Of a stretch of DNA of 64,000 bases, positions 1 to 64,000 are shown piece by piece. This DNA is from Chthoniobacterales bacterium. Its GTDB lineage: Bacteria; Verrucomicrobiota; Verrucomicrobiia; Chthoniobacterales; DASVRZ01. The notes under the pieces were generated by a model that was given only the letters and a program-made list of their open reading frames with translations, ran no database searches and had not been told where the DNA came from. Numbering within the stretch: the stretch's first letter is position 1; each line of letters starts with the position of its first letter. The DNA lies in NCBI GenBank assembly GCA_036524675.1, contig DATDBU010000108.1, positions 4,297 through 68,296 on the forward strand. Direction: 5' to 3'. The translations under genes were made by a program, and so were the position numbers.

Positions 1-19
1 CAACAAATTAAACGCATTT

Positions 20-1370
20 ATGGAACAAGCCGATATGACTAACAATGCCACATCTTCTGCCTTGCAGCGGGTCCTCTCTTCCAAGCTCGCAAGCCACGCC
101 GGGTCCATTGTCCGTGTCTCGGGCTGGCTTCACAAGAAACGCGAGTTGGGCGCCATAACTTTTGCGATTCTCCGCGACCGTCATGGTTTGATGCAGGTCG
201 TGATCCAGGATCGCGATCAACTGGAATGCCTCCGAAGTGCGCATGTGGGCTCGATTCTATCCATTATCGGAGAGGTCGTGGCGGAACCGCGTGCAATCGG
301 CGGCGCCGAATTGCAGGCAACAGAACTTACGATTGACGCGCTGGTCGAAGAACCTCCTCCGATCGAGATTGACAAGCCATTGTCACATTCGCCGGAGACG
401 CTGCACACGTTGCTCGAATGGCGGGTGCTTGGTATTCGGAACGTGGCGGAAATGGGACTTTGGCGCGCGCAGGCGACCATTGGTGACGCTATTCGCGATT
501 ATCTGCGGTCTCTGGATTTTGTGGAGTTTCACAGCCCAAAACTCCTGGCTGAAGCCACGGAAGGCGGCGCAGAAGTTTTCAAATTACCCTATTTCGGGCG
601 CCAGGCGACGCTGGCGCAGTCGGCGCAATTTTATAAGCAGATCATGGTGGGCAGCCTGGAGCGCGTGTTCGAATTCGGCGCGACATATCGGGCTGAACAA
701 AGCGTTATGGCGCGACACATGACCGAGTTTACGACGGTGGATGTGGAAATGGGATTTATCAACAGTTTTCAGGAAATACTCGAATTGATCGAAAGCCTTA
801 TCTGCCACACGGTTGACGAAGTATGGAAAATACGGGCGCAGGAATTGTCGGCACTCGGAGCAGTTCGTCCGCGGTTGACGGAGAAATTTCCACGGGTGCC
901 TCTCCGGGAGTTGCATGAACTCTGCTTCTGCGAGACAGGCGAGGATTTTCGCGACGAGATCCGGCTCCGTTTGAGGAGCGGTGGATATGCGAATATGCGC
1001 GCGAAAAATGGGGCTGCGAAGCCGTGTTTATTACCGAATTTCCGAGCAGCGCGATGAAGTTCTATCATTTTCGCAGCGAAACCAATCCGGATGTGGCTGA
1101 GCGCGCCGACTTGATCTTCCGCGGAGTGGAAATCATCACGACGAGCCGCCGGGAGCATCGCTACATGCATCTAGTGGAACAGCTTCGGGCGATCGGCGCT
1201 GACCCGGATCATCCTGGCTACCGGTATTATTTGCAGGCGTTTCGTCATGGCATGCCCAGCCATGCGGGATTTGGCCTGGGCCTGGAGCGGCTGACGCAGA
1301 AGATCGTGGGCTTTGCGAACGTAAAGGAAGCAACCCTGTTTCCGCGGGATCCGGTCGACTCGCTCCATGA
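20..1370 (+). pseudogene. aspS: Aspartyl-tRNA synthetase, archaeal/eukaryal (class IIb) type, interrupted by two apparent 1-nt frameshifts
   Basis: ORFs 20..1057 and 1024..1449 lie in different frames and together form one class IIb aaRS: motif 2 'YRAEQSVMARHMTEFTTVDVEMGF' and motif 3 'GFGLGLERL'. Reading the second frame back to ~961 gives 'PAPFEERWICEYAREKWGCEAVF', so the frame switches at ~955-965. A second shift at ~1351-1353 restores a canonical end 'FPRD.GRLAP*' with TGA at 1368-1370. Confidence 0.8.
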
Positions 1371-1469
1371 GTTTCCGGCACTCAGTCGCAACGCTTTACG
1401 CTGTATCTTCAATGCCTGGTCTGACGACAGATGTTTGCCAGCCGAGTGAAGACTGCCTATGGTTCTATT

Positions 1470-2894
1470 ATGACTCCACGCCCATTTCTGCTCAATGGCG
1501 AATGGATTGTTACGCGCGAAACAAATTTCGTGCGCAACCCATTTAATGACAACGAGTTGGGGATGGCTTCGTTGGCCAGCGCCCAGCACATCGAGGCGGC
1601 CGTGGCAGGATGTGCATCGGCTTTTCATAAGACCCGAAAGCAATCGGCGCAAGAGCGGTCAGAATTGTTGCAAAATGTCCGGCTCGAAATTGAAAAACGC
1701 GCCGATGACTTCGTTGATTTGTTGGTGAAGGAAGCGGGAAAACCGATCGACCTGGCGAAGATCGAAGTTTCCAGGGCGCAGCAAACGTTTGGGTTCGCTG
1801 CGGCGGAGGCGCTGCGGCTGCAGGGAGAGCCGATTGCCATCGACGCGAGCGCGCCCGGGAAAGGGCACACTGGTATCGTCCAGCGCGTACCGCTGGGAGT
1901 TATTCTGGGAATTACGCCGTTCAACTTTCCTCTCAACCTGGTCGCCCACAAAATCGCCCCTGCCTTGGCAACCGGGAACACAATCCTGGTAAAACCGTCC
2001 TTGCGAACGCCGTTGATTAGTTTTTTGTTAGGTGAGGTGCTCGTTGAAGCGGGAATCCTTCCTGGACAAGTTAATATTGTGCCGTTTCATCATGACCTGC
2101 TAACTCCTCTGTTCACCGACGCGCGGATCAAGATGACCTCGTTCACGGGAAGCGCGGCTGTCGGGTGGGGAATCAAGGCCAAAGCCGTGAAGCAGCGCAC
2201 CTGTCTCGAACTTGGCGGTAACGCGGCATTGATCATCCATAGCGATGCCGATTGGGAAAAACGTCTGCCTTCGGTCGCAGCGGCGTGTTTTGGTTATGCC
2301 GGGCAGTCGTGCATCAGCGTCCAGAGAATTTTCGTGCAGGAAAGTATTTACGAGACGTTCAAACAATCGCTGGTGTGGTTTACACAGGAAAAAGTGAAGG
2401 CAGGCGACCCTGCGGAACCGGGTGTGCTGGTCGGCCCTATGATTGATCCTTCTGCGCTGGAAAAGGTGACGGACTGGATCGCGGCTGCCCAGGACGCGGG
2501 AGCCAAGTGTTGCACGCCGGTTAGAGTGGATGGCAGATGCCTGCATCCCGTCGTGCTGGAAAACGTGCCAGCGACCTCGAAAATCGTTTGCGAAGAGGCG
2601 TTTGCACCGATTGTGGTGCTGGAGCCGTATGAGGAATTTGAGGACGCGATTGTCAAGGTAAACGCCTCGCGATATGGGTTGCAGGCGGGTGTTTTCACCA
2701 GCGACCTCGCGTTGTCGGAAAAGGCATATCAGGAGATTGAAGCTGGAGCGGTGCTTATCAATCAAACACCCACATTTCGCGTGGAAAACATGCCGTATGG
2801 CGGAGTGAAAGACAGCGGATTCGGCAGGGAAGGCGTGCGTTATACCATGGAAGAGATGACGGAAATGAAGACGCTGATCGTGAACTACTTATGA
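1470..2894 (+). CDS. NAD(P)-dependent aldehyde dehydrogenase family protein
   Basis: Full-length ALDH architecture with 'FTGS', 'ELGGNA' and 'GQSCIS' catalytic-Cys motifs. The ATG at 1470 gives the typical 'MTPRPFLLNGEW' N-terminus; an upstream ATG at 1431 is also possible. Confidence 0.85.
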   Translation: MTPRPFLLNGEWIVTRETNFVRNPFNDNELGMASLASAQHIEAAVAGCASAFHKTRKQSAQERSELLQNVRLEIEKRADDFVDLLVKEAGKPIDLAKIEVSRAQQTFGFAAAEALRLQGEPIAIDASAPGKGHTGIVQRVPLGVILGITPFNFPLNLVAHKIAPALATGNTILVKPSLRTPLISFLLGEVLVEAGILPGQVNIVPFHHDLLTPLFTDARIKMTSFTGSAAVGWGIKAKAVKQRTCLELGGNAALIIHSDADWEKRLPSVAAACFGYAGQSCISVQRIFVQESIYETFKQSLVWFTQEKVKAGDPAEPGVLVGPMIDPSALEKVTDWIAAAQDAGAKCCTPVRVDGRCLHPVVLENVPATSKIVCEEAFAPIVVLEPYEEFEDAIVKVNASRYGLQAGVFTSDLALSEKAYQEIEAGAVLINQTPTFRVENMPYGGVKDSGFGREGVRYTMEEMTEMKTLIVNYL

Positions 2895-4360
2895 AGACCA
2901 ATTACGTCAACGGCAAATGGGTCGCATCTGCTTCCGGAAAAACGCGCGAGATTCTCAATCCCGCCAACAATGAGGTGATTGATACGGTGACTGAGAGCGA
3001 CGCTTCGGACGCGGAAGCGGCGGTGGCAGCTGCGAGAGAAGCTTTCGATCATGGCCCGTGGGGCTCCACCCGGGCGCCCGAACGTGCCGCAAAGCTTTTT
3101 GCGCTGGCCGATTTGATCGACAAGCACGCGGATGAACTTGCCCGGATAGACACGCTCAACAATGGCAAGCCCCTTCGCGAGGCGCAGTATGACGTGGCCG
3201 ATACGGCGGGTTGTTTTCGTTACTATGCCGGCCTCGCAACAAAGCCGCAGGGGCAGACTTTTGAAACAGCCGACCCTAACATTGTAACGATGACGGTTCG
3301 CGAGCCGATCGGGGTTTGCGCACAAATCATCCCCTGGAATTATCCGTTGCTCATGGCGGCGTGGAAGCTTGCGCCCGGGCTTGCGGCAGGGAATTGCTGC
3401 ATTTTGAAGCCATCGGAAATGACGCCGCTTTCCGCCGTGCGGCTGTTTGAATTGATCGACGAAGTTGGTTTTCCTCCGGGGTCAGCCAATCTGGTTCTGG
3501 GGGCTGGCGAGCCTGTGGGGGCTGCTCTGGCGGAAAGCCATGGAGTGGACAAGATCGCGTTCACAGGCGGCGGTGCTACCGGACGTAAAATCATGCATGC
3601 TGCGACGGGGAACTTGAAAAAAGTGTCGCTCGAACTCGGTGGAAAAAGTCCCAACATTATTTTTGCGGACTCGGACTTCGAAGCTGCCGTCGAGTTTGCG
3701 ATGTTCGGGATTTTTGCCGGCCAGGGTGAGGTTTGCAGCGCCGGCTCGAGACTCATCTTGGAGCGATCTATAGCAGACAAGTTCCTGCCGCGCCTCGCTG
3801 CGGCGGCGGACAAGATCGTCGTGGGAGACGGTCTGGCGCCGGATACGGAAATGGGTCCGCTTATCTCGCGCGCACATCAGGCCAAGGTGCTGGGTTATAT
3901 CGAAACAGGTAAAACGGAAGGAGCGGAGTTGCTCTGCGGCGGCGGCGCGTACGACGATGCGCGAGCATCGGGGAACTTTGTGAAGCCCACGGTTTTCGTC
4001 CAGACGACGCCGCAGATGACAATAGTCCGGGAGGAAATATTCGGTCCTGTGTTAGTGGTTCAGCTTTTCGACACCGAGGAGGAAGCGGTGAAGTTGGCTA
4101 ACGATACGGTATATGGTTTGGCCGGGGCGGTTCATACGTCGGACGGAGCCAAAGCACAGCGGATTATCTCCAAAATGCGCGCTGGAATTACGTGGATCAA
4201 CCACTATCATCCGACATTCAACGAAGCGCCTTGGGGCGGTTACAAACAATCCGGCATGGGGCGCGAGCTTGGCACGTATGGCTATGAGGCTTACACAGAG
4301 GTCAAACAGATCAATATCAACCTTGCTCCGGGACGGATCGGATGGTTTAAGAACGTCTGA
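2891..4360 (+). CDS. Aldehyde dehydrogenase (betaine-/aminobutyraldehyde-dehydrogenase-like)
   Basis: 489 aa with 'WNYPLLM', 'FTGG', 'LELGGKSP' and 'GEVCSAGSR' motifs. Its start overlaps the upstream stop (ATGA). Confidence 0.85.
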   Translation: MKTNYVNGKWVASASGKTREILNPANNEVIDTVTESDASDAEAAVAAAREAFDHGPWGSTRAPERAAKLFALADLIDKHADELARIDTLNNGKPLREAQYDVADTAGCFRYYAGLATKPQGQTFETADPNIVTMTVREPIGVCAQIIPWNYPLLMAAWKLAPGLAAGNCCILKPSEMTPLSAVRLFELIDEVGFPPGSANLVLGAGEPVGAALAESHGVDKIAFTGGGATGRKIMHAATGNLKKVSLELGGKSPNIIFADSDFEAAVEFAMFGIFAGQGEVCSAGSRLILERSIADKFLPRLAAAADKIVVGDGLAPDTEMGPLISRAHQAKVLGYIETGKTEGAELLCGGGAYDDARASGNFVKPTVFVQTTPQMTIVREEIFGPVLVVQLFDTEEEAVKLANDTVYGLAGAVHTSDGAKAQRIISKMRAGITWINHYHPTFNEAPWGGYKQSGMGRELGTYGYEAYTEVKQININLAPGRIGWFKNV

Positions 4361-4399
4361 CGCCGCCAGGACGGGGCGTCCGCTATTGAGTTTCTCATT

Positions 4400-5482
4400 A
4401 TGAACATGGTCGAACTTCGGGATATCCATAAGCGCTTTGGCAATTATACTGCCGTTGATGGTGTTAGTCTGGATATCCGCGAGGGCGAGTTTATGACGTT
4501 TCTTGGGCCTTCCGGCTGCGGCAAGACGACCTGTCTGCGAATGATCAGCGGTTTCGAACGTCCGACGTCGGGAACAGTTTGGCTGGGAGGCAGGAACGTG
4601 ACGGACGCGCCCCCGTACGCACGCGACGTCAACCAGGTTTTCCAAAGTTACGCTCTGTTTCCGCATCTCACTGTGGCCGAGAATATTGCGTTCGGACTCA
4701 AGATGAAAAAAGTTCCGGGTGCGGAGATTAAGAAGCGCGTGGACAGGGTGATAGAGAGCGTGTCCCTTGGGCCGATGGCGACACGAAAACCGTCCCAGTT
4801 GTCGGGCGGTCAACGGCAACGGGTGGCCCTGGCGCGGGCGATCGTGTGTGAGCCGAAGGTGCTCCTGCTGGATGAACCTCTCTCTGCACTGGACGCAAAA
4901 TTGCGCCAACAGATGCGAATGGAATTAAAGCATTTGCAGAAAAAACTGGGCATTAGTTTTGTCTTTGTAACGCACGACCAGGAGGAAGCTCTAACCATGT
5001 CTGATCGCGTGGCGGTCATGAGCCAAGGAAAAGTAGAGCAGGTTGGAGCGGCCGCGGAAATCTATCATCGGCCTGCAACCCGGTTTGTCGCGAGTTTTAT
5101 TGGTGAAACAAACATTGTCGGCGCTGAAGTCTTGGGGACGGATGGCGGCGCCATTGTATGCAAGCTCGAAGGTGGCTTGATATTAAAAGTAGCCGGGAAG
5201 AATGGCACGACGCCGGACACGGGAAGCAAATGGCTTGTTTCGTTGCGGCCGGAAAAAATCCGGCTTCAGCACGGGCCGATGGAGGGAACGAATGTCTTCA
5301 AAGCGACAATTACCGAAGAGACGTTTAAAGGGGCGGTGGATGATCTGACGATCATGACCGAAGGCGGGCTGGAGTTGCAGACTTTGGTTGCGAACGATGG
5401 AGTGGGGGAGTTGGAATTCGACCCCGGCGATGACGTCTGGTGCCGGCTGTATCCGGAAGATATTGTTTTGGTGAAAGAGTAG
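4400..5482 (+). CDS. ABC transporter ATP-binding protein, PotA/MalK-like (polyamine-type importer ATPase)
   Basis: Walker A 'GPSGCGKTT', signature 'LSGGQRQR', Walker B 'LLLDEPLSALD', and a C-terminal TOBE-like regulatory domain. Confidence 0.85.
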   Translation: MNMVELRDIHKRFGNYTAVDGVSLDIREGEFMTFLGPSGCGKTTCLRMISGFERPTSGTVWLGGRNVTDAPPYARDVNQVFQSYALFPHLTVAENIAFGLKMKKVPGAEIKKRVDRVIESVSLGPMATRKPSQLSGGQRQRVALARAIVCEPKVLLLDEPLSALDAKLRQQMRMELKHLQKKLGISFVFVTHDQEEALTMSDRVAVMSQGKVEQVGAAAEIYHRPATRFVASFIGETNIVGAEVLGTDGGAIVCKLEGGLILKVAGKNGTTPDTGSKWLVSLRPEKIRLQHGPMEGTNVFKATITEETFKGAVDDLTIMTEGGLELQTLVANDGVGELEFDPGDDVWCRLYPEDIVLVKE

Positions 5483-5534
5483 CCGGACGTCAGTCGTTGC
5501 CCAGGGGAGGCTGCTGGACTGCGGGAACGAGAAG

Positions 5535-6242
5535 CTACAGACTGGCCGCAATGGCGCGCGCCGCGGCCACGGGATCCGGGGAAGCGGTAATGGGGCGACC
5601 AATAACGAGGTAGTCGGCGCCTTGGGCCACGGCTTCGCCGGGGGTCATGATGCGTTTTTGGTCACCCGCATCAGAGCCGGCGGGACGGATTCCAGGAATG
5701 ACGAGTTTCATTTCCGCTGGGATCACACGCCGGAGCAGGGCGACTTCGAGGGGGCTGGCTACGAGGCCACCCAAGCCAGCGCTGGCAGCAAGTTTGCCCA
5801 ACGATTCGACCTGTTCCGCAACGGGCCGCGTCACACCCGTTTCACTGAGCGTTTGCTGGTTGGAGCTGGTCAGCACCGTGACACCGAGGACGCGCGTCGC
5901 CGACCCGGCAGCTCCGCGTGCAGCGGCTGCGAGCATTTCGTGACCTCCACTGGCATGAACAGTCAGCATTTGGATGTCGAGAGCAACCGCCGATTCGACG
6001 GCGTGGAGAACCGTGTTCGGGATATCGTGAAATTTGAGATCGAGAAAAACTTTGGCTCCGGTGGCACGGACGAGCCGAACGATTTCGGGGCCGTTGCGAG
6101 TGAAAAGTTGAAGGCCAATTTTGAACCAGCCGACTTCCGGGGAAAGAATCTCGACCAGGTGCAGGGCTTCTGCTGCCGTCGTAACGTCGAGAGGGACGAT
6201 TATTTTCTCTTTTGCCTCGGCAACGTTTTTTACAGGATGCAT
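5535..6242 (-). CDS. pyrF: Orotidine 5'-phosphate decarboxylase
   Basis: 'IVPLDV', 'FKIG', 'VFLDLKFHDIPNTV' and 'LVIGRPI' motifs. Start taken at the internal ATG (6242), because the longer ORF N-terminus is non-homologous. Confidence 0.85.
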   Translation of the reverse strand: MHPVKNVAEAKEKIIVPLDVTTAAEALHLVEILSPEVGWFKIGLQLFTRNGPEIVRLVRATGAKVFLDLKFHDIPNTVLHAVESAVALDIQMLTVHASGGHEMLAAAARGAAGSATRVLGVTVLTSSNQQTLSETGVTRPVAEQVESLGKLAASAGLGGLVASPLEVALLRRVIPAEMKLVIPGIRPAGSDAGDQKRIMTPGEAVAQGADYLVIGRPITASPDPVAAARAIAASL

Positions 6243-6248
6243 GGCTCG

Positions 6249-7133
6249 ATGAAGCGTTTTGCGCCTGCCAAAATCAATCTTTCTCTCGAAGTGCTCGGAA
6301 AGCGCCCGGATGGATTTCACGATCTGCGGAGCCTGTTTTGCCCTATTTCATTGGTCGACGAGTTGGATTTTGAAAGAGCCACGTGTTTCGAGTTTTCGTG
6401 TTCCGATCCGTCGATTCCGAGGGATGAGAGAAATCTGGTTGTCAAAGCGGCGAAGTGGTTTGGCGGCGGTGTATTGCCGAAAGTGCGTGTGCATTTGGAG
6501 AAACGCATTCCCCATAGCGCGGGTTTAGGCGGCGGAAGTAGTGACGCCGCGACGACGCTACTGGCATTGAATGAGCTTGCGTCGGAGCCGAAGTCTTTTG
6601 GGGAATTATCCGAGATTGCGGCGTCGCTGGGATCGGACGTGCCATTTTTTTTGCATGAGTCACCAGCCTGGTGTGAGGGAAGGGGAGAACGGGTTGCTCC
6701 TGCGAGACTGGAGAACACGTTTGTGGTGCTCCTTTTCAAACCGGGATTCGGCGTCCCAACTCCCTGGGCCTACAAAAATCTCGCCGCAAGCCGGGAGTTG
6801 CCCAGTATTCCTTATGCGCGGCAGCAGACCGTCGCCGGCAGCTTGGTAAATGATTTGGAGCGTCCTGTTTTTGAGAAATACGTACTGCTTGGGTTGGTGA
6901 AGAAATGGCTGCTCGATCAACCCGAAACGCTCGGCGCGCTGATGTCAGGATCGGGCGCAACCATGTTTGCCATTGCCAGCAAGCACGCAGATGCGACGGC
7001 GCTGCGTGAACGGCTGCTGATGGAGGTTGGCGCTGACAATTGGACGTGGGTGGGAAGCGTAATGCCTTTTCCACTGACCGACCTGCGCCAAGGTAAAAGC
7101 CGGTCTTTTTCGCTGGAGAACAGGACAAAATAA
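6249..7133 (+). CDS. ispE: 4-diphosphocytidyl-2-C-methyl-D-erythritol kinase
   Basis: 'MKRFAPAKINLSLEVLGKRPDGFHDL' and the GHMP kinase motif 'IPHSAGLGGGSSDAA'. The 5' part of ORF 5622..7133 is antisense to pyrF and is not counted. Confidence 0.85.
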   Translation: MKRFAPAKINLSLEVLGKRPDGFHDLRSLFCPISLVDELDFERATCFEFSCSDPSIPRDERNLVVKAAKWFGGGVLPKVRVHLEKRIPHSAGLGGGSSDAATTLLALNELASEPKSFGELSEIAASLGSDVPFFLHESPAWCEGRGERVAPARLENTFVVLLFKPGFGVPTPWAYKNLAASRELPSIPYARQQTVAGSLVNDLERPVFEKYVLLGLVKKWLLDQPETLGALMSGSGATMFAIASKHADATALRERLLMEVGADNWTWVGSVMPFPLTDLRQGKSRSFSLENRTK

Positions 7134-7194
7134 GGCCACTTTTTGGCAAGTCACGCGCCTGTTGGAAACTACGGGCGGAATGACGGTATAGATT

Positions 7195-7692
7195 ATGAGC
7201 ATCCCCCCGCCTGACTACTCCTCTTTTCACATCGAGGACTGCGAAGACGTTATCGGCCTGGTAAAAACCCTCGTCGATGGCCGCCATCCCGGAATTCTTG
7301 GCACCGTGGATAAGGATGGAAAACCCCATCTGCGCTGGATGGCGACGTTTTCCTTTTCCGAATTCCCTGTTTTTCACGCACTGACGCATCCCCAGAGCGA
7401 AAAGGTGGCGCAGATTTGGGAAAATCCCAACGTCGATTGGATGTTTTCCAACGAAGACCTGAGTCTCGTTGTTAATCTCTCCGGCAAAGCCCGCGTGCTC
7501 ACCGACACTCCATCGCTAAAACGGATCTGGGCCAAGATCGACGACAAGTCACACGCTTATTTTCTCAACCAATACGCAAAAGGTGCAGGTTTCGTGGCGA
7601 TCGAGACGGTCGTGAAAGCCGTCCGGTGCACCTCGCCCCGTGACGACCTGCGTTTCGACCTGGAAACGGCCGAGCTCGCGCGCGCACGCTGA
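7195..7692 (+). CDS. Pyridoxamine 5'-phosphate oxidase-like / general stress protein 26-like FMN-binding protein
   Basis: 165 aa. 'GILGTVDKDGKPHLRWM' and the overall pattern resemble the split-barrel PNPOx family; weak recognition only. Confidence 0.5.
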   Translation: MSIPPPDYSSFHIEDCEDVIGLVKTLVDGRHPGILGTVDKDGKPHLRWMATFSFSEFPVFHALTHPQSEKVAQIWENPNVDWMFSNEDLSLVVNLSGKARVLTDTPSLKRIWAKIDDKSHAYFLNQYAKGAGFVAIETVVKAVRCTSPRDDLRFDLETAELARAR

Positions 7693-7967
7693 GGAAAGAC
7701 GCTACCGGGTCGATGACCCCGGCTACAGAGAGAGGGCGCTGTAATCGGCCTCCCGTGAGGCAGGCCTCCGCACTTTCCGGTCTGAGTTTCGAACACGGCT
7801 TAGGGAAATTCCCTAGTCGCCTGCACTTGATTCCTAGTTGCGTTGGTCCATTCCTCCGATTGTGGCAGCGCGGCGAGAAGCCTAGTTTGAATGCAGGAAA
7901 ACGCCAGTTGCCGCCCTGAGTCGAATCCCGTTTTCTCTCCCTATTTCCACCTCGGCAACTAGGGAGT

Positions 7968-8873
7968 TTGTCCCGGACGAAGACTATGAGCAACTCCAAT
8001 ACCCAGTTCATCGCGATGCTGTCGGAATCGCAGATTTACAAGGACTACGAACGCGCCTTCAGCGAGACCACCGGCTTGCCGCTCAACCTTCGACCCATTG
8101 AACATTGGAAGCTGGCGCATCGAGGCAGAAAACATGAGAGCCCCTTCTGCGCGCTTATGGCCCGTTCCAACAAGAGCTGCGCAGCCTGCCTGAGGATCCA
8201 GCAAGAAATTTCCAATCCCACCTCGCATGAAACACAGTCGGCAATATGTTTTGCGGGCCTTTGCGAGACCAGCGTGCCTTTGCGGGTCGGCGAAAATCTT
8301 GTCGGCTTTCTCCAGGTCGGAGAAGTTAGGTTTCGTGCTCCGGACAAGGGCGGTTTTGGCAAAATCGCCGAACAACTGCGCGAATGGGGATCCAGCGTTG
8401 ATCTTACGGAGGCCGAAGGCGCATGGCGCCGCACGCGGACGATTTCAAAGGGCCAGTATGATCAGATCGTCCGTCTCCTGGAAATTTTTGCACAACATCT
8501 CGCGCTTGTGGCCAATCAGCTCTTGATACGCCAGGAAAGGGCGGAACCCCCTGCGATCACCCGGGCCCGGCAGTTTATCGAGGCGCATTATGCTGAGGAA
8601 CTTCCGCTGCAGAAGGTTGCCAGGGCAGTTAACATGAGCAGCTTCTATTTTTGCAAGGTGTTCCGCAAAGTAACGGGTCTTACCTTTACGGACTACCTTT
8701 CACGAGTGCGTGTGGAAAAAGCAAAAAAACTGCTGTTGAATCCGAATGCGCGTGTTAGCGAAATTGCTTTTGATTCCGGTTTTGCCTCAATCACAAACTT
8801 CAACCGGACATTCAAACATTTCGTCGGTCATTCTCCCACCGACTATCGCGAGACGTTGCCAAGTGCAGCCTGA
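7968..8873 (+). CDS. AraC-family transcriptional regulator with PocR-like N-terminal sensor domain
   Basis: C-terminal AraC HTH ('MSSFYFCKVFRKVTGLTFTDYL...IAFDSGFASITNFNRTFK'). The N-terminus has the Cys-containing PocR-like stretch 'FCALMARSNKSCAACL'. Confidence 0.8.
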   Translation: MSRTKTMSNSNTQFIAMLSESQIYKDYERAFSETTGLPLNLRPIEHWKLAHRGRKHESPFCALMARSNKSCAACLRIQQEISNPTSHETQSAICFAGLCETSVPLRVGENLVGFLQVGEVRFRAPDKGGFGKIAEQLREWGSSVDLTEAEGAWRRTRTISKGQYDQIVRLLEIFAQHLALVANQLLIRQERAEPPAITRARQFIEAHYAEELPLQKVARAVNMSSFYFCKVFRKVTGLTFTDYLSRVRVEKAKKLLLNPNARVSEIAFDSGFASITNFNRTFKHFVGHSPTDYRETLPSAA

Positions 8874-8951
8874 TGAACGTTTTGCGCCGTTCCTTAATTA
8901 GGCCGAGCCAATTTTTGGGAATGTATAGCCAAAATCCGGAGAGTATCTCCT

Positions 8952-9539
8952 GTGATGAAATGGGACACTCGTGGCAATACGATGAAAACAACCACCGAAG
9001 TCGCTCAAACCAACGCGCCCCTAACTTCAACCAACGTTTTGCCAACGGCCGGTGAAGATCGGTCTCCAAAAGGCCGGCGGCGCAAATCCGCTGCGTTGAA
9101 AGTAACGAATATCCTGGTGCCCATCGATTTTTCCACGACGTCACACCAGGCGCTGGAGTACGCGGTGCCAATCGCCAGCCAGTTCGAAGCAAAGATTACA
9201 TTGGTTCACGCCGTCGAAACCTTCTCCCTTGCCCCGGGCCTGACGTATGTACCTGTGGATGGAAGGCTTTTGACAGCACCCATCGAGCGCAATCTGCAAA
9301 GGCTGGCCAGGAGGACCATCGAGCCGGAGCTTTTGAGAGACTTGCTGGTCCGCGCCGGCACACCTTTCGAAGTCATCACAAACGTGGCCCGAGAATTGGA
9401 AATCGATCTTATTGTTATGACGACTCACGGATATACCGGCGTTCAGCATCTTTTCCAAGGCAGCGTCACCGAACGTGTTGTGCGCGAGGCACCGTGTCCG
9501 GTGTTGGTCGTCCATCCGACCGAGCCCGAATTTGTGTAA
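8952..9539 (+). CDS. Universal stress protein (UspA family)
   Basis: 'ILVPIDFS', 'LIVMTTHGYTG..LFQGSVTERVVREAPCPVLVV'. The true start may be the ATG at 8982. Confidence 0.8.
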   Translation: MMKWDTRGNTMKTTTEVAQTNAPLTSTNVLPTAGEDRSPKGRRRKSAALKVTNILVPIDFSTTSHQALEYAVPIASQFEAKITLVHAVETFSLAPGLTYVPVDGRLLTAPIERNLQRLARRTIEPELLRDLLVRAGTPFEVITNVARELEIDLIVMTTHGYTGVQHLFQGSVTERVVREAPCPVLVVHPTEPEFV

Positions 9540-9596
9540 AGAAACTTTGGTAAACAGCACTGAACACGATGGCTTCGAGCGGAGAACCCAAGCAGC

Positions 9597-9636
9597 GGCG
9601 CTTTCCAACCGCCTAAACGGGCGCTTGGAAAGCGCC
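9597..9636. terminator. 12-bp stem hairpin between convergent genes (no clear U-tract)
   Basis: 'ggcgctttccaa' (9597-9608) pairs perfectly with 'ttggaaagcgcc' (9625-9636) around a 16-nt loop. It sits between the usp stop and the TIM-barrel gene stop. Confidence 0.35.
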
Positions 9637-9680
9637 CCTCCTTGTAAAAAACGCCACGGCTGACGATTTGCGAAAGTAAA

Positions 9681-10526
9681 CTAATGTGGTTTTAGCGCGG
9701 TGTGACGCGAGATTTTGCGCAGCCAGGAGCGGCCACGGCGGGCATTGGACATGGTCGTCTCGGGACTTTCGGTGCCGGCCATTTCCACAATGAGCGGGCC
9801 GTGAAATCCGCCGAGGGAAAGATCGTGCAGCAACTGCTCCCAATTGATTCGACCATCGCCGGGTGGCAGATGATCGTCACCGGTCCCGTTATTGTCGTGA
9901 GCGTGGATCATCCTCAAGTGCCCGGCCAGTTTGCGAACGAGGTTGAAAAGGTCGCCCGAGAGATGCGCATGACCCGTATCAAGGCAGGCGCCAGCATCCA
10001 TGTCTTCGAGTGCGTCGAGGATCCATAGAATGTCGCTCGTATTTCCGAAAAGGAGATGGGGCAGCTTGTTCTCCAATGCACAGCCAATTCCGAGTTCCGT
10101 GCAGCGGCGGGCGACTTGGTTCAAGACGCCAACGGTGTTTTCCATGCGTTGAAGCCGTTCCTCTGGTGGAGGTATGACCGCGTGCTCCGGCCCGGGATGA
10201 ATGACCAGATACTGCGCATTCAGCGTCGCCGCCGCCTCGACGGCCTGCAAAATTTCCCGAAGCGCGATTTCGCGCCGGTCCGTTTCGATCGCCGAGATGT
10301 CAATGTGATCCGCAAACGGCGCGTGGAATGAAAAAACGGCCATGCCGAGCTCGTGGATCCGCGTCGCAGCAGTCTGAACAGCGTTCAAGTCGTGATAATC
10401 CAGATGCCTGGGGGCGGAGCACACTTCAATGAAGCTGAAGCCGCTCTCGCGGATCGTCAGCAGGCAATCCAGGATGTTATTTTGGTAAAAACAGCCGGTT
10501 GAAAGGCCGATGGGCCAAATATTCAT
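9681..10526 (-). CDS. Xylose isomerase-like TIM-barrel protein (sugar phosphate isomerase/epimerase; AP endonuclease 2 fold family)
   Basis: 'MNIWPIGLSTGCF', 'HAPF', 'VIHPG', 'ALEN', 'CLDTGHAHL', 'HAHDN..GDDHLPPGDGRINW'. Start at ATG 10526; the longer ORF N-terminus overlaps the upstream gene. Confidence 0.75.
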   Translation of the reverse strand: MNIWPIGLSTGCFYQNNILDCLLTIRESGFSFIEVCSAPRHLDYHDLNAVQTAATRIHELGMAVFSFHAPFADHIDISAIETDRREIALREILQAVEAAATLNAQYLVIHPGPEHAVIPPPEERLQRMENTVGVLNQVARRCTELGIGCALENKLPHLLFGNTSDILWILDALEDMDAGACLDTGHAHLSGDLFNLVRKLAGHLRMIHAHDNNGTGDDHLPPGDGRINWEQLLHDLSLGGFHGPLIVEMAGTESPETTMSNARRGRSWLRKISRHTALKPH

Positions 10527-11934
10527 GATGTTTTCGCGCCAGAGCCGAGCGTCGGAACAACGCCAGGTTGCCCGGGCAATCGGCCACAAGGCACGTTCCT
10601 CCTTCCTGCGATGATTGACAGTTGAAATCCACGAGGTCGTCCAACCCTGTGACGAAGAGTCCGGCGAAAACGCGTGTGTAAAAATCCGCCCGTGTTGCCG
10701 GATCCGCGTCGATCCATTGGCTGCCCCAGTCATGATCTTGCTCGAATTTCGATCGGATGAGTCCGGCGATATGGCGCGGATGCCAGCCGAGGGCGAGCAT
10801 TACCCGTGTGATCATCCGCATGCTGGCTGGGTGAAGCAGGAGATCGTTGGGTTGGGCGAGAATCGCACGCGCACAGGATGGCAGGATATCCAGAGGCGTC
10901 CGATCGTAGGTCTCCGGCCAGCGCGTGGCTGGCTCGTGTTCCTGCGAGTAGAACCAGCCGTGAAAATCGGACAGCGCGGACGCTTCGTATTCGTCCACTA
11001 GATTTTCCATGCCTTCGGTGTTGTTGGGAATACGTGTTGAAGCCCGTGTCGCCAACTCCGCTGTCAGTTCCGCGTCGCGCATGACAGCCGCGCCCATGAG
11101 CCAATCCATTTCAAAAAGAGGAATGCAAAAAAGATCCGGAAGATTTTTGACGAGGTCCTCGCCGAGTAGCCAGCGCTGATGTTTCGGCTTGGAGTAATGG
11201 CTGAATGGAACCCTCAACAGGCGCGAATACAGCGGGTCGCCATACTCGGAGATATCGATCGAAATCATTTCCCGCCCTCGATCGCCAGGACCGGTTTCGA
11301 CTGCGGTCAATTCCACAGGAACCTGGCATCGCGGCGCCGCGAGTTCTTTGATCCGGTGAGCGAGGTACTCCATCACTAGCCCCAACCCGGCGAAGGCTGA
11401 TGCGAGCTTGTACGAAACGACTTCGCCGTCGGGCTTGTGCGGCCTGGCACTGATCTCCCACAACGACGCGGTTCCTCGTCCCAGGCCAGCCAGCCGATTG
11501 AACACCGCTGAATTTTGCCGGATGCGCCACGTGAAATGGTGTCCGCGGCCGCTAAGGCTGTGCAGGGGAACGATTTCGAAGGTTAAAAGCAGACGCTCGA
11601 CGATCCTGGCGACAGGATCCTGGAAGCCAAAAGCGCGTTCCGGGTCGAGATAAACCGCGGCGGGCTCATCGAAATTGACATATTCCAGGTCGAGATCGGC
11701 TATCAGCGACTCACGATCCCAGAGTGACCGACAAATATCGGCATCTTCGCGGAACAAGACAGGTAGTTCACGGGGGTGCATGGGAATGCGGCGTTGCGGA
11801 TCGCTCGCATCGCCGGCCGTCAGATGATGGCATCGGGCCGTCGCGATGGAGTGTCCCCCGAGAAACTCGATAAAACGGGCCTGTACCTGCGGGTTATCAT
11901 AATAGTTCGCGCGCATAAACCCCTTTCCCGGCAC
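10477..11934 (-). CDS. Uncharacterised protein with AEP (archaeo-eukaryotic primase / primase-polymerase)-like catalytic motifs
   Basis: Ordered motifs 'LIADLDLEYV' (DxD/DxE), 'LSGRGHHFTW' (sGxGxH) and 'ISIDIS...RLLRVPFSHYSKPK' (hD...RxPxSxxxK). The C-terminal ~230 aa are unrecognised. Confidence 0.5.
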   Translation of the reverse strand: MPGKGFMRANYYDNPQVQARFIEFLGGHSIATARCHHLTAGDASDPQRRIPMHPRELPVLFREDADICRSLWDRESLIADLDLEYVNFDEPAAVYLDPERAFGFQDPVARIVERLLLTFEIVPLHSLSGRGHHFTWRIRQNSAVFNRLAGLGRGTASLWEISARPHKPDGEVVSYKLASAFAGLGLVMEYLAHRIKELAAPRCQVPVELTAVETGPGDRGREMISIDISEYGDPLYSRLLRVPFSHYSKPKHQRWLLGEDLVKNLPDLFCIPLFEMDWLMGAAVMRDAELTAELATRASTRIPNNTEGMENLVDEYEASALSDFHGWFYSQEHEPATRWPETYDRTPLDILPSCARAILAQPNDLLLHPASMRMITRVMLALGWHPRHIAGLIRSKFEQDHDWGSQWIDADPATRADFYTRVFAGLFVTGLDDLVDFNCQSSQEGGTCLVADCPGNLALFRRSALARKHHEYLAHRPFNRLFLPK

Positions 11935-12014
11935 GCGGACCGGAGTCTCCTCGTTTCATTCGAAACGAGCCGCCTGCCAGGTAAGACTCCGGCCGCGAAG
12001 CATGGTGGGGAATA

Positions 12015-13793
12015 CTATAGCCGGGCGATGAGCAATTCCTTCTGAAAATGCAGTTCCAGCGGCAGATCGGCGTGCAAAGTCAGGAACAATTCGTCCTGCT
12101 GCAGGACTTCGCGTTTCCAGCCTTCCACATCAAAGGCGAGAGCGGCGGCCAGCCTTTCGCGCGAATAACCTTCCAGGCCGTCGATGCGAATATCGTCTGC
12201 CGATGGCATCCAGCCGAGAGGCGTTTCCTCGGCATAGACGCGGCCGTGACAGCGGTTCACGATCCATTCCAGCACGCGGAGGTTGTCTCCGAAACCTGGC
12301 CAGAGAAATTCACCCTGAGCGTCTTTCCGGAACCAGTTGACGTGGAAGATCTTCGGCGGCCGGCGCAGTTGCTTGCGCATCCGCAGCCAATGTCCCAGAT
12401 ACGCGCCCATGTTGTAGCCGCAGAACGGCAGCATCGCCATCGGGTCGCGGCGGACCTGGCCGACGCCGCCAGCGGCGGCTGCGGTCATTTCGCTGCCCAT
12501 CGTCGCACCGACATAAACGCCATGGATCCAGTTGAACGACTGAAACACGAGCGGCATCGTCGTCGCGCGGCGCCCGCCAAAAATGATGGCGCTAATCGGC
12601 ACGCCTTGTGGATTTTCCACTTCATCGTCCAGCACGGGATTATTCGTCATGGGGGCGGCGAACCTGCTGTTCGGATGCGCAGCCTTTTCCTTTGAAGCGG
12701 GAGTCCACGGGTTGCCCTTCCAGTCGGTTGCCGAGGCGGGCGGGGGACCATCCTTGCCTTCCCACCAAACGTCGCCGTTCTCGGTGAGTGCCACGTTGGT
12801 AAAAATGGTGTCGCGGGCCATGCACTGCATGGCGTTTGGGTTCGAATGATAGTTCGTGCCTGGCACGACGCCGAAATAGCCGGCCTCCGGATTGATTGCG
12901 TAAAGCCTCCCGTCAGGCCCGGGTTTCATCCAGGCGATATCATCGCCGACCGTCGTGACTTTCCAGCCCCGATATTGTTGAGGCGGGATCATCATGGCGA
13001 AATTGGTCTTGCCACAGGCGCTTGGAAAAGCGGCGGCGACATAGGTTTTTTCTCCATCGGGCGATTCGACACCGAGAATGAGCATGTGCTCGGCCATCCA
13101 GCCTTCCTGACGTCCGAGATAACTGCCGAGACGCAGCGCCAGGCATTTCTTGCCCAGCAAGACATTGCCTCCGTAATTCGAGCCGACGCTGAGGACCGTG
13201 TTGTCCTGTGGAAAATGGGCAATGATCCGGTTTGCCGGATCGAGATCCAGCATCGAATGGATGCCGCGATTGAAGTCTTCGCTGTCATCCCCAAGCTGGT
13301 CATAGGCGACATCTCCCATTCGCGTCATGATGCCCATGCTCAACACGACGTAGATGCTGTCGGTGAGTTCGATGCCGACTTTTGCCAGAGGCGAACCCAG
13401 GGGGCCCATGACGTAGGGCACGACATACATGGTGCGTCCGCGCATGGCGCCGTTGAGCATGTCGTGGAGCCTGGCATACATCTCCTTCGGAGCCGCCCAA
13501 TTGTTGGTTGGGCCAGCGTCGTCTTTGGTGGGCGTGCAGATGAACGTACAGTCCTCCACGCGGGCGACATCGTTCGGATTCGAGCGATGATAATAGGAAC
13601 CGGGCCGGAGTTCGGGGTTGAGCGCCGTCAGGACGCCCTCCTGTTCGGCGCGGAACGTGAGCCATTTCCTTTGTTCCGGCGACCCGTCGCAATAAAATAT
13701 GTCGTCCGGCTGGCAGAGTTCTGCTGTCCTGGAAATCCAATTCAGAACAGTCGGATTCCTGATGTTAGGTACTTCAAGGGGCGTTGCATTCAT
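12015..13793 (-). CDS. pckG: Phosphoenolpyruvate carboxykinase (GTP)
   Basis: Kinase-1a 'FPSACGKTN', 'GDDIAWM', 'NPNAMQ', 'FGGRR'. Length is typical of GTP-PEPCK. Start chosen at 'MNATPLEV'. Confidence 0.9.
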   Translation of the reverse strand: MNATPLEVPNIRNPTVLNWISRTAELCQPDDIFYCDGSPEQRKWLTFRAEQEGVLTALNPELRPGSYYHRSNPNDVARVEDCTFICTPTKDDAGPTNNWAAPKEMYARLHDMLNGAMRGRTMYVVPYVMGPLGSPLAKVGIELTDSIYVVLSMGIMTRMGDVAYDQLGDDSEDFNRGIHSMLDLDPANRIIAHFPQDNTVLSVGSNYGGNVLLGKKCLALRLGSYLGRQEGWMAEHMLILGVESPDGEKTYVAAAFPSACGKTNFAMMIPPQQYRGWKVTTVGDDIAWMKPGPDGRLYAINPEAGYFGVVPGTNYHSNPNAMQCMARDTIFTNVALTENGDVWWEGKDGPPPASATDWKGNPWTPASKEKAAHPNSRFAAPMTNNPVLDDEVENPQGVPISAIIFGGRRATTMPLVFQSFNWIHGVYVGATMGSEMTAAAAGGVGQVRRDPMAMLPFCGYNMGAYLGHWLRMRKQLRRPPKIFHVNWFRKDAQGEFLWPGFGDNLRVLEWIVNRCHGRVYAEETPLGWMPSADDIRIDGLEGYSRERLAAALAFDVEGWKREVLQQDELFLTLHADLPLELHFQKELLIARL

Positions 13794-13941
13794 GTCACAA
13801 CAATATGTGCCGCCGGAAAACAGCGCGCTCACCGCCGCTTGCTAAATACCGATCGTTTTTTGCTCGATATCCGACAAACCCCCGGGTTGACCGCGCGGGA
13901 TTTTTCCTGTTGCGTTGCTTCTCCAACATTTTCCAGCCGCC

Positions 13942-14490
13942 ATGCAAGAAGACCTTAGTAAGACGCTTATTCACACGACGACGATTTTTGCCAGGCTGGA
14001 CGAGCTCGCCACGCAGATTACCGATGATTACCAGGGGAAGGAGCTGACAGTTCTGGCGATCATGAGCGGCAGTCTGATGTTCGGTGCGGATTTATTGCGC
14101 CGGATTCCGTTGCCCCTGCGGATAACCTGCCTGAGTGTTTCGTCCTATCATGGCGGTACGACGAGCAGTGGGCACGTCAAATTTCACCAAACGGCTTTTC
14201 CCGATTTGCACGGACGCCACGTGCTGATTTTGGACGATATCCTCGATACGGGGCTCACTTTGCAGACGATCCGCGAAAAATTGCATAACGAGACGTCACC
14301 ACTGAGCACGAAGATTTGTGTGTTGTTACGCAAGAATATCCCGGAACGGCGCGGGATCGACGCGGATTATGTCGGGTTCGACATCGCGAACGAATTCGTT
14401 GTCGGGTACGGCCTCGACTATCAGGAAAAGTATCGGAATCTGCCGTACATTGGCGTCCTGCGACAGGAAGTGGCAGCCATGGAGTTGTGA
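13942..14490 (+). CDS. hpt: Hypoxanthine(-guanine) phosphoribosyltransferase
   Basis: 'VLILDDILDTGLTL' PRPP-binding motif and 'EFVVGYGLDYQEKYRNLPYIGVL' C-terminus. Confidence 0.9.
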   Translation: MQEDLSKTLIHTTTIFARLDELATQITDDYQGKELTVLAIMSGSLMFGADLLRRIPLPLRITCLSVSSYHGGTTSSGHVKFHQTAFPDLHGRHVLILDDILDTGLTLQTIREKLHNETSPLSTKICVLLRKNIPERRGIDADYVGFDIANEFVVGYGLDYQEKYRNLPYIGVLRQEVAAMEL

Positions 14491-14732
14491 AGATTTGCAT
14501 TCAGTTTTTTTCGAGGCTGAAAGAGATTGCCGTGGCGGAGCCGATTGAAAAAAGCGTCCCCGTCGGCAGCACGGTGGGAGATTTGCTGGAGGAATTGGAC
14601 GCCGAATTTCCGAGGCTCGCGGAGTGGGAAGGAAAGCTGTTGATAGCGGTGGGCATGGAGTTTGCGACGCGGCAACAAGTGTTGAAGGAAGGCGATCTGG
14701 TATCACTGATGCCGCCGGTTCAGGGAGGATAA
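14487..14732 (+). CDS. MoaD/ThiS-family ubiquitin-like sulfur-carrier protein
   Basis: 81 aa ending in '...LMPPVQGG*' (C-terminal Gly-Gly). Its GTG start overlaps the hpt stop (GTGA). Confidence 0.7.
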   Translation: MKICIQFFSRLKEIAVAEPIEKSVPVGSTVGDLLEELDAEFPRLAEWEGKLLIAVGMEFATRQQVLKEGDLVSLMPPVQGG

Positions 14733-14800
14733 AGCTTTCTGTTACTCTTGCTCTTGCTCTGAGGGAGACACGCTCCGACCTTAAAAGGAGCAGGACGACG

Positions 14801-16045
14801 ATGATTCTCATGAAAACACCCGACTGGACCGCCATTCGCCAGGACTTTCCGGTTCTCAACCAGGAAGTCCACGGGCGTCCGCTCGTTTATTTCGACAACG
14901 CTGCGACATCGCAGAAACCGCGTCCCGTCATCGACGCGCTCGTCCGGTATTACGAGCGCGACAACGCCAATGTCCACCGTGGCATCCACGAGTTGAGTAA
15001 TCGCGCTACGTCTGCCTTCGAAGCCGCGCGCGAGCGGGCCGCCCGATTCATCAATGCGCGGAGTTCTCGCGAGATCATTTTTACCCGTGGCACCACCGAA
15101 GGCCTTAATCTCGTCGCTCAGGCATGGGGCGGCGAACACATTCGCGCGGGCGAAAAAATCCTGCTCACGGAGATGGAACACCACAGCAACCTGGTCCCGT
15201 GGCAGTTGCTTGCGCATCGGGTAAATGCCGAGCTTGAATTCATCCCGGTGACTGGCGACGACGGCCTTCTGGATCGGCAGAAAATCGATCAATTGCTCAC
15301 GGAAGACATCAAGCTTCTCGGCGTCGGCCACATTTCGAATTCGCTGGGCACGATCAATCCCATTCGCGAATTGTGTGCGCGCGCCCGCGAACTTGGGATT
15401 ACGACCGTCATTGACGCGGCTCAGAGCGCCGGACATGTCCCGATTGATGTCCAGGAAATCGGTTGCGATTTTCTCGCATTCTCGGGTCACAAAATGTGCG
15501 GCCCGACTGGCATTGGAATTCTTTACGGCCGCGAGGAAAAACTCGATGCCACGCCTCCCTGGCAGGGCGGAGGAGAAATGATTTCCAGCGTCCAGTATCG
15601 GGATGCCAAGTGGAATACGCTTCCACACAAATTTGAGGCGGGGACGCCTGATATTTCCGGCGCAATCGGTCTGCATGCGGCGATGGATTACCTCGACAGT
15701 ATCGGGCGCAGGGAAATTTTCGAGCATGACGCCGAACTCACGGCCTATGCCTGGGAGCGTCTCGGTGAGATCGCCGGCATCCGCCGTTTCGGCCCGCTAC
15801 GCGACCGGGGCGCGCTCGTGAGCTTTTTGCTTCCCGAAGTTCATGCCCATGACGTCGTCACGATGGCCGATCAATATGGTGTTGCGCTTCGTGGCGGACA
15901 CCATTGCTGCCAGCCGCTTATGCGCCGGCTCGGTGTGGCTGCAACGGCTCGCGCGAGTTTTTATTTCTACAACACCCTCGAAGAGGTCGACCAGATGGCC
16001 GATGCTCTTGCGGAAATCTCCCACTTTTTCAACCGTGCACTTTGA
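14801..16045 (+). CDS. sufS: Cysteine desulfurase, SufS type
   Basis: 'YFDNAATSQKP', 'FSGHKMCGPTGIG' (PLP Lys) and 'RGGHHCCQPL' (catalytic Cys loop). Confidence 0.9.
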   Translation: MILMKTPDWTAIRQDFPVLNQEVHGRPLVYFDNAATSQKPRPVIDALVRYYERDNANVHRGIHELSNRATSAFEAARERAARFINARSSREIIFTRGTTEGLNLVAQAWGGEHIRAGEKILLTEMEHHSNLVPWQLLAHRVNAELEFIPVTGDDGLLDRQKIDQLLTEDIKLLGVGHISNSLGTINPIRELCARARELGITTVIDAAQSAGHVPIDVQEIGCDFLAFSGHKMCGPTGIGILYGREEKLDATPPWQGGGEMISSVQYRDAKWNTLPHKFEAGTPDISGAIGLHAAMDYLDSIGRREIFEHDAELTAYAWERLGEIAGIRRFGPLRDRGALVSFLLPEVHAHDVVTMADQYGVALRGGHHCCQPLMRRLGVAATARASFYFYNTLEEVDQMADALAEISHFFNRAL

Positions 16046-16469
16046 AGAACTCTACCAGGACATCATCCTGGATCATTCCCGCCGTCCGCGAAATTATGGC
16101 GAACTGCCTGACGCCGATGCGACGGTCAATGGCAACAACCCGATGTGCGGCGATGACGTAACCGTCCAGGTTAAATTCGATGCTGCGGATCGGCAGAAAA
16201 TCGCCAAGGCAGCATTCACGGGAAACGGCTGCTCCATTTGCATGGCCTCGGCGTCGATGTTGACATTGAAAGTCAAAAACCGGACGCGTGCTGAGGCCGG
16301 CGCGTTGGCCGAAAAGTTCCAAAACCTTGTTACCGGAGCCTCCGAACTATCACCCGAAGACGAGTCCCTGGGCGACCTGCAAGTGCTCATTGGCGTGAGG
16401 AAGTTTCCTCAACGGGTGAAGTGCGCGACGCTACCCTGGCACGCGCTCGAAGAAGCGCTGGAGAAGTAA
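16035..16469 (+). CDS. sufU: Fe-S cluster assembly scaffold / sulfur acceptor SufU (IscU-like)
   Basis: 'LYQDIILDHSRRPRNYG', 'NPMCGDD', 'GNGCSICMASAS', 'RVKCATLPW'. GTG start at 16035 overlaps sufS by 11 nt. Confidence 0.85.
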   Translation: MHFEELYQDIILDHSRRPRNYGELPDADATVNGNNPMCGDDVTVQVKFDAADRQKIAKAAFTGNGCSICMASASMLTLKVKNRTRAEAGALAEKFQNLVTGASELSPEDESLGDLQVLIGVRKFPQRVKCATLPWHALEEALEK

Positions 16470-16615
16470 GCCGCGCCGGAGCATGGAACGCAGTGCCTTG
16501 AGCAGACGAGGGATTCTTCGTGCCGAATCGGTAAAATGCTCTCGAATTCAGGAAGCAAGAATTGCGACCGCTTATGGTTTGACATTAGGTGTTGGGGACG
16601 CGCACTTATCGCCAT

Positions 16616-17131
16616 ATGAGTGAAAATACTGTGGATCTTTCAACGAGTTTTTCCCCTGAAGATTGGGCTCTTATCAGATCGGCGCCATTGCTGGCGGGAT
16701 TGTTGATAACACTTTCGGACGTTCGTTCGGGCCTCTTCGGATCGATCAAGGAGGGTTTTGCGCCTTCCATGGCCATCGCTGAAGCGGGTGCCGGATCTAC
16801 GAACCCGATCATCACAGCCGTTGTTGCAAGCATCAAAGAGATGGTGGCGAAGCGCGAAAGCCTCCGGCCTCCTATCACAATCATGGGAAAGAAGCCCGAA
16901 GAAGTGAAAGCCGAAGTAATGGCTCAGCTGGCCAAAATCCCTGCCATTCTGGACGGCAAAGTAACTGCAGACCAGGCAGAAGGTTATAAGAGCTGGCTTG
17001 TGGCAATTGCCGGAAAAGTCGCTAACGCGGCCACAGAAGGTGGCTTCTTCGGAATCGGTGGAGAAAAGGTCAGCGCAGCTGAGACCGCAGCGATCAACGA
17101 ACTAGCCACGTCTTTGGGCGTAAAGGCTTAG
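16616..17131 (+). CDS. Hypothetical protein
   Basis: 171-aa (stop included in the coordinates) Ala/Gly-rich ORF with coding-like composition, followed by a strong terminator. No family recognised. Confidence 0.55.
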   Translation: MSENTVDLSTSFSPEDWALIRSAPLLAGLLITLSDVRSGLFGSIKEGFAPSMAIAEAGAGSTNPIITAVVASIKEMVAKRESLRPPITIMGKKPEEVKAEVMAQLAKIPAILDGKVTADQAEGYKSWLVAIAGKVANAATEGGFFGIGGEKVSAAETAAINELATSLGVKA

Positions 17132-17172
17132 CCGTAAGGAAAAAATCGTGATTGGTGAATGGTAAAAGGTAG

Positions 17173-17199
17173 GGACGTTTCGATGAAACGTCCTTTTTT
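17173..17199 (+). terminator. Rho-independent terminator (possibly bidirectional)
   Basis: 'ggacgtttc' / 'gaaacgtcc' 9-bp stem with a 3-nt loop, followed by TTTTTT. It lies between convergent genes. Confidence 0.8.
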
Positions 17200-17270
17200 G
17201 GTGCGGCCCGCGCGTTGACCGAGGTCCAATAAGACGCGGAAAACTTCTTTCTGATCACCTCGTCTCTGAC

Positions 17271-18605
17271 TCAACAGCCGCGCGTGACGCGACGCTGGGC
17301 GAACAGCCACGCGAGACCGATGCATGCAAGCACGGTCGTTGAAGGCTCAGGCACCATGTTTGCGCTCATCAGATAGGTTGCTGGAAGATTGGACACCGAT
17401 TGTGTAAAGCCCATCGTTGCGTCCGCGAGATTCGTACCCGTTATGAGGGCAAAATCAATGCCCCCGAACAGCTCGGAATCTGAGTCAGAGATCCCAAGAC
17501 CCAGGAGATTGCCGTCGGCGAAATCGCTGAGGAACGGCGAATCTCCGGCATCTCCTGGAACGGCGTTGTCGATCGAAATGGAACTAAACAGCGCGTAACT
17601 CGTCAGGAAGTTCGTGCGGCTGGTATCATCAATGAGGTATTCATCGAAATGGCCGGTGAACGTGAAATTGCCGGCAGGGTCCATCAGCGTCATTGTGCCT
17701 GGCCCAAAACGAAACTGACCTTCGGGCGTCGTTCCCAAAAACTGGAGATCCGTTACTGCCCACGTTGCGGCAAGCACGGGATCGTTCAGGTAGATGGGCT
17801 CAACACCGCCCGACAGACCGCCATTGCTATCGGCGACATCAATGGCGCCGATAGAGAAGCTGAGTTTTCCCGTGTTAGAATCGAACGACACAAATGATCC
17901 GCTGCTGGCGCTGGAAGCTGTTGTCCAGAGCGCTCGCTCGCTTATGGTAGGACTTTCGCGATGCCTGCCCGTCACGAACGCGTCCGTCGCAGTTAGGCGG
18001 GGCAAACGAATGGGAGCGGGCGGCGCTGCCGGGGCGACGGCTCCGGTCAACTTCAGGTCCATTTTAAATGCATAGTGATCAAAGTGCTTTGCGCTCGGAT
18101 GTTCCTGACGGCGATAGCCAGTGAACGATTTGGCACCTCCAAACGGGATGCTTAAGAAATCGGAAACGGCTTCGGGCAATGCGTTATTCACAACGTCCGC
18201 AGCGTGTGGCCCCATCTTATGGGTGCCCTCGAGAGCCACCTCGACATTCCGCATGATTGTGTCGTTGTTAAAGTAAGGTGTTAGTGCGTCAAGATTCTGA
18301 CGAACTCCAACTCGAAACTCCCAGTTGGTGCCGGGAATTACCAATTTATTGTTCGGGGCGTCATTGATTCCGTTGGAAGGAATGCTTTTATCTCCTATTG
18401 TTACCACTCCTTGAGAAAGGAAGTCCGAAGTAGAGTCTTTCGGGTTGGAAAAATCGCCTGCCGTATTCTCTGCTCGCAAGGAACTTACGAACGATGTCAG
18501 GAAGATTGATATCGCCAACAACCATGGCGCGCAATGTCTAGCCAGACTGCGGGTGGGTGTGCGTTGGCAGAAAGAGGCCGACACGGAGGAGGGGGCGGTT
18601 TGCAT
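17271..18605 (-). CDS. PEP-CTERM-anchored secreted protein
   Basis: C-terminus 'VPEPSTTVLACIGLAWLFAQRRVTRGC' (PEP motif, TM helix, basic tail). N-terminal signal-like 'WLLAISIFLTSFVSSLRA'. Confidence 0.8.
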   Translation of the reverse strand: MQTAPSSVSASFCQRTPTRSLARHCAPWLLAISIFLTSFVSSLRAENTAGDFSNPKDSTSDFLSQGVVTIGDKSIPSNGINDAPNNKLVIPGTNWEFRVGVRQNLDALTPYFNNDTIMRNVEVALEGTHKMGPHAADVVNNALPEAVSDFLSIPFGGAKSFTGYRRQEHPSAKHFDHYAFKMDLKLTGAVAPAAPPAPIRLPRLTATDAFVTGRHRESPTISERALWTTASSASSGSFVSFDSNTGKLSFSIGAIDVADSNGGLSGGVEPIYLNDPVLAATWAVTDLQFLGTTPEGQFRFGPGTMTLMDPAGNFTFTGHFDEYLIDDTSRTNFLTSYALFSSISIDNAVPGDAGDSPFLSDFADGNLLGLGISDSDSELFGGIDFALITGTNLADATMGFTQSVSNLPATYLMSANMVPEPSTTVLACIGLAWLFAQRRVTRGC

Positions 18606-19015
18606 ATTTTCTTGGGGTGCTACGGGTGTGAGGACACTAATCACGAAAATCTTCGGAACATAAGGCCTGGTAGGCGCCTCTATCACAACACGGCCTGGAA
18701 TGCAATGGATAAAATGAGATCACTTTATGACCAGCCAAACCAGCTGGTTCTCCTTCCGAAAGCATCCGAACCGGCTGGTAACCGTTGATGCCGTTCGCTG
18801 AGGTTCGGCTGTCGTTCCTAACTCAGCGGTTTATGCCGGGACGATCCCGGCGAGTCTAAACGGACGGAACTGGCGTCGTAACGTTTTGCCTGCTTCTCCC
18901 TATCCGCAAGCGAGTAATCTCCGCCAATGCTCGTAAGCAGCGCCATTTCCGTAGTTCTCAGCTAACACGGCTTTGTTTAACCATGGGTGTATTCGCGGCG
19001 ATACGGCCTTTGCTG

Positions 19016-19387
19016 TTAGCTATCGTATATGGCGTGATAGTATGGGGAGTTCTTGAAGTGCCTGGCATTCAGTGTGACCAACTCAAGTTGAGGTTGCGCC
19101 AGCGGTGGCTGCAATCATACAATCGGCCAATCCGCACCCCAGACTCGCTCGATGATCTCGTCTGTAGAGGCCAGCAATCTCTGCAATTTCTTCTGTAAGA
19201 GGCAGAACAACCAGTGCGGAAATCATCGTGGCGAGGTTGATGCGATCTTGACCCTCACGAACTCCTTGGAAGAGTTCCGCTACGCTGACCGCCGAAATGG
19301 AAACTTCATCCACGTGGTGTTCGAGGTAAGTCACGGCATCAGGGTATCCGCGCAAGTAATCGATGAGCACATCCTATCGACGAGCAT
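19016..19387 (-). pseudogene. vapC: PIN-domain toxin VapC, disrupted by two 1-nt frameshifts
   Basis: ATG at 19387 gives 'MLVDR', then the frame shifts (~19375) into ORF 19083..19370 'VLIDYLRGYPDAV...CMIAATA'. A second shift (~19108-19112) continues as 'LAQPQLELVTLNARHFKNSPYYHAIYDS*' (stop 19016-19018), a typical PIN C-terminus. Confidence 0.75.
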
Positions 19388-19389
19388 AC

Positions 19390-19620
19390 TCAAAACCGGT
19401 CGAAGTCTGCTCTAATGTCCTCAAGGGAGATGCTACGGTTGTCCTTCCACATGCCGCGTGCCGCACGAAGTCTCCCTAAACGGTCTTGCGGCCCGAGCCG
19501 CTGGAGATACAGGTCAATAGCCTCTCGAATGATTTCGCTCTGCTTGCGACCGGATTCAGCCGCTACACGAGCAACGCCCTGAGCTTCAGAAGAAGTAAGG
19601 TAAATCTGCGTCCGAATCAT
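19390..19620 (-). CDS. vapB: Ribbon-helix-helix (CopG/VapB-like) antitoxin
   Basis: 'MIRTQIYLTSSEAQGVARVAAESGRKQSEIIREAIDLYL'. Its stop lies 2 nt before the vapC ATG (TGAGTATG). Confidence 0.75.
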   Translation of the reverse strand: MIRTQIYLTSSEAQGVARVAAESGRKQSEIIREAIDLYLQRLGPQDRLGRLRAARGMWKDNRSISLEDIRADFDRF

Positions 19621-19997
19621 AACATCATGATGTATTTGGGGTTGCGGCCAGTCAAGAAGCGTTTCTTTGGACATTCAGCCGTCGGTTTTTGATCGCTGCT
19701 GCCTGCATTCCCCGATTGCGACGCGTCCTGCTGGGCGATTGCCCAGGCTGTCCGATCGCGCACTCCGTCGCCGTCCATCTTGTCATTAGTAAGCCATCCA
19801 TGCCATTGCCGCTGTTTTCGCAATCAGACTCCCGATCAGCGCGGCAGGATATTGTCCAGATTTAACTCACTTCAAAATGACGGTGATGTCCCGAATCGGC
19901 TTTATCTATTAAATTTGCACAGCTAGCTCAGCTTATTCCAGCGTTCAGCCACGGGTGTACTCGCAGGCTTCGCGGCAATGCATCATTGTTGTTCGGC

Positions 19998-20468
19998 CTA
20001 TCCATGTTTCGGTGACAAATTCAGTCTTATTCGAACGAAATAACTCGCAAGCAGACAGGCAAATGCACTTGTAATTGTAAATCCCAGGAGTGCCGGGGGC
20101 GACCACCCGCCAGTTACAATCCATATCACTAGTGACATTAGACAACCTCCAAGAAGACCAAGAAACGTAAACAGCGCGGCTGTGCTCCAACCTGGTGTTC
20201 TGCGAGTGCGAGAGACGATGCTCCAAGCAATCACCCAAAGAATAGGAGCTACAAAAAAGCCAGGCACCAAAGCGGCCAAACTGGCGCTCGCAATAGACTC
20301 TGCTGCTCGGTAAGAAGCGCTGGGAAAATATTCCTCACCGGTAGAGGTGTAGTAACGGGTTTCGATACCGGGAGCAAACATGGTCAGTAGCTCCTCGAGC
20401 GCACAAGAGATAATAAACACGGCCACTAAGACAAGAATAGCGAAAGTGTGGCGTTTCATGTCTGTCAA
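19998..20468 (-). CDS. Hypothetical multi-pass membrane protein
   Basis: Four hydrophobic segments. No family recognised. Confidence 0.55.
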   Translation of the reverse strand: MTDMKRHTFAILVLVAVFIISCALEELLTMFAPGIETRYYTSTGEEYFPSASYRAAESIASASLAALVPGFFVAPILWVIAWSIVSRTRRTPGWSTAALFTFLGLLGGCLMSLVIWIVTGGWSPPALLGFTITSAFACLLASYFVRIRLNLSPKHG

Positions 20469-20584
20469 CGTTGGCGATCATTTATACCAAAGAACGGTTG
20501 GCGTAGCGCCTGGATAACCAAGATGCGCGACAGACGCCGTAGACCCAGGGCACCGGAGGGGGGAGTTGAACGCATCACGTCAGC

Positions 20585-21019
20585 CTATTTGTAGAATTCA
20601 GAGCGGTTGGCATGAAAGTAATCCAACAGTCTTTTGGGCTCGTCGAGCCACTTGATGGCGCCGTAGCCGAAAAGCTCCTTTTGCTTCGCTGCTTTCCTGT
20701 TATCCGATGCCGTAAAAGTCGCAGACCGAATCAGTCGATCCTTGGTGAGTGGCTCATTCTTTTGCCAGCGCGAGGAATAGAGAAAAAGCGTGATCTGCCA
20801 GTCGTTGTTTGGTAAAGGCCGATACTGCTCAACGATAGTCCGGTTGCTCGCAAACACCGTTTTCTGGATGAATGAGGCGCGACCTCGCTGCTGTGTAATC
20901 GTAAGTTCTTCGCCCCCGCACGCCGGGTCAGGTCCAGGGCCGACGAACGTCTGCGCGCTGAGTGCTGAAACCGAACGCATCAGAAGGCAAAGTAAGATGA
21001 TGTTGCGCGGGTGCGGCAT
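20585..21019 (-). CDS. Hypothetical secreted protein
   Basis: N-terminal signal peptide 'NIILLCLLMRSVSALSAQ'. No family recognised. Confidence 0.55.
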   Translation of the reverse strand: MPHPRNIILLCLLMRSVSALSAQTFVGPGPDPACGGEELTITQQRGRASFIQKTVFASNRTIVEQYRPLPNNDWQITLFLYSSRWQKNEPLTKDRLIRSATFTASDNRKAAKQKELFGYGAIKWLDEPKRLLDYFHANRSEFYK

Positions 21020-21145
21020 GGAAATAGGCTTAAGGAAACAGTGATTTAAGCCTCAGGTGACGCGGATAGACGCATCCGGGAGCGCAGCCCGCTTGACTGC
21101 ACAAGTACGACGTGACACGTGTAGGCGGTTAGCTGCATCGCCGGA

Positions 21146-21508
21146 TTATGCTGTTGTGCGTTCGACATGTCTGACCTTCCCAAGGCTAAAAACGAACGCT
21201 CCAAATACCGAGAGCAAAGTCACTGCAAAGTCGAGCCATAAATAGAAGTCCTTATCCGTTGGAATCCGTTGGTTCGAAAATAATGCCGTAAAGTCAGCAC
21301 AGCAGAATCGGGATGGATGAGACCAGCATGGCTTTGCTGCCGGACTCGTTGATCGAGTGCCAGTTCTTTTGGAATGGAAGGACGCGCGAAAGCGGACGCC
21401 GTAAACGTGGTTCATCGGGACCTTGCGCAGGATGAGCGGAATCGAGAGCGTGGCGATCAGTAGCGCAATTGCGATTGTCGACGCGGAAATGATCGCGACT
21501 TCGATCAT
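21146..21508 (-). CDS. SdpI/YhfL-like membrane (immunity-type) protein, possibly carrying a compensated frameshift
   Basis: 'LILRKVPMNHVYGVRFRASFHS' fits the SdpI 'PNxxxGxR' motif. The following ~23 codons look non-membrane in this frame, while another frame reads 'KNWHSINESGSKAMLVSSIPILLC'. Confidence 0.5.
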   Translation of the reverse strand: MIEVAIISASTIAIALLIATLSIPLILRKVPMNHVYGVRFRASFHSKRTGTRSTSPAAKPCWSHPSRFCCADFTALFSNQRIPTDKDFYLWLDFAVTLLSVFGAFVFSLGKVRHVERTTA

Positions 21509-21634
21509 AGTAATATCGGGCTAAAGGCTCAACGAATCAATATAACGACGTGCTGGGGAACGGGTAAGAGCGAAGGGAATGGAGTCTGAAACAAAGCGGA
21601 ATTCATCAATGCCGTTCGCTGGAGCCCCTGGTGG

Positions 21635-22072
21635 TTAGGACTTGCGTTGCCTGAGAAACAATGCCAGCTCTCCACCTGGCCCGCGGAGTGTCAGGAAAGG
21701 GTCGTTCAACAGAACTTTTGATCCACTGAGGGACCAGTTAAATTCTGCGGCGAGGGGCCCGGACTGGAACGTTATGCTCACCGAGCCAGCGTCGTAATAT
21801 ACTCGGACAGCCTCCAGCGCGTTGCCCTTGCCAAGGCGGACTGCGATGATGAACTCTTTCACAGAGGGGACGTTCAAAATATCTTCCCGTCCATTAAAGC
21901 GAGCTACCACCTGAAGAGGTTCTGCCCGATCTGATGCGAAGTGGAACAAGCGATAGCCCTCGTCCTTGGCAATGCGCTCGGCGACGGACGCAGACGAAAG
22001 CTCTGTCGCTATTGACTGCGAGCGAATGAGCGCGAGTAATGAAACAATCAGGATTAGAACGCGCGATTTCAT
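21635..22072 (-). CDS. Hypothetical secreted protein
   Basis: Signal peptide 'MKSRVLILIVSLLALIRSQS'. No family recognised. Confidence 0.55.
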   Translation of the reverse strand: MKSRVLILIVSLLALIRSQSIATELSSASVAERIAKDEGYRLFHFASDRAEPLQVVARFNGREDILNVPSVKEFIIAVRLGKGNALEAVRVYYDAGSVSITFQSGPLAAEFNWSLSGSKVLLNDPFLTLRGPGGELALFLRQRKS

Positions 22073-22391
22073 ACGAGAAGTTTGATTGGCCTAACGAGAA
22101 GATCATGAACAGATCTGTTGGGTTTTCCAGCGTCTTTGCGGTTTGTGCGCTCCCTACCGCCCCCCCATTGCGCGATCGTAATGTGCCTGCTGGGCGATCT
22201 CGGTAGGCTCTCCAATCGCACGCTCCGCCAAATCCAGCTCCGAACCACGGCGCCAGGACAGCATTGCCTGGATCGCACTGATTTGGTTTGAAACTGAGGG
22301 CAGGCTTCGCGAATCCACTCCGTTTATTTCATCCGCTAAACAAAAAACTAGTGTCCTGACAGCGAAGTTCTTGCGGGCCAGCCGTGAGGGC

Positions 22392-23174
22392 CTAGCCGCA
22401 AGTGAGACGTTTTCGCGAACGGCCGCGTAAAAGAACAATCCCGACGAAGCCCGGCGCCGTTAGGAGAATAGCGGAAGGTTCTGGAACTGCTTCAGAAATA
22501 AAAGTCGTGCCGTATGCTTGGCTGAGGCCATGCCCTTGATAATTAACCACAGGAGTGACCGCCATCGTGGAAGGGTTCACAGAGAATATCTGTGTTCCAC
22601 TTAATCCATATAACACACCATCATCTCCGGTCGCTAAACCGAAAACGCTGGAAAACCCAAGCGGGCCTAAGGCGGTTCCCGCAAATGTTGCCTGGTTTAT
22701 CTGGACAAGCTGGTTGGTGGTGGAACTCAGATAAAGTTGTCCGTTGTTGAAAGCCAGATCACCCGAGGATCTGAAGCCGATGTTGCCAAGAAGTGTCGCA
22801 GCCCCGGTGGAGATATTAATGGAAAACAGACCCGTCGAGGTGTTGCCAGCTCCGTACAAGATACCGTTAGTTCCGAATACCAGGGCGTTGCCGCCGGATA
22901 TTCCATGTGGCCCGATGGGTGTTAAAGCTGCCGTTTGGGAATTTATTCGGTAGAGATTCGTAAATGACAGCCCATACAGATCGCCATTTGGGGCGAATGC
23001 GATGTCTGTGAGTGCCGTTCCCATGGAGCCGACTATTGTCGTCGTACCTGTCGAAACATCGACGATTCCCAACCGGCCGCTGGCGTCATCGATATATAAT
23101 GAAGGAGAAGCTATTGTGCAGTTAGCAGCGATCAGAAAAGCGCTTGCGATAATGGATGGGACGTGTTGTTTCAT
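22392..23174 (-). CDS. PEP-CTERM-anchored protein with repeated 'G.LYG' beta-propeller-like units
   Basis: C-terminus 'VPEPSAILLTAPGFVGIVLLRGRSRKR'. Internal repeats 'GDLYGLS', 'GILYGAG', 'GQLYLSS', 'GVLYGLS'. Start chosen at 'MKQHVPSIIASAFLIAA'. Confidence 0.75.
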   Translation of the reverse strand: MKQHVPSIIASAFLIAANCTIASPSLYIDDASGRLGIVDVSTGTTTIVGSMGTALTDIAFAPNGDLYGLSFTNLYRINSQTAALTPIGPHGISGGNALVFGTNGILYGAGNTSTGLFSINISTGAATLLGNIGFRSSGDLAFNNGQLYLSSTTNQLVQINQATFAGTALGPLGFSSVFGLATGDDGVLYGLSGTQIFSVNPSTMAVTPVVNYQGHGLSQAYGTTFISEAVPEPSAILLTAPGFVGIVLLRGRSRKRLTCG

Positions 23175-24017
23175 AGTGCTGGGGACTTGTCGTTGGGCTT
23201 GTTTGAATTCTCGCAACGGTGCCATCATTGATGGCCGTTCCCATTCGGGGGTTCCCGCAACGCTGCGGTAGGCGCTACCGGCGCGAACCACGAAGCTTGA
23301 CACAAGGCGCGTAGGGGGTACATGGGGAGAGTTGGTATGGATTGCTTTGCGTATAGCGGAAAATTCGACTGAATGGAAGACTAATCTGTCTGACTTCGGT
23401 GAATTTGCGAAGCTTGTGGTCGCTAATTTTCTGGAGTATCGAAGATGAAGGTGAAATAACTGCGCAGTTTTTCATGATTGGGGGTAATGTAGCCTCTGAG
23501 CCAAAGCTAGCGAGAACGTCATGCCATGAGGGACCGAACCGAAAAGGAGTTCCTGATTTACGATCATCTGGATAAACCTCACGGGGCCAGCCGCGCCTAC
23601 TCCCGGCTGTCCGATTCGGCTGAGGGGACCACAGTGATTTAGCGTTTTGCTACATTCGCTGGACAGCCTTGTGTGCGCCCAGCATGGCGCGTCGCAGATC
23701 AGGTGAGATTCCCCTGTGAAAGTACCAAAACATGGAAACATGAGGACCAAAAGCCAACTCTGAGAGGGTAACTGACCGGGGGAGGAGAGCCGGAGCGAGT
23801 GTAGACCGCATGCCAAATTTCCTATGCTAAATCCGCGTGCAATGCCAGACGAAACGGACAGGCTGATGAATATGAATCTCGCCTTGGCGGGACCGATGGG
23901 CGGGGCGAAGGACGAAGTCCGGCCAGACGCCGCAATAGAGGGCAACGATGCCATAATAAATGAGCAGCGCTCTCCTCACTGGTGCGAGAAACCCTGCATA
24001 TAGCCGGAAGAACAGCT

Positions 24018-24857
24018 TTACACCCACCAAGCGAGAAGCATCGGCACAATCATCAGGGCGATGGCAATCAGGTCTTCCGGGGCAAATCCAGATTCAATCC
24101 CCGTGGCGATGGCGCCGACGATCAGAAGCAATCCTAGCAGCGCGCCCGGGATAATCACGACAAGAGCTAGTCCCAAGAGGCATTGGTGGACGCGTTTTTC
24201 ATCTTCTCGTAGAATGTCGTCCGTCAGCGATCCGAAGGACTCCCAGCACCAGATCCTTTGATTCTTCGTTGTTGGCATCCCCCGCTCGTCAAGTCTGCTC
24301 AGCCGAAAAATGGTCTCTCTGGCCTTTTGAAGATTCTGCAGGCCGCGCTGCTCGGAATGGAAATCAGGCGACCACAGTGAAATGTTTTGGTCGAGGTAAG
24401 ATATCGTTACCTCAGCTCCGTCAACTCCTCGAACGTCATCATGCCGCGCCGCAGGCCAGTCGACCGATTCCAGTAGCACCTTGAGTTCCGCTAACTGCGC
24501 ATCTGAAAGGCGTCGCTCTGTTATCGTCGAAGCGCCGGCTTGCGACTGCGACTCGGCAATCAGGCGGCCCGCCTCATTGATGGTCACAGATACGCGGCTG
24601 TTCGGAATGCGCATCGAGTGATGATAGTCAAGAGCCACCAGCGGCTCTCCTCGGATTGCGATCGAGACCAAAAAGAAGGCGATGACGACAGAGATCGCTC
24701 TCATTTCAAGGGCTGAGTTCAATCTGTCGAACACCGGCCGTGAGCCGCGCGCATCAGCGCGTAACACTGGGGCTTGATTTGTTGTGTTCGGGGTTGTTGG
24801 AGGAGGGTCGAACATCTGAATCAGCTTCTTGAGTTCGCTGAGGGATTCTGGCGTCAT
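24018..24857 (-). CDS. Hypothetical membrane protein
   Basis: Internal TM 'AISVVIAFFLVSIAI' and C-terminal TM helices. No family recognised. A further hydrophobic ORF (23827..24030) continues in another frame. Confidence 0.5.
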   Translation of the reverse strand: MTPESLSELKKLIQMFDPPPTTPNTTNQAPVLRADARGSRPVFDRLNSALEMRAISVVIAFFLVSIAIRGEPLVALDYHHSMRIPNSRVSVTINEAGRLIAESQSQAGASTITERRLSDAQLAELKVLLESVDWPAARHDDVRGVDGAEVTISYLDQNISLWSPDFHSEQRGLQNLQKARETIFRLSRLDERGMPTTKNQRIWCWESFGSLTDDILREDEKRVHQCLLGLALVVIIPGALLGLLLIVGAIATGIESGFAPEDLIAIALMIVPMLLAWWV

Positions 24858-24944
24858 CTCGCGAGTGCTTTACTTACCTAGTCATCATCCAGTCCTGGAA
24901 CGCGAAGCGTGGAAGGTTGGCTGAATTACGTGGTTCGAATTCCT

Positions 24945-25313
24945 TCATTTGAGAAATTGTCCGTTATAACAGCTTAGGGAAAGAATTGGTTCCTCGCCGA
25001 TCTTCATCCTCCGATAATTGACAAAACCAACCGAGTCTAAAATGGCCTCGTATTGCTCGGGACATCTCTGCGCAAATTCTGTGCACTCTCCAAGATCCAA
25101 TAGTAATCCCGCTTCTTTGTTTCCGTGTATTTTGGACATGCCGTCTTCAGGCGAATCTATAGAAGTCATGCAATCAATCCATGCATCCATGTTCCGTCCG
25201 TAAAAGGCGGGGAAGCCGAGGGTTTCGGCAAAGACGGTGTGAAACGAATCCCAATCATGGATTCTTTCTACCGGTATTTTAACGACCACGGGTTTCATTC
25301 TAATTGCTGGCAA
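24945..25313 (-). CDS. Barstar-like ribonuclease inhibitor (immunity protein)
   Basis: 'FHTVFAETLGFPAFYGRNMDAWIDCMT' matches the barstar family core (..lgfPxYyGxNlDAlwDcl..). Confidence 0.65.
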   Translation of the reverse strand: MPAIRMKPVVVKIPVERIHDWDSFHTVFAETLGFPAFYGRNMDAWIDCMTSIDSPEDGMSKIHGNKEAGLLLDLGECTEFAQRCPEQYEAILDSVGFVNYRRMKIGEEPILSLSCYNGQFLK

Positions 25314-25391
25314 ATATCCGGATCAGTCGCCGAGCGTTAGCGAGGAGGATGGCTGGATGGCGGCAAGTATCAAATGCCGGTGTGTTACGAC

Positions 25392-25853
25392 CTATTGTTT
25401 TTCCACAAGCGTCGGCAGCTTTGGGATCAGTATCTCCCATTTCTTTTTGTCAAAGTCTGCTGATGGTCTCATCTCTTCGAATGAATTGGGAACACGGGTC
25501 AAGGTGCCGTAGGGATAAAGTCTACCGTCGTTTGTCCATAATTCCTGGGCGTCGCGCCGGAGAAGTCGAATCGTGCCCTTGTCATCCAGAAGCATTCGAT
25601 CAAATGGGGGCTCCTTGTCGCCAGCAATGACAAGCTTGTTGCCGGTAATTTTGTATTGTCCTTCTCGTTCGATCGGTTTGATTGGAGCGACATCGCCAAG
25701 CATCCAGTATCGATATTGTCCATTTCGCAGCTCAAGCACTTCGCTGTGAAAAAGATAGACTTCCCGCGGTGTAACGTATACGCCATTTTCTGGATTCTCT
25801 CGACGTGTGCATCCCAGGAGTCCTATTAGAAGGGCTATGAATAGCGGGCGCAC
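25392..25853 (-). CDS. Hypothetical lipoprotein
   Basis: Lipobox 'LIGLLGC' after a signal peptide. Confidence 0.6.
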   Translation of the reverse strand: MRPLFIALLIGLLGCTRRENPENGVYVTPREVYLFHSEVLELRNGQYRYWMLGDVAPIKPIEREGQYKITGNKLVIAGDKEPPFDRMLLDDKGTIRLLRRDAQELWTNDGRLYPYGTLTRVPNSFEEMRPSADFDKKKWEILIPKLPTLVEKQ

Positions 25854-25920
25854 GCGATTTCCTTCTCCTCAGAAATTGTAACGCTGTAGGGAATTGGCTT
25901 GGCCACTCGGCTCAGCTGTT

Positions 25921-26373
25921 TTACAAAATTACGGGATTCGTGAACAGAGTGATAAGCGCAATGGCTGCGGTAACAAGGTTGGCGGCAAAGAATAGCCAAT
26001 AAAATATGTTCGTTGTTGGAATCTTGAAAAGATATTTGATAACAGCCCATTCAATCGTGCAGCTAAAGAATGCGGCGAGAATCGTGGTGGCAATCCAGCC
26101 GAATGGGTTAAATGTCCCCAGCGGGATCATCTCGTAAAGTGTGTATGAAACGATGAGTTCCCATGCGAACCCAATCCAGATAAATGCTAAGAAACCAATA
26201 AGCGTCGAAACGGCATTGGCTGCAAACGCCAGCAAAAGGCACTTGGGAAAGGTTTTGCGCGTAAGTCCATAGAGAACGCCAGTCTCAATTAGGAGGCTTA
26301 GTGTGATTGCCCACCACGAGTAGTACCGCTGACTTAAATATAGCGCCGGCCAGACAACATTTGCGAAGATCAT
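25921..26373 (-). CDS. Hypothetical multi-pass membrane protein
   Basis: Four to five hydrophobic helices. No family recognised. Confidence 0.55.
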   Translation of the reverse strand: MIFANVVWPALYLSQRYYSWWAITLSLLIETGVLYGLTRKTFPKCLLLAFAANAVSTLIGFLAFIWIGFAWELIVSYTLYEMIPLGTFNPFGWIATTILAAFFSCTIEWAVIKYLFKIPTTNIFYWLFFAANLVTAAIALITLFTNPVIL

Positions 26374-26853
26374 AGTGCTCCAGACATCCCAGGGAATTGG
26401 CTCAAACGTTGTATAGACGGACTACATTCTGTGGTATCGGAAATTTCGTCGCGAAAGATGTCGCGGTTTGGCTGGAACGCTGGAACAGGGAGGCGCGGGA
26501 GGGGAGAGTAAGCTTGCGCGTTGAGATTGGAGAGAGTGTTTGGTTTGTTGAAAATGCCCCATGGGTCGGGTTGTCGCCGGTCATAGACCGAGCCCTTACC
26601 ACATCATCGCGACCCTGCGGCGGCGAGCGGTTTGGGTGTGCCGATTCCTTGGCCTCCTTTATTTCAACGTATGGTTGTTAACAGGTGGCGAGTGGAATGG
26701 CACAACGCGTCTGCGATCATACCAAAAGCGCCTCCGCGCAACAGATTCCCGCCAAAATTGTTTCGGGTTGGGAATACGCAGCTGACAAATGGCGGAGATC
26801 GGTAAAACGAGAAGGCGAGGTCGGCAATGCCGTGTATCTCTCGAGCCTATCAG

Positions 26854-27702
26854 TTATCGCCTGAGTTTCGCGCGCAGGTCGGCCTCCAGGTCTTCGGCTT
26901 TTTTGGATTTGCCGGTTTGGCGGAGGAGCGCTGCGTAGTTTTCCACCACGATGGCGTATTCGTCGAGGTCGGTCTGGCCGCACTTGGTTAGCACGTCCAG
27001 GGCATCCTTGTAGAAACTGCCGGCTTTTTTCCAGTTTTGCCGCGAGTGATGGATGACGGCAAGGTTGCTGAGCGATTCCGCGACGTCGGGATGATAGGGC
27101 CCGTAGGCTTTCTGCCGGAGGCCGAGCGCGCGGGTATGCATGACTTCCGCCATGTCCAGGTCGCCCTGGGCGATGTAAAGCGCTCCCAAATTGTTGAGCA
27201 TGGCTGCTACGTCGGGGTGATCACTGCCACGGATCCGTTCGTACATTTCCAGCGCGCGATGAAAGTGGGCCTCTGCTAGAGCCGGGTTGCCCGATTTTTT
27301 GTAAACCAGCGCGAGATTGTTGAGAATCGTCGCGATTTCAATGGTATCGACGCCGTGCGACTGATCTGCGATCCGGAGGGCTGCGTCGTAGTAATAAGTG
27401 GCGTTGTCCAGATCTCCGAGTTCGTCGTAGAGGGCGGCGATATCGTGAGCAATTCGGTAGTAACCCGGAGTATCGAACGCGTGGACGTCGATGAGTTCCA
27501 AAGCTTCGATATATAGCGGAATGGCGCGCGCGGATAGTCCATGCTGGCGGCAGATGTCGGCGGCGCGGATGAGCGGATTTGCCAGTTCTGGATCGTTTTC
27601 GGCCAATTCAAGGCGCGCGCGTGCGAGATCTCCTTCCACGATCAGGACAGCTTCGGGGATAGGATCGGCAGTCGCGTACTCAGTTTCTGGGGTGGCTTCC
27701 AT
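26854..27702 (-). CDS. Tetratricopeptide-repeat protein (TPR_12 / kinesin-light-chain-like)
   Basis: Repeated 'A..Y..AL.I......G..HP.VA..LNNLA..Y' units. Confidence 0.8.
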   Translation of the reverse strand: MEATPETEYATADPIPEAVLIVEGDLARARLELAENDPELANPLIRAADICRQHGLSARAIPLYIEALELIDVHAFDTPGYYRIAHDIAALYDELGDLDNATYYYDAALRIADQSHGVDTIEIATILNNLALVYKKSGNPALAEAHFHRALEMYERIRGSDHPDVAAMLNNLGALYIAQGDLDMAEVMHTRALGLRQKAYGPYHPDVAESLSNLAVIHHSRQNWKKAGSFYKDALDVLTKCGQTDLDEYAIVVENYAALLRQTGKSKKAEDLEADLRAKLRR

Positions 27703-27748
27703 GGAGGACAGCCCTCTATACTATTGACGTGGTGGTACGATTAGAAGG

Positions 27749-30700
27749 CTAAATTTGCGCGGGTGGCACAAAGCTGACATTTTCCGGGGCAAACCCACGC
27801 CGCATTGTGTTTTCGGTGACGACACGCGCGAGGACAAAATTCCGCAGATAGTCGCGACCGCCGGCTTTCGTGCCGCCGCCGGAGAGGCCGAATCCGCCGA
27901 AGGGGTGGCGCTCGACGATGGCGCCGGTGATGGAGCGGTTGATGTAGAGATTGCCGCAGCGGAGTTCGCGTTTCACACGGTCGATGGTGGCCGGGCTCCG
28001 GGAGAAAACGCCGCCGGTGAGTGCAAAATCCGTGTCGTTTGCCAGGGAAATGGCATGGTCAAGGTCGCGCGCGCGGGTGATCGCGAGCACCGGGCCGAAG
28101 ATTTCCTCGCGGAAAATGGTCGCCGTGGACGGCACGTCCGTGAAAATCGTCGGGGAAATGAAATAACCGTCGTTTTCGGGATCGGCAGTGACTGTTCCAC
28201 CGAAGGCGAGGTGCGCTTCCGTTTTTCCCTGATCGATCATGCGGGAAATTTTCGCGAAAGCATCCGAATCGACGACGGGACCGAGATCGGTTTCCGGGGA
28301 CTCGGACGGGCCCGATTTCAATGCGGCCGCGGCTTCGATCAGTCGGGTCAGCAGTGTGTCGTGGATTGGATTGAGCACGATTAAACGCGACAACGCCGAG
28401 CATTTTTGTCCCTGGAACCCAAAAGCGGAATGCAGAATACCGACGACGGCTTCGTCGAGATCCGCGTCGGAATCGACAATGACGGCGTTTTTGCCGCCCA
28501 TTTCCACAACCGCTTTTTTGAGATGTGTCTGACCGATGGGGGTGCGTCCTGCGCTTTCCCAAATTTGGAGACCGACTTCTTTCGACCCAGTAAACGCGAT
28601 GAAATCGACCTGGGGATGGCTCGTTAAATAGGCGCCAACGACCGCGCCGCGACCGGGCAAAAAAGCTGCCGCGCCGGGTGGAAGTCCCGCGGTGAGAAGG
28701 ATTTGATGGAAACGCGCTGCGATGACGCTGGATTGCTCGGCGGGTTTGATGACGACCGTGTTGCCGGTGACAAGCGCCGCGACGGTCATGCCGCAAAGAA
28801 TGGCGAGCGGGAAATTCCAAGGAGCAACGATGACGCCGACGCCGCGCGGCAAGTGTTCCTCGCGGCTGACTTCGCCGGGGACATCCTGGGTGAGGCGTGG
28901 AAGAACGGTCGAGGGCGCTTCGTGGGCGTAATACCGGCAGAAATCGATCGCCTCGCAGACATCTGCATCGGCTTCCGCCCAGGTTTTGCCGACTTCGAGT
29001 ACCTCCAGAGCGGCGAATTCGAAGCGGCGTTCGGTCATTAAATCGGCAACGTGCCGAAGCCAGTCCGCCCGTTCTTCCACGGGGCACAAGCTCCACGCCG
29101 GAAGGCTCTTGCGTGCCCCGGCGATAGCGAGATCGGCCTGTTCGCCGCTCGCCGCTCCGATGCTTCCGATGACTTCCGTGGGTTTGCCCGGATTCAAGGA
29201 TGGGAAGGAATCGACTGTTGGTTTGTCGATGCCGTCGATCACTGGCAAAAAGGATTCGCCCAAGGTTGCGCGAACTGATTGCAGAGCTTCACGGAACGCT
29301 GCCCGGACAGATTCTTGTGTGAAATCGGCAGGAGGATGATTCTGGAAAGCCGGTGTAGCCGGCGCAGTCGCGGGCGTTTCCTCTTCTTTATCCTCTTCTT
29401 CATATAGAGGAACTTCCGGAGCTGCGAGGAGCGCGCCGCGATCTGCGTCCCTGCTCGAAGCGGCGCGGAGGAAACCTTCATTGGACGTATTCTCCAGCAG
29501 ACGCCGGACGAGATAGCCCATTCCCGGCAGGATTTCGCCGACGGGACAGTATTCGCGGACACGGTGGCCGCGCTGGACAAGCGCCGTGCGCGTCTGGCCA
29601 AACATCCCGTAGAGTCCTTGAAACTCGTATTCATCAGGGTCGACGCCCAGCTTTTCGGCATAGGCGATCGCGTGCGAGATGCTACGGATATTGTGCCCTG
29701 CGAACGCCGGATAAACCACGGCTCGCCGGTCGAGCAAAATGCGGCTCAGGCGTTCGTAATTGGCGTCCGTTGCGGATTTGTTCTCGTAAACCGGCACGGG
29801 CCAGTTTTTTTGAGCGGCGACGATGCGTTCGTAGTCCCAATACGCGCCTTTGACGAGCCGGACGGTGATCCGTTTTCCTTTTGCCTCGGCCCAATCCAGG
29901 AGCTCGACCAAATCGCGCTCCGAATCGGTGAGATACGCCTGGATGACACAACCGAGCTGGGTCTGTAGCGGCGGTCTATGACCGCTGAATGAGGCTGGAT
30001 GGTTGTCGGCTTGCTCCCGGCGGTCATAGACCGCCGCTAGAGATGGGTGTTCCAGTAATTCGCGGAAGAGATTCAGCGTGAGATCCTTCAGCGCGTAACT
30101 CTCCATGTCGAGATTGATAAACGCACCGAGGTCCCGCGCCTTTTCACAAATCGGCAGGAGACGCGTGAGAATGGTCGCGATGGCGGCTTCCGGAGCCGCA
30201 GCTTGCACACGCGCGCAAAGGGCAGAAATCTTTACCGACAGATTCACCAGGGGCGGTTCTGAAGCGGCGAGATTGCCGTGCGGCGTCCAGGATTTTGTTT
30301 CTGCGGAAAGGGATTCTAGGAGCTCGTGGTAACGTGCCGCGTATTCGTCGGCTTCGCGATCGCTCACAACGGCTTCCCCGAGCACGTCCAGCGTGAACCG
30401 CGTGTCTTCTTTCCACAACTGGCGCAACCCCGGCAGCGCCGCTTTTCCGTCGCGTCCTATGATGAACAGATCGGACATGCCTTCGACGTTTTTGCGAACG
30501 ATCCACGCCGGGAGCGCGGGCGCCAGATCGCCGACTTTGAGGCCGAGGGACGTCAGTTTTTGGAATGGTAATCCCGGCTGGACGAGGTATTCGCGGAGAT
30601 GTCCGAGCACCGATTTTGAGTCGCGCAGCGTCGGCAGCACGTCGACGAACCGGAAAAGCTCCGTCTTGAACCGCTCATCGCGCATGGACCAGTCCATCAG

Positions 30701-30814
30701 CCGCTTGTAAACCCACTTGCGCGAAAATGGATTGGTGGTGCCGATTTCGTCCATCGCGGCGAAAAGCCCCGCGCCGATTTTTGCGATGTAAGGCTGAAGT
30801 GAATCCCCGTTCAT
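27749..30814 (-). CDS. putA: Bifunctional proline dehydrogenase / L-glutamate gamma-semialdehyde (P5C) dehydrogenase
   Basis: 1021 aa. N-terminal PRODH TIM barrel ('VRLVKGAYWD') and C-terminal ALDH domain ('FTGS', 'EMGGKNA', 'GQKCSA'). Confidence 0.9.
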   Translation of the reverse strand: MNGDSLQPYIAKIGAGLFAAMDEIGTTNPFSRKWVYKRLMDWSMRDERFKTELFRFVDVLPTLRDSKSVLGHLREYLVQPGLPFQKLTSLGLKVGDLAPALPAWIVRKNVEGMSDLFIIGRDGKAALPGLRQLWKEDTRFTLDVLGEAVVSDREADEYAARYHELLESLSAETKSWTPHGNLAASEPPLVNLSVKISALCARVQAAAPEAAIATILTRLLPICEKARDLGAFINLDMESYALKDLTLNLFRELLEHPSLAAVYDRREQADNHPASFSGHRPPLQTQLGCVIQAYLTDSERDLVELLDWAEAKGKRITVRLVKGAYWDYERIVAAQKNWPVPVYENKSATDANYERLSRILLDRRAVVYPAFAGHNIRSISHAIAYAEKLGVDPDEYEFQGLYGMFGQTRTALVQRGHRVREYCPVGEILPGMGYLVRRLLENTSNEGFLRAASSRDADRGALLAAPEVPLYEEEDKEEETPATAPATPAFQNHPPADFTQESVRAAFREALQSVRATLGESFLPVIDGIDKPTVDSFPSLNPGKPTEVIGSIGAASGEQADLAIAGARKSLPAWSLCPVEERADWLRHVADLMTERRFEFAALEVLEVGKTWAEADADVCEAIDFCRYYAHEAPSTVLPRLTQDVPGEVSREEHLPRGVGVIVAPWNFPLAILCGMTVAALVTGNTVVIKPAEQSSVIAARFHQILLTAGLPPGAAAFLPGRGAVVGAYLTSHPQVDFIAFTGSKEVGLQIWESAGRTPIGQTHLKKAVVEMGGKNAVIVDSDADLDEAVVGILHSAFGFQGQKCSALSRLIVLNPIHDTLLTRLIEAAAALKSGPSESPETDLGPVVDSDAFAKISRMIDQGKTEAHLAFGGTVTADPENDGYFISPTIFTDVPSTATIFREEIFGPVLAITRARDLDHAISLANDTDFALTGGVFSRSPATIDRVKRELRCGNLYINRSITGAIVERHPFGGFGLSGGGTKAGGRDYLRNFVLARVVTENTMRRGFAPENVSFVPPAQI

Positions 30815-31436
30815 TCCTGGCCGGGGATTGTCGCCGCGCCGCTGATAATTTGCAACGCAGGTGCGGCATTGGCGGAATTGAAGGCCCTGACTTCTCCCAA
30901 CGAACGTGTTTGAAATGCCTGGACGACGCAGACAGAGGGGGCTGAGGTACTGTAAGTCGGAAAGCTGCGCCCGTAAGGGGCTCGTGACTCACGCGCCGCG
31001 ACACAACGAAATCACCCTCCCTGAGACGTGGAATTCGCCTCAGGGAACAGGTCCCAACCTTCGTGAAGATCCAGTAGAATCCTCCAGGCCAGTTACTGCC
31101 CGAGGATCATTACTTCTTCTGTAGGATTATCCGCTTCGCTCTGGGCCGTTTTCGTTTCGGGAAGGGAAGCCTCCCGCTTGTCACGCATGGTGTCGGGCGA
31201 ACGGGTGTCGTGTGCGTGGGCCTCCGCTTCGATTTCTTCGTCGAAGACTGTTTCGACGCCTGTCCGTGGGGGATGTTGTTCAGACATTTCAGGCATAACC
31301 GTGGGGGATTGAGGTTTCGGGTAAACGAATTCAGTTGTTCGATCACTCCGGAATAACAACCGCCCGCCTCCGGGCGAAGGCTCCGGAATTCACACGAGAC
31401 CATCGCGCCGCGCGGCGGAAATGCACGCGTTTTTAA

Positions 31437-32936
31437 CTAAACTGCAGCAACTTCGACTTCTTCTATTTCAGTTTTGAGCTTCAATTCAGGAGCCGGTTTC
31501 GGCCTTTCCGGGGACAGTTTGCGATAGAGCTTTGTGTACTCGGCCGCGGCGTTTTTCCATGAAAAGTCCTGATTCATGGCGCGTTGCATCAATTCCTGCC
31601 ACAAGGTTTGATCCACGTACTGAAAGCGGGCGCGTTTGATGGCATCCCAAAATGCGGCTGGCGAATAATTGTAAAAGAGAAAACCCCAGCCCGTATCGTT
31701 GACCGCATCGTAGTCGCGAATGATCTGGCTCAATCCACCGACCGCGTGCGCGATGGGTAGCGTGCCGTATTTCAGGCTGTAAATTGCCGCGAGTCCGCTG
31801 GGTTCGAATCGCGACGGAATGAGGGCGATGTCTGCGCCGGCCTCGATCCAGTGTGATAATTCCTCGTCATATTCGCGCACGTAACCGAAGCGGCCACGGT
31901 GTTTCATCAGGTGCAGCCGGAGCTCGGTTTCGTAGCCGGGATCGCCCTCGCCCAAAATGATGAGGCGTACGTCATCGGCGAGCATGCGATCCAGCACAGG
32001 CAGCAAAATGTCGAATCCCTTTTGCTCGGCAAGTCGGGAGACCATCCCGAAAACCGGTCCTGTGGGATTGGGATCTAATTCAATGCGTTCGAGCAACCGG
32101 TCACGGCACGCACGTTTGCCGGCGAGTGAGTCGGGTGAGAATTTTTCCGGTAAATATTTGTCGTTCGCCGGGTTCCAAACCGTGTAGTCCGCGCCGTCCA
32201 GAATGCCATGGAATTTCCCTGCATTCTCGCGAACGACGTCGTGCAGTCCGCACCCGGCTTCAGGCGTCTGGATTTCGCGGAAATACGGCTCGCTAACTGT
32301 CGTAATCGCGTCGGCGAAGAGGATGCCCCCTTTGAGCAAGTTCAGATTGCCGAAAAACTCCAATCCCCATGCTGAGAAATAGCTGCCTGGGAGATTGGTG
32401 AAACCGAAATCATAACTGTGGAAGCTGCCCTGGTAGGCGAGGTTATGAATCGTGAGCACGGTTTTGAAGGGCACACCCCACTCGCGGACCAGCGCCGGAA
32501 CCAGCGCCGTCTGCCAGTCGTGCACGTGCAAGACATCAGGTGCCGGGTCCATCCTGCGGCTGAGTTCGACGAATGCTTTGGAGAAAAAGATGAAGCGTTC
32601 GGCGTTATCCGCATAGTCGCGTCCATCGACGCCATAAATGCCGCTCCGATCGAAATACTCGTCACGGCGGATCAGGAAAACCTGAGTCCCATTTGGCGCA
32701 ACAGTCTCGAACACGCCGGCTTCCACGGATTTTCCACCGATTTGGACGCGAAACTCCACGCCGGTGTCCCGCAGCCGTATCCGGGGATTTTCGCGGATGG
32801 ACCGGTAAAGCGGGAGGACGACGCTGACATCAACTTTGTTATCACGAAGAGCGGCGGGAAGGGTTTCGAGAACGTCGCCGAGCCCGCCCGTGCGAGCCAA
32901 GGACGACATTTCGCTGGAAGCCATGAGGATTTTCAT
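31437..32936 (-). CDS. glgA: Glycogen synthase (ADP-glucose type)
   Basis: 'MKILMASSEMSSLARTGGLGDV', 'HDWQTALVP', 'SRFEPSGL'. Short C-terminal extension. Confidence 0.9.
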   Translation of the reverse strand: MKILMASSEMSSLARTGGLGDVLETLPAALRDNKVDVSVVLPLYRSIRENPRIRLRDTGVEFRVQIGGKSVEAGVFETVAPNGTQVFLIRRDEYFDRSGIYGVDGRDYADNAERFIFFSKAFVELSRRMDPAPDVLHVHDWQTALVPALVREWGVPFKTVLTIHNLAYQGSFHSYDFGFTNLPGSYFSAWGLEFFGNLNLLKGGILFADAITTVSEPYFREIQTPEAGCGLHDVVRENAGKFHGILDGADYTVWNPANDKYLPEKFSPDSLAGKRACRDRLLERIELDPNPTGPVFGMVSRLAEQKGFDILLPVLDRMLADDVRLIILGEGDPGYETELRLHLMKHRGRFGYVREYDEELSHWIEAGADIALIPSRFEPSGLAAIYSLKYGTLPIAHAVGGLSQIIRDYDAVNDTGWGFLFYNYSPAAFWDAIKRARFQYVDQTLWQELMQRAMNQDFSWKNAAAEYTKLYRKLSPERPKPAPELKLKTEIEEVEVAAV

Positions 32937-33086
32937 AGGGGTTCAAAATTCAACCATGAATCAATGCCAATGGACACGAAAAAGAGAAGTCGAGAAACGG
33001 CGAATCCAGTGAATTCGAAATCGGCAAAATTGGGATGGAAAATCCTTTCTGCACTTTGATAAGGAGCGAAGCTAGTTGGTGTCGCG

Positions 33087-34256
33087 ATGGCGTATGATCA
33101 ATCTATTTCAGGGCGCGCGAAGGCGAGGGCTGGGGGCGGGAAGTTCGGTTCTATACGCGCTTTTTTCCTCCTCTTTCTGATCATTGGCGCGGGTCTCGCG
33201 TATCCGTTCCTGGTTCGGCCCATCCAAAGAATGATGGCCGCCAAAAGCTGGGAAGCTCATCCCTGCACTATCGTCAATAGCAACATCGAGAGTAGCCGTA
33301 GCAGCAATGGCATCACCTATCGGGTGACGATTCGCTACCGCTATACGATCGAGGGACGCAATTTCGAAAGCAGCCAGTATGGCTTTGCGGATGATGTCTG
33401 GTCGAGCGGCTACAAATCCAAACAGGAGATACTTGACCGTTATCCACTTGGAACAAACGCGATTTGTTATGTCAATCCGCGAGACGCCGATGAAGCCGTG
33501 CTGCATCGCGGTTGGGAGAACAATCTGCTGATAGGAATTGTTCCCGCAATTTTCCTGGTCATAGGCGTCGTGGGTTTGGTTTTTTCCGGGAAGAAGAACC
33601 TCGAAAAGTCGTCACCTTTGGCTGCTACACCGGAGACGCAAAATGCCGATGGCTTACTGGTTCTCAAATCCGGGCAACGACGAGGGTTTGCTTTTATTTT
33701 TCTAACCCTTTTCGCATTGGTCTGGAACGGGGTTGTTTGGGGAGTTTGGGGTCTGACGCATACATTCCTATTCGTCATTTTTGCCGGAGTCGGAGTTTTT
33801 GTTGCTGTGCTCGCGATTCGTGAATTCCTCGCTCTTTTCAACCCGCTTCCGGTCCTCGGGGTGAATCGGCAGCAAATCGCGCCCGGCGAAACGTTGCGTG
33901 TCGAGTGGAAGCTTCGCGGCAACATCCAGCGCGTCCGCCGTCTGCGGATCTCCCTCCAGGGCCAGGAACGCGCCACCTATCGGCGCGGAACAAGCACCAG
34001 CACCGACACGCATGTTTTCGCCAATCTGGAAATAGTGACACCTACCGAACGAGAGAACATCGCGTCGGGTAGCGCCACGCTTCTTATTCCGGATGGCACG
34101 ATGCATTCGTTTGCCGCGGGGAATAATGAAATCCGGTGGTCATTGCGGCTCTTGGGGGAGATTCCGAATTGGCCGGATATCAATGATGATTTTCCCCTAA
34201 CGATCCTATCCGTTACTCCTCCCGATCATGAGCAAACTTCTCGTAGGTCTTCATGA
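33087..34256 (+). CDS. DUF3592-domain membrane protein with C-terminal beta-sandwich (arrestin/Spo0M-like) domain
   Basis: N-terminal TM, then 'WEAHPCTIVNS...ITYRVTIRYRYTIEGRNFESSQYGF...CYVNPRDADEAVL' (DUF3592 pattern), more TM helices, then a soluble C-terminal domain. Confidence 0.7.
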   Translation: MAYDQSISGRAKARAGGGKFGSIRAFFLLFLIIGAGLAYPFLVRPIQRMMAAKSWEAHPCTIVNSNIESSRSSNGITYRVTIRYRYTIEGRNFESSQYGFADDVWSSGYKSKQEILDRYPLGTNAICYVNPRDADEAVLHRGWENNLLIGIVPAIFLVIGVVGLVFSGKKNLEKSSPLAATPETQNADGLLVLKSGQRRGFAFIFLTLFALVWNGVVWGVWGLTHTFLFVIFAGVGVFVAVLAIREFLALFNPLPVLGVNRQQIAPGETLRVEWKLRGNIQRVRRLRISLQGQERATYRRGTSTSTDTHVFANLEIVTPTERENIASGSATLLIPDGTMHSFAAGNNEIRWSLRLLGEIPNWPDINDDFPLTILSVTPPDHEQTSRRSS

Positions 34257-34614
34257 GAATCTGAAGACGTTCTCTCCCGGTGACAAGATCCGTGGCGCCG
34301 TTTTGTGGCAACTCGATCGTGCGCCGCGCGACGCGGAGGTGAATCTGCTCTGGTTCACCCGTGGAAAAGGAACTGTCGATTCGAAAATCGTGCAGACGCT
34401 CCAATTTCACGAACTGAATGCCAATGACACAAGGACCTTCGAATGGGGCGCTCCCCGTGAACCGTACAGCTTTTCCGGTGAACTAATCGCACTCATCTGG
34501 GTCGTCGAACTCGTCCTTAACGGAGGCGAACTCAGCGAACGCGCTGAAATCATCATTGCGCCTGGTGGCAGGGAGCTTGTTTTGGGAGATCCTTCGGAGT
34601 CCTTGGAAACATGA
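34228..34614 (+). CDS. Small beta-sandwich protein, paralogous to the C-terminal domain of the upstream gene
   Basis: 'FSPGDKIRGAVLWQL...VNLLWFTRGKG...PYSFSGELIALIWVVEL' parallels 'IAPGETLRVEWKL...LRISLQGQE...MHSFAAGNNEIRWSLRL'. Overlaps the upstream gene by 29 nt. Confidence 0.55.
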   Translation: MSKLLVGLHENLKTFSPGDKIRGAVLWQLDRAPRDAEVNLLWFTRGKGTVDSKIVQTLQFHELNANDTRTFEWGAPREPYSFSGELIALIWVVELVLNGGELSERAEIIIAPGGRELVLGDPSESLET

Positions 34615-35189
34615 ACGCCCGAGAGAATCCGTTTGCATCCAGCTGGGTCGAAGCGATTCCATTCGTTTTCCCGGAGAATGATGGCTGGAATGTCCTGATC
34701 GCGCGGCTTTTCCACCACGGCTGGAGAGCGTCGATCATCGGACCGCATGGGACTGGGAAAACGACATTACTCGAGCAATTGGTTCCGCATCTCGCCGGAC
34801 TGGGATTCAAACCCCGTCTGGTTACGCTTAATACGACGAGTTCACTGGGAGAAAAATTCTGCCTGATCAAAGCCGTTCGCGGACTAGGTTCGCGCGATTT
34901 TCTTCTGCTCGATGGCGCGGAACAACTCCTCCCCGGCCAGTTTTTCTTGCTGGAGGTCATCGGGAGAAAATGCGGTGGACTACTGATAACCCGGCATCGG
35001 CGCGGGCCCTTGCCGGTCGTTTTCGAAACGAACCCGACACCGGCTCTTTTGAGAGGCCTGATAGCGAGGCTCACTGGGAGGATACCAAGCGAAAAGGAGT
35101 CCTCCGCTCTTCTAACCCGTCATCGGTTGAGTATCCGCGACTGTTTTCGAGAACTCTACGATCGGGCCGCGCATGCATCGGAAGATTGA
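34611..35189 (+). CDS. Small P-loop NTPase of unknown function
   Basis: Walker A 'GPHGTGKTT' (nt ~34740-34766) and Walker-B-like 'FLLLDGAEQL'. ATGA overlap with the upstream gene. Confidence 0.6.
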   Translation: MNARENPFASSWVEAIPFVFPENDGWNVLIARLFHHGWRASIIGPHGTGKTTLLEQLVPHLAGLGFKPRLVTLNTTSSLGEKFCLIKAVRGLGSRDFLLLDGAEQLLPGQFFLLEVIGRKCGGLLITRHRRGPLPVVFETNPTPALLRGLIARLTGRIPSEKESSALLTRHRLSIRDCFRELYDRAAHASED

Positions 35190-35245
35190 ACTTTCCTACT
35201 CCGGCACCGGGGCGATAGGTTTCGAAAACCAGTGATCCCTGCGAC

Positions 35246-35614
35246 ATGAAAGTCATCGAAATCGCCTTTACCGTTTACGCTGTGACCGACTTGAAAAGGT
35301 CTCGATTGTTTTATGAGAATGTCCTGGGGTTAACGGCTTCGTCCGAGTTTGGCGACGAAGCCAGCGGATGGGTAGAATATGAGATCGGCCCGCACACGCT
35401 GGCGCTTGGAGCCGGTTCGCCGAAGTTCAAGCCGTCGCCGAATGGCGGTGCCGTTGCGTTTGAGGTGGAGGATTTCGATGTGGCGATCGAAAAACTGAAG
35501 GCCAGCGGCGTGTCTTTCTCTATCGAGCCGACCGAAACACCCGTTTGTCACATTGCCGTCATCGCTGACCCGGACGGCAATTCGATTATCATTCACAAGC
35601 GGAAATCCTCGTAG
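35246..35614 (+). CDS. Glyoxalase/bleomycin-resistance (VOC) family protein
   Basis: 122 aa with 'FYENVLGL' and 'DPDGNSIIIH', typical of VOC proteins. Confidence 0.75.
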   Translation: MKVIEIAFTVYAVTDLKRSRLFYENVLGLTASSEFGDEASGWVEYEIGPHTLALGAGSPKFKPSPNGGAVAFEVEDFDVAIEKLKASGVSFSIEPTETPVCHIAVIADPDGNSIIIHKRKSS

Positions 35615-35652
35615 GAGTTTCCTTTCGCCAATGAGCCTGAATTAATCCAGGC

Positions 35653-38628
35653 CTATGCCGTTCTGCCGCAGCAGTTTTTATATTTCTTGCCGCTGCCACA
35701 GGGACAGGGGTCGTTGCGGCCAACGGTGGCAGTCGCCCGCCGGGAGGCGAGGTCGAGCTTGATGGTCTGTTCGTTGGCCGATGGCTCCGTGCCATTTCCC
35801 CCTGAGGACTGATCTGAGCCTCGGGCCGTCTGGTCGTGACTGAGGAGCAGCGTCGGGAGGTTGGCCAGGAATTTCTCGAACGCCATCAGGTTCGTCGTGC
35901 TACGGAACAAATTGCCAAGAATTTCATTTTTGATGTTCGACATCAAACTGACGAACATCTTGTAGGCTTCGTTCTTGTATTCGACCAACGCGTCTTTTTG
36001 ACCGTACTGACGCAGGTAAATTCCTTCACGCAGCGCGTCCATGCCGTAGAGGTGTTCCTGCCAGAGACGGTCGATGGCGTTGAGCAGGATATAACGCTCC
36101 AGGCTCTTCAAAGCCTCGTCATCTTCATGAGAGGCCTTGCTGTTATAGGCGGTCTGAATGCGGTCAACGAGAAACGCTGCGTTTTGCTCGGGATTGCGGG
36201 TCTCGACTTGGGCGTTCTGCGCCGTAAGACCGAGCGGAAAAGTTGTGTTAGCCCAATGAATGAGCCCGCCGTAGTTCGGTTCTTCGCCGGTGGGCGGTTC
36301 AAGGAATTCGCTGACCTTTGCGGGAATGGCTTCTTCGATGACTTCGGAAATCATTTTTCGCGGGTCTTCCGTCTCGATGGCCTCGTTGCGATAGCCGTAA
36401 ACGACTTCGCGCTGCTGGTTCATCACGTCGTCGAAATCCAGCGTGCGTTTGCGCATGAGGTAATTGCGCTGTTCGACCCGTTTTTGCGCGGTCTCGACGC
36501 TATGATTGAGCCACGGATGTTCGAGTTCCTCGCCATCCTGCAGACCGAAGCGCTCCATGATACGCGTCATGCGGTCGGCTGCGCCGAAATTGCGCATGAG
36601 ATCATCCTCAAAGCTGACGTAGAACCGCGATGATCCCGGATCGCCCTGGCGCGCACAACGTCCACGGAGCTGGCGATCAACGCGCCGCGATTCGTGGCGT
36701 TCCGTGCCAATGACATGCAGACCCCCGAGCTCCTGGACCCCCGAGCCGAGTTTAATGTCGGTGCCGCGTCCGGCCATGTTAGTGGAAATCGTGACGGCTC
36801 CCGCGATGCCCGCGCGGGCAACGATTTCAGCTTCCTGCGCGTGGAATTTGGCGTTGAGAACGGTGTGCGGAATCTTTTCGCGCTTGAGCATGCGCGAGAC
36901 CAGCTCGGACGCCTCGACGCTGACGGTGCCGACGAGCACGGGCTGGCTTCGGCTGTGGCACTCAATGATTTCCTGAATGGCGGCGTTGTATTTTTCCCGG
37001 CGCGTTTTGTAGATTCTATCGTTCGCGTCGACTCGGGCGACGGGGCGGTTCGTGGGGATGACAATGACGTCGAGCTTGTAAATATCGTGCAGCTCTGTCG
37101 CTTCCGTTTCGGCGGTGCCGGTCATGCCGGCAAGTTTGGTGTAGAGGCGGAAATAGTTTTGGATCGTGATCGTGGCGAGTGTCTGTGTCTCGCGATCGAT
37201 CTGGACGCCTTCCTTGGCTTCGACAGCTTGGTGGAGACCGTCGCTCCAGCGGCGACCCGGCATTTTGCGACCCGTGTTTTCGTCAACGATGATGACTTTG
37301 TTGTCTTCGACGACGTATTCGACGTCTTTTTCGAAGAGGCAATAGGCGCGAAGCAGCTGTGAAATGTTGTGGATGCGCTCGGTCTGGAAATCGAATTTTT
37401 GCTGGCGCTTCTGTTTTTCCTCTTCTTTCTGCTCAGGTGTCAGATCGCCACTAAGATCGATATCGGAAAATTCGGTGATCAAATCCGGCAGGACGAAGGC
37501 TTCGGGCTCATCAGGATTGAGAAACTCGCGGCCGAGATCGGAGAGGTCGGAGTCGTGAGCCTTTTCGTCGATGGTGAAGTAAAGCTCTTCTTTCAACGCG
37601 AATAGCTCGTCCTTGCGGGTGTCCTGATAAAAGGAGAGCTCGGCCTTGTCCATTTGTTTGCGCATTTCGGGCTCTTCCATGAGACGGAGAAGCCCCTTGT
37701 TGCGCGGCTGGCCGAGTTTGACCTTGAACATGAGGAGGCCGCCTTCCTCGGGTTTGCCGGCATCGAACGCGGCTTTGGCGTCCGTTGTGAGCCGGTTGCA
37801 GAGCATGGTTTGTTTGCGGACGAGCTGTTCGACGAGCGGCTTGAATTTGTCGTATTGATGGGTGGAAACGGTGGCCGGCCCGGAAATGATGAGCGGGGTG
37901 CGCGCTTCATCGATGAGGATGGAGTCGACTTCGTCGACGATGGCGAAGTGGTACCCGCGCTGGACCTGCTGCTCTTTGCTGGTGGCCATGCCATTGTCGC
38001 GCAGGTAATCGAAGCCGAACTCGCTGTTGGTGCCGTAGGTGATGTCGGCGGCGTATTTCAAGCGGCGAATTTGAGGGGCATCATCATGCTGAATGGCGGC
38101 GCAGCTGAGCCCGAGGAAGCTGTAAATCTGGCTCATCCATTCGGCGTCGCGGCGGGCAAGATAATCGTTGACGGTAACGACGTGGACGCCGCGCCCGGCG
38201 AGGGCGTTCAGGTAAACGGGACAGGTGGCGACTAGGGTTTTGCCTTCGCCGGTGGCCATTTCGGCGACGCGTCCGCTATGGAGGACCATGCCGCCGATGA
38301 GCTGCACGTCGAAATGGATCATGTTCCACGTCACGGGCTGGCCGCAGACGGTAAACTCGATTTTCCGTTCCGTGAGGCGGCGTGCAGTATTCTTTACGGC
38401 GGCAAAAGCTTCCGGAAGCAAGTTGTTGAGAGCGTTTTGCAGCTCCTGCGGATCGTCGATTCCGGCGAGGCGGGTTCTCCATTCGTCGGTGAGGGCGCGC
38501 AACTGATCGTCGCTGAAGGATTGGTAACGCTGCTCGATTTCGTTGATCTTGGCGACGATCGGGAGCATCCGGCGGATTTCCCGCTGGTTCTTCGAACCGA
38601 TGATTTTTTTGAGGACCCAGTTGACCAT
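35653..38628 (-). CDS. secA: Preprotein translocase ATPase SecA
   Basis: 'MATGEGKTLVA', 'DEVDSILIDEARTPLIISG', 'TNMAGRGTDIKLG', and C-terminal zinc motif 'CPCGSGKKYKNCCG'. Confidence 0.95.
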   Translation of the reverse strand: MVNWVLKKIIGSKNQREIRRMLPIVAKINEIEQRYQSFSDDQLRALTDEWRTRLAGIDDPQELQNALNNLLPEAFAAVKNTARRLTERKIEFTVCGQPVTWNMIHFDVQLIGGMVLHSGRVAEMATGEGKTLVATCPVYLNALAGRGVHVVTVNDYLARRDAEWMSQIYSFLGLSCAAIQHDDAPQIRRLKYAADITYGTNSEFGFDYLRDNGMATSKEQQVQRGYHFAIVDEVDSILIDEARTPLIISGPATVSTHQYDKFKPLVEQLVRKQTMLCNRLTTDAKAAFDAGKPEEGGLLMFKVKLGQPRNKGLLRLMEEPEMRKQMDKAELSFYQDTRKDELFALKEELYFTIDEKAHDSDLSDLGREFLNPDEPEAFVLPDLITEFSDIDLSGDLTPEQKEEEKQKRQQKFDFQTERIHNISQLLRAYCLFEKDVEYVVEDNKVIIVDENTGRKMPGRRWSDGLHQAVEAKEGVQIDRETQTLATITIQNYFRLYTKLAGMTGTAETEATELHDIYKLDVIVIPTNRPVARVDANDRIYKTRREKYNAAIQEIIECHSRSQPVLVGTVSVEASELVSRMLKREKIPHTVLNAKFHAQEAEIVARAGIAGAVTISTNMAGRGTDIKLGSGVQELGGLHVIGTERHESRRVDRQLRGRCARQGDPGSSRFYVSFEDDLMRNFGAADRMTRIMERFGLQDGEELEHPWLNHSVETAQKRVEQRNYLMRKRTLDFDDVMNQQREVVYGYRNEAIETEDPRKMISEVIEEAIPAKVSEFLEPPTGEEPNYGGLIHWANTTFPLGLTAQNAQVETRNPEQNAAFLVDRIQTAYNSKASHEDDEALKSLERYILLNAIDRLWQEHLYGMDALREGIYLRQYGQKDALVEYKNEAYKMFVSLMSNIKNEILGNLFRSTTNLMAFEKFLANLPTLLLSHDQTARGSDQSSGGNGTEPSANEQTIKLDLASRRATATVGRNDPCPCGSGKKYKNCCGRTA

Positions 38629-38678
38629 GGGAAGGGAATTAGGAAGTCAGAATGAAGAAGGCAGAAGACGGGAGTAAT

Positions 38679-39245
38679 TTACTTGCTGCCGGGGCGGGTG
38701 AGGGGAAGGGAGGCGAGATCAGGCGGAAGAGCGTCAGCCGGCCAGGTCTCGACGTGGAGTTTTAAAAGGGAAACGAATGGTGCGCCGAAGTCGGGTACTT
38801 GATCGCCGCTGCGGTCCACGAGGGTTCCAACGGCTGCGACCACGCCACCGTGTTGTTTGACGATGGCAATTGTCTCGGAAACGCGACCGCCTTTGGTGAC
38901 AACGTCTTCGATAACGAGGAAACGTTCGCCGGGCTTAATCTCGAATCCGCGGCGGAGAACGAGTGCGCCGTTTTCTTTCTCGGCGAAGATGTGCTTTTTG
39001 CCGAGGGCGCGGCCGATTTCATGACCGACGATGAGGCCCCCCAGAGCAGGGGAAATCACCGTGTCTGCCTCGACGTGGCGGAGTTTGTCGGCTAGCTGGC
39101 TGCAGACTTTCGCGGCAATGAGCGGGTGCTGGAGGAGCAACGCGCATTGGAAGAATTGGCGGCTGTGGAGGCCCGAGCGCAGCACAAAATGGCCTTCGAG
39201 GAGGGCGTTGGTTTGTTTGAAAAGCGAGAGGATTTCGTCCGACAT
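38679..39245 (-). CDS. pyrE: Orotate phosphoribosyltransferase
   Basis: 'GHFVLRSGLHSRQFF' and PRPP motif 'FLVIEDVVTKGGRV'. Confidence 0.85.
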   Translation of the reverse strand: MSDEILSLFKQTNALLEGHFVLRSGLHSRQFFQCALLLQHPLIAAKVCSQLADKLRHVEADTVISPALGGLIVGHEIGRALGKKHIFAEKENGALVLRRGFEIKPGERFLVIEDVVTKGGRVSETIAIVKQHGGVVAAVGTLVDRSGDQVPDFGAPFVSLLKLHVETWPADALPPDLASLPLTRPGSK

Positions 39246-39275
39246 TTGGCGTTGCTCTAAATATATAAGCGCAAA

Positions 39276-39653
39276 TCAGGCAACCGCGATGAATTCGATT
39301 TCGACTTGGGCCCCTTTTGGCAATCCAGCGACCTGGATCGTGGATCGAGCTGGGAACGGCTCGGCGAAATACGTGGCATAAACGGCGTTCATGGCCGCGA
39401 ATTGTCCGAGGTCGGTGAGGAAAACCGTGGTCTTGACGACATTCGCGAAGGTCAGCCCCTTCGCAGCGAGGACCGCTTTGATGTTTTCGAGCACACGAGT
39501 CGTCTGCTCCGTGATGCCGCCGGCGACCAGTTCGCCTGTTGCTGGATCAAGCGGAATCTGCCCAGCGGCAAACAGCATGTCTCCGGTCCAGACGGCCTGT
39601 GAATACGGTCCGACGGCAGCCGGAGCGGCGGGTGTGCTGACGATTTCCTTCAT
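39276..39653 (-). CDS. ridA: RidA/YjgF-family reactive-intermediate deaminase
   Basis: 'APAAVGPYSQAV', 'GQIPLDP.TGELV', 'PARSTIQVAGLPKGAQVEIE'. Confidence 0.85.
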   Translation of the reverse strand: MKEIVSTPAAPAAVGPYSQAVWTGDMLFAAGQIPLDPATGELVAGGITEQTTRVLENIKAVLAAKGLTFANVVKTTVFLTDLGQFAAMNAVYATYFAEPFPARSTIQVAGLPKGAQVEIEFIAVA

Positions 39654-39801
39654 GACGGGCAGATAAAATGGGACTGGGAAACTATCAGCAGGGCCCGGGG
39701 TGTCAATTTCGCTAAGCAATCCTCTTTTGCCTTACTCTTAATTCGTGATCTTCCTCTGCCCCCGCATTGCCTCGAAGTGGGAAATCCGGTATTTTCACGC
39801 A

Positions 39802-40380
39802 ATGACCGCCATCGCTGTCAAAGATTTGCGTATTTCTCCCGAAGAATACCTGAAGGAAGAATTAGTGGCTTCGCAAAAACACGAATATGTGGCAGGCGCG
39901 GTTTTTGCCATGGCTGGCAATAGCCGGAATCACAATGAGATCGCTGCCAACCTTTTGTCGATATTGCGCGGCCACTTGAAAGGAAAGCAATGCTCAGCCT
40001 TGGGCAGCGATATGAAATTGAAAGTATCGGCGGCTTGGGGGGAAGCGTTTTACTATCCTGATGTAACGGTCGCCTGCGACCCTACGGATCGTTCCGAGTA
40101 TTTTTTGGAACGTCCGACTATTATTTTCGAGATATTGTCGCCCTCGACAGAAACGGTCGATCGCCGGGAAAAGAGGGTCGCTTATACGACGATTCCTTCA
40201 CTCGAAGTATATGTCCTGATTGAACAGGACCGAATCGAAGGAACGGCTTATCGCCGGACGGATAATGGTTGGGCTGGTGAAATCATTACGGGCGCCGATG
40301 TCATTCTGAAGCTCGCACCTATCCAACTCGATATTCGGCTGGGCGACCTTTACGACGGAACGACCGTCCGTTTCGATTAG
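39802..40380 (+). CDS. Uma2-family (DUF820) putative restriction-endonuclease-like protein
   Basis: 'ISPEEYL..E..S..KHEYV.G.VFAMAG.S..HN', 'YYPDV.V.C', 'PTIIFEILSPST...DR..K...Y..IPSL.EYVLI'. Confidence 0.75.
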   Translation: MTAIAVKDLRISPEEYLKEELVASQKHEYVAGAVFAMAGNSRNHNEIAANLLSILRGHLKGKQCSALGSDMKLKVSAAWGEAFYYPDVTVACDPTDRSEYFLERPTIIFEILSPSTETVDRREKRVAYTTIPSLEVYVLIEQDRIEGTAYRRTDNGWAGEIITGADVILKLAPIQLDIRLGDLYDGTTVRFD

Positions 40381-40386
40381 CTTTGC

Positions 40387-40602
40387 TTACCGCTTCAGCA
40401 GCCACATCACCAGGGTCGCAACCAAGCTGATCACGACGCACGTCACAATCGGGAAATAGAACGAAAAATTCCCTTTCTCCACATGGATATCCCCCGGCAG
40501 CCGCCCCAATGGAATGCCGAATTGCCCGCCTTTCCATAATACCAGTCCGATGACGGCGAGTATCAGCCCAAGAACGAAAAGTGTTTTCCCGATTTCAGGC
40601 AT
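40387..40602 (-). CDS. DUF2905-family small membrane protein
   Basis: 'LGRLPGDIHVEKGNFSFYFPIVTCVVISL' is typical of DUF2905. Confidence 0.7.
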   Translation of the reverse strand: MPEIGKTLFVLGLILAVIGLVLWKGGQFGIPLGRLPGDIHVEKGNFSFYFPIVTCVVISLVATLVMWLLKR

Positions 40603-40611
40603 GGGTGAAAC

Positions 40612-41586
40612 TTACTGACACGCCATGTGCTCGCAAACTTCTCCTTCGTCGAATGGCATCTGCGGTACGAGATCGAGCTTTTCCAACAGCTCCAGATCTT
40701 GGTCTTTGCCCGGATTCGCCGCAGTAAGCAGTTTGTTTCCGTAGAAAATCGAGTTCGCGCCTGCGAAAAAGCAGAGTGCCTGTCCTTCTGGTGTCAGCCG
40801 TGTCCGGCCTGCGCTGAGTCGTACTTTAGCCCTTGGAAATGCGATGCGCGTCGTCGCGATTAAGCGCACGATTTCAAAGATGTCCACTGGCTGCTGTTGT
40901 TCCAAAGGGGTGCCGGGCATTGCCATCAAGCAATTGATCGGGACGCTCTCGGGCGGCGGATTGAACGTGCAGAGCGTCTCGAGCATTTTCAGACGGTCCG
41001 TCACCGTTTCGCCCATCCCGATAATTCCGCCGCAACAGACCGACATCCCCGACTTTTGCACAGAGGCGATCGTATCCAGGCGGTTCCGGTACGTGTGTGT
41101 GGTGACGATTTCCGGATAAAAATCCTCTGACGTATCAATGTTGTGATTGTAGGCCGTGACACCGGCTTCTTTCAGCCGGCGCGCTTCGACGTCGCCGAGC
41201 TGCCCCAGCGTCACGCACACTTCCATTCCCAGCTTGCTTACTTCGCGAATCGTCTCCAGCACCTGATCAAACCGCGGATCGCCGTCCCGCACGCCTTTCC
41301 ACGCGGCGCCCATGCAAAAGCGCGTCGAGCCGTTTTCCTTCGCCTGTTGCGCGATGGGCAGAATCTGCTCGGTCGTCATGAGCCGTTCCGCCTTTACTCC
41401 CGTCGAATAACGGGCGCTTTGGGCGCAGTACCCGCAGTCCTCGCTGCATCCGCCCGTCTTGATACTGAGCAATGTGCAGAGCTGCACCTCATTACCCGTC
41501 CAATGCTCCAAATAGATGTCCCGGCTCTGCTGGATGAGTTTGAAAAACGGCTGATGGTAAATGCGTTCGAGGTCCGCGAGTTTCAT
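40612..41586 (-). CDS. bioB: Biotin synthase
   Basis: Radical-SAM 'CSEDCGYCAQS', 'FCMGAAW', 'YNHNIDTS', 'CCGGIIGMGE'. Confidence 0.9.
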   Translation of the reverse strand: MKLADLERIYHQPFFKLIQQSRDIYLEHWTGNEVQLCTLLSIKTGGCSEDCGYCAQSARYSTGVKAERLMTTEQILPIAQQAKENGSTRFCMGAAWKGVRDGDPRFDQVLETIREVSKLGMEVCVTLGQLGDVEARRLKEAGVTAYNHNIDTSEDFYPEIVTTHTYRNRLDTIASVQKSGMSVCCGGIIGMGETVTDRLKMLETLCTFNPPPESVPINCLMAMPGTPLEQQQPVDIFEIVRLIATTRIAFPRAKVRLSAGRTRLTPEGQALCFFAGANSIFYGNKLLTAANPGKDQDLELLEKLDLVPQMPFDEGEVCEHMACQ

Positions 41587-41635
41587 TAAGTTCCTGCTTC
41601 CTTTGCTTTCCTTGGTGTCAAGATTTGCGCTGGCC

Positions 41636-42403
41636 TCACAGGCCGTACCACCGTCCCCCTGGAGTGGAAATAATCGGCAGTGTGTCGGTCATGTATTGCG
41701 TCTTCCCGACGGCCCCGATCATCTTTTTGCCGCATGCCTCCTGAAACTTTTTGGACATGCTTTCACCTGTGTGACATCCCCAGCTCCGGATGTAGGCGTT
41801 CCTCGCAAAACTGCTGCCCTTGATTCGGCTCAAGTCGTCTTCATGCAGCCAGGCCTTCGAGGCGCTGTCGATTTCGTTGCTGTAGTCAAACATCCAACAG
41901 GCCCTGTTCGAGTGCCCAAAATATTCCAAACCCGCGATTTTCAATCCGTCGCGGTTGTTCAAATAAGCGACAAGCTCCGACGTCGAACTGAACGGCACGA
42001 ATTTCACTCCATAGGCTTCCGGGATCGAGCGGATAATGCTAAAAAGGTCCGCTTTTTCCGTCAACGCTCCGCGCCGTTTGTAAGCCGGCGTGTAAAGTAG
42101 CCATGTGATTCGCGCGTCCGGTCCGTAGGAGTTCCGCAATTCCGCGATGCGAATCCGCGAGGCCCGGATAAAATTCAGCCACCAGTTGTCATGGGGTTGC
42201 GCCTTGAATTTTTCCCACTGCATCAATGAGACGCCGCCTGTGATGATCACATATTCGCCGTCGAGTTTCTGATACGTCGTCGGAGGCGCCGGTAGTTGAG
42301 GCATTGCCGGTTCCGGGGCTATCTGGCCGTGGGCGCAAACGAGCGCTCCGGCGATAAAAAGAAGTCCGAAAGCAATTGAGCGGCGCAATTTCGTCAGAAA
42401 CAT
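41636..42403 (-). CDS. Hypothetical secreted protein
   Basis: Signal peptide 'MFLTKLRRSIAFGLLFIAGALVCAHG'. No family recognised. Confidence 0.55.
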   Translation of the reverse strand: MFLTKLRRSIAFGLLFIAGALVCAHGQIAPEPAMPQLPAPPTTYQKLDGEYVIITGGVSLMQWEKFKAQPHDNWWLNFIRASRIRIAELRNSYGPDARITWLLYTPAYKRRGALTEKADLFSIIRSIPEAYGVKFVPFSSTSELVAYLNNRDGLKIAGLEYFGHSNRACWMFDYSNEIDSASKAWLHEDDLSRIKGSSFARNAYIRSWGCHTGESMSKKFQEACGKKMIGAVGKTQYMTDTLPIISTPGGRWYGL

Positions 42404-42485
42404 GGCAGCGGCGACCTTACGCAGCTCGATTACCGCCATCAAGCGCAACATGGTGATGACGATTGCGGCCGGGCCGCAAATGATC

Positions 42486-44486
42486 CTAGTCACCCCGGAT
42501 GAGGTCTTTCATTCGCGCAAAGCTTGCCCGGGCGGAATCGTTGCTCACGGGAGCAGACATGAGCTGGTGGTAATTCGTGTGTTCGATATCCTCGGGCGCC
42601 AGTTCTTTGATGAACGAACTCGGAGCACAGGGCGAAGCGCTGCCGTATTTCAGACGGCCGCGGCAGTGAGTCAGCGTCAGATTCTTTCTAGCCCTAGTGA
42701 TGCCGACGTAGAGCAGGCGACGTTCTTCGTCGAGGGTCCCTTCAAGTTTCGAGCGATCGTGCGGGAGCAAGCCTTCCTCGAGGCCGATGAGGTAGACATG
42801 AGGGAATTCGAGGCCTTTTGCGGCATGCAATGTAATCAGTGTCACGCCCTTCTGTTTATCTTCCTTGTCTTCTTCTTCCCGCTGTTGATCCAGGCTGAGT
42901 TCGTCCAGAAAACCTTGCAACCCGTCATCCTTGCGGAGTTGATAATCGCCCAATGCGTTGAGCATTTCGCGAACGTTCGTCTCGCGGGAGAGCGCTTCCT
43001 CGGGCGTTTTGCAGGAGCGTGTCAGATCCTCCAGATATTTGGTCTCGGCAATGAGGTCATTGACGACCGCGACGTAATCGGCGCGCGGCTCGAGAATCCG
43101 CGTCTCGTACCGGTCGACCAGTGCCGCAAATGACCGGATGGCTTCCGCCGTTTTCTTTGTGAAGGTCGTCAGGAAAGGGTCAGAGCGCAGTGTCGCAAAC
43201 ACGCTCGTTTTATCGGCGATGCTTTGCTCGATGGCGCGGTCGGTCGTCGCCGAGCTAATTCCGCGCGCCGGGGTGTTGATGATCCGTAGTAAACTCACAT
43301 CATCGTCCGGATTCAAGATTGCGGACAAATACGACAGGATGTCTTTCACCTCCCGCCGGTCGTAAAAACTTCGCCCGCCGATGAGGCGGTATGGGATTTT
43401 CAACCGGCGTAACTGTTCTTCGAGAAGACGCGATTGGGCGTTCATCCGGTAAAGGATCGCGAAGTCGTCCCACGCAACGACTTTTTCCAGGCCGATCCGA
43501 TGGATCTCCTCGACTACGAATTGCGCCTCCAGCCGGTCGTCGGGCACGGCAATGATGCGGATTTTGTCTCCGGCGCCGTTTTCGCTCCACAGTGTTTTCG
43601 GACGCCGGCGCGGATTGTTTTTAATAAGGCTATTGGCGGTGTTGAGGATGGCGTTGGTCGAGCGGTAATTCTGCTCCAGTTTTACAATGTGCGGATTGGG
43701 AAAGTGTCGCTCGAATTCGAGGATGTTCGATACTTCCGCGCCGCGCCAGCCATAGATGCTCTGGTCATCGTCGCCCACCACGCATACGTTGGGCGGGTCG
43801 CCCGCGAGCAGGCTCACGAGATCCATCTGGAGCCTGTTGGTATCCTGAAATTCGTCGACCATCAGATACCGGAATTTCCCGCGCCACGTATCGCGGACGT
43901 CATCGTGTGTGCCGAGAACTTCGACGGCAAGCAAAAGCAAATCGTCGAAATCCACGGCGTTCAGGTGTTTCAATTCCGCCTGATACTGGCGATAAACCGC
44001 CCCAAGTAGCGTCTGATCGTCTGGCGGCGGGCGCCAACCGTTGTTTTTTGCTTTGCTGATGAGCGCTTTTGCGGCACCCGGCTCGAGTTTTTCGTCGCGG
44101 GCGGCGAGACGGTTGATGATTTTCTTAAGAAGCCCCGTTTGGTCTCCCTCGCCGTAGATCGAAAAATTGTTTTTGTAGCCCAGCTTTTCAATCGACGTGC
44201 GCAGGATCCGCAAACACAGGGCGTGGAATGTGGAAAGGGTCACTTTCTTCGAATCCTCGACCATGCCGGCGACACGTTCGCGCATTTCATTGGCTGCTTT
44301 GTTCGTAAACGTCACAGCGAGAATGTGTTCTGGCTTGACGCCTTGATGCAGCATATAGGCGATCCGGGCCGTGATCACGCGCGTCTTGCCCGTGCCCGCG
44401 CCGGCGAGGATCAGTACCGGACCCTCGGTATGGGTGACCGCATCGTGTTGGGCAGGGTTGAGATCGAACAGGCGAAAGCGGCTCAT
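42486..44486 (-). CDS. ATP-dependent DNA helicase, UvrD/PcrA/Rep family
   Basis: 'AGAGTGKTRVIT', 'LMVDEFQDTN', 'VGDDDQSIYGWRGA', 'TLHAAKGLEF', 'RRLLYVGITRA'. Confidence 0.9.
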   Translation of the reverse strand: MSRFRLFDLNPAQHDAVTHTEGPVLILAGAGTGKTRVITARIAYMLHQGVKPEHILAVTFTNKAANEMRERVAGMVEDSKKVTLSTFHALCLRILRTSIEKLGYKNNFSIYGEGDQTGLLKKIINRLAARDEKLEPGAAKALISKAKNNGWRPPPDDQTLLGAVYRQYQAELKHLNAVDFDDLLLLAVEVLGTHDDVRDTWRGKFRYLMVDEFQDTNRLQMDLVSLLAGDPPNVCVVGDDDQSIYGWRGAEVSNILEFERHFPNPHIVKLEQNYRSTNAILNTANSLIKNNPRRRPKTLWSENGAGDKIRIIAVPDDRLEAQFVVEEIHRIGLEKVVAWDDFAILYRMNAQSRLLEEQLRRLKIPYRLIGGRSFYDRREVKDILSYLSAILNPDDDVSLLRIINTPARGISSATTDRAIEQSIADKTSVFATLRSDPFLTTFTKKTAEAIRSFAALVDRYETRILEPRADYVAVVNDLIAETKYLEDLTRSCKTPEEALSRETNVREMLNALGDYQLRKDDGLQGFLDELSLDQQREEEDKEDKQKGVTLITLHAAKGLEFPHVYLIGLEEGLLPHDRSKLEGTLDEERRLLYVGITRARKNLTLTHCRGRLKYGSASPCAPSSFIKELAPEDIEHTNYHQLMSAPVSNDSARASFARMKDLIRGD

Positions 44487-44823
44487 GATCAGGGCCGGAA
44501 TGGGTAAAGGCTGGGATGCGTGAGCGCAAGCCTTCGCGATAGGAAAATCCCAAAACTCCCAAGCTTCATTCTGGTTTGAAGAACGGGGCGAACACTGTGC
44601 GAGCGACGGAGTCCGAAAACGGAACTGTGTTGCAATCCGTCGCGTGTTAGTTATCCTCGGCGCTGCAGCGGATGAGTTGTTAGCATGTCATCAGGAAATG
44701 GGAGCTAGTACGCCTTTGTTTGTCTGATGATGCGTCAACGAAATGGATCGCATGTAGATGATACCCATGCGTCGTGCCATCCATTCGGATAATACATATT
44801 ACAGGTTCTTACAGAGAAGGTTG

Positions 44824-44912
44824 TGTAACGCGGGCATGCTGCCTGCCCTGGAGAGAGTTCCAACGGATCCTCTGGAATCCGCGGAACGGCAGACGGAAAT
44901 ACCCGCGTTACA
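44824..44912. other. 89-nt rod-like nested hairpin in an ORF-poor ~850-bp intergenic region
   Basis: Outer 11-bp stem 'tgtaacgcggg' (44824-34) / 'cccgcgttaca' (44902-12). Inner pairs are ctgcc/ggcag (44839-43 / 44888-92), gttcc/ggaac (44857-61 / 44883-87) and cggat/atccg (44864-68 / 44877-81). Confidence 0.4.
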
Positions 44913-45341
44913 AAGCTTCTCCACGCACTGCGATCGCGCCTTCTGGCTACTGAAGCCGCTTTCGCCATTGAGCACAGCGGCTGCCCATCGTGTTTGCCGG
45001 CACCGGCGTACAAATTTTTCGCCAGGCGTTTCAGTAGACCATAAACAACGCTATTTCGCCAATATTAGTCAACTAGTTAATCCTTGGGGCCGAAAAAGTA
45101 AATCACTCTGTTGGGCTATGACAGCCCGTTTTTCACCGGCAAATTTTGGTTGATGTCCCCGGCTCGGGACGGATTCCGGTTTTGCGAAAAAGCCGATTTT
45201 GCACGGAACGAGGGCGTGGCTGCCCGCAAGCAGCCATCGGAAAACCGGCGGGCGGAAAATCATCATCGCTTTGACCCGATGAACGAAATGAAATTGGAAG
45301 GCTCTTGAAAATGGTCGGATGCCGTTCGTAAAGTTTGATTC

Positions 45342-45806
45342 ATGCGCCGAATTGCCCTCGATGATGTGCCGGAAACTGAATATCGTTCGCCAAAGGGTTT
45401 TTTTTGCCAGCTCAGCAAGGAAATTTCCATCCATCTTGGTGCCCGTGAGAATGAACCTCACCGGCATCCGTTCGAGCTGGAATACACCGTTGTCCCCCCG
45501 GGAAAACGGCATTGTCCGTATCACGCGCATACTGCGCAAACGGAGCTGTATTATGTGGTAAGCGGGACTGGAAAGGCGCGGTATCCGGGGGGAATGGAGA
45601 CGCTGAAGGCTGGGGATGCGATCATTTTTCCACCAGGCGAGGCGCATCAGATCATCAACGACTCGGAGGAACCGCTCGTGTATTTGGTCATCGCGGACAA
45701 TCCGCCGCGCGACGGTGCGTATTATCCGGACAGCGACAAATGGTACTTACCGCCGATCGGCGATTTTCGGTTTACGACGGTGGATTATCACGATGGCGAG
45801 GAATAG
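45342..45806 (+). CDS. Cupin-domain protein
   Basis: 'HAHTAQTELYYVVSGTG' and 'GDAIIFPPGEAHQIIN' cupin motifs. Confidence 0.75.
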   Translation: MRRIALDDVPETEYRSPKGFFCQLSKEISIHLGARENEPHRHPFELEYTVVPPGKRHCPYHAHTAQTELYYVVSGTGKARYPGGMETLKAGDAIIFPPGEAHQIINDSEEPLVYLVIADNPPRDGAYYPDSDKWYLPPIGDFRFTTVDYHDGEE

Positions 45807-47001
45807 TCGCGTGCGGATCACATTGAAGTTTTTCGTCGTCTTATTGTTAGCGGTCGTAACCGCGCGAGCCGACCGTCTGCTGTCAGACCAGGCGACGGCT
45901 TCCATGTGGACAGTGGGACCTGGACCGGATTTGTATGCGGCGTTTGGTCACAGCGCATTGAGGATTCGCGACCCGGAACTGGGCGTGGACCGGCTGTACA
46001 ACTTCGGCACGTTCAATTTCGAAACGCCGGATTTTTATGTCAAATTTGTCCGTGGCTATTTGAACTACTTTCTAACAGCAGCAATAGCTCCCGAGGTGTT
46101 GGAGGATTATCGTCAGGTAACGCATCAACTGGTTGTTGAACAGGAGTTGAACCTGACGCCGGAAGAACTCGACCGGCTGGTGATGGACCTGGAGAACAAT
46201 TTGAAGCCGGAGAACGCGGCTTACCGCTATGATTTTGTTTTGGACAACTGCTCCACCCGGATCCGCGATGTCGTGGCAAGGGCGGCTGATATTCAATGGC
46301 CCGCTGCGACGGCTGACACGACCCTGCGGGAACATTTGCGTCCCTACATGGTGGATCGCCCGCTAACCTGGCAGGGAATGCAGCTCGTTTTCGGAACACG
46401 AATGGATCACACGGCCGGGAGTGCGGCGGAGACAATGTTTTTACCCTCTGAAATGAAGAACGGATTCGATGGCGCGACGATCGGCCCTGAAAAACGTCCG
46501 TTGGTTCGGAGGACGTCGGTTCTAAACGAAGGTCCGCGATTGCCGGATCGGGCTCCTCCCTGGCCGCTACGCTTTGCGGTGGCCCTTGCAATCGTGGGGC
46601 TTGTCGCGCATTCGCTCAAATGGCGGTGGGTAAGGTTTGCGGACGCGACATTGTTTGTGATGGCTGGTTTGATTGGGGTGTTCTTACTTTTTTGCTGGTT
46701 CGGAACACGGCACTGGGTTCTGAAGGATAATTGGAACCTGGCTTGGGCGTGGCCGTCACATCTTTTCGTGTGGTTTCTGCCTATGTTCTTGAGACGCATT
46801 TACTGGCGGGTTACAGCGATGGCATTGGCGTTGTTTCTCGTGGGGATGTGGTTCCTTCCTCAGGAGTTCCCGTCGGTCATCGTGCCTGTGTTGGTTTTCT
46901 CGATGGTTCGCGCGTGGGCTCGAGGAAAAAAAGATAGCGAGGATCGCCAACCCCCGGCTTCAGGTGGATCTCCGGTTGCGTCGGGGGTTTCCGGGCGATG
47001 A
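45793..47001 (+). CDS. DUF4105 (Lnb N-terminal periplasmic domain) membrane protein
   Basis: 'LYAAFGHSALRI', 'LYNFGTFNF', 'YRYDFVLDNCSTRIRD', plus C-terminal TM helices. Start at 'MARNSRVRITLKFFVV' overlaps the cupin gene by 14 nt. Confidence 0.75.
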   Translation: MARNSRVRITLKFFVVLLLAVVTARADRLLSDQATASMWTVGPGPDLYAAFGHSALRIRDPELGVDRLYNFGTFNFETPDFYVKFVRGYLNYFLTAAIAPEVLEDYRQVTHQLVVEQELNLTPEELDRLVMDLENNLKPENAAYRYDFVLDNCSTRIRDVVARAADIQWPAATADTTLREHLRPYMVDRPLTWQGMQLVFGTRMDHTAGSAAETMFLPSEMKNGFDGATIGPEKRPLVRRTSVLNEGPRLPDRAPPWPLRFAVALAIVGLVAHSLKWRWVRFADATLFVMAGLIGVFLLFCWFGTRHWVLKDNWNLAWAWPSHLFVWFLPMFLRRIYWRVTAMALALFLVGMWFLPQEFPSVIVPVLVFSMVRAWARGKKDSEDRQPPASGGSPVASGVSGR

Positions 47002-48491
47002 AATTTTTGGCGCGTTCCTGGCCGGTTTTGGCTGCTGCACTGAGCGGCGTTTTAATGCTGCTCTCTTTTCCGCCGTTCGAGCAGGACTGGCTGTCATGGC
47101 TCGCGCTCACGCCGTTGTTGGCAGCGATCTGGTTCCGAACAAATTCCCATCTCAAGCGCCTGACGCTGGGTTATTTGAGTGGCATACTATTTTTCGGAGC
47201 AACCTTTTATTGGATAGGCAAAGTGTCGATTCTGGGTTGGCTGGTGTTAACGTTGTATCTTGCCGTATACCCGGCGATCTGGGCGTGGTTTGCAGGCCTG
47301 ACGGCATGCCGGCTGAGATTTGATGGTCCGCCGCTTGAGCCAGGCGACCGGCTGGCGCCATGGCGGCGGTCGGCGACGAGCGTGATGGTCGCGATGGTGC
47401 TCGCGGGGGGATGGGTGATTTTGGAATGGATCCGAGGGTGGCTGTTTTCCGGGTTTGGTTGGAACAATCTCGGCGTATCGCTGCACGGGAACATTCCATT
47501 CGTTCAGCTGGCGGGGATTGCGGGCGTACCGTTGCTGTCATTTCTCGTCGTTTTTGGAAATGTGATCGCGGTGACGACAGTGTCGCGTTTGATTGCCGAA
47601 GCGAGGCGGCTAACATGGGCGTCGCGCTCGGACTTTACCGTAGCGCTTGCGATCGTGCTGGTGGCGTTTGGCCAGGGAGTGCGGATGTCCCTGGAGACAG
47701 CCGATACGCGGAAAATGAAAATAGCCCTCGTGCAGGCCGCTACCCGCGATAACGCCAAATCATTCGATGAATACCTGCAACTGAGTGTCCTGGCATCCGT
47801 GCAGAAACCGGACCTCATCGTCTGGCCCGAAGGCGCCCCTGGAAAACCATTGCTGGACAATGTGGCCACGTTCGGAGCCGCTGCCAAGGCCGCGATTCCT
47901 GAAAACGGAAACATCTGGCTGCTGACCGGCTCGGATGAACATGCTCCCGATGGTTCCTATAACAGCGCCTTTGCCATTGCTCCCGGAGGATCAGGCCTGC
48001 AGACCTACCGCAAGCGTTACTTGATTCCGTTCTACGAAACCGGCAGCGAAGGATACAGCGCCGGGAAATCGTCGAAACCATTGTGGATCATGAACGCAAA
48101 TGCGAATCTGGGCGTTCTCATCTGTATCGAGGACACCATTGCGGCGCTCGCCCGTGCGAATGCTCGTGATCGTGCAAATGTGCTCGTGAATTTAACCAAT
48201 GACGGAATGTTCGACGACCGCGTCGCGGAGCGTCAACATTTCCTAAATGCGCTATTCCGAGCGCCGGAGACAGGCCTGCCATTGATCCGTTGTGCCAATA
48301 CGGGTGTAACGGCGATCGTCGACCGTCAGGGGAGGGTAACGCAGCTGTTGGAAGCAGGATCCCCGGGCATTCTGGTTGGCGAAGTAAATTTTCCCGTGAG
48401 CGGCGCACGAACTTTTTACACACAATGGGGAGATTGGTTCGTGGCAGCGTGCGCGGGAATCGTAGCTCTCCGGCTCTTGTTTGCACGTTGA
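46998..48491 (+). CDS. lnt: Apolipoprotein N-acyltransferase
   Basis: N-terminal polytopic membrane region plus a C-terminal nitrilase-like CN-hydrolase domain ('VWPE', 'LICIED'). ATGA overlap with the upstream gene. Confidence 0.85.
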   Translation: MKFLARSWPVLAAALSGVLMLLSFPPFEQDWLSWLALTPLLAAIWFRTNSHLKRLTLGYLSGILFFGATFYWIGKVSILGWLVLTLYLAVYPAIWAWFAGLTACRLRFDGPPLEPGDRLAPWRRSATSVMVAMVLAGGWVILEWIRGWLFSGFGWNNLGVSLHGNIPFVQLAGIAGVPLLSFLVVFGNVIAVTTVSRLIAEARRLTWASRSDFTVALAIVLVAFGQGVRMSLETADTRKMKIALVQAATRDNAKSFDEYLQLSVLASVQKPDLIVWPEGAPGKPLLDNVATFGAAAKAAIPENGNIWLLTGSDEHAPDGSYNSAFAIAPGGSGLQTYRKRYLIPFYETGSEGYSAGKSSKPLWIMNANANLGVLICIEDTIAALARANARDRANVLVNLTNDGMFDDRVAERQHFLNALFRAPETGLPLIRCANTGVTAIVDRQGRVTQLLEAGSPGILVGEVNFPVSGARTFYTQWGDWFVAACAGIVALRLLFAR

Positions 48492-48590
48492 CCTCGTCCG
48501 GCAAAGTGCCAGGCCATAGTACCGATTTTGCAGACGGTCGTCCGAAAAATCGGGCGAGATTGCGCGCCGATGTGACCGGTCGACGATGGG

Positions 48591-50081
48591 TTAACGGACT
48601 ATTAATTTTTGGCCTGCGGTGAAGATGCAACCGTCCGCGTCGGTAGCTCGGATGGTTAGTGTGTGGTCGCCGGCAGGGAGATCGACGGGAAAATAGCCGC
48701 GCCAGAGATGATTGCAGATCACGGGGTCTGGGAAACGTCGCCACGAGACGGGCGCGGGCGTTGCGTTTTGAGCGAGGAATTTTGCGGCGTAGGCTGGGTC
48801 CCAGCTTCCTTCAATGCGGCGAAGTGGACGCCAGGGACGATCGCCGAGGCGATATTCGACTTTCCAGTCATCGTGGCCATTATAAACATTGGCGTAGAAT
48901 GAAACCCAGGGTTCGCTCGCTTTGATGGCGAGTGGTGCATGGATGCCGATCTGATTGGTCGCGAAATCGAGGAGCGAAGGGTGGTAGTCGGCATGATAGG
49001 TGTCCGTGCCATGAAAGCTCACAATGGCATACCCGGGCGGCGTGCCGTCCCACATCGTCGCTGGAGGAACGCCGTTCTTGCCAGGTGGGCCGCTCCAGAA
49101 ACTACCGCAGGCGGCGGCAACGTTGTATTCGTGGAGCTTATCTGGGCTGTGAAACCAATGTTGCTGCGCATGGGTGTGGCCGGTGAGAAACAGGACATTT
49201 TTACGATTGGCCAGTAGTTGGAATAATTTTACCCTATCGACTGCACGGAACGTGTCCGTATTCGGGCCGCCAGTATTGAAAAATGGAATATGCGCCATGA
49301 CGACGACCCGAACGTCCGCCTGGGTATTGCGAAGCAGGTTTTCGATGAATGTTAGCTGATTGTCCGTGAGACCTCCGACATATTTGCCGTTGCCGAGCAG
49401 GCGGATATCATCAAGAGCGACGAAGAGAACTTTGGCGTATTGAAAAGCGTACGTCGCGGGACCGTATACGGATTCGAAAGCGGCCACCGCTTTTTCCGGA
49501 TTGGCGGTGAGATCGACGTCGTGGTTGCCGTTCAGGTAGTAGGCTGGGATGCGGATCTTCGCCGTGGCGACATTGACGTTGTCGAAGAGGTCGAGTTTGT
49601 CATTGACGACATCGCCGAGCGTGACGGCGAAAGCCGGTTTGTCCGTCACTTGAGACAACGGCGTGATGACTGACCTGTCATAGTAGCCGATTTCCTCTTC
49701 ATTATTCACTTGAGGGTCGGCCATCACCAACACTTTGAAGGAGTCGGATTCGACGGAGGATTTTAGTGGGAAGTCGAGCTTTTCGGAGGCGCGGCGATGG
49801 AACTGCGGGAGTTGGAGGTTGTTGATGGGAACACTCCAGCCGCGAGGTTTGATGACGAAAATGAAGCCATCTTCACGCGGAGGGGAGGGAAGGTTGAAGG
49901 CGCCCTGAGAATCGGTTAGGACGATATCGCGGCCATTGGATACCGCGACATTTGGGAGTCCAGGTTCGTTGGGATCCCGTGTTGAATTGGAATTCCTGTC
50001 ATCGAAAACGGATCCAGTGAGAGATCCGGCGAGGGTGGTGGCAGTGAGTGCAAAGAAAGATACCCAGCCCGCGGCACGCAT
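48591..50081 (-). CDS. Secreted calcineurin-like metallophosphoesterase
   Basis: Signal peptide, then 'VMADPQV', 'GDVVND', 'GNHD', 'VVMAHIP', 'LTGHTH' metallophosphatase motifs. Confidence 0.8.
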   Translation of the reverse strand: MRAAGWVSFFALTATTLAGSLTGSVFDDRNSNSTRDPNEPGLPNVAVSNGRDIVLTDSQGAFNLPSPPREDGFIFVIKPRGWSVPINNLQLPQFHRRASEKLDFPLKSSVESDSFKVLVMADPQVNNEEEIGYYDRSVITPLSQVTDKPAFAVTLGDVVNDKLDLFDNVNVATAKIRIPAYYLNGNHDVDLTANPEKAVAAFESVYGPATYAFQYAKVLFVALDDIRLLGNGKYVGGLTDNQLTFIENLLRNTQADVRVVVMAHIPFFNTGGPNTDTFRAVDRVKLFQLLANRKNVLFLTGHTHAQQHWFHSPDKLHEYNVAAACGSFWSGPPGKNGVPPATMWDGTPPGYAIVSFHGTDTYHADYHPSLLDFATNQIGIHAPLAIKASEPWVSFYANVYNGHDDWKVEYRLGDRPWRPLRRIEGSWDPAYAAKFLAQNATPAPVSWRRFPDPVICNHLWRGYFPVDLPAGDHTLTIRATDADGCIFTAGQKLIVR

Positions 50082-50089
50082 CGTGAAGC

Positions 50090-52810
50090 CTACTTCACGA
50101 CCGCTGCGCAGCGATCGCAGAGGTGCGGATGGGCGGGGCTGAGGCCGACGGTGGGACGATGGCGCCAGCAGCGTTCGCAGCGGGGGTAGTCCGTTTTTGC
50201 GACGAGTAGTTCGCCTTTCCAAGACATGAGTTCGCCTCCTTTTTCCACCGTAATTCCCGAATTAATCTGAAGGTCGCTCAAAATGAGGAATTCCTCGATT
50301 TCGGAGAGATCCAGGTCGGGTTTCTCCGAATCTGGAACGGAAACAATCACGCGGGCTTCCAGCGCGTTGCCGATGAGTTTCTCCTGCCTGCGCGCTTCGA
50401 TTCCCTGCGCGACGCCGGAGCGCAGCGACATGAGTTTTTCGGCCTCGGCTTCGACCTCGGGATTGACGGGGTAATCGTCCGGCGAGGGGAAGAGCTCGAG
50501 ATGGACGGATGTTTTCTTGCCGGAAGCGGCCCATGCTTCGTCAGCCGTGAACGCGAGAACCGGCGCGAGAAGACGTGTGAGCGCATCGAAGATGCGGTGC
50601 ATGACCGTTTGCGTCGAACGCCTGCGCGGTGAATCGGGGGCATCGCAATACATGCGGTCCTTGGTGATGTCCACGTAGAGACTGCTCAAGTCGACGGCGC
50701 AGAATTGGTTGATACTGTGATAGACTCTTAGGAATTCGTAGGAATCGTAGCCTTCGCGGCTGGCGCGAACGGCGGCGCCGAGACGGCTAAGGGCCCAGCG
50801 GTCGATGAATGTTAGTTCTGCATCGGGGACAGCGTCAGTTGCCGGATCAAAATCGTAAAGATTTGCCAGCAGGATGCGGAGCGTGTTCCGGATGCGCCGA
50901 TAGGTGTCGGCCAAGCGCGTAAACATTTCCTCGCCGAATGGAACTTCGTCGGGGTAGTTAGTGCTGCTAACCCAGAGGCGAACAATGTCGGCGCCGTATT
51001 TTTCCACGTAATGCTTCGCGTCCATCGGCTTTTGATAGTCGCTGGACTTGGAAATTTTCTTTCCGTCGGTATCGACCACGAAACCGTTGGTAGCGACGGC
51101 TTTGTACGGGGCGACACCTTCGATGGCGACGCTGGTTAGCAGGGACGATTGAAACCAGCCACGGTGCTGGTCGGTGCCTTCGATGTAAACGTCGGCTGGA
51201 AAATGCAGTTCCGGTCGTCTTTTCAAAACTGCCTGGTGACTCGTGCCGGAATCGATCCAGACATCAAGCGTGTCGTTGCGGCGGGTTGTGCCTTCGGGGA
51301 GTCCCACGAGGGCAGCCCATTCAGCATCTGTTTTTTCGAACCAAAGATTGGTGCCATTTTTCTCGATCAAATCGGCGACCTTGCGAGCGGTGGCTGCGTC
51401 GAGGATAGCCTGGCCACCTGCCGTGTAGAAAACCGGCAACGGCACGCCCCACGTGCGTTGGCGCGAAATGCACCAGTCGGGACGGGCCTCGACCGTTCCG
51501 GCGATGCGGTTGCGGCCCCATGCAGGGATCCATTGGACTGAATCGATGGCCTTAAGCGCGTCTTTGCGGATGTCGTCGAGGCGGATAAAAAATTGCTCCA
51601 CCGCCCGGAAAACGATCGGCGTTTTGGAGCGCCAACAATGCGGATAACTGTGGACGTATTTCTGCTCCGCTAAAAGAGACCCGCTTTCCTTGAGCAGCGC
51701 GACGATATCGGCGTTTGCGTCAAAGACGTATTTACCAGTGAGCGCGGGCACGCCGGCTTCGGCAGTTAGACGCCCGTTGTCGTCGACGGGTGAAAGGATC
51801 GGCAGTTTGTTTGCGATGCCGGAAATGTAGTCATCCGCGCCGTGCCCGGGCGCCGTGTGAACCTGGCCGGTGCCGGTGTCCATCGTTACGTAATCGCCGG
51901 TGATGACGAGCGATTTGCGGTCTAGAAAAGGATGCTGCGCCAGATTCCCGGCGAGTTCCTGGCCGGTTAAACTGGCGAATTCTTCCTGCATGGTAAGTCC
52001 CGTTTCCTGCTGGAATGCTCCCAGGAGCGGGCGTGCGATCACGAACGCGCGTTGGTCGAAACGCCCCACGACATATTCCTGCTTCGGATGAACGGCGATT
52101 GCGACGTTGGCAGGAAGCGTCCAGGGTGTCGTGGTCCAGATAACCATGTCGGCTTTTCCGGCGAGCGGACCGGTCACGAGGGGGAAGGTGACAAAAATGG
52201 CTGGATCGGTGCGTTCCGCGTACTCGACTTCGGCTTCGGCAAGTGCTGTCTGCGCGCCGGTGCTCCAATAGACGGGTTTTTTGGACTGATAAACGAGCCC
52301 CTTTTCCACAAAAACCGCGAAGGACCGGATAATATCCGCCTCGTATTCGGGATCGAGCGTGAGGTACGGATTCTCCCAGTCGCCAAGAACCCCGAGCCGT
52401 TTAAACTGATTGCGCTGGATATCGATGAATTTCCGCGCGTATGCCTCGGATTTTTTTCGGATTTCGGCCGGGGACAGCCCGCGCGATTCCTTCACGACTT
52501 TGAACTCAATGGGCAGCCCGTGGCAATCCCAGCCTGGCACGTATGGCGCGCGGAAGCCGGCCATGGTCTTCGATTTTACAATGAAATCCTTGAGGATCTT
52601 GTTCATCGCCGTGCCCATGTGGACGTCGCCGTTGGCGAAAGGCGGGCCATCGTGCAGTACGAATAGCGGAGCATCCTTGCGTGCGCTTTGAATCTGCTGG
52701 TAAAGACCGTTCTTTTCCCAGTCGGCGAGCATTGCGGGCTCGCGGGTGGTCAGACCGGCTTTCATGGCGAAATCGGTCTTTGGCAAATTGAGCGTGTCTT
52801 TGTAATTCAT
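50090..52810 (-). CDS. ileS: Isoleucyl-tRNA synthetase
   Basis: 'PPFANGDVHMGT' (HIGH), 'KISKS' (KMSKS) and C-terminal Zn motif 'CERCW...CDRC'. Start chosen at 'MNYKDTLNLPKT'. Confidence 0.95.
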   Translation of the reverse strand: MNYKDTLNLPKTDFAMKAGLTTREPAMLADWEKNGLYQQIQSARKDAPLFVLHDGPPFANGDVHMGTAMNKILKDFIVKSKTMAGFRAPYVPGWDCHGLPIEFKVVKESRGLSPAEIRKKSEAYARKFIDIQRNQFKRLGVLGDWENPYLTLDPEYEADIIRSFAVFVEKGLVYQSKKPVYWSTGAQTALAEAEVEYAERTDPAIFVTFPLVTGPLAGKADMVIWTTTPWTLPANVAIAVHPKQEYVVGRFDQRAFVIARPLLGAFQQETGLTMQEEFASLTGQELAGNLAQHPFLDRKSLVITGDYVTMDTGTGQVHTAPGHGADDYISGIANKLPILSPVDDNGRLTAEAGVPALTGKYVFDANADIVALLKESGSLLAEQKYVHSYPHCWRSKTPIVFRAVEQFFIRLDDIRKDALKAIDSVQWIPAWGRNRIAGTVEARPDWCISRQRTWGVPLPVFYTAGGQAILDAATARKVADLIEKNGTNLWFEKTDAEWAALVGLPEGTTRRNDTLDVWIDSGTSHQAVLKRRPELHFPADVYIEGTDQHRGWFQSSLLTSVAIEGVAPYKAVATNGFVVDTDGKKISKSSDYQKPMDAKHYVEKYGADIVRLWVSSTNYPDEVPFGEEMFTRLADTYRRIRNTLRILLANLYDFDPATDAVPDAELTFIDRWALSRLGAAVRASREGYDSYEFLRVYHSINQFCAVDLSSLYVDITKDRMYCDAPDSPRRRSTQTVMHRIFDALTRLLAPVLAFTADEAWAASGKKTSVHLELFPSPDDYPVNPEVEAEAEKLMSLRSGVAQGIEARRQEKLIGNALEARVIVSVPDSEKPDLDLSEIEEFLILSDLQINSGITVEKGGELMSWKGELLVAKTDYPRCERCWRHRPTVGLSPAHPHLCDRCAAVVK

Positions 52811-52883
52811 CGTCATCAAAGGGACGGCGAAAATAGAGCGTGAATCGGGCACAGGCAAGGCCCGCGAGTTGGGACGCCGGCAT

Positions 52884-53345
52884 TCACTGGACGACGCAGA
52901 TTCGAGCGACCGGTGCGGCTATTGAATCGCCTGCTTTTTTGCCAATCAATTGACCGCCCAATGGCGAAGCCGGTGTGATGACGGTCATGGTTTTTCCGTC
53001 GAGCTCGATTTCTATGCCACCGGCTGCCGGGCCAAGGAAAAACCAGTCGCGCACACCGGAAAACTCGAGTTCGACAAGCGCACCGAGGTCGACGGGATCG
53101 TCGGAACCGAAGTCGCGAAGCGGAAATTTTTCGAAAGCTGCGGCGGCCTGCATCGCGGCAAGGGCCTGTTTGGCAAGACCATCGGCGAGATAATTCTCCT
53201 CCGTGGAACGTGTGTCGTATTTGCCTTCGGCCTTGGTCTCGGGGTCGTTCCCGGTGGCGCGTGCCTGTTTCGAAGTCGTGCGCCGCGTGTCGAACTCTGC
53301 GCGGAGTTTTTCAAGAATGGCGGCAACGATTCGGGGTTTGTTCAT
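52884..53345 (-). CDS. GreA/GreB-family transcription elongation factor-like protein
   Basis: C-terminal 'VITPASPLGGQLIGKKAGDSI' resembles the GreA C-terminal domain. Start at 'MNKPRIV'. Confidence 0.6.
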   Translation of the reverse strand: MNKPRIVAAILEKLRAEFDTRRTTSKQARATGNDPETKAEGKYDTRSTEENYLADGLAKQALAAMQAAAAFEKFPLRDFGSDDPVDLGALVELEFSGVRDWFFLGPAAGGIEIELDGKTMTVITPASPLGGQLIGKKAGDSIAAPVARICVVQ

Positions 53346-53477
53346 CAAGGGACATTCGCAGAAATATGATGTTTGGTGAACACCGAGCCTTCTTTTACCC
53401 ACAAGTCTTATTGTGGACAGTGGCGCCAAAATCTCCGTCCGTGCGTTGAGGTCATTTCTGGGGCATACTGGGCGCTT

Positions 53478-54779
53478 ATGCCTTTTCGTTCGCTCGGCCT
53501 TGCGCCAAGAGTCCTTCAAGCCGTGCAGGAAGCCGGTTACACCGAACCCACGCCCATTCAGGCCGCGGCTATTCCCGCCATTTTAACCGGACGCGATCTC
53601 ATCGGCATCGCCCAGACCGGCACGGGAAAGACCGCCGCGTTCACGTTGCCCGTGCTCACGAAGCTGGCCTCGCAAATCACCGATTGGACCACTCAACGCA
53701 CCCTCGCGCTCATTCTGGCGCCCACACGCGAACTCGCCGTGCAGATCGAGGAAAACGTGAAGGCTTACGCGCATCATTTGCCCCTTCGCGTCGCCACCGT
53801 CTTCGGCGGAGTGGGCGAACGTCCACAAATCCAGGCACTGAAATCCGGAGCTCACGTTGTCATCGCGTGCCCCGGGCGTTTGCTCGACCTCATGCAACAA
53901 CGGCATGGCGATTTTTCCAAGTTGGAACATCTCGTCCTCGACGAAGCCGACCGGATGTTGGACATGGGATTCATCCCTTCCATTCGGGACATCGTTCGGC
54001 GGCTTCCGAAAAAACGTCAGACCCTGCTTTTCTCCGCCACGCTTTCGAAGGAAATCGAATCGCTCACCCACGAGTTCCAGCACGATCCGCAGATTGTCCA
54101 AATCGGGCGCCGCTCCAACCCAGCGGAAACCGTAAGCCAATTCGTCTATGAAGTGCCGCAAAGCCTTAAGTTGTCCCTCCTCGGGCATCTTCTTGGCGAT
54201 CCTGGCATGGACAGCGTGCTCGTTTTTACCCGTACCAAACACGGGGCAGACCGCGTCGCGCGGCGGCTCGAAGGGCAGGGGATCCGGACCGGGACCCTGC
54301 ATTCGAATCGTTCGCAGGCCCAGCGGCTCCGCGCGTTGAACGACTTCAAGGCAGGCACAGTCCGCGTGCTTGTGGCCACGGATATAGCTGCCCGCGGTAT
54401 CGACGTGGACGGTATTTCGCACGTGATCAATTACGATTTCCCCATGCATGCCGAGGATTACGTCCATCGCATCGGGCGGACCGGGCGCGCGCGGGCCGTC
54501 GGCGAGGCGATTAGCTTCGTGGCACAGGACGATCACGCTCCGCTGAAAACGCTGGAACGCTTTATCGGCCGCGGCATCGTTCGCAAACGAGCTAACAATT
54601 TCGACTACAACGCCCCCGCTTCCACGGTGCCTGTGGACAAACGGCCGACGCGCCCGAACAGCGGCCCGCGCCGCCCCGGCCCAGCCACGAACAACAACGG
54701 CAAAAGTGTTCGCGACGGTGGCAAGAAGCCCGTTGCCGGCAAAGTTGCCCATGCTTTCCGCCGTCGTCGCGTGAGGTAA
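53478..54779 (+). CDS. DEAD-box ATP-dependent RNA helicase
   Basis: Q-motif 'YTEPTPIQ', 'AQTGTGKT', 'PTRELA', 'DEAD', 'SAT', 'HRIGRTGRA', and a basic C-terminal tail. Confidence 0.9.
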   Translation: MPFRSLGLAPRVLQAVQEAGYTEPTPIQAAAIPAILTGRDLIGIAQTGTGKTAAFTLPVLTKLASQITDWTTQRTLALILAPTRELAVQIEENVKAYAHHLPLRVATVFGGVGERPQIQALKSGAHVVIACPGRLLDLMQQRHGDFSKLEHLVLDEADRMLDMGFIPSIRDIVRRLPKKRQTLLFSATLSKEIESLTHEFQHDPQIVQIGRRSNPAETVSQFVYEVPQSLKLSLLGHLLGDPGMDSVLVFTRTKHGADRVARRLEGQGIRTGTLHSNRSQAQRLRALNDFKAGTVRVLVATDIAARGIDVDGISHVINYDFPMHAEDYVHRIGRTGRARAVGEAISFVAQDDHAPLKTLERFIGRGIVRKRANNFDYNAPASTVPVDKRPTRPNSGPRRPGPATNNNGKSVRDGGKKPVAGKVAHAFRRRRVR

Positions 54780-55125
54780 AAACGAGGTCTTTGCAACAAC
54801 GCGATCTTTGCGGGCCACCGCAGCGGGGATGCTGGCTCTATTAAAGGACGGCCCCGGGTTGATATTGATGGGGCGACAGCCCTCTATTGTCGGCTCGGAG
54901 ACATTGCCCATCCCTGCGGGCTCAACGGAGCGAGGAGTCAATTCGATTTCCGGCCACGCGACGTAGCTTACGATTCCTACCGCGACAACACGAATGTCGG
55001 CGGGTTCGTGTACAAATTCTACGTCTTCGCTCTGCGGAACCGAGGTCCTCCATTCCTTTCAGAAAAATTTTTCGCTACAGACAAAAACAAAACGGCTGCG
55101 GCGTTGTTCAAAGTGAAAAAGCCGC

Positions 55126-55638
55126 ATGACCGAAAGCCATGAAAACTGGAAAATCTGTTTCGACCGATTGGCGCCATCACTCCTCCTTTTCGCCCGCCAA
55201 TGGGCCGGATCCCACGCCGACGCCGAAGACATCGTTCAGGACGCTTTCGTCCGATTCTGGAAACGCGAGGGCGCTTACACGGAAGAAAATCGCGGCCTCC
55301 TTTTCGCCGCTGTCCGCTCGACGGCCTTGGATTTTCTCCGCAGCACGGGCCGCCGTCGCCAGCGTGAGCAAATGGCGATTGCCAATGACTCCGACCTTGT
55401 CGAGCCCCGGTTCGAGCCGGATGGCGCACTGGCGAATGACGAACTCGCGAGGGCCGTTGAGCGACTGCCGTCTGACCTTCGCGAGGTGCTCGTCTTGAAA
55501 GTTTGGAACGGCCTCACTTTCAAAGAAATTGCCGCCATCCTGGAACTATCCCAAAACACCGCCGCCTCCCGTTACCGTTACGCCCTTGAATCTATTCGAC
55601 AGAAACTCGCAGCCCATGAAGCCCGATCCGATCACTAA
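55126..55638 (+). CDS. ECF-type RNA polymerase sigma-70 factor
   Basis: Region 2 'AEDIVQDAFVRFW' and region 4 'LREVLVLKVWNGLTFKEIAAILELSQNTAASRYRYAL'. Confidence 0.85.
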   Translation: MTESHENWKICFDRLAPSLLLFARQWAGSHADAEDIVQDAFVRFWKREGAYTEENRGLLFAAVRSTALDFLRSTGRRRQREQMAIANDSDLVEPRFEPDGALANDELARAVERLPSDLREVLVLKVWNGLTFKEIAAILELSQNTAASRYRYALESIRQKLAAHEARSDH

Positions 55639-56086
55639 GCTCGAAGCTGAATTAGCTGCATTGAGACCGGGCGTACCCAGTGAGGCTCTCAAAGATCGCA
55701 TCGACGCACAACTCCGCCAGGCCGCCTCTACTTCGCGAGTCGTTCGGAAAAAATCCGGAAGAGGGAGTCTAAATTGGTTCGCCTGGGGCTGGGGAATCGT
55801 CGCCGTGTTAAGTATCGCGTTGGTCGTTTCCCTCTGGCCTGAAACTGGCCGCCGGGCAATTTTCGGCGCCGCCGACTATGAAACGCCTTCCAGCCGGATT
55901 GTTCGTTATCAAATTCTTTCCGAACAGGACGACGGAGTTGTTCTGGACGATTACGGCCAGCCCGTGCGTCAGGTTCGCTATACAGCCGGCGAAACCGTTC
56001 GATGGCGCAGTCCCAGGACGGGGGCCAACATTCAGATGTCTTATCCGCGTGAAGAAACCATGCTGATTCCGGTCGCCGGCAATTGA
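55616..56086 (+). CDS. Putative anti-sigma factor (single-pass membrane protein)
   Basis: Overlaps the sigma gene by 23 nt. Has a central TM 'FAWGWGIVAVLSIALVVSLW'. Assignment is by position only. Confidence 0.4.
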   Translation: MKPDPITKLEAELAALRPGVPSEALKDRIDAQLRQAASTSRVVRKKSGRGSLNWFAWGWGIVAVLSIALVVSLWPETGRRAIFGAADYETPSSRIVRYQILSEQDDGVVLDDYGQPVRQVRYTAGETVRWRSPRTGANIQMSYPREETMLIPVAGN

Positions 56087-56154
56087 ACATTTTCACTGCG
56101 CTGAAATTTTTCGGTCCGTCCAAAAGAACATCAAACCCGCTAACCGATAGTACC

Positions 56155-57111
56155 GTGAAGAAATCGCTTATTCCCATCTGTGTCGCGGCGGCATCCGTCG
56201 CGTGGCAAAATCCCTTGGTATTTGCTCAACAGGCGCCGGACGCTCCCGGGGCGCCATCGCAATCAGGAACCGCGCCGGGCGCGGGAACCGCCGCTGCACC
56301 AGAGAAGCCGAACGACACCGGCAAACATGGCCAGGGATCGCCTCGCTTCGCACGAAAAACGGAGCCGCGCACGTTCCTTGGCATCGAAACGAGTCCCATT
56401 CCACCAGTCGTTGCCGCGCAGTTGGGGATTCCCGAAGGTTTCGGTCTTGTCGTTGATTTTGTCGTTCCCGACAGCCCAGCCGCAGCCGCAAAAATCGAAC
56501 GGTATGACATTTTGATTCGAATCGAAGACCAGCGACTCGTCAATCCAATGCAGCTCGCTAGCCTCGTTCGCAGTTTCTCCGATGGGAAAGACGTTGTTTT
56601 GACCGTTCTCCGCAAAGGTCAGGAGATAAAGGTCACGGCCAAACTCGCGAGGAAAGAACTTCCTACGGGATTTGATCCGGACTGGCGGCATGAATTCCGG
56701 CGCTTCCCCGGAATGCATTCCGGGGAATGGCCTGGGTTGCATCGAATGAGAGACGCAATGCGCAAAGGCGGTGAAGTCAACGCGCGATTCAACGATGGAA
56801 GATGGCTCAGCAAAATCGACATGGGCGATCTGCATGTGGTGAGCAAGGACGAGGAGGGCACTCTCGAGATTCGCTCAAACGACGGCAAACGTACCCTGAT
56901 CGCCACGAAGCCGGACGGCTCTGTCCTTTTCAACGGTCCCATCGACACGGAGGAACAAAAAAAGTCCATTCCGACGGGCGTCTTGGAACGACTCAAAGAT
57001 ATGGAAAACGAACGTCTTCCCGAGCCGCCTCCGCCACCCCGCGACGAGCCTGTTCCGCCACCTCCCGTGGAGACGACCTCGACGGAATTCGTTTCCCCGG
57101 GTGCGGCATAG
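56155..57111 (+). CDS. Secreted PDZ-domain protein
   Basis: Signal-like 'VKKSLIPICVAAASVAW..AQQ' (GTG 56155; upstream ATG 56083 also possible). PDZ-like 'FLGIETSPIP...GFGLVVDFVVPDSPAAAAKIERYDILIRIEDQ'. Pro-rich tail. Confidence 0.65.
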   Translation: MKKSLIPICVAAASVAWQNPLVFAQQAPDAPGAPSQSGTAPGAGTAAAPEKPNDTGKHGQGSPRFARKTEPRTFLGIETSPIPPVVAAQLGIPEGFGLVVDFVVPDSPAAAAKIERYDILIRIEDQRLVNPMQLASLVRSFSDGKDVVLTVLRKGQEIKVTAKLARKELPTGFDPDWRHEFRRFPGMHSGEWPGLHRMRDAMRKGGEVNARFNDGRWLSKIDMGDLHVVSKDEEGTLEIRSNDGKRTLIATKPDGSVLFNGPIDTEEQKKSIPTGVLERLKDMENERLPEPPPPPRDEPVPPPPVETTSTEFVSPGAA

Positions 57112-57143
57112 AATTTGGAGGGAACCGAAACCCAACAGCAACG

Positions 57144-57179
57144 AAGGTCTGTCCTGCGAACGTGGGACAGACCTTTTAC
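57144..57179 (+). terminator. Hairpin terminator candidate downstream of the PDZ gene
   Basis: 'aaggtctgtcc' (57144-54) pairs with 'ggacagacctt' (57165-75) around a 10-nt loop, with a short T-run after it. Confidence 0.55.
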
Positions 57180-57290
57180 ATCTTGATCCGCGATCTACAC
57201 CGCAAAATCTTGACCGCCCTCCCCGGAAACTGAAAGACTCCGAACCGCTTGTTGTTGTTATCCTCTAATAAACACCTCATCCAACTCTAA

Positions 57291-58580
<1,290 letters not shown>

Positions 58581-58602
58581 TTAACACGATGGAGGATATC
58601 AA

Positions 58603-58965
58603 TTGAGCGAGGCGGCCGGATTCCAGGATTTCCGGAAGCGCAAGGAACGGAGCGCGCTCCAGGTGCTGAACCGGTTTTTGGTCATCTTGATTATCCTCAT
58701 CGTTGTTTGCGGGCTCATCGCGGCATTTCTTCCGGCATTGAAGGCGCGTTCCGAACAACGCGCCGCGCTTGAGAAGATCCGCGCCGAAGTCACCGCTGCG
58801 AAAACCGTTTTCCAATCGCGTTCCAAAGAGCTTCAACGCCTGAAAACGGATCCCGATTATCTGGGCGACATCGCCCGGGATAAATTGAACGTGCAGAAAG
58901 AAGGCGAAACCATCTTTCGGTTCGACTCGGCCGGCGCGACCCCAACGTCGACGCCGGTAAAGTAG
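58603..58965 (+). CDS. ftsB: Septum formation initiator (FtsB/DivIC-like)
   Basis: N-terminal TM plus coiled coil and 'DPDYLGDIARDKLNVQKEGE'. TTG start 8 nt after a GGAGG. Sits in the conserved position after eno. Confidence 0.7.
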   Translation: MSEAAGFQDFRKRKERSALQVLNRFLVILIILIVVCGLIAAFLPALKARSEQRAALEKIRAEVTAAKTVFQSRSKELQRLKTDPDYLGDIARDKLNVQKEGETIFRFDSAGATPTSTPVK

Positions 58966-58990
58966 AGGTTTCGTTTGGCTTGGAATTGAG

Positions 58991-59026
58991 AAAGCGTTTG
59001 GGTTTTCCAAACGCTTTTGTCTTTTT
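58991..59026 (+). terminator. Rho-independent terminator of the eno-ftsB unit
   Basis: 'aaagcgtttgg' (58991-59001) pairs with 'ccaaacgcttt' (59007-17) around a 5-nt loop, followed by a T-rich 'ttgtcttttt'. Confidence 0.75.
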
Positions 59027-59048
59027 ATCTCCCGGCGTTGCCGATTCG

Positions 59049-59228
59049 CCTAGGGAATCACTGATTTAAAAGAATAGTCACCACCAAGACACCAAGAACA
59101 CCAAGGATTTAAGGATATTTCAGGTCAAAATCAGCTTTTCCCGCGGAAATTACATTCTTCGATGCGTTGTTTCCTCTTCCTTGGTGTCCTGGTGCCTTGG
59201 TGATTCATTTAATCAGCGTTTTCCTAGC
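59049..59228. repeat. ~180-bp imperfect palindromic element built from CACCAAG-type units (MITE-like or large hairpin)
   Basis: The left arm 'ctagggaatcactgatttaaaagaatagtcaccaccaagacaccaagaacaccaagga' is an imperfect reverse complement of the right arm 'tccttggtgtcctggtgccttggtgattcatttaatcagcgttttcctag'. The centre is about 70 bp. Confidence 0.6.
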
Positions 59229-59264
59229 GTGGAAATGGCTCACGTCCATCGAGGGTGGGGAGTT

Positions 59265-59939
59265 TTACGCCCAGAGATTGCGGTCCAGAGTGCGATATTG
59301 GATGGCCTCGCCGAGGTGTTCGACCGTGATGTGATCGCTACCGGCAAGATCTGCGATGGTGCGGGAGACTTTGAGGATGCGGTCGTAGGCGCGGGCGCTT
59401 AGATGGAGGCTGGACATGGCCATGTGAAGCAGCTCCGAAGCGTCTTCGCCAAGCTGACAATGCGATTTGATCTGGCGGGACGTCATTCGGGCATTACACG
59501 TGATGTGTTTGGCGGCGCCTGCGAAACGCTTTTTTTGAAGGGATCGGGCCCGTTCGATACGTTCGCGGATCGACGTGGAGGGCTCGGCGGATTCGCGGCT
59601 GCTCAGTTCTTTGAATTCGACTGCAGGGACTTCGATGTGGATGTCGATTCGGTCGAGGAGCGGCCCGGAAATGCGCTGGCGGTAGCGTTCCACCTGCCCG
59701 GGCGCGCAGCGGCAATCGCGTTTCGGATCGCCGAAATAGCCGCACGGACACGGATTCATGGCTGCGACCAGCATAAAACCGGCGGGGAACGTCATGGAAC
59801 CGGCGGCGCGTGAAATCGTGACTCGCCCGTCCTCGAGCGGCTGTCGCAAGACTTCCAGCGTAGAGCGTTTGAACTCCGGCAATTCGTCAAGGAATAAAAC
59901 ACCGTTATGCGCCAGGCTGACTTCCCCCGGAGTCGGATT
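59265..59939 (-). pseudogene. comM: 3' fragment of comM/yifB (Mg-chelatase-like AAA+ competence protein), truncated by transposon insertion
   Basis: Reads '..[68 protein letters not shown]...' to a normal C-terminus. The N-terminal ~half (Lon-like domain, Walker A) is absent, and homology stops at ~59939-59945 where the transposon end begins. Confidence 0.85.
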
Positions 59940-60092
59940 TGTAGAGCTGTGACTTTTTGAAATTTCTGCGACATTTCTCTTGTAAGCTCCCAGGTAAATA
60001 TGTGATCTCTTTGCAAAAATTTTTGCGACGCAATTTCATACAATAACTGCGACGGCGATTGAAATGAACGTGAATAACTGCGACGGCGTTAG
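59940..60092 (+). repeat. Transposon end with putative TnsB-binding repeats
   Basis: 'TGTAGAGCTGTGAC' terminus. TGCGAC cores at 59967-72, 60024-29, 60048-53 and 60079-84. The last two sit in the near-identical 'AATAACTGCGACGGCG'; the terminal CTGTGAC (59947-53) is a variant. Confidence 0.7.
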
Positions 60093-60765
60093 GCCTCATC
60101 AAACCCGCAAAATCCGCCCTACCCGGCGGAGTGTTTCGGGCATCTACGCATTTCGCGGAGAGACAGCTATTCCTTTCGAATCAACGCTCGAACGAGATTT
60201 TTTACTCAAGAAGGAATTCAGTCGCCACGTTCTGACTGTCATCCCTCAACCCGTTCAGATTCCGTTCATTGCATCCAACGAACGCGCTTACACATACACC
60301 CCGGATTTTCTTGTTTATTATCGGCTGCCGCTTGACGCGCGATACGGAGACTATCCCAAGCCTCTTCTGGTTGAAGTAAAACCTCGTGCCGAGATTCGGA
60401 AACATTGGCGGGACTGGAAGTCGAAGTTTCGCGCCGCCCTCCATTACGCCAAAAAACAGGGATGGGATTACAGGATACATGACGAGGTCCGAATCCGGGA
60501 TCAAATGCTGAACAACATACGGTTCCTTGAACGCTACAAGCGAATGCAATTTCCCGCTGAAGAGACGCGTTGGGTCCTGGACAACGTACGGAGAATGGGA
60601 GGTGCCCCATTTCATTATATCCTCGCCCGGCATTTCATGGGTAGTTACCGGGGCGAAGGCATTTCGCATATCTGGTATCTCCTTGCGACGGGGCAGTTGG
60701 AATGCGACATCACACGACCATTAGGCGACGACACTGAGTTTTGGGTCCCGAACAATGAGCTCTAA
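60064..60765 (+). CDS. tnsA: TnsA-like transposition endonuclease
   Basis: Restriction-endonuclease-like catalytic pattern 'FESTLERDF' ... 'YTPDFLVYY' ... 'LLVEVKP' (E-D-K), then a C-terminal winged-helix-like region. Confidence 0.8.
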   Translation: MNVNNCDGVRPHQTRKIRPTRRSVSGIYAFRGETAIPFESTLERDFLLKKEFSRHVLTVIPQPVQIPFIASNERAYTYTPDFLVYYRLPLDARYGDYPKPLLVEVKPRAEIRKHWRDWKSKFRAALHYAKKQGWDYRIHDEVRIRDQMLNNIRFLERYKRMQFPAEETRWVLDNVRRMGGAPFHYILARHFMGSYRGEGISHIWYLLATGQLECDITRPLGDDTEFWVPNNEL

Positions 60766-62698
60766 CATTGAGAATGACGAGGACGTCGTAATTCCGAATG
60801 AAAGCTACGAACCCGTACGGGCACGTGTTGACATTCAGATTGACGGTCTAGTTGGATTCAATGGAAAGGTGTACCGCATTTCACAGGTGTTGGATTTCGA
60901 TACCGTAATTGGTGTGGAGGTTGAGAGCGGGCGAAGTGCCCCGTTGCGGATCGGAGAACTCCGCCCTATCGGTCGTGTCGATGAGGGTTCCATGCGGGAC
61001 GTCGCAGATATTGCCGATGCCGACTGGCGGGTGGCAGAACAACGCTTTGCCGCGATTAAACCGCTGATCTGTATGGTTGGGGCAGGACGAGTGGAAGTCG
61101 AAGAAAGGGCCTGTGAGGTGGGAGTAAATGCTGCTACGTTATACCGCTGGTTGAAGCGTTATAGAGCTTATGGAGAAGTAGCGGCCCTTATCCCTCTAAA
61201 ACGTGGCTGGAAAGAGGGAAGAAGTCGAATTCCGCCGTTTGCTGAACAGGTCATCGAGGAGACCATTAAGAAGTTTTACCTGACCGCACAGCGCCCGACT
61301 GCTCAGAAAACAGTGACGGAAGTCTTGCGGCAATGTCACCAAAGAGGAATCGAGGCGCCCCATCCAAGCACCATTCGTGCGAGGCTAACAAAGATAACGG
61401 AAAAGCAACGTTTGCGGGGACGGGGATTCAAAGAGAAAGCCAAGAACAAGTTTCTGCCGGCTTCAGGCAAAATGCCGAATGTCGATTTTCCCTTGGCTAT
61501 GGTTCAGATAGATCATACCCCGGCGGACATCATTCTTGTGGACGACCTGCATCGCAGACCGATCGGACGCCCCTGGATCACCCTCTCGATGGACGTTTAC
61601 AGCCGAATGGTCACGGGATACTATCTTTCGTTCGACCCGCCATCAGAGACATCGGTGGCGATGTGCGTTTCGCATTCCATTTTGCCGAAAGAGGAATGGC
61701 TGCTGCTGCATAAAGTGGATGCGCAATGGCCCGTTTGGGGGCTTCCACGAACTATTCACGTCGACAATGGCGCTGACTTTCGTTCCAACAATTTTCAGAA
61801 GTCCTGCTTGATGTACGGCATTAACCTGGAGTTTCGCCCCGTCAGACAACCTCGCTACGGAGGACACATTGAGCGTGTGCTTGGCACATTGCTTCGAGAG
61901 ATCCATGATTTACCTGGCACAACTTTTTCGTCCGTCAGGGACAGGGACGGCTACAATTCCGAAAAGGAAGCGGCGATGACGAAATCAGAGTTCGAAACGT
62001 GGTTGGTGACTTTGATTTGCAAAGTATATCACCAACGGCTCCACAGCGGCATTGGCATGTCTCCCCTGCGGAAGTGGGAAATCGGAATCTTTGGAAATAA
62101 TGAAGTTCAAGGGTGCGGTATCCCCGCGCGGATCACAGACCGTCACGCTGTAATGCTGGATTTCCTGCCTTCGTTTCAACGCACGGTTCAGACGTTCGGA
62201 GTAACTATCGATGGCATGACGTATTATGCTGAGGCGCTGCGTCCATGGATTGGTGCGGACGACCCGGACAATCCCGGTCGCAAGAGGGAATTCGTCTTCC
62301 GCCGAGATCCTAGAGACATTAGCTCCATTTGGTTTCGCGATCCGGAGCTTAAGCAGTATTTCAAAGTTCCGTTCAGCGATCAATCGCTGCCCTCGATGAG
62401 CATATGGGAATACCAGCAGGCCCGCGAAATGCTTAAACGCGAGGGTGCCAAAAGCGTTAACGAGCACCAGGTTTTTCATGCTATCACAGAACTGCGGAAG
62501 CGGGTCGATGAGGCGAAGGAAAAAACGAAAAAAGCCCGGCGTTTGAGTCAGCGTCGTAAAGAGCACGAGAAGCGTCCCTCTCCAGCGGCACCGTTACCTC
62601 CGCATCAGCCTCAGCCCTCGATGCCCCCTTTAATTTTCCAAACCCCTAGCGGCACCTTGATAGAAGGTCATATTGATTCGTCCGACGACATTGGTTGA
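60755..62698 (+). CDS. tnsB: TnsB-like DDE (Mu/rve-type) transposase
   Basis: HTH 'AATLYRWLKRY'. DDE triad context 'VQIDHTPADI', 'IHVDNGADFRS', 'GGHIERVLGTL'. Overlaps tnsA by 11 nt. Confidence 0.9.
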   Translation: MSSNIENDEDVVIPNESYEPVRARVDIQIDGLVGFNGKVYRISQVLDFDTVIGVEVESGRSAPLRIGELRPIGRVDEGSMRDVADIADADWRVAEQRFAAIKPLICMVGAGRVEVEERACEVGVNAATLYRWLKRYRAYGEVAALIPLKRGWKEGRSRIPPFAEQVIEETIKKFYLTAQRPTAQKTVTEVLRQCHQRGIEAPHPSTIRARLTKITEKQRLRGRGFKEKAKNKFLPASGKMPNVDFPLAMVQIDHTPADIILVDDLHRRPIGRPWITLSMDVYSRMVTGYYLSFDPPSETSVAMCVSHSILPKEEWLLLHKVDAQWPVWGLPRTIHVDNGADFRSNNFQKSCLMYGINLEFRPVRQPRYGGHIERVLGTLLREIHDLPGTTFSSVRDRDGYNSEKEAAMTKSEFETWLVTLICKVYHQRLHSGIGMSPLRKWEIGIFGNNEVQGCGIPARITDRHAVMLDFLPSFQRTVQTFGVTIDGMTYYAEALRPWIGADDPDNPGRKREFVFRRDPRDISSIWFRDPELKQYFKVPFSDQSLPSMSIWEYQQAREMLKREGAKSVNEHQVFHAITELRKRVDEAKEKTKKARRLSQRRKEHEKRPSPAAPLPPHQPQPSMPPLIFQTPSGTLIEGHIDSSDDIG

Positions 62699-62699
62699 C

Positions 62700-63590
62700 A
62701 TGAATGGTTACGAACATATTCACCCGGAGTTCAGGCATATCATGGGAATGTCCGAAAAGGATCGGGTCGGTTTTCTGGATCAACCCCGCTGGATCGGGTA
62801 CAAAGTTGCTCGGCAAATCTTGGATACGTTGCAAGGATTGATGCATAAGCCGGTCCGTCCGCGCATGCCCAATCTCCTGATCGTCGGCGATCCGAACAAT
62901 GGAAAGACTACTATTATTCGTCGTTTTCGCGACTTGTGCGGTCAGGGCTACGTCAATGAAGATTCAGAACCGGTCAAACCCATCATTCTTGCAGAAGCTC
63001 CGCCAAGCGCGGACGAGAAGGGATTGTATATATCAATCCTAGAACGATTCTTCACACCTTACAGGGCCAGCGATCCGGCTGCCAAGCTTCGTTATCAAAC
63101 CATTCATCTTTTGCGGATGTGCCATGTCCGCATTTTAGTTATCGACGAGTTCCACTCTCTATTGACAGGTCCGCCGATCAAACAGCGGGAAGTCATGAAC
63201 ACCATCAAACTTCTGAGCAACGAACTCGCGATCCCAATCGTCGGCGTCGGAAAAAGGGAGGCTGTTCGAGTGCTTCACACTGATGAGCAGCATGCTAGCC
63301 GCTTTGATGTTATGCCACTTCCATTGTGGGAATTGAATCCTGATTTTCAACGACTGCTGGCAGGATTCGAGAAGGTTTTACCGCTCAAGAAACCTTCGGA
63401 ACTGCATTCGCCTGCAAATGCCACTCTGCTCCATGCAATCTCGGAAGGGAACCTAGGTAATTTGCATCGCCTTTTGGTCGAATGTACTGCGGAAGCGATC
63501 ATGAGCGGCAAAGAACAAGTCGACAAGAGCATCATCGAAAGCAAGAGATGGCTACGTCCCACTCGTGGAATACGGGAGCTGGTCGGATAG
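62700..63590 (+). CDS. tnsC: TnsC/TniB-like AAA+ transposition regulator (short, TniB-sized)
   Basis: Walker A 'GDPNNGKTT' and Walker B 'ILVIDEFHSLL'. The ATG lies 1 nt after the tnsB stop (TGACATG); an upstream in-frame start at 62673 is also possible. Confidence 0.85.
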   Translation: MNGYEHIHPEFRHIMGMSEKDRVGFLDQPRWIGYKVARQILDTLQGLMHKPVRPRMPNLLIVGDPNNGKTTIIRRFRDLCGQGYVNEDSEPVKPIILAEAPPSADEKGLYISILERFFTPYRASDPAAKLRYQTIHLLRMCHVRILVIDEFHSLLTGPPIKQREVMNTIKLLSNELAIPIVGVGKREAVRVLHTDEQHASRFDVMPLPLWELNPDFQRLLAGFEKVLPLKKPSELHSPANATLLHAISEGNLGNLHRLLVECTAEAIMSGKEQVDKSIIESKRWLRPTRGIRELVG

Positions 63591-64000
63591 CGCCCCGGTG
63601 GGCGGTTGCGGTTCCGATACTCCCAAATGAAATAGTTTCATCGTGGCTCGTGAGAGCTGCCCTTACGCAAGGCTGCGATCCGCTCGCCCTGACGGGGAAG
63701 CTTTGGCCGGGATGGAGATTGTGGACGCTCGACGCCGATCGAAGACTTGGTCCTGAACGGCTCGATCCCCTGGTCCAGTGTTCTGGTATCGAGCGCGCAG
63801 TCTTTTTGGCGTCCACGCTCGATCCCGTAGCCCGTCAAATCTATGGAGGGATCCCGCCCGAATGTGGCGTTTGGCAATGGATTCTGGCTTTGGGATCGCG
63901 AAACACTAAGCGTCGAGGTGGGATGCAATGTTGTTTAGCGTGCCTAAATACGGACAAAACGCCATATTTTCGTAAAAATTGGCGTTTTGCCTGGCATACC
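63548..64000 (+). CDS. tniQ: TniQ-family (TnsD-like) target-selection protein, 5' partial (runs off the window)
   Basis: Not in the ORF track because it has no stop. My translation from ATG 63548 is 'MATSHSWNTGAGRIAPRWAVAVPILPNEIVSSWLVRAALTQGCDPLALTGKLW...RRGGMQCCLACLNTDKTPYFRKNWRFAWHT', which shows the TniQ N-terminal motif and a CxxC zinc motif. Confidence 0.8.
   Translation, partial: MATSHSWNTGAGRIAPRWAVAVPILPNEIVSSWLVRAALTQGCDPLALTGKLWPGWRLWTLDADRRLGPERLDPLVQCSGIERAVFLASTLDPVARQIYGGIPPECGVWQWILALGSRNTKRRGGMQCCLACLNTDKTPYFRKNWRFAWHT

Follow-up and report, generated by a model that had tools for sequence, protein, structure and literature searches.

A chromosomal primase-polymerase-like protein encoded in overlap with an endonuclease IV-like enzyme in Chthoniobacterales: a candidate DNA priming and repair module

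In a 64,000-nucleotide stretch of contig DATDBU010000108.1 from a Chthoniobacterales bacterium (hereafter the window), a gene on the minus strand was found to encode a protein with the fold and conserved motifs of the archaeo-eukaryotic primases (AEPs), and its 3′ end overlaps a gene for a TIM-barrel enzyme carrying a metal site of the endonuclease IV (Endo IV) type. The constant pairing with an endonuclease IV-like enzyme suggests that the two genes represent a chromosomal module for DNA priming and repair not described before. As a composite, we slightly favor a chromosomal, single-chain primase-polymerase resembling PriS-PriL that would work with an Endo IV-like end-processing partner.

The overlapping gene pair

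The maximal ORF of the AEP-like protein spans bp 10477–11934 (minus strand) and encodes the 485 aa reported in the earlier note, counted from a GTG, but since the equivalent of M7 is the start in homologs, the ATG at bp 11916 is favored over this GTG and is likely to be the true start, giving a product of 479 aa. The 479-aa form is identical to database protein P0001, the numbering of which equals the ORF numbering minus 6. More than 1,500 homologs were found, none of which is named, and their sequence conservation is very high, amounting to 55–60% across phyla; the family is represented in Verrucomicrobiota, Planctomycetota, Fibrobacterota and further phyla, and no cultivable carrier was present among 80 loci retrieved in the related-locus search. 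The locus was found in only four DNA runs of soil metagenomes (word share 0.99–1.00), and none of the RNA-seq runs searched contained the gene.

The partner gene (bp 9681–10526, minus strand) encodes a 281-aa TIM barrel of PF01261 (Pfam E = 2.2e-35) with the nine-residue metal site of Endo IV. Its start and the end of the AEP gene overlap out of frame by 50 nt (bp 10477–10526, minus strand), the overlap being 58–59 nt in most other loci; such an arrangement implies co-transcription and probably coupled translation. A terminator-like hairpin followed by a T-run (bp 9652–9665, minus strand), identified as a consensus match only, is situated 16 nt past the partner stop codon and is likely the end of the two-gene unit. 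No sigma-70-like promoter was found in a scan of bp 9400–14000, the sigma-70 consensus being uninformative for this phylum. The partner was adjacent and overlapping in all 76 loci with visible downstream DNA, was still adjacent at 33% identity, and is fused in frame to the AEP in at least one protein (P0133), making this an obligate gene pair. It was also noticed that this overlapping downstream gene is the truly conserved context of the AEP gene, which the earlier note had missed. Full-text literature searches turned up no report of a pairing between an AEP and an Endo IV-like TIM barrel.

All nine positions corresponding to the Nfo metal ligands, which we take to be H69, H109, E145, D179, H182, H216, D229, H231 and E261 in the E. 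coli Endo IV (1QTW), are conserved in 76–77 of 77 partner sequences; eight of them are invariant (77/77), and the H69 equivalent, H68 in 'SFHAPF', is retained in 76 of the 77. The four-ligand epimerases are not known to have the Zn1 and Zn3 ligands. A role as a sugar isomerase or epimerase was rejected because the Zn1 and Zn3 ligand positions are kept in the partner. Its scores fell far short of the curated cutoffs for nfo (36.4 bits vs 244 for NF002198, and 25.1 vs 129.65 for TIGR00587) and for CbiR (50 bits vs 105), and its nearest solved relatives were MJ1311 (E = 3e-20), TTHB071 (E = 4e-8) and Endo IV of M. tuberculosis (E = 4e-5). Therefore, as judged by sequence comparison, the partner represents a PF01261 subfamily of its own, nearer to MJ1311 and TTHB071 than to nfo, having the TIM barrel and the nine Endo IV metal-ligand positions in common with the Nfo/CbiR/MJ1311 branch. 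MJ1311, TTHB071 and CbiR either lack characterisation or have a phosphodiester other than DNA as their substrate, an observation that was counted against a DNA-repair reading.

The catalytic domain

The N-terminal AEP (PriS/Prim-Pol-like) catalytic domain, as delimited with AlphaFold and Foldseek, is encoded by bp 11131–11916 (minus strand) and covers approximately residues 1–262 of the 479. Three AEP motifs had been read by eye in this ORF, and inspection of the sequence located all three at the positions given. Motif I (hhhhDhE), LIADLDLEYV, is encoded by bp 11677–11706 (minus strand) and falls on the beta-strand of residues 70–81 in the model, with the metal-binding D82 and E84 (D76 and E78 of P0001) specified by codons at bp 11683–11691. 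Motif II ([ST]GxGxH), LSGRGHHFTW, at bp 11527–11556 (minus strand), forms the turn of a beta-hairpin made by strands 118–121 and 125–133. Motif III (hD, then R.PFS.Y.K), ISIDISEYGDPLYSRLLRVPFSHYSKPK, corresponds to the stretch ISIDIS...RLLRVPFSHYSKPK and occupies bp 11182–11265 (minus strand).

Conservation was counted in 60 diverse representatives having 28–54% identity to the query. In P0001 numbering, D76 is kept in 57 of them and position 78 carries E in 36 members and D in 21; in motif II, [TS]122 is found in 59, G123 in 54, G125 in all 60 and H127 in 55; and in motif III, D221 is invariant (60/60), followed by R232 (58/60), R235 (56/60), F238 (55/60) and K243 (51/60). In ORF numbering, the acidic residues that are conserved comprise D82, E84 (57/60 when D is counted with E) and D227. 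For mutagenesis, D80, D82 and E84 had been proposed, of which D82 and E84 are conserved, but D80 is variable (H in 18, D in 9 and V in 9 of the 60, among others). The motif positions, the loss of which among homologs had been named as evidence against the assignment, are retained down to 28% identity, and on sequence grounds the motif pattern exceeds chance. The two-metal active site (D82, E84 and D227) appears intact and the SGxGxH hairpin would bind nucleotide.

The full-length AlphaFold model had a pLDDT of 87.9 and a pTM of 0.90, with values mostly above 90 in the catalytic domain. With this predicted model as the query, Foldseek placed AEP Prim-Pols at all ranks from 1 to 16 of the PDB matches (prob 0.77–1.00, E 2.5e-3 to 8.5e-2); these belong to four AEP families (LigD-Pol, Prim-PolC, CAPP and RepB′), the best being LigD-Pol 2r9l (E = 2.5e-3, prob 1.00), and pRN1 primase, human primase and PrimPol came next in rank. 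In the viral structure library BFVD, phage primases led the matches, among which a TOTE conflict-system primase was also present. The structure search thus returned the AEP fold that the earlier note had anticipated and no unrelated fold.

At the sequence level, the query had no match at E ≤ 10 in Pfam, NCBIfam, PADLOC or the PDB sequences, and PHROGs gave only one unannotated family (E = 0.0095). None of the 60 members matched the described AEP sequence families (Prim-Pol, DNA_primase_S, LigD-Pol and others in Pfam/NCBIfam) at E ≤ 1, and the family profile had a single, irrelevant match to PDB sequences (E = 0.64). Weak Pfam matches in members, including Terminase_5, 2H-phosphodiesterase and ZSWIM, were single and unrelated and were discarded as noise. 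With no relevant match in Pfam, NCBIfam, PHROGs or PADLOC, the description as an undescribed AEP family is a fair one.

That sequence-profile methods tie the protein to no described AEP family, and that the Foldseek E-values are modest (1e-3 to 1e-2), is evidence against the AEP link and would suit a protein of unrelated fold with chance motifs, or a catalytically dead pseudo-enzyme. Such an explanation is barely credible, however, given sixteen top structural matches drawn from four AEP families and catalytic residues that hardly vary among the 60 members, divergent as these are, and are correctly placed on the secondary-structure elements. It is very probable that the protein is an enzyme of the AEP superfamily, in which it forms a family of its own, its membership extending only to the level of superfamily or fold.

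The C-terminal helical domain

The remainder of the protein is an alpha-helical domain (bp 10480–11130, minus strand) that is probably PriL-CTD-like, i.e. a primase accessory domain of the Fe-S_N type. The earlier note had called this half unrecognised; a PriL-CTD-like domain with four cysteines (Cys4) can probably be discerned. In the full-length model, residues 270–400 are all-helical (pLDDT 86–98), and GWHPRHIAGL is a highly conserved stretch inside the domain; residues 466–479 make up a disordered tail. The first conserved cysteine (C354 of the ORF, C348 of P0001; 57/60) is located in 'LPSC' (family consensus LPPC) at bp 10873–10884 (minus strand). The other proposed metal or cluster ligands form a triad, C-x8-C-x4-C, within CQSSQEGGTCLVADC (bp 10576–10620, minus strand), a segment already pointed out in the earlier note and confirmed here in the C-terminal part; its cysteines are conserved in 56 (C433), 56 (C442) and 47 (C447) of the 60 members. 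The pLDDT of the triad region is lower (69–74), as expected of a site modelled without its ligand. When modelled alone from 17 sequences, the domain gave a poor prediction (pLDDT 54), and the folds suggested for it, such as neuroglobin and death-effector, were rejected on the basis of Foldseek E > 1 and the poor model.

Alignments by hhalign and HMMER and the Pfam register, each a weak signal but in agreement with one another, set LPPC against FPPC of PriL, which contains C287, the Fe-S ligand of human PriL. This was the best hhalign alignment, its score being reached by 3 of 400 shuffles, and HMMER gave P = 0.005 at the same site; the aligned segment is 15–18 residues long (P approximately 0.005–0.014). 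In one of the 60 members (P0189), PF04104, the PriL C-terminal Fe-S domain to which PriCT and PriX are related, was matched over residues 301–417 (profile positions 65–171) with E = 0.029 and 14.2 bits, which is below the gathering score of 22.4, and this alignment is in register with C287 of human p58C. Hence, the same PPC register was chosen by three independent methods. The resemblance to PriS-PriL, namely a catalytic domain together with a helical four-cysteine domain in which LPPC aligns with FPPC, extends to the first two cysteine spacings (85 and 9 residues, compared with 80 and 17 in PriL), whereas the third and fourth cysteines are separated by 5 residues instead of 40, implying a truncated Fe-S_C subdomain. 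Our confidence that the C-terminal half represents a PriL-like Cys4 domain is moderate, and this domain may bind an Fe-S cluster. In known primases, the C-terminal domain of PriL holds the initiating nucleotide. An Fe-S module of the PriL type attached to a PriS-type domain would make the protein a single-chain PriS-PriL-like primase-polymerase.

Fusion to a helical domain of the PriCT or PriL-like type is typical of AEP domains (PMC5862659). In the present family, neither a PriCT-1 nor a winged-helix domain was detected. PolpTN2 likewise has AEP and PriL-like parts in one chain (PMC5862659), but it is plasmid-borne in Thermococcales, whereas this family is bacterial and chromosomal. CAPP, pRN1 ORF904 and RepB′ share the Prim-Pol fold (top target TM-scores of 0.53–0.58 for CAPP), and both pRN1 and RepB′ likewise depend on a helix-bundle domain that follows the catalytic core on its C-terminal side (PMC5862659); however, they are found in CRISPR or plasmid contexts and have neither an Endo IV-like partner nor the Cys4 motif.

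Genomic setting and proposed function

The gene had been described as lying 80 nt downstream of pckG in a setting that is neither mobile nor related to NHEJ. The pckG stop codon (TAG, bp 12015–12017) is indeed 80 nt upstream of the GTG, but pckG is not beside the pair at other loci with listed genes, and an operon link to it was rejected. The setting itself was borne out, with Ku, ligase, phage and plasmid context all absent: no Ku or ligase Pfam domain was found within ±8 kb at the loci with listed genes, no recurrent Ku/ligase cluster was present among 80 loci, and no other repair gene was seen as a recurrent neighbor.

Where bacterial AEPs carry PriCT or PriL-like domains, they are mostly encoded by mobile elements (PMC5862659), the structural matches of the protein include phage primases and a TOTE conflict-system primase, and its phyletic distribution in the related-locus search was sporadic. 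These features would fit a primase serving the replication of an integrated mobile element, or a part of an anti-phage defence system, but this possibility is already largely refuted and we regard it as very improbable. No relatives were detected by tblastn in 50,697 phage and 72,556 plasmid records, and the PADLOC defence search had no match; near the pair there is no tRNA, helicase or integrase; the GC content is uniform; and the flanks, although varying between lineages, always consist of chromosomal stress or housekeeping genes.

Among the closest known systems, Prim-PolC (of the LigC complex) and LigD-Pol are bacterial and chromosomal as well; they have motifs I–III and are the best structural matches in the PDB (2r9l, 6sa0 and 5op0), and mycobacterial Prim-PolC works with Endo IV, filling its gaps, in stationary-phase base excision repair (PMC5663958), which parallels the pairing of the AEP with an Endo IV-like gene. 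By this precedent, and with the PriL signals being sub-threshold, the protein could be a repair polymerase of this kind only, one that fills short gaps after its partner without de novo priming and has a Cys4 domain unrelated to PriL, serving in structural Zn, DNA or partner binding. This seems unlikely to us, because Ku and ligase are missing from the neighborhoods, the 210-aa helical Cys4 domain has no counterpart in LigD-Pol and Prim-PolC, and the PPC register shared with PriL was arrived at by three independent routes. The family further differs from Prim-PolC and LigD-Pol in having no detectable sequence-profile similarity to them and no nearby ATP-dependent ligase, and in having a nuclease-like partner that is obligately encoded alongside it or fused to it, whereas theirs is recruited.

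The recurrent neighbors, which look like proteins of the Usp, CBS and cNMP-binding types, together with an apparent N-terminal CBS domain in one AEP family member and the recurrence of PEP-metabolism genes near the pair, raise another explanation, in which the two proteins form a synthase and phosphodiesterase pair acting away from chromosomal DNA, comparable to GGDEF-EAL: the AEP would make a signal or metabolite, either a short oligonucleotide or a small molecule linked to a nucleotide, and the TIM barrel with its three metals would hydrolyse or process the phosphodiester. It is also consistent with the action of CbiR, a relative of the partner, on a non-DNA phosphodiester, with the high conservation across phyla, which is typical of metabolic enzymes, and with dinucleotide synthesis being the first step of primases. 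Nevertheless, we know of no AEP with a signal- or metabolite-making role, a PriL-like domain and a metal site of the Endo IV type both speak for nucleic-acid chemistry, and the overlap and in-frame fusion are more suggestive of a single complex than of activities that oppose each other, even though GGDEF-EAL fusions do exist; we judge this explanation decidedly unlikely. A distinctly improbable variant, a new system of nucleotide signalling or oligonucleotide metabolism, is that an AEP with an Fe-S domain, possibly sensing redox state or O2, makes a short 5′-triphosphorylated oligonucleotide under stress, which the Endo IV-like partner processes or degrades and the Usp, CBS and cNMP-binding-type neighbors read out.

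Returning to the PriS-PriL-like primase-polymerase and its end-processing partner, a DNA repair or repriming module in which the two act together is put forward tentatively, at somewhat short of an even chance. The AEP protein would be made together with, and would probably bind, an Endo IV-like trinuclear-metal phosphodiesterase; this TIM-barrel enzyme would cut at or clean damaged DNA, such as abasic sites and blocked 3′ ends, after which the AEP enzyme would prime or fill in, possibly with ribonucleotides. The site of action would be the chromosome of slow-growing or stressed cells.

Current understanding divides bacterial AEPs into replicases of mobile elements and LigD/LigC repair polymerases, and PriL-type Fe-S domains are regarded as a hallmark of the replicative primases of archaea and eukaryotes. 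A census of AEPs found PriL almost only with chromosomal replication primases and PriCT exclusively in mobile elements (PMC5862659). The present family would be a third kind, being chromosomal, strongly conserved, apparently single-chain PriS-PriL-like, and firmly tied to an Endo IV-like enzyme. If the proposed mechanism is true, it would constitute a new bacterial pathway of DNA maintenance in soil bacteria that are abundant and for the most part uncultured, such as Udaeobacter and Chthoniobacterales, would offer a simple bacterial model for the action of the Fe-S primase domain, and would give a function to two large sets of genes now carried as 'hypothetical' and 'sugar isomerase-like'.

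Gene model and extent of the family

The AEP-like gene claimed in the earlier note at 10477..11934 (-) was recovered as a reading frame with a GTG start and a 485-aa translation, in which all the peptide stretches quoted there were found at their reported coordinates. The position of pckG was likewise correct: Pfam confirms the PEPCK gene (PEPCK_GTP, E = 6e-164), and 80 nt separate its end at 12015 from the GTG downstream. Because homologs align from the equivalent of Met7, the true start is probably the ATG at 11916, which gives a 479-aa protein identical to a database entry (P0001; its numbering, ORF numbering minus 6, is used below). The 80 nt that lie between pckG and the AEP gene contain a hairpin with a perfect 8-bp stem (CTCGTTTC-GAAT-GAAACGAG, 11950-11969 (-)) and no T-run. 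An AGGAG overlaps its 3′ arm, and the hairpin could act in processing, in attenuation or by occluding the RBS.

A word-indexed search of 5.8 billion proteins (8,000 candidates scored) returned 1,549 matches, the best 120 of which were 55-84% identical over 95-100% of the length, with the nearest relative (84% identity) residing in a Chthoniobacterales MAG. Among the matches listed, the source-given name was 'hypothetical protein' without exception, and no homolog carried a precomputed Pfam domain. When 1.84 billion cluster representatives were scanned exhaustively with HMMER, 563 clusters scored at E <= 1e-3, with full-length members down to about 30% identity, and therefore both halves of the protein travel together. 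The ORF is a real, strongly conserved gene without a name. Besides the fusions described below, two members differed in architecture: P0233 appears by eye to have an N-terminal CBS domain, and P0245 combines PocR, part of an AEP and an AraC HTH, probably because neighbouring genes were merged into a chimera during assembly.

Searching 185,579 species genomes by two peptide patterns yielded 279 confirmed loci. Verrucomicrobiota formed the majority among 80 of these (L006-L085, all from GTDB species genomes), and the family also occurs in Planctomycetota, Fibrobacterota, Acidobacteriota, Desulfobacterota, Methylomirabilota, Omnitrophota and Nitrospirota. All 80 listed loci belong to MAGs and none to a cultured isolate, by which genetics is hampered; the window itself was found in a soil metagenome.

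AEP fold and C-terminal cysteine domain

No match to Pfam, NCBIfam, PADLOC or PDB sequences was obtained with the AEP-like protein even at E <= 10, the family profile gave no relevant match among PDB sequences, and no recurrent Pfam family appeared across 60 diverse members scanned singly. A weak match (E = 0.0095; window 10953-11276, residues 220-327), covering motif III and the beginning of the helical domain, was to phrog_24145, a functionally unassigned family of phage proteins.

The three AEP motifs, described previously by eye, were borne out in an alignment of 60 representatives, each 28-54% identical to the query, in which they are almost invariant. Motif I contains D76 (57/60) and an acidic position 78 (E in 36, D in 21); motif II consists of T or S at 122 (59/60), G123 (54/60), G125 (60/60) and H127 (55/60); motif III includes D221 (all 60), R232 (58/60), R235 (56/60), F238 (55/60) and K243 (51/60). 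One of the proposed catalytic residues, D80 in ORF numbering (D74 in P0001), is not conserved in this alignment. The AlphaFold2 model, built from a 66-sequence alignment, was confident (mean pLDDT 87.9, pTM 0.90). In this model, strand 70-81 carries motif I, motif II sits where strands 118-121 and 125-133 form a hairpin, and strand 216-221 ends with motif III; this is the known layout of AEP enzymes. The structural search proposed earlier also returned the AEP fold: Foldseek ranks 1-16 against the PDB were AEP Prim-Pol structures only, comprising M. tuberculosis LigD-Pol, M. smegmatis Prim-PolC, Marinitoga CAPP and RepB' (probabilities 0.77-1.00; E-values 2.5e-3 to 8.5e-2), followed by pRN1 primase, human primase, ASFV PrimPol and human PrimPol. 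In a viral structure library, phage primases were matched (DUF927, 'Primase C-terminal 2', RepB-like and TOTE primase proteins; best E = 4.8e-4). Although single E-values are modest, membership in the AEP superfamily can be taken as secure, because four different AEP families agree unanimously and the catalytic residues are conserved; on the same grounds, a non-AEP fold or a dead enzyme is very unlikely. The protein has an AEP fold with a complete set of catalytic motifs, and, because no described AEP profile matches, it forms a separate AEP family, as had been suspected.

The rest of the protein (residues ~265-479) is all-helical and, in the model of the whole chain, confidently predicted to about residue 400. 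It is a conserved Cys4 domain, with C348 kept in 57, C433 and C442 each in 56, and C447 in 47 of the 60 representatives; H319 is invariant, and a GWHPRH stretch is also present. Helical PriCT or PriL-like domains are the usual fusion partners of known AEPs, and PolpTN2 has a PriL-like 4Fe-4S domain within the same chain (PMC5862659); a relationship to the C-terminal domain of PriL was therefore tested. When modelled alone, the domain gave a poor model (pLDDT 54) from which a fold search is meaningless. Ten weak Pfam matches were seen across the 60 members, one being to PF04104 (primase large subunit), between residues 301-417 of P0189 and profile positions 65-171 (E = 0.029, roughly a per-comparison P of 1e-6); at 14.2 bits, below the 22.4-bit cutoff, this sole match fails formal membership. 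The human p58C sequence, checked against PDB 3Q36 and 4RR2, was mapped onto PF04104. By linear estimates from match coordinates, its first Fe-S ligand, C287, falls near position 111 and the P0189 counterpart of C348, the cysteine of 'LPPC', near position 116, so that the registers agree within a few positions. Independently, the best hhalign alignment of the family C-terminal profile with p58C pairs LPPC with FPPC (score 21.3 against a shuffle mean of 12.8 +/- 2.5, reached by 3 of 400 shuffles), and an HMM of the family region hit the same site (P = 0.005). The first two cysteine intervals are alike (85 and 9 in the family, 80 and 17 in PriL), whereas the third is not (5 versus 40). Thus the half that had been called unrecognised does lack an above-cutoff profile match but bears a weak resemblance to PriL; we somewhat favour a PriL-CTD-like domain of the Fe-S_N type with a shortened cluster-binding tail, below formal PF04104 membership. 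In one locus (L086:484-1179), a stand-alone 231-aa copy of the cysteine domain alone lies just upstream of a distant member (P0219, 31% identity), which is followed by a membrane protein in place of the TIM partner; this suggests either that the domain is able to occur independently or that the copy is left over from a duplication.

The Endo IV-like partner

The conserved context of the AEP gene is the PF01261 TIM-barrel gene downstream (9681..10526 (-), 281 aa; E = 2.2e-35). The chromosomal, non-mobile setting described earlier was upheld, but pckG, which did not adjoin the pair in L001, L002 or L005, is not the conserved neighbour. ORF clustering placed the partner downstream on the same strand in 76 of the 80 loci, the other four being three contig ends and one truncated match. 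It still adjoins a member of only 33% identity (L087). The two genes overlap out of frame by 50 nt in the window (10477-10526 (-)), by 59 nt in the three loci with all genes listed (L001, L002 and L005; partner ~281-285 aa), and by 58 nt modally (58-59 in most). Since both protein ends are conserved, 10477-10526 is a doubly constrained, dual-coding stretch, and it is longer than usual for plain translational coupling. In at least one protein, P0133 (747 aa), a complete AEP-like protein is fused in frame to the TIM barrel; a second fusion, P0141, is missing the Cys tail and may have arisen artefactually through a frameshift. An Endo IV-like metalloenzyme is thus obligately co-encoded and sometimes fused. 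Sixteen nt past the TIM-barrel stop codon, a terminator-like hairpin with TTTTTT (9652-9665 (-)) likely marks the end of the two-gene unit.

The closest solved relatives of the partner were MJ1311 (E = 3e-20) and TTHB071 (E = 4e-8), with M. tuberculosis Endo IV at 4e-5; in NCBIfam only sub-cutoff matches were found (fructoselysine epimerase, CbiR, nfo). When 77 partner sequences were aligned with E. coli Endo IV (reference verified identical to 1QTW), all nine metal-ligand positions were conserved, eight of them in every one of the 77 sequences and the counterpart of H69 in 76. Among those kept are the Zn1 and Zn3 ligands, which are missing from sugar epimerases, and we accordingly predict that the partner is a three-metal phosphodiesterase and not an isomerase. 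Such enzymes are also able to cleave non-DNA phosphodiesters, as CbiR illustrates (PMC7733943), and the pair might be a synthase of non-DNA oligonucleotides or small molecules with its phosphodiesterase, a reading we consider improbable.

Genomic setting and possible role

The window neighbours encode a GHMP kinase (IspE-type), a PNPOx-like protein, a PocR-AraC regulator, Usp, PEPCK, a phosphoribosyltransferase, ThiS, SufS and NifU. Relatives of the AEP-like protein were absent from 50,697 phage and 72,556 plasmid records, GC is uniform (0.52-0.59), and the window contains no tRNA; all this makes a mobile-element or defence primase very improbable, and the context of the pair is chromosomal and non-mobile. 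In L001, L002 and L005 the pair is accompanied by further genes for stress and carbon metabolism, namely Usp, P-type ATPases, PEP synthase/PPDK and, in L005, pyruvate kinase. PNPOx-like and PocR-AraC genes stand beside the pair both in the window (7195-9539, where a Usp gene is also located) and in the distantly related L002 (10421-16361). Neighbour clusters across the 80 loci, named by sequence reading and the Pfam labels of those three listings, were Usp (30 loci), P-type cation ATPase (19), erythromycin-esterase-like (18), Hsp20 (17), phosphoribosyltransferase, CBS and Zn-dependent alcohol dehydrogenase (15 each) and PEP synthase/PPDK (11), counts that are not independent because many loci are from related Chthoniobacterales. 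The set resembles the DosR-type regulons of dormancy or hypoxia.

In the mechanism we propose, the AEP domain would polymerise nucleotides, while the C-terminal domain would hold an Fe-S cluster and support initiation as the PriL-CTD does. The protein and its partner would form a complex: damaged DNA ends would first be cleaned, or cut at, by the TIM barrel and then primed or extended by the AEP. A gap-filling polymerase that does not prime is an unlikely alternative, albeit one to be reckoned with. By analogy to Prim-PolC, which acts with Endo IV in mycobacterial stationary-phase BER (PMC5663958), the AEP may use ribonucleotides in non-growing cells. Full-text literature searches and the AEP census (PMC5862659) yielded no account of a link between an AEP and an Endo IV-like TIM barrel, nor of a chromosomal bacterial PriS-PriL-like fusion. 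On computational grounds, from which its functions are also predicted, this appears to be a new AEP family with a new architecture and a new partner.

Follow-up and report, generated by a model that had tools for sequence, protein, structure and literature searches.

A probable Tn6022-family transposon inserted into comM of a Chthoniobacterales bacterium

The window, by which we mean the whole 64,000-nucleotide stretch of DNA that was analysed, ends with the 3′ part of a comM gene on the minus strand, followed directly by one end of a transposon and by the transposition genes tnsA, tnsB, tnsC and tniQ on the plus strand. A fifth gene, tnsF, lies outside the window and is known from a contig of another dataset (Logan contig L001). 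The features are as follows.

59265..59947, minus strand: comM/yifB 3′ fragment, about 227 codons plus the stop (59265-59267); TIGR00368, PF01078, PF13335
59883..59900, minus strand: ComM Walker B codons (VLFLDE), read from the sequence; predicted TnsF attachment core by homology
59943..59947: AGAGC (GCTCT in the comM sense), one copy of the 5-bp target-site duplication as predicted from comparison with relatives
59948..60088, plus strand: tnsA-proximal ('right') transposon end, with the terminal 5′-TGT (59948-59950) and four TnsB-binding-type repeats
60064..60765, plus strand: tnsA, 233 aa, endonuclease subunit; PF08722 (E = 1.9e-14), PF08721 (E = 9e-9), NF033179 TnsA-like
60755..62698, plus strand: tnsB, 647 aa, DDE transposase (VQIDHTP, IHVDNGADF, GGHIER); Pfam rve, Mu-transpos_C and HTH
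62673..63590, plus strand: tnsC, short TniB-type AAA+ ATPase; PF05621 TniB (E = 3.3e-70)
63548..64000, plus strand: tniQ, 5′ part; PF06527; the gene runs past the window end
L001 4758-6206 (about window-equivalent 64675-66123): tnsF, 482 aa, by homology to Tn6022 TnsF; overlaps the end of tniQ

The comM fragment contains neither a frameshift nor an internal stop. The translation of 59268-59939 (minus strand) is the C-terminal part of ComM/YifB (TIGR00368 positions 285-499 of 499, E = 2.7e-86; also PF01078 and PF13335), and the 5′ half of the gene is absent from the whole window, as judged by tblastn with a full-length ComM query. An earlier reading, made from the sequence only, had described a 3′ frame that is intact to its stop at 59265, which is correct, and an abrupt end at about 59939, whereas the real boundary is 59947/59948. 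The insertion splits comM, and the ComM helicase of natural transformation is presumably inactivated. (Many of the nearest ComM homologues are short entries that might be taken for other interrupted comM genes. We rejected this idea, as these sequences are continuous through GGS(T/A)NPTPGE and are truncated gene calls.)

The sequence-only reading had also proposed a Tn7-like core (TnsA, TnsB, a TniB-like TnsC and TniQ) in comM, and the Pfam domains on the consecutive plus-strand ORFs bear this out: tnsA stands beside a DDE tnsB and an AAA+ tnsC, together with a TniQ-domain protein, as in Tn7-like elements. TnsA shares the motifs FESTLERDF, YTPDFLV and LLVEVKP with the TnsA of A. baumannii Tn6022 and is 40% identical to it (68-71% to related loci). 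When PDB sequences were searched with this TnsA, Tn7 TnsA was not reached, so its membership rests on the Pfam models. TnsC starts either at TTG 62673 (305 aa) or at ATG 62700 (296 aa, as called on the Logan contig); it has a Walker A motif (GDPNNGKT) and a Walker B motif (LVIDEF), and it matches VchTnsC and ShTnsC among PDB sequences (E ~1e-11). TniQ, which is complete on L001 (378 aa), is 29% identical to A. baumannii Tn6022 TniQ over 361 aa (E = 3e-53). In exact-protein database look-ups, tnsB was the only one on record of the proteins tried; there was no match for tnsC (with the TTG start), for enolase, or for the 120-aa ORF adjoining comM. The protein database gives the window's own contig a length of 77,557 bp.

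TnsB was compared with several families. It is 43% identical to the TnsB of A. baumannii Tn6022 over 594 aa (E = 3e-180), versus 36% to a Tn5053/Tn402-type TniA, 26% to a Tn552-type transposase, and 24% to a tnsA-adjacent Tn7-like TnsB. The bit scores fall in the same order: 941-1019 for TnsF-linked loci, 514 for A. baumannii Tn6022, ~333 for the Tn5053/Tn402-type TniA, ~150 for the Tn552-type, and ~96 for the Tn7-like protein. (The Tn7-like protein is a match from a plasmid collection; we take the last three to be members of the families named.) The core proteins side with Tn6022, and not with Tn5053/Tn402, Tn552 or Tn7, in a grouping made by identities and bit scores rather than by a tree.

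Over 4,083 bp, of which 30 bp belong to comM, L001 and the window match at 100% identity; L001 extends the element by the remainder of tniQ and by a 482-aa zinc-finger ORF that overlaps the end of tniQ. This ORF is tied to the window by L001, which comes from a different dataset and has the same sequence wherever the two overlap. Over 468 residues, the ORF matches the 481-aa Orf3/TnsF of A. baumannii Tn6022 with 35% identity (E = 1e-97); it is 33% identical to A. johnsonii TnsF, and its Cys pairs are invariant in 11 homologues. The operon thus has a tnsF (orf3/tniE) of the ~480-500 aa size class next to a short tniQ, an arrangement that, as far as sequence can tell, marks the Tn6022 family. 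In the TniQ-TnsF contact of Tn6022, a basic helix at the C-terminus of TniQ (K348/K361 in A. johnsonii) lies against acidic residues in the C-terminal region of TnsF (E427/D476 in A. johnsonii). In an alignment, the window element has E and D at these two TnsF positions, and an Arg/Lys-rich helix closes its TniQ (the A. johnsonii numbering used in the alignment is approximate). Exact peptides of the window element's TnsF had no match in a metagenome scan. The cargo on L001 includes an Exo_endo_phos-family protein (Pfam), unknown ORFs, and IS66; PADLOC and Pfam gave no defence-system match for the cargo ORFs, which include no resistance genes. The IS66 transposase gene lies ~11 kb into the element, where L001 stops.

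In total, all five proteins are collinear homologues of those of Tn6022, which upholds the kinship with the Acinetobacter Tn6022/AbaR elements that had been claimed, and all five genes are intact ORFs with family-typical lengths and conserved motifs.

The position of the insertion can be fixed to the nucleotide. The G-E codons of "PGE" are preceded by the terminal ACA at a distance of exactly 20 nt in 72 of 78 TnsF-linked comM junctions. In the window, too, ACA|GC stands 20 nt before these codons, as it does in A. baumannii and A. johnsonii, and because the window obeys this rule only if the element ends at 59948, we place the end there. The comM/transposon boundary is therefore 59947/59948, 8 bp further in than the 59939/59940 that had been suggested, and the element begins with TGTGAC... 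rather than with TGTAGAGC.... The window, A. baumannii, A. johnsonii, and the junctions compared all have the tnsA end turned toward the comM 3′ half. Insertions of the Tn6022 family share one orientation and one position, immediately upstream of the Walker B codons. The window element conforms to this, with 59 nt between its insertion point and the start of the Walker B Asp codon. When the insertion codon is compared with that in Acinetobacter, as the sequence-only reading had recommended, the two insertions turn out to share their exact nucleotide position with respect to the Walker B region.

The same shift changes the expected target-site duplication, which would be AGAGC (59943-59947) instead of GGATT (59935-59939). 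A 5-bp duplication beside the ACA/TGT termini was confirmed in the four relatives for which both ends are available (L023, GCGGC; L044, GGCGC; L051, GCGGG; L053, GAGGT). (A. johnsonii is among the relatives with a confirmed duplication.) Inside the terminus, four AAWWWYTGCGAC direct repeats lie on one strand within 125 nt (59960-59972, 60017-60029, 60041-60053, and 60072-60084). This cluster is not due to chance, because the entire window has only 41 TGCGAC hexamers on both strands summed. Similarly, CTGCGAC has 7 matches in L001 versus 1.85 expected. The terminal sequence gtcgcaNNNaatttcNaaaagtcaca is seen again in three relatives (L009, L010, and L013; ...aaaagtcaca). By inversion, the distal end is expected to read ...GTCGCAG...AAAAAGTCACA, followed by a second copy of AGAGC and by the reverse complement of the 5′ half of comM.

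The host is a member of the Chthoniobacterales (Verrucomicrobiota), because its SecA is 95% identical to a protein of a named Chthoniobacterales MAG; the impression of a Verrucomicrobiota-like genome was thus accurate. The nearest ComM proteins are 71-78% identical, and one of them carries the name Verrucomicrobia. The GC content is 51-52% in the element versus 55-61% in the flank. As the window is probably from a metagenome assembly, the junction might be a chimera, in which a verrucomicrobial contig and the contig of a proteobacterial transposon were fused at comM's near-universal Walker B region. This region is indeed highly conserved between phyla, and L001 stops just 30 bp outside the transposon end. 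Nevertheless, we consider a chimera extremely improbable. First, the 20 nt from the transposon end to the G-E codons encode S-T-N-P-T-P, which is verrucomicrobial (proteobacterial hosts have GSxP(R/K)P), so that host-specific sequence reaches all the way to the terminal ACA. Specifically, the eight bases 59940-59947 belong to the Ser-Thr codons of the verrucomicrobial ComM motif, with 59946-59947 completing (as its second and third bases) the second Gly codon of this host motif. Second, the Logan contig was assembled independently and has the same 30 bp of comM at its end. (For the codon comparison we used verrucomicrobial ComM proteins and two intact comM genes, L004 and L005, the latter from a frameshifted assembly.)

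Another possibility is that the locus is a dead remnant or a rearrangement scar, with the right end and the core genes left beside half of comM after the distal end and the 5′ half of comM were lost through a deletion or a rearrangement mediated by an IS. Inverted repeats and the CTGCGAC motif did not reveal a distal end in L001, which ends in the IS66 transposase gene ~11 kb into the element; neither the 5′ half of comM nor a second copy of the duplication was recovered, and degraded subgroups of Tn6022 do exist in A. baumannii (PMC11014353). However, a repeat such as an IS would break the assembly in any case, so the break is not evidence of truncation. It is also hard to reconcile a scar with five intact transposition genes of family-typical length with conserved motifs, with a comM 3′ fragment that is free of frameshifts and stops, or with a junction that is exactly canonical. 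We view a scar as improbable. Instead, the window very probably ends inside a Tn6022-family Tn7-like transposon that inserted into comM of a Chthoniobacterales chromosome.

How does such an element find comM? The sequence-only reading credited TniQ with the targeting. If TniQ acted like TnsD and read comM directly, then the specificity would be deeply conserved or would have evolved independently of Tn6022. TniQ/TnsD proteins are the DNA-binding selectors of Tn7 and of several Tn7-like families, and tniQ is the sole visible selector-type gene within the window. Yet the 378-aa TniQ aligns end to end with the 380-aa TniQ of Tn6022, with no added DNA-binding extension, and a gene for a TnsF homologue overlaps the 3′ end of tniQ. 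In Tn6022, TnsF is the selector (PMC10293859, PMC11014353): TnsABC and TniQ do not target comM without TnsF (PMC11014353), and deletion of TnsF abolishes transposition (PMC10293859). Also, the collinear homology of five proteins and the identical insertion nucleotide in Acinetobacter speak against independent evolution of comM targeting. We regard direct reading of comM by TniQ as very improbable. TniQ of the window element is probably not the DNA selector; by homology, it would be an adaptor between TnsF and TnsC.

We propose a mechanism by homology with the two Acinetobacter elements that have been reconstituted. The 482-aa TnsF that is encoded right after the window, with a putative N-terminal zinc-finger array and an inactivated C-terminal part that resembles a tyrosine recombinase, would bind comM where the highly conserved Walker B motif is encoded. 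The short TniQ would link TnsF to the TniB-like AAA+ TnsC, which would in turn bring in the heteromeric TnsA+TnsB transposase. Insertion would then occur in one orientation, with the tnsA end toward the Walker B side and 20 nt upstream of the G-E codons, at a fixed distance of 59 nt from the Walker B Asp codon, and would produce a 5-bp duplication. Faure et al. (2023, PMC10293859) mapped the sites of AjTnsF and ZooTnsF and placed them in 10 conserved base pairs within the Walker B motif, and the Acinetobacter elements also insert at the same position in comM of E. coli (PMC10293859, PMC11014353).

The closest relatives of the window element suggest where it came from. Relative to the Gallionella element (L006), identity is 75% for TnsB, 83% for TnsC (50% to Acinetobacter), 68% for TnsA, 46% for TniQ, and 52% for TnsF; TnsB is 71-72% identical to that of a Methylobacter plasmid (NZ_CP091425.1). 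The subclade is mainly from Beta- and Gammaproteobacteria, and the element most likely reached its verrucomicrobial host by horizontal transfer. Of the two origins offered by the sequence-only reading, independent evolution conflicts with the collinear Tn6022 homologues and the shared insertion nucleotide noted above. Deep conservation holds for the target but not for the machinery, which is a horizontally spreading element whose nearest relatives are proteobacterial. This points to homologous machinery that was acquired across phyla. (We also asked whether TniQ and TnsF are unusually diverged, as in an adaptation to a new phylum, and rejected this: the ratio of TnsF to TnsB identity is 0.69, versus 0.72 ± 0.09 in 420 other pairs of comparable TnsB identity.)

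Tn7-like elements as a class were already known from Verrucomicrobia (PMC8649781), and TnsF-type elements lie in comM of other non-proteobacterial genomes (Entotheonella and Deltaproteobacteria-labelled MAGs). A Riflebacteria MAG also has a TnsF homologue, on a contig that is too short to show comM. However, none of the 139 loci from our TnsF-alignment scans has a clearly verrucomicrobial comM, and we found no verrucomicrobial TnsF/comM example among the ~140 related loci or in the papers searched. Any activity in Verrucomicrobiota would thus be judged from one insertion. With confidence somewhat short of even, we suggest that a Tn6022/TnsF element of proteobacterial origin may be fully active in Verrucomicrobiota, and that its TnsF may read the Walker B codons despite an extra loop codon. 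(Between GG and PGE, verrucomicrobial ComM is one codon longer than its Acinetobacter counterpart.) The nucleotide distance from the insertion point to the Walker B side is kept despite the extra residue in the adjacent host loop. If the element is active in this way, then the insertion point would be measured purely from the Walker B side, comM would be a cross-phylum landing pad, and TnsF-guided insertion would have a wider host range than was known; it would also suggest that the loss of ComM-dependent transformation matters in Chthoniobacterales.

What is new is that a family of transposons known for its targeting of comM from work on Acinetobacter also has a host in the Chthoniobacterales. 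The locus reveals no new mechanism and answers no open question, but it is a natural example of the proposal of Faure et al. that the Walker B codons of comM are the anchor for TnsF in distant hosts, and it should be useful for engineering broad-host TnsF systems and for annotating MAGs with a split comM.

Among the known systems, Tn5053/Tn402 (TniABQ-R) and Tn7 (TnsABCDE) share with the window element a DDE transposase (TnsB/TniA), an AAA+ protein (TnsC/TniB), a TniQ-domain protein, and end repeats that bind the transposase. Tn5053/Tn402 lacks TnsA and targets res sites, and the 36% identity of its TniA extends over residues 83-591 only. Tn7 uses TnsD at glmS and also has TnsE. Closer in target choice are the Tsy elements, which also target the Walker B region of comM via a TnsF homologue (PMC10293859). 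They differ in that they lack TnsA/B/C and TniQ, have a YRec together with a TnsF that is active and longer (catalytic mutant Y584F), and insert in the opposite direction (PMC10293859). We considered whether the window element is a Tsy element, but it has the full TnsA/B/C/TniQ core, and its 482-aa TnsF is of the Tn6022 size class.

The closest relatives are uncharacterised TnsF-type comM elements (L006 from Gallionella, L036, L008, and L014; the hosts include Burkholderiales, Methylobacter/Methylomicrobium, and Deltaproteobacteria-labelled MAGs). The chromosomal ones have the same architecture, kind of terminus, and comM junction as the window element, in hosts that are mostly Proteobacteria; the Methylobacter plasmid copy lies among tra genes and not in comM.

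Finally, the Tn6022/AbaR-AbGRI backbone (AjTn6022 of A. johnsonii and Tn6022 of A. baumannii) has the same gene order, tnsA-tnsB-tnsC(TniB-like)-tniQ-tnsF, with overlapping tniQ and tnsF. In A. baumannii, as in the window and its extension L001, the 3′ half of comM is followed by these five genes in identical orientation; the target is comM, the tnsA end faces the Walker B half, and ACA lies 20 nt from the G-E codons. Every protein is homologous over its full length, yet only 29-50% identical (TnsB 41-43%, TnsF 33-35%), and the ends differ (TGTGAC... in the window element versus TGTCAT... in Tn6022). The Acinetobacter elements encode TnsE (orf4), which lies on the opposite strand and serves plasmid targeting, whereas tblastn with A. 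baumannii TnsE detected no homologue in the available 12 kb of the window element or in any non-Acinetobacter locus. We treat this as a probable difference between subclades because TnsE is dispensable for comM insertion, which proceeded without it in both reconstitutions (PMC10293859, PMC11014353). The window element is an ordinary member of the Tn6022 family at its usual spot in comM, and its sole oddity is the host, which belongs to the Verrucomicrobiota rather than to the Gammaproteobacteria.

The sequence-only reading placed a Tn7-like transposon inside comM, and this is borne out by ComM profile matches, by the domains of tnsA-tnsB-tnsC-tniQ, and by a cluster of repeats. On the plus strand, the four transposon genes follow the comM fragment directly, in the canonical orientation:

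59265-59947, minus strand: C-terminal part of comM/yifB (TIGR00368 positions 285-499 of 499, E = 2.7e-86; PF01078, PF13335)
60064-60765, plus strand: tnsA (PF08722, PF08721)
60755-62698, plus strand: tnsB (HTH, rve, Mu-transpos_C)
62673/62700-63590, plus strand: tnsC, TniB-type AAA+ (PF05621, E = 3e-70)
63548-64000, plus strand: tniQ, first 150 codons (PF06527)

The transposition ORFs are intact, with conserved catalytic motifs, and the 5' half of comM was not found anywhere in the window. Between comM and tnsA, AAWWWYTGCGAC is present in four copies, on one strand and inside 125 nt. As there are only 41 TGCGAC hexamers in the entire window (both strands counted), the comM-adjacent Tn7-like element is real and not a product of chance. 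The fourth of these TnsB-binding-type repeats (60072-84) begins 8 nt 3' of the annotated tnsA ATG, within window 60064-60090. Because it lies inside the first codons of tnsA, TnsB bound there could repress tnsA expression. Alternatively, the real start of tnsA is further downstream.

The host is from the Verrucomicrobiota, as its gene content had suggested: its SecA shares 95% identity with a protein labelled "Chthoniobacterales bacterium," the next named matches are from Chthoniobacterales or Verrucomicrobiota, and the closest relatives of its ComM agree. (The GC content is 51-52% in the element versus 55-61% in the flank.) It is unlikely that an assembly chimera joined the element to comM, because comM sequence specific to the host continues as far as the terminal ACA.

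Logan contigs from SRR25158257 and SRR25158260 encode a TnsB that is identical residue for residue. The longer contig (L001, 11.9 kb) extends the element past the window end and matches the window at 100% identity over 4,083 shared bp, of which 30 bp are comM. On L001, tniQ is complete (378 aa), and a 482-aa ORF with many CxxC pairs overlaps its 3' end. Beyond it are ORFs without clear function, an Exo_endo_phos-family protein, a partial IS66 transposase, and the contig end. L001 contains no inverted copy of the transposon end and no inverted CTGCGAC repeats before IS66, so the distal end is beyond the recovered sequence. A dead remnant might also lack that end, but none of the genes is broken and there is no sign of decay in the comM fragment; we consider a dead copy improbable. 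The partial IS66-family gene (L001 10977-11906, about window-equivalent 70894-71823; PF03050, E = 5e-68) lies within the cargo or at its margin. As it coincides with the end of L001, the assembly probably broke at this repeat.

TniQ was first taken to be the selector of comM, but the likely selector is TnsF. Faure et al. (2023) defined the Tn6022 family by tnsA-tnsB-tnsC together with a tniQ of only 369 aa and a tnsF of 498 aa. They describe TnsF as having zinc fingers at its N-terminus, with the rest of the protein resembling an inactivated tyrosine recombinase; it binds TniQ, is required for insertion into comM, and recognizes a conserved 10-bp stretch inside the Walker B codons (PMC10293859). 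In an independent study, TnsABC and TniQ of A. baumannii were insufficient, and the 481-aa Orf3/TnsF restored precise insertion into comM (PMC11014353). In a tblastn search of a plasmid collection, 51 Acinetobacter records matched the 482-aa protein over 96% of its length. The Tn6022 locus that we used for comparison (L003, from a record in this collection that is actually an A. baumannii chromosome) has the order comM 3' half (minus strand), tnsA, tnsB, tnsC (306 aa), tniQ (380 aa), tnsF (481 aa). The window element's proteins are 35% identical to those of L003 for TnsF (468 aa aligned, E = 1e-97), 29% for TniQ (361 aa, E = 3e-53), and 43% for TnsB (594 aa, E = 3e-180), and the zinc-finger cysteines of TnsF are unchanged in 11 homologues. 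Judging from this full-length homology to an experimentally characterised system and from the invariant cysteines, the element is of the Tn6022 type and TnsF is its likely selector. Just past tnsF is a 459-aa ORF (L001 6954-8333, minus strand), where cargo followed by tnsE is found in Acinetobacter Tn6022; Pfam and PADLOC give no match for it, and it does not resemble A. baumannii TnsE.

In the sense of comM, the junction reads ...AGT CAC A/GC TCT ACA AAT CCG ACT CCG GGG GAA in the window and ...AAT GAC A/GC GGT TCA CAC CCT AAA CCG GGT GAA in A. baumannii. The comparison of insertion codons proposed in the sequence-only reading gives the same spacing in both, with the terminal ACA exactly 20 nt upstream of the G-E codons of the PGE motif. 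Of the 78 comM junctions in TnsF-linked loci drawn from one genome per species (59 loci) and from metagenomes (80 loci), 72 show exactly this spacing. The others are one base off or have variant termini. The junctions of L084, L087, L074/L125, L030, and L050 depart by one base or end in non-ACA termini (...TTAGA, ...GACAG), and may come from elements with variant ends, from element decay, or from a slipped insertion point. The terminus is nearly identical in several relatives (...gtcgcattaatttcgaaaagtcaca in L010 versus ...gtcgcagaaatttcaaaaagtcaca in the window). Also, the eight bases that had been assigned to the transposon encode Ser-Thr of the motif carried by intact verrucomicrobial ComM proteins, and the 5 bp beside ACA/TGT are duplicated in four relatives with both ends present (including A. 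johnsonii CIP 64.6, the species of the experimentally reconstituted element). The element therefore starts at 59948 rather than at 59940 (TGTAGAGC), an 8-bp correction, and the expected duplication is AGAGC (59943-59947) instead of GGATT. The insertion point is 59 nt from the start of the Walker B Asp codon. Compared with the Acinetobacter protein, the host's ComM has one extra codon between GG and PGE. The distance in nucleotides to the Walker B side is nevertheless the same, which fits an insertion position measured from the TnsF site. Targeting by TniQ alone and an independent origin both conflict with the presence of a TnsF homologue, with the published genetics, and with a junction identical to that in Acinetobacter.

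Two other contigs have unusual comM loci. L004 (ENA ERZ25039565 contig_20276, 374 kb; 8434-10675) encodes a full-length ComM (509 aa) and, 37 bp past its stop, a second, diverged 3' part (224 aa, 88% identical) that starts at ...TPTPGE, essentially the Tn6022-type insertion site; the DNA of the two copies is identical across the PGE and Walker B stretch. This looks like the footprint or remnant of a different comM-integrating element with a replacement 3' end, or it is possibly an assembly artefact. In L005 (ENA ERZ25039488 contig_20826; 9076-10690), one frameshift in the Walker A region, where PGSGKS reads PGSGQI, breaks a comM of verrucomicrobial type into two ORFs. This is no insertion; the frameshift most likely arose in assembly.

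The core proteins are closest to those of elements from a Gallionella MAG (TnsB 75%, TnsC 83%, TnsA 68%, TniQ 46%, TnsF 52%), a Burkholderiales MAG, and a Methylobacter plasmid. At this TnsB distance, lower identities for TniQ and TnsF are usual in the family. TnsB is 41-43% identical to those of Acinetobacter Tn6022, and 36%, 26%, and 24% identical to matches that we take to be a Tn5053/Tn402-type TniA, a Tn552-type transposase, and a tnsA-adjacent Tn7-like TnsB. The closest isolate relative (TnsB 71-72%, TnsC 81%, TnsF 51%) is on the 349-kb plasmid NZ_CP091425.1 of Methylobacter sp. YRD-M1 (L149, 19150-25400). Its end is TGTCATTTCCAGAAATAAATGCGAC, no TnsE homologue is detectable with it by sequence, and it lies among tra genes rather than in comM. 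The subclade can therefore insert into plasmids as well, and the plasmid is a plausible vehicle for transfer. Among non-proteobacterial records, TnsF homologues are also found in comM of Candidatus Entotheonella and Deltaproteobacteria-labelled MAGs, and in a Riflebacteria MAG whose contig is too short to reach the comM junction. Among the roughly 140 other TnsF loci, there is none whose comM is clearly verrucomicrobial. Elements of the Tn7-like class are already on record in five Verrucomicrobia species (PMC8649781).

By homology with the Acinetobacter system, TnsF would bind the Walker B region of comM, TniQ would bridge TnsF and TnsC, and TnsC would bring in TnsA and TnsB; insertion would yield a 5-bp duplication and knock out ComM. 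The window element is an ordinary Tn6022/TnsF-family transposon inserted in comM, and its novelty is the phylum of its host.
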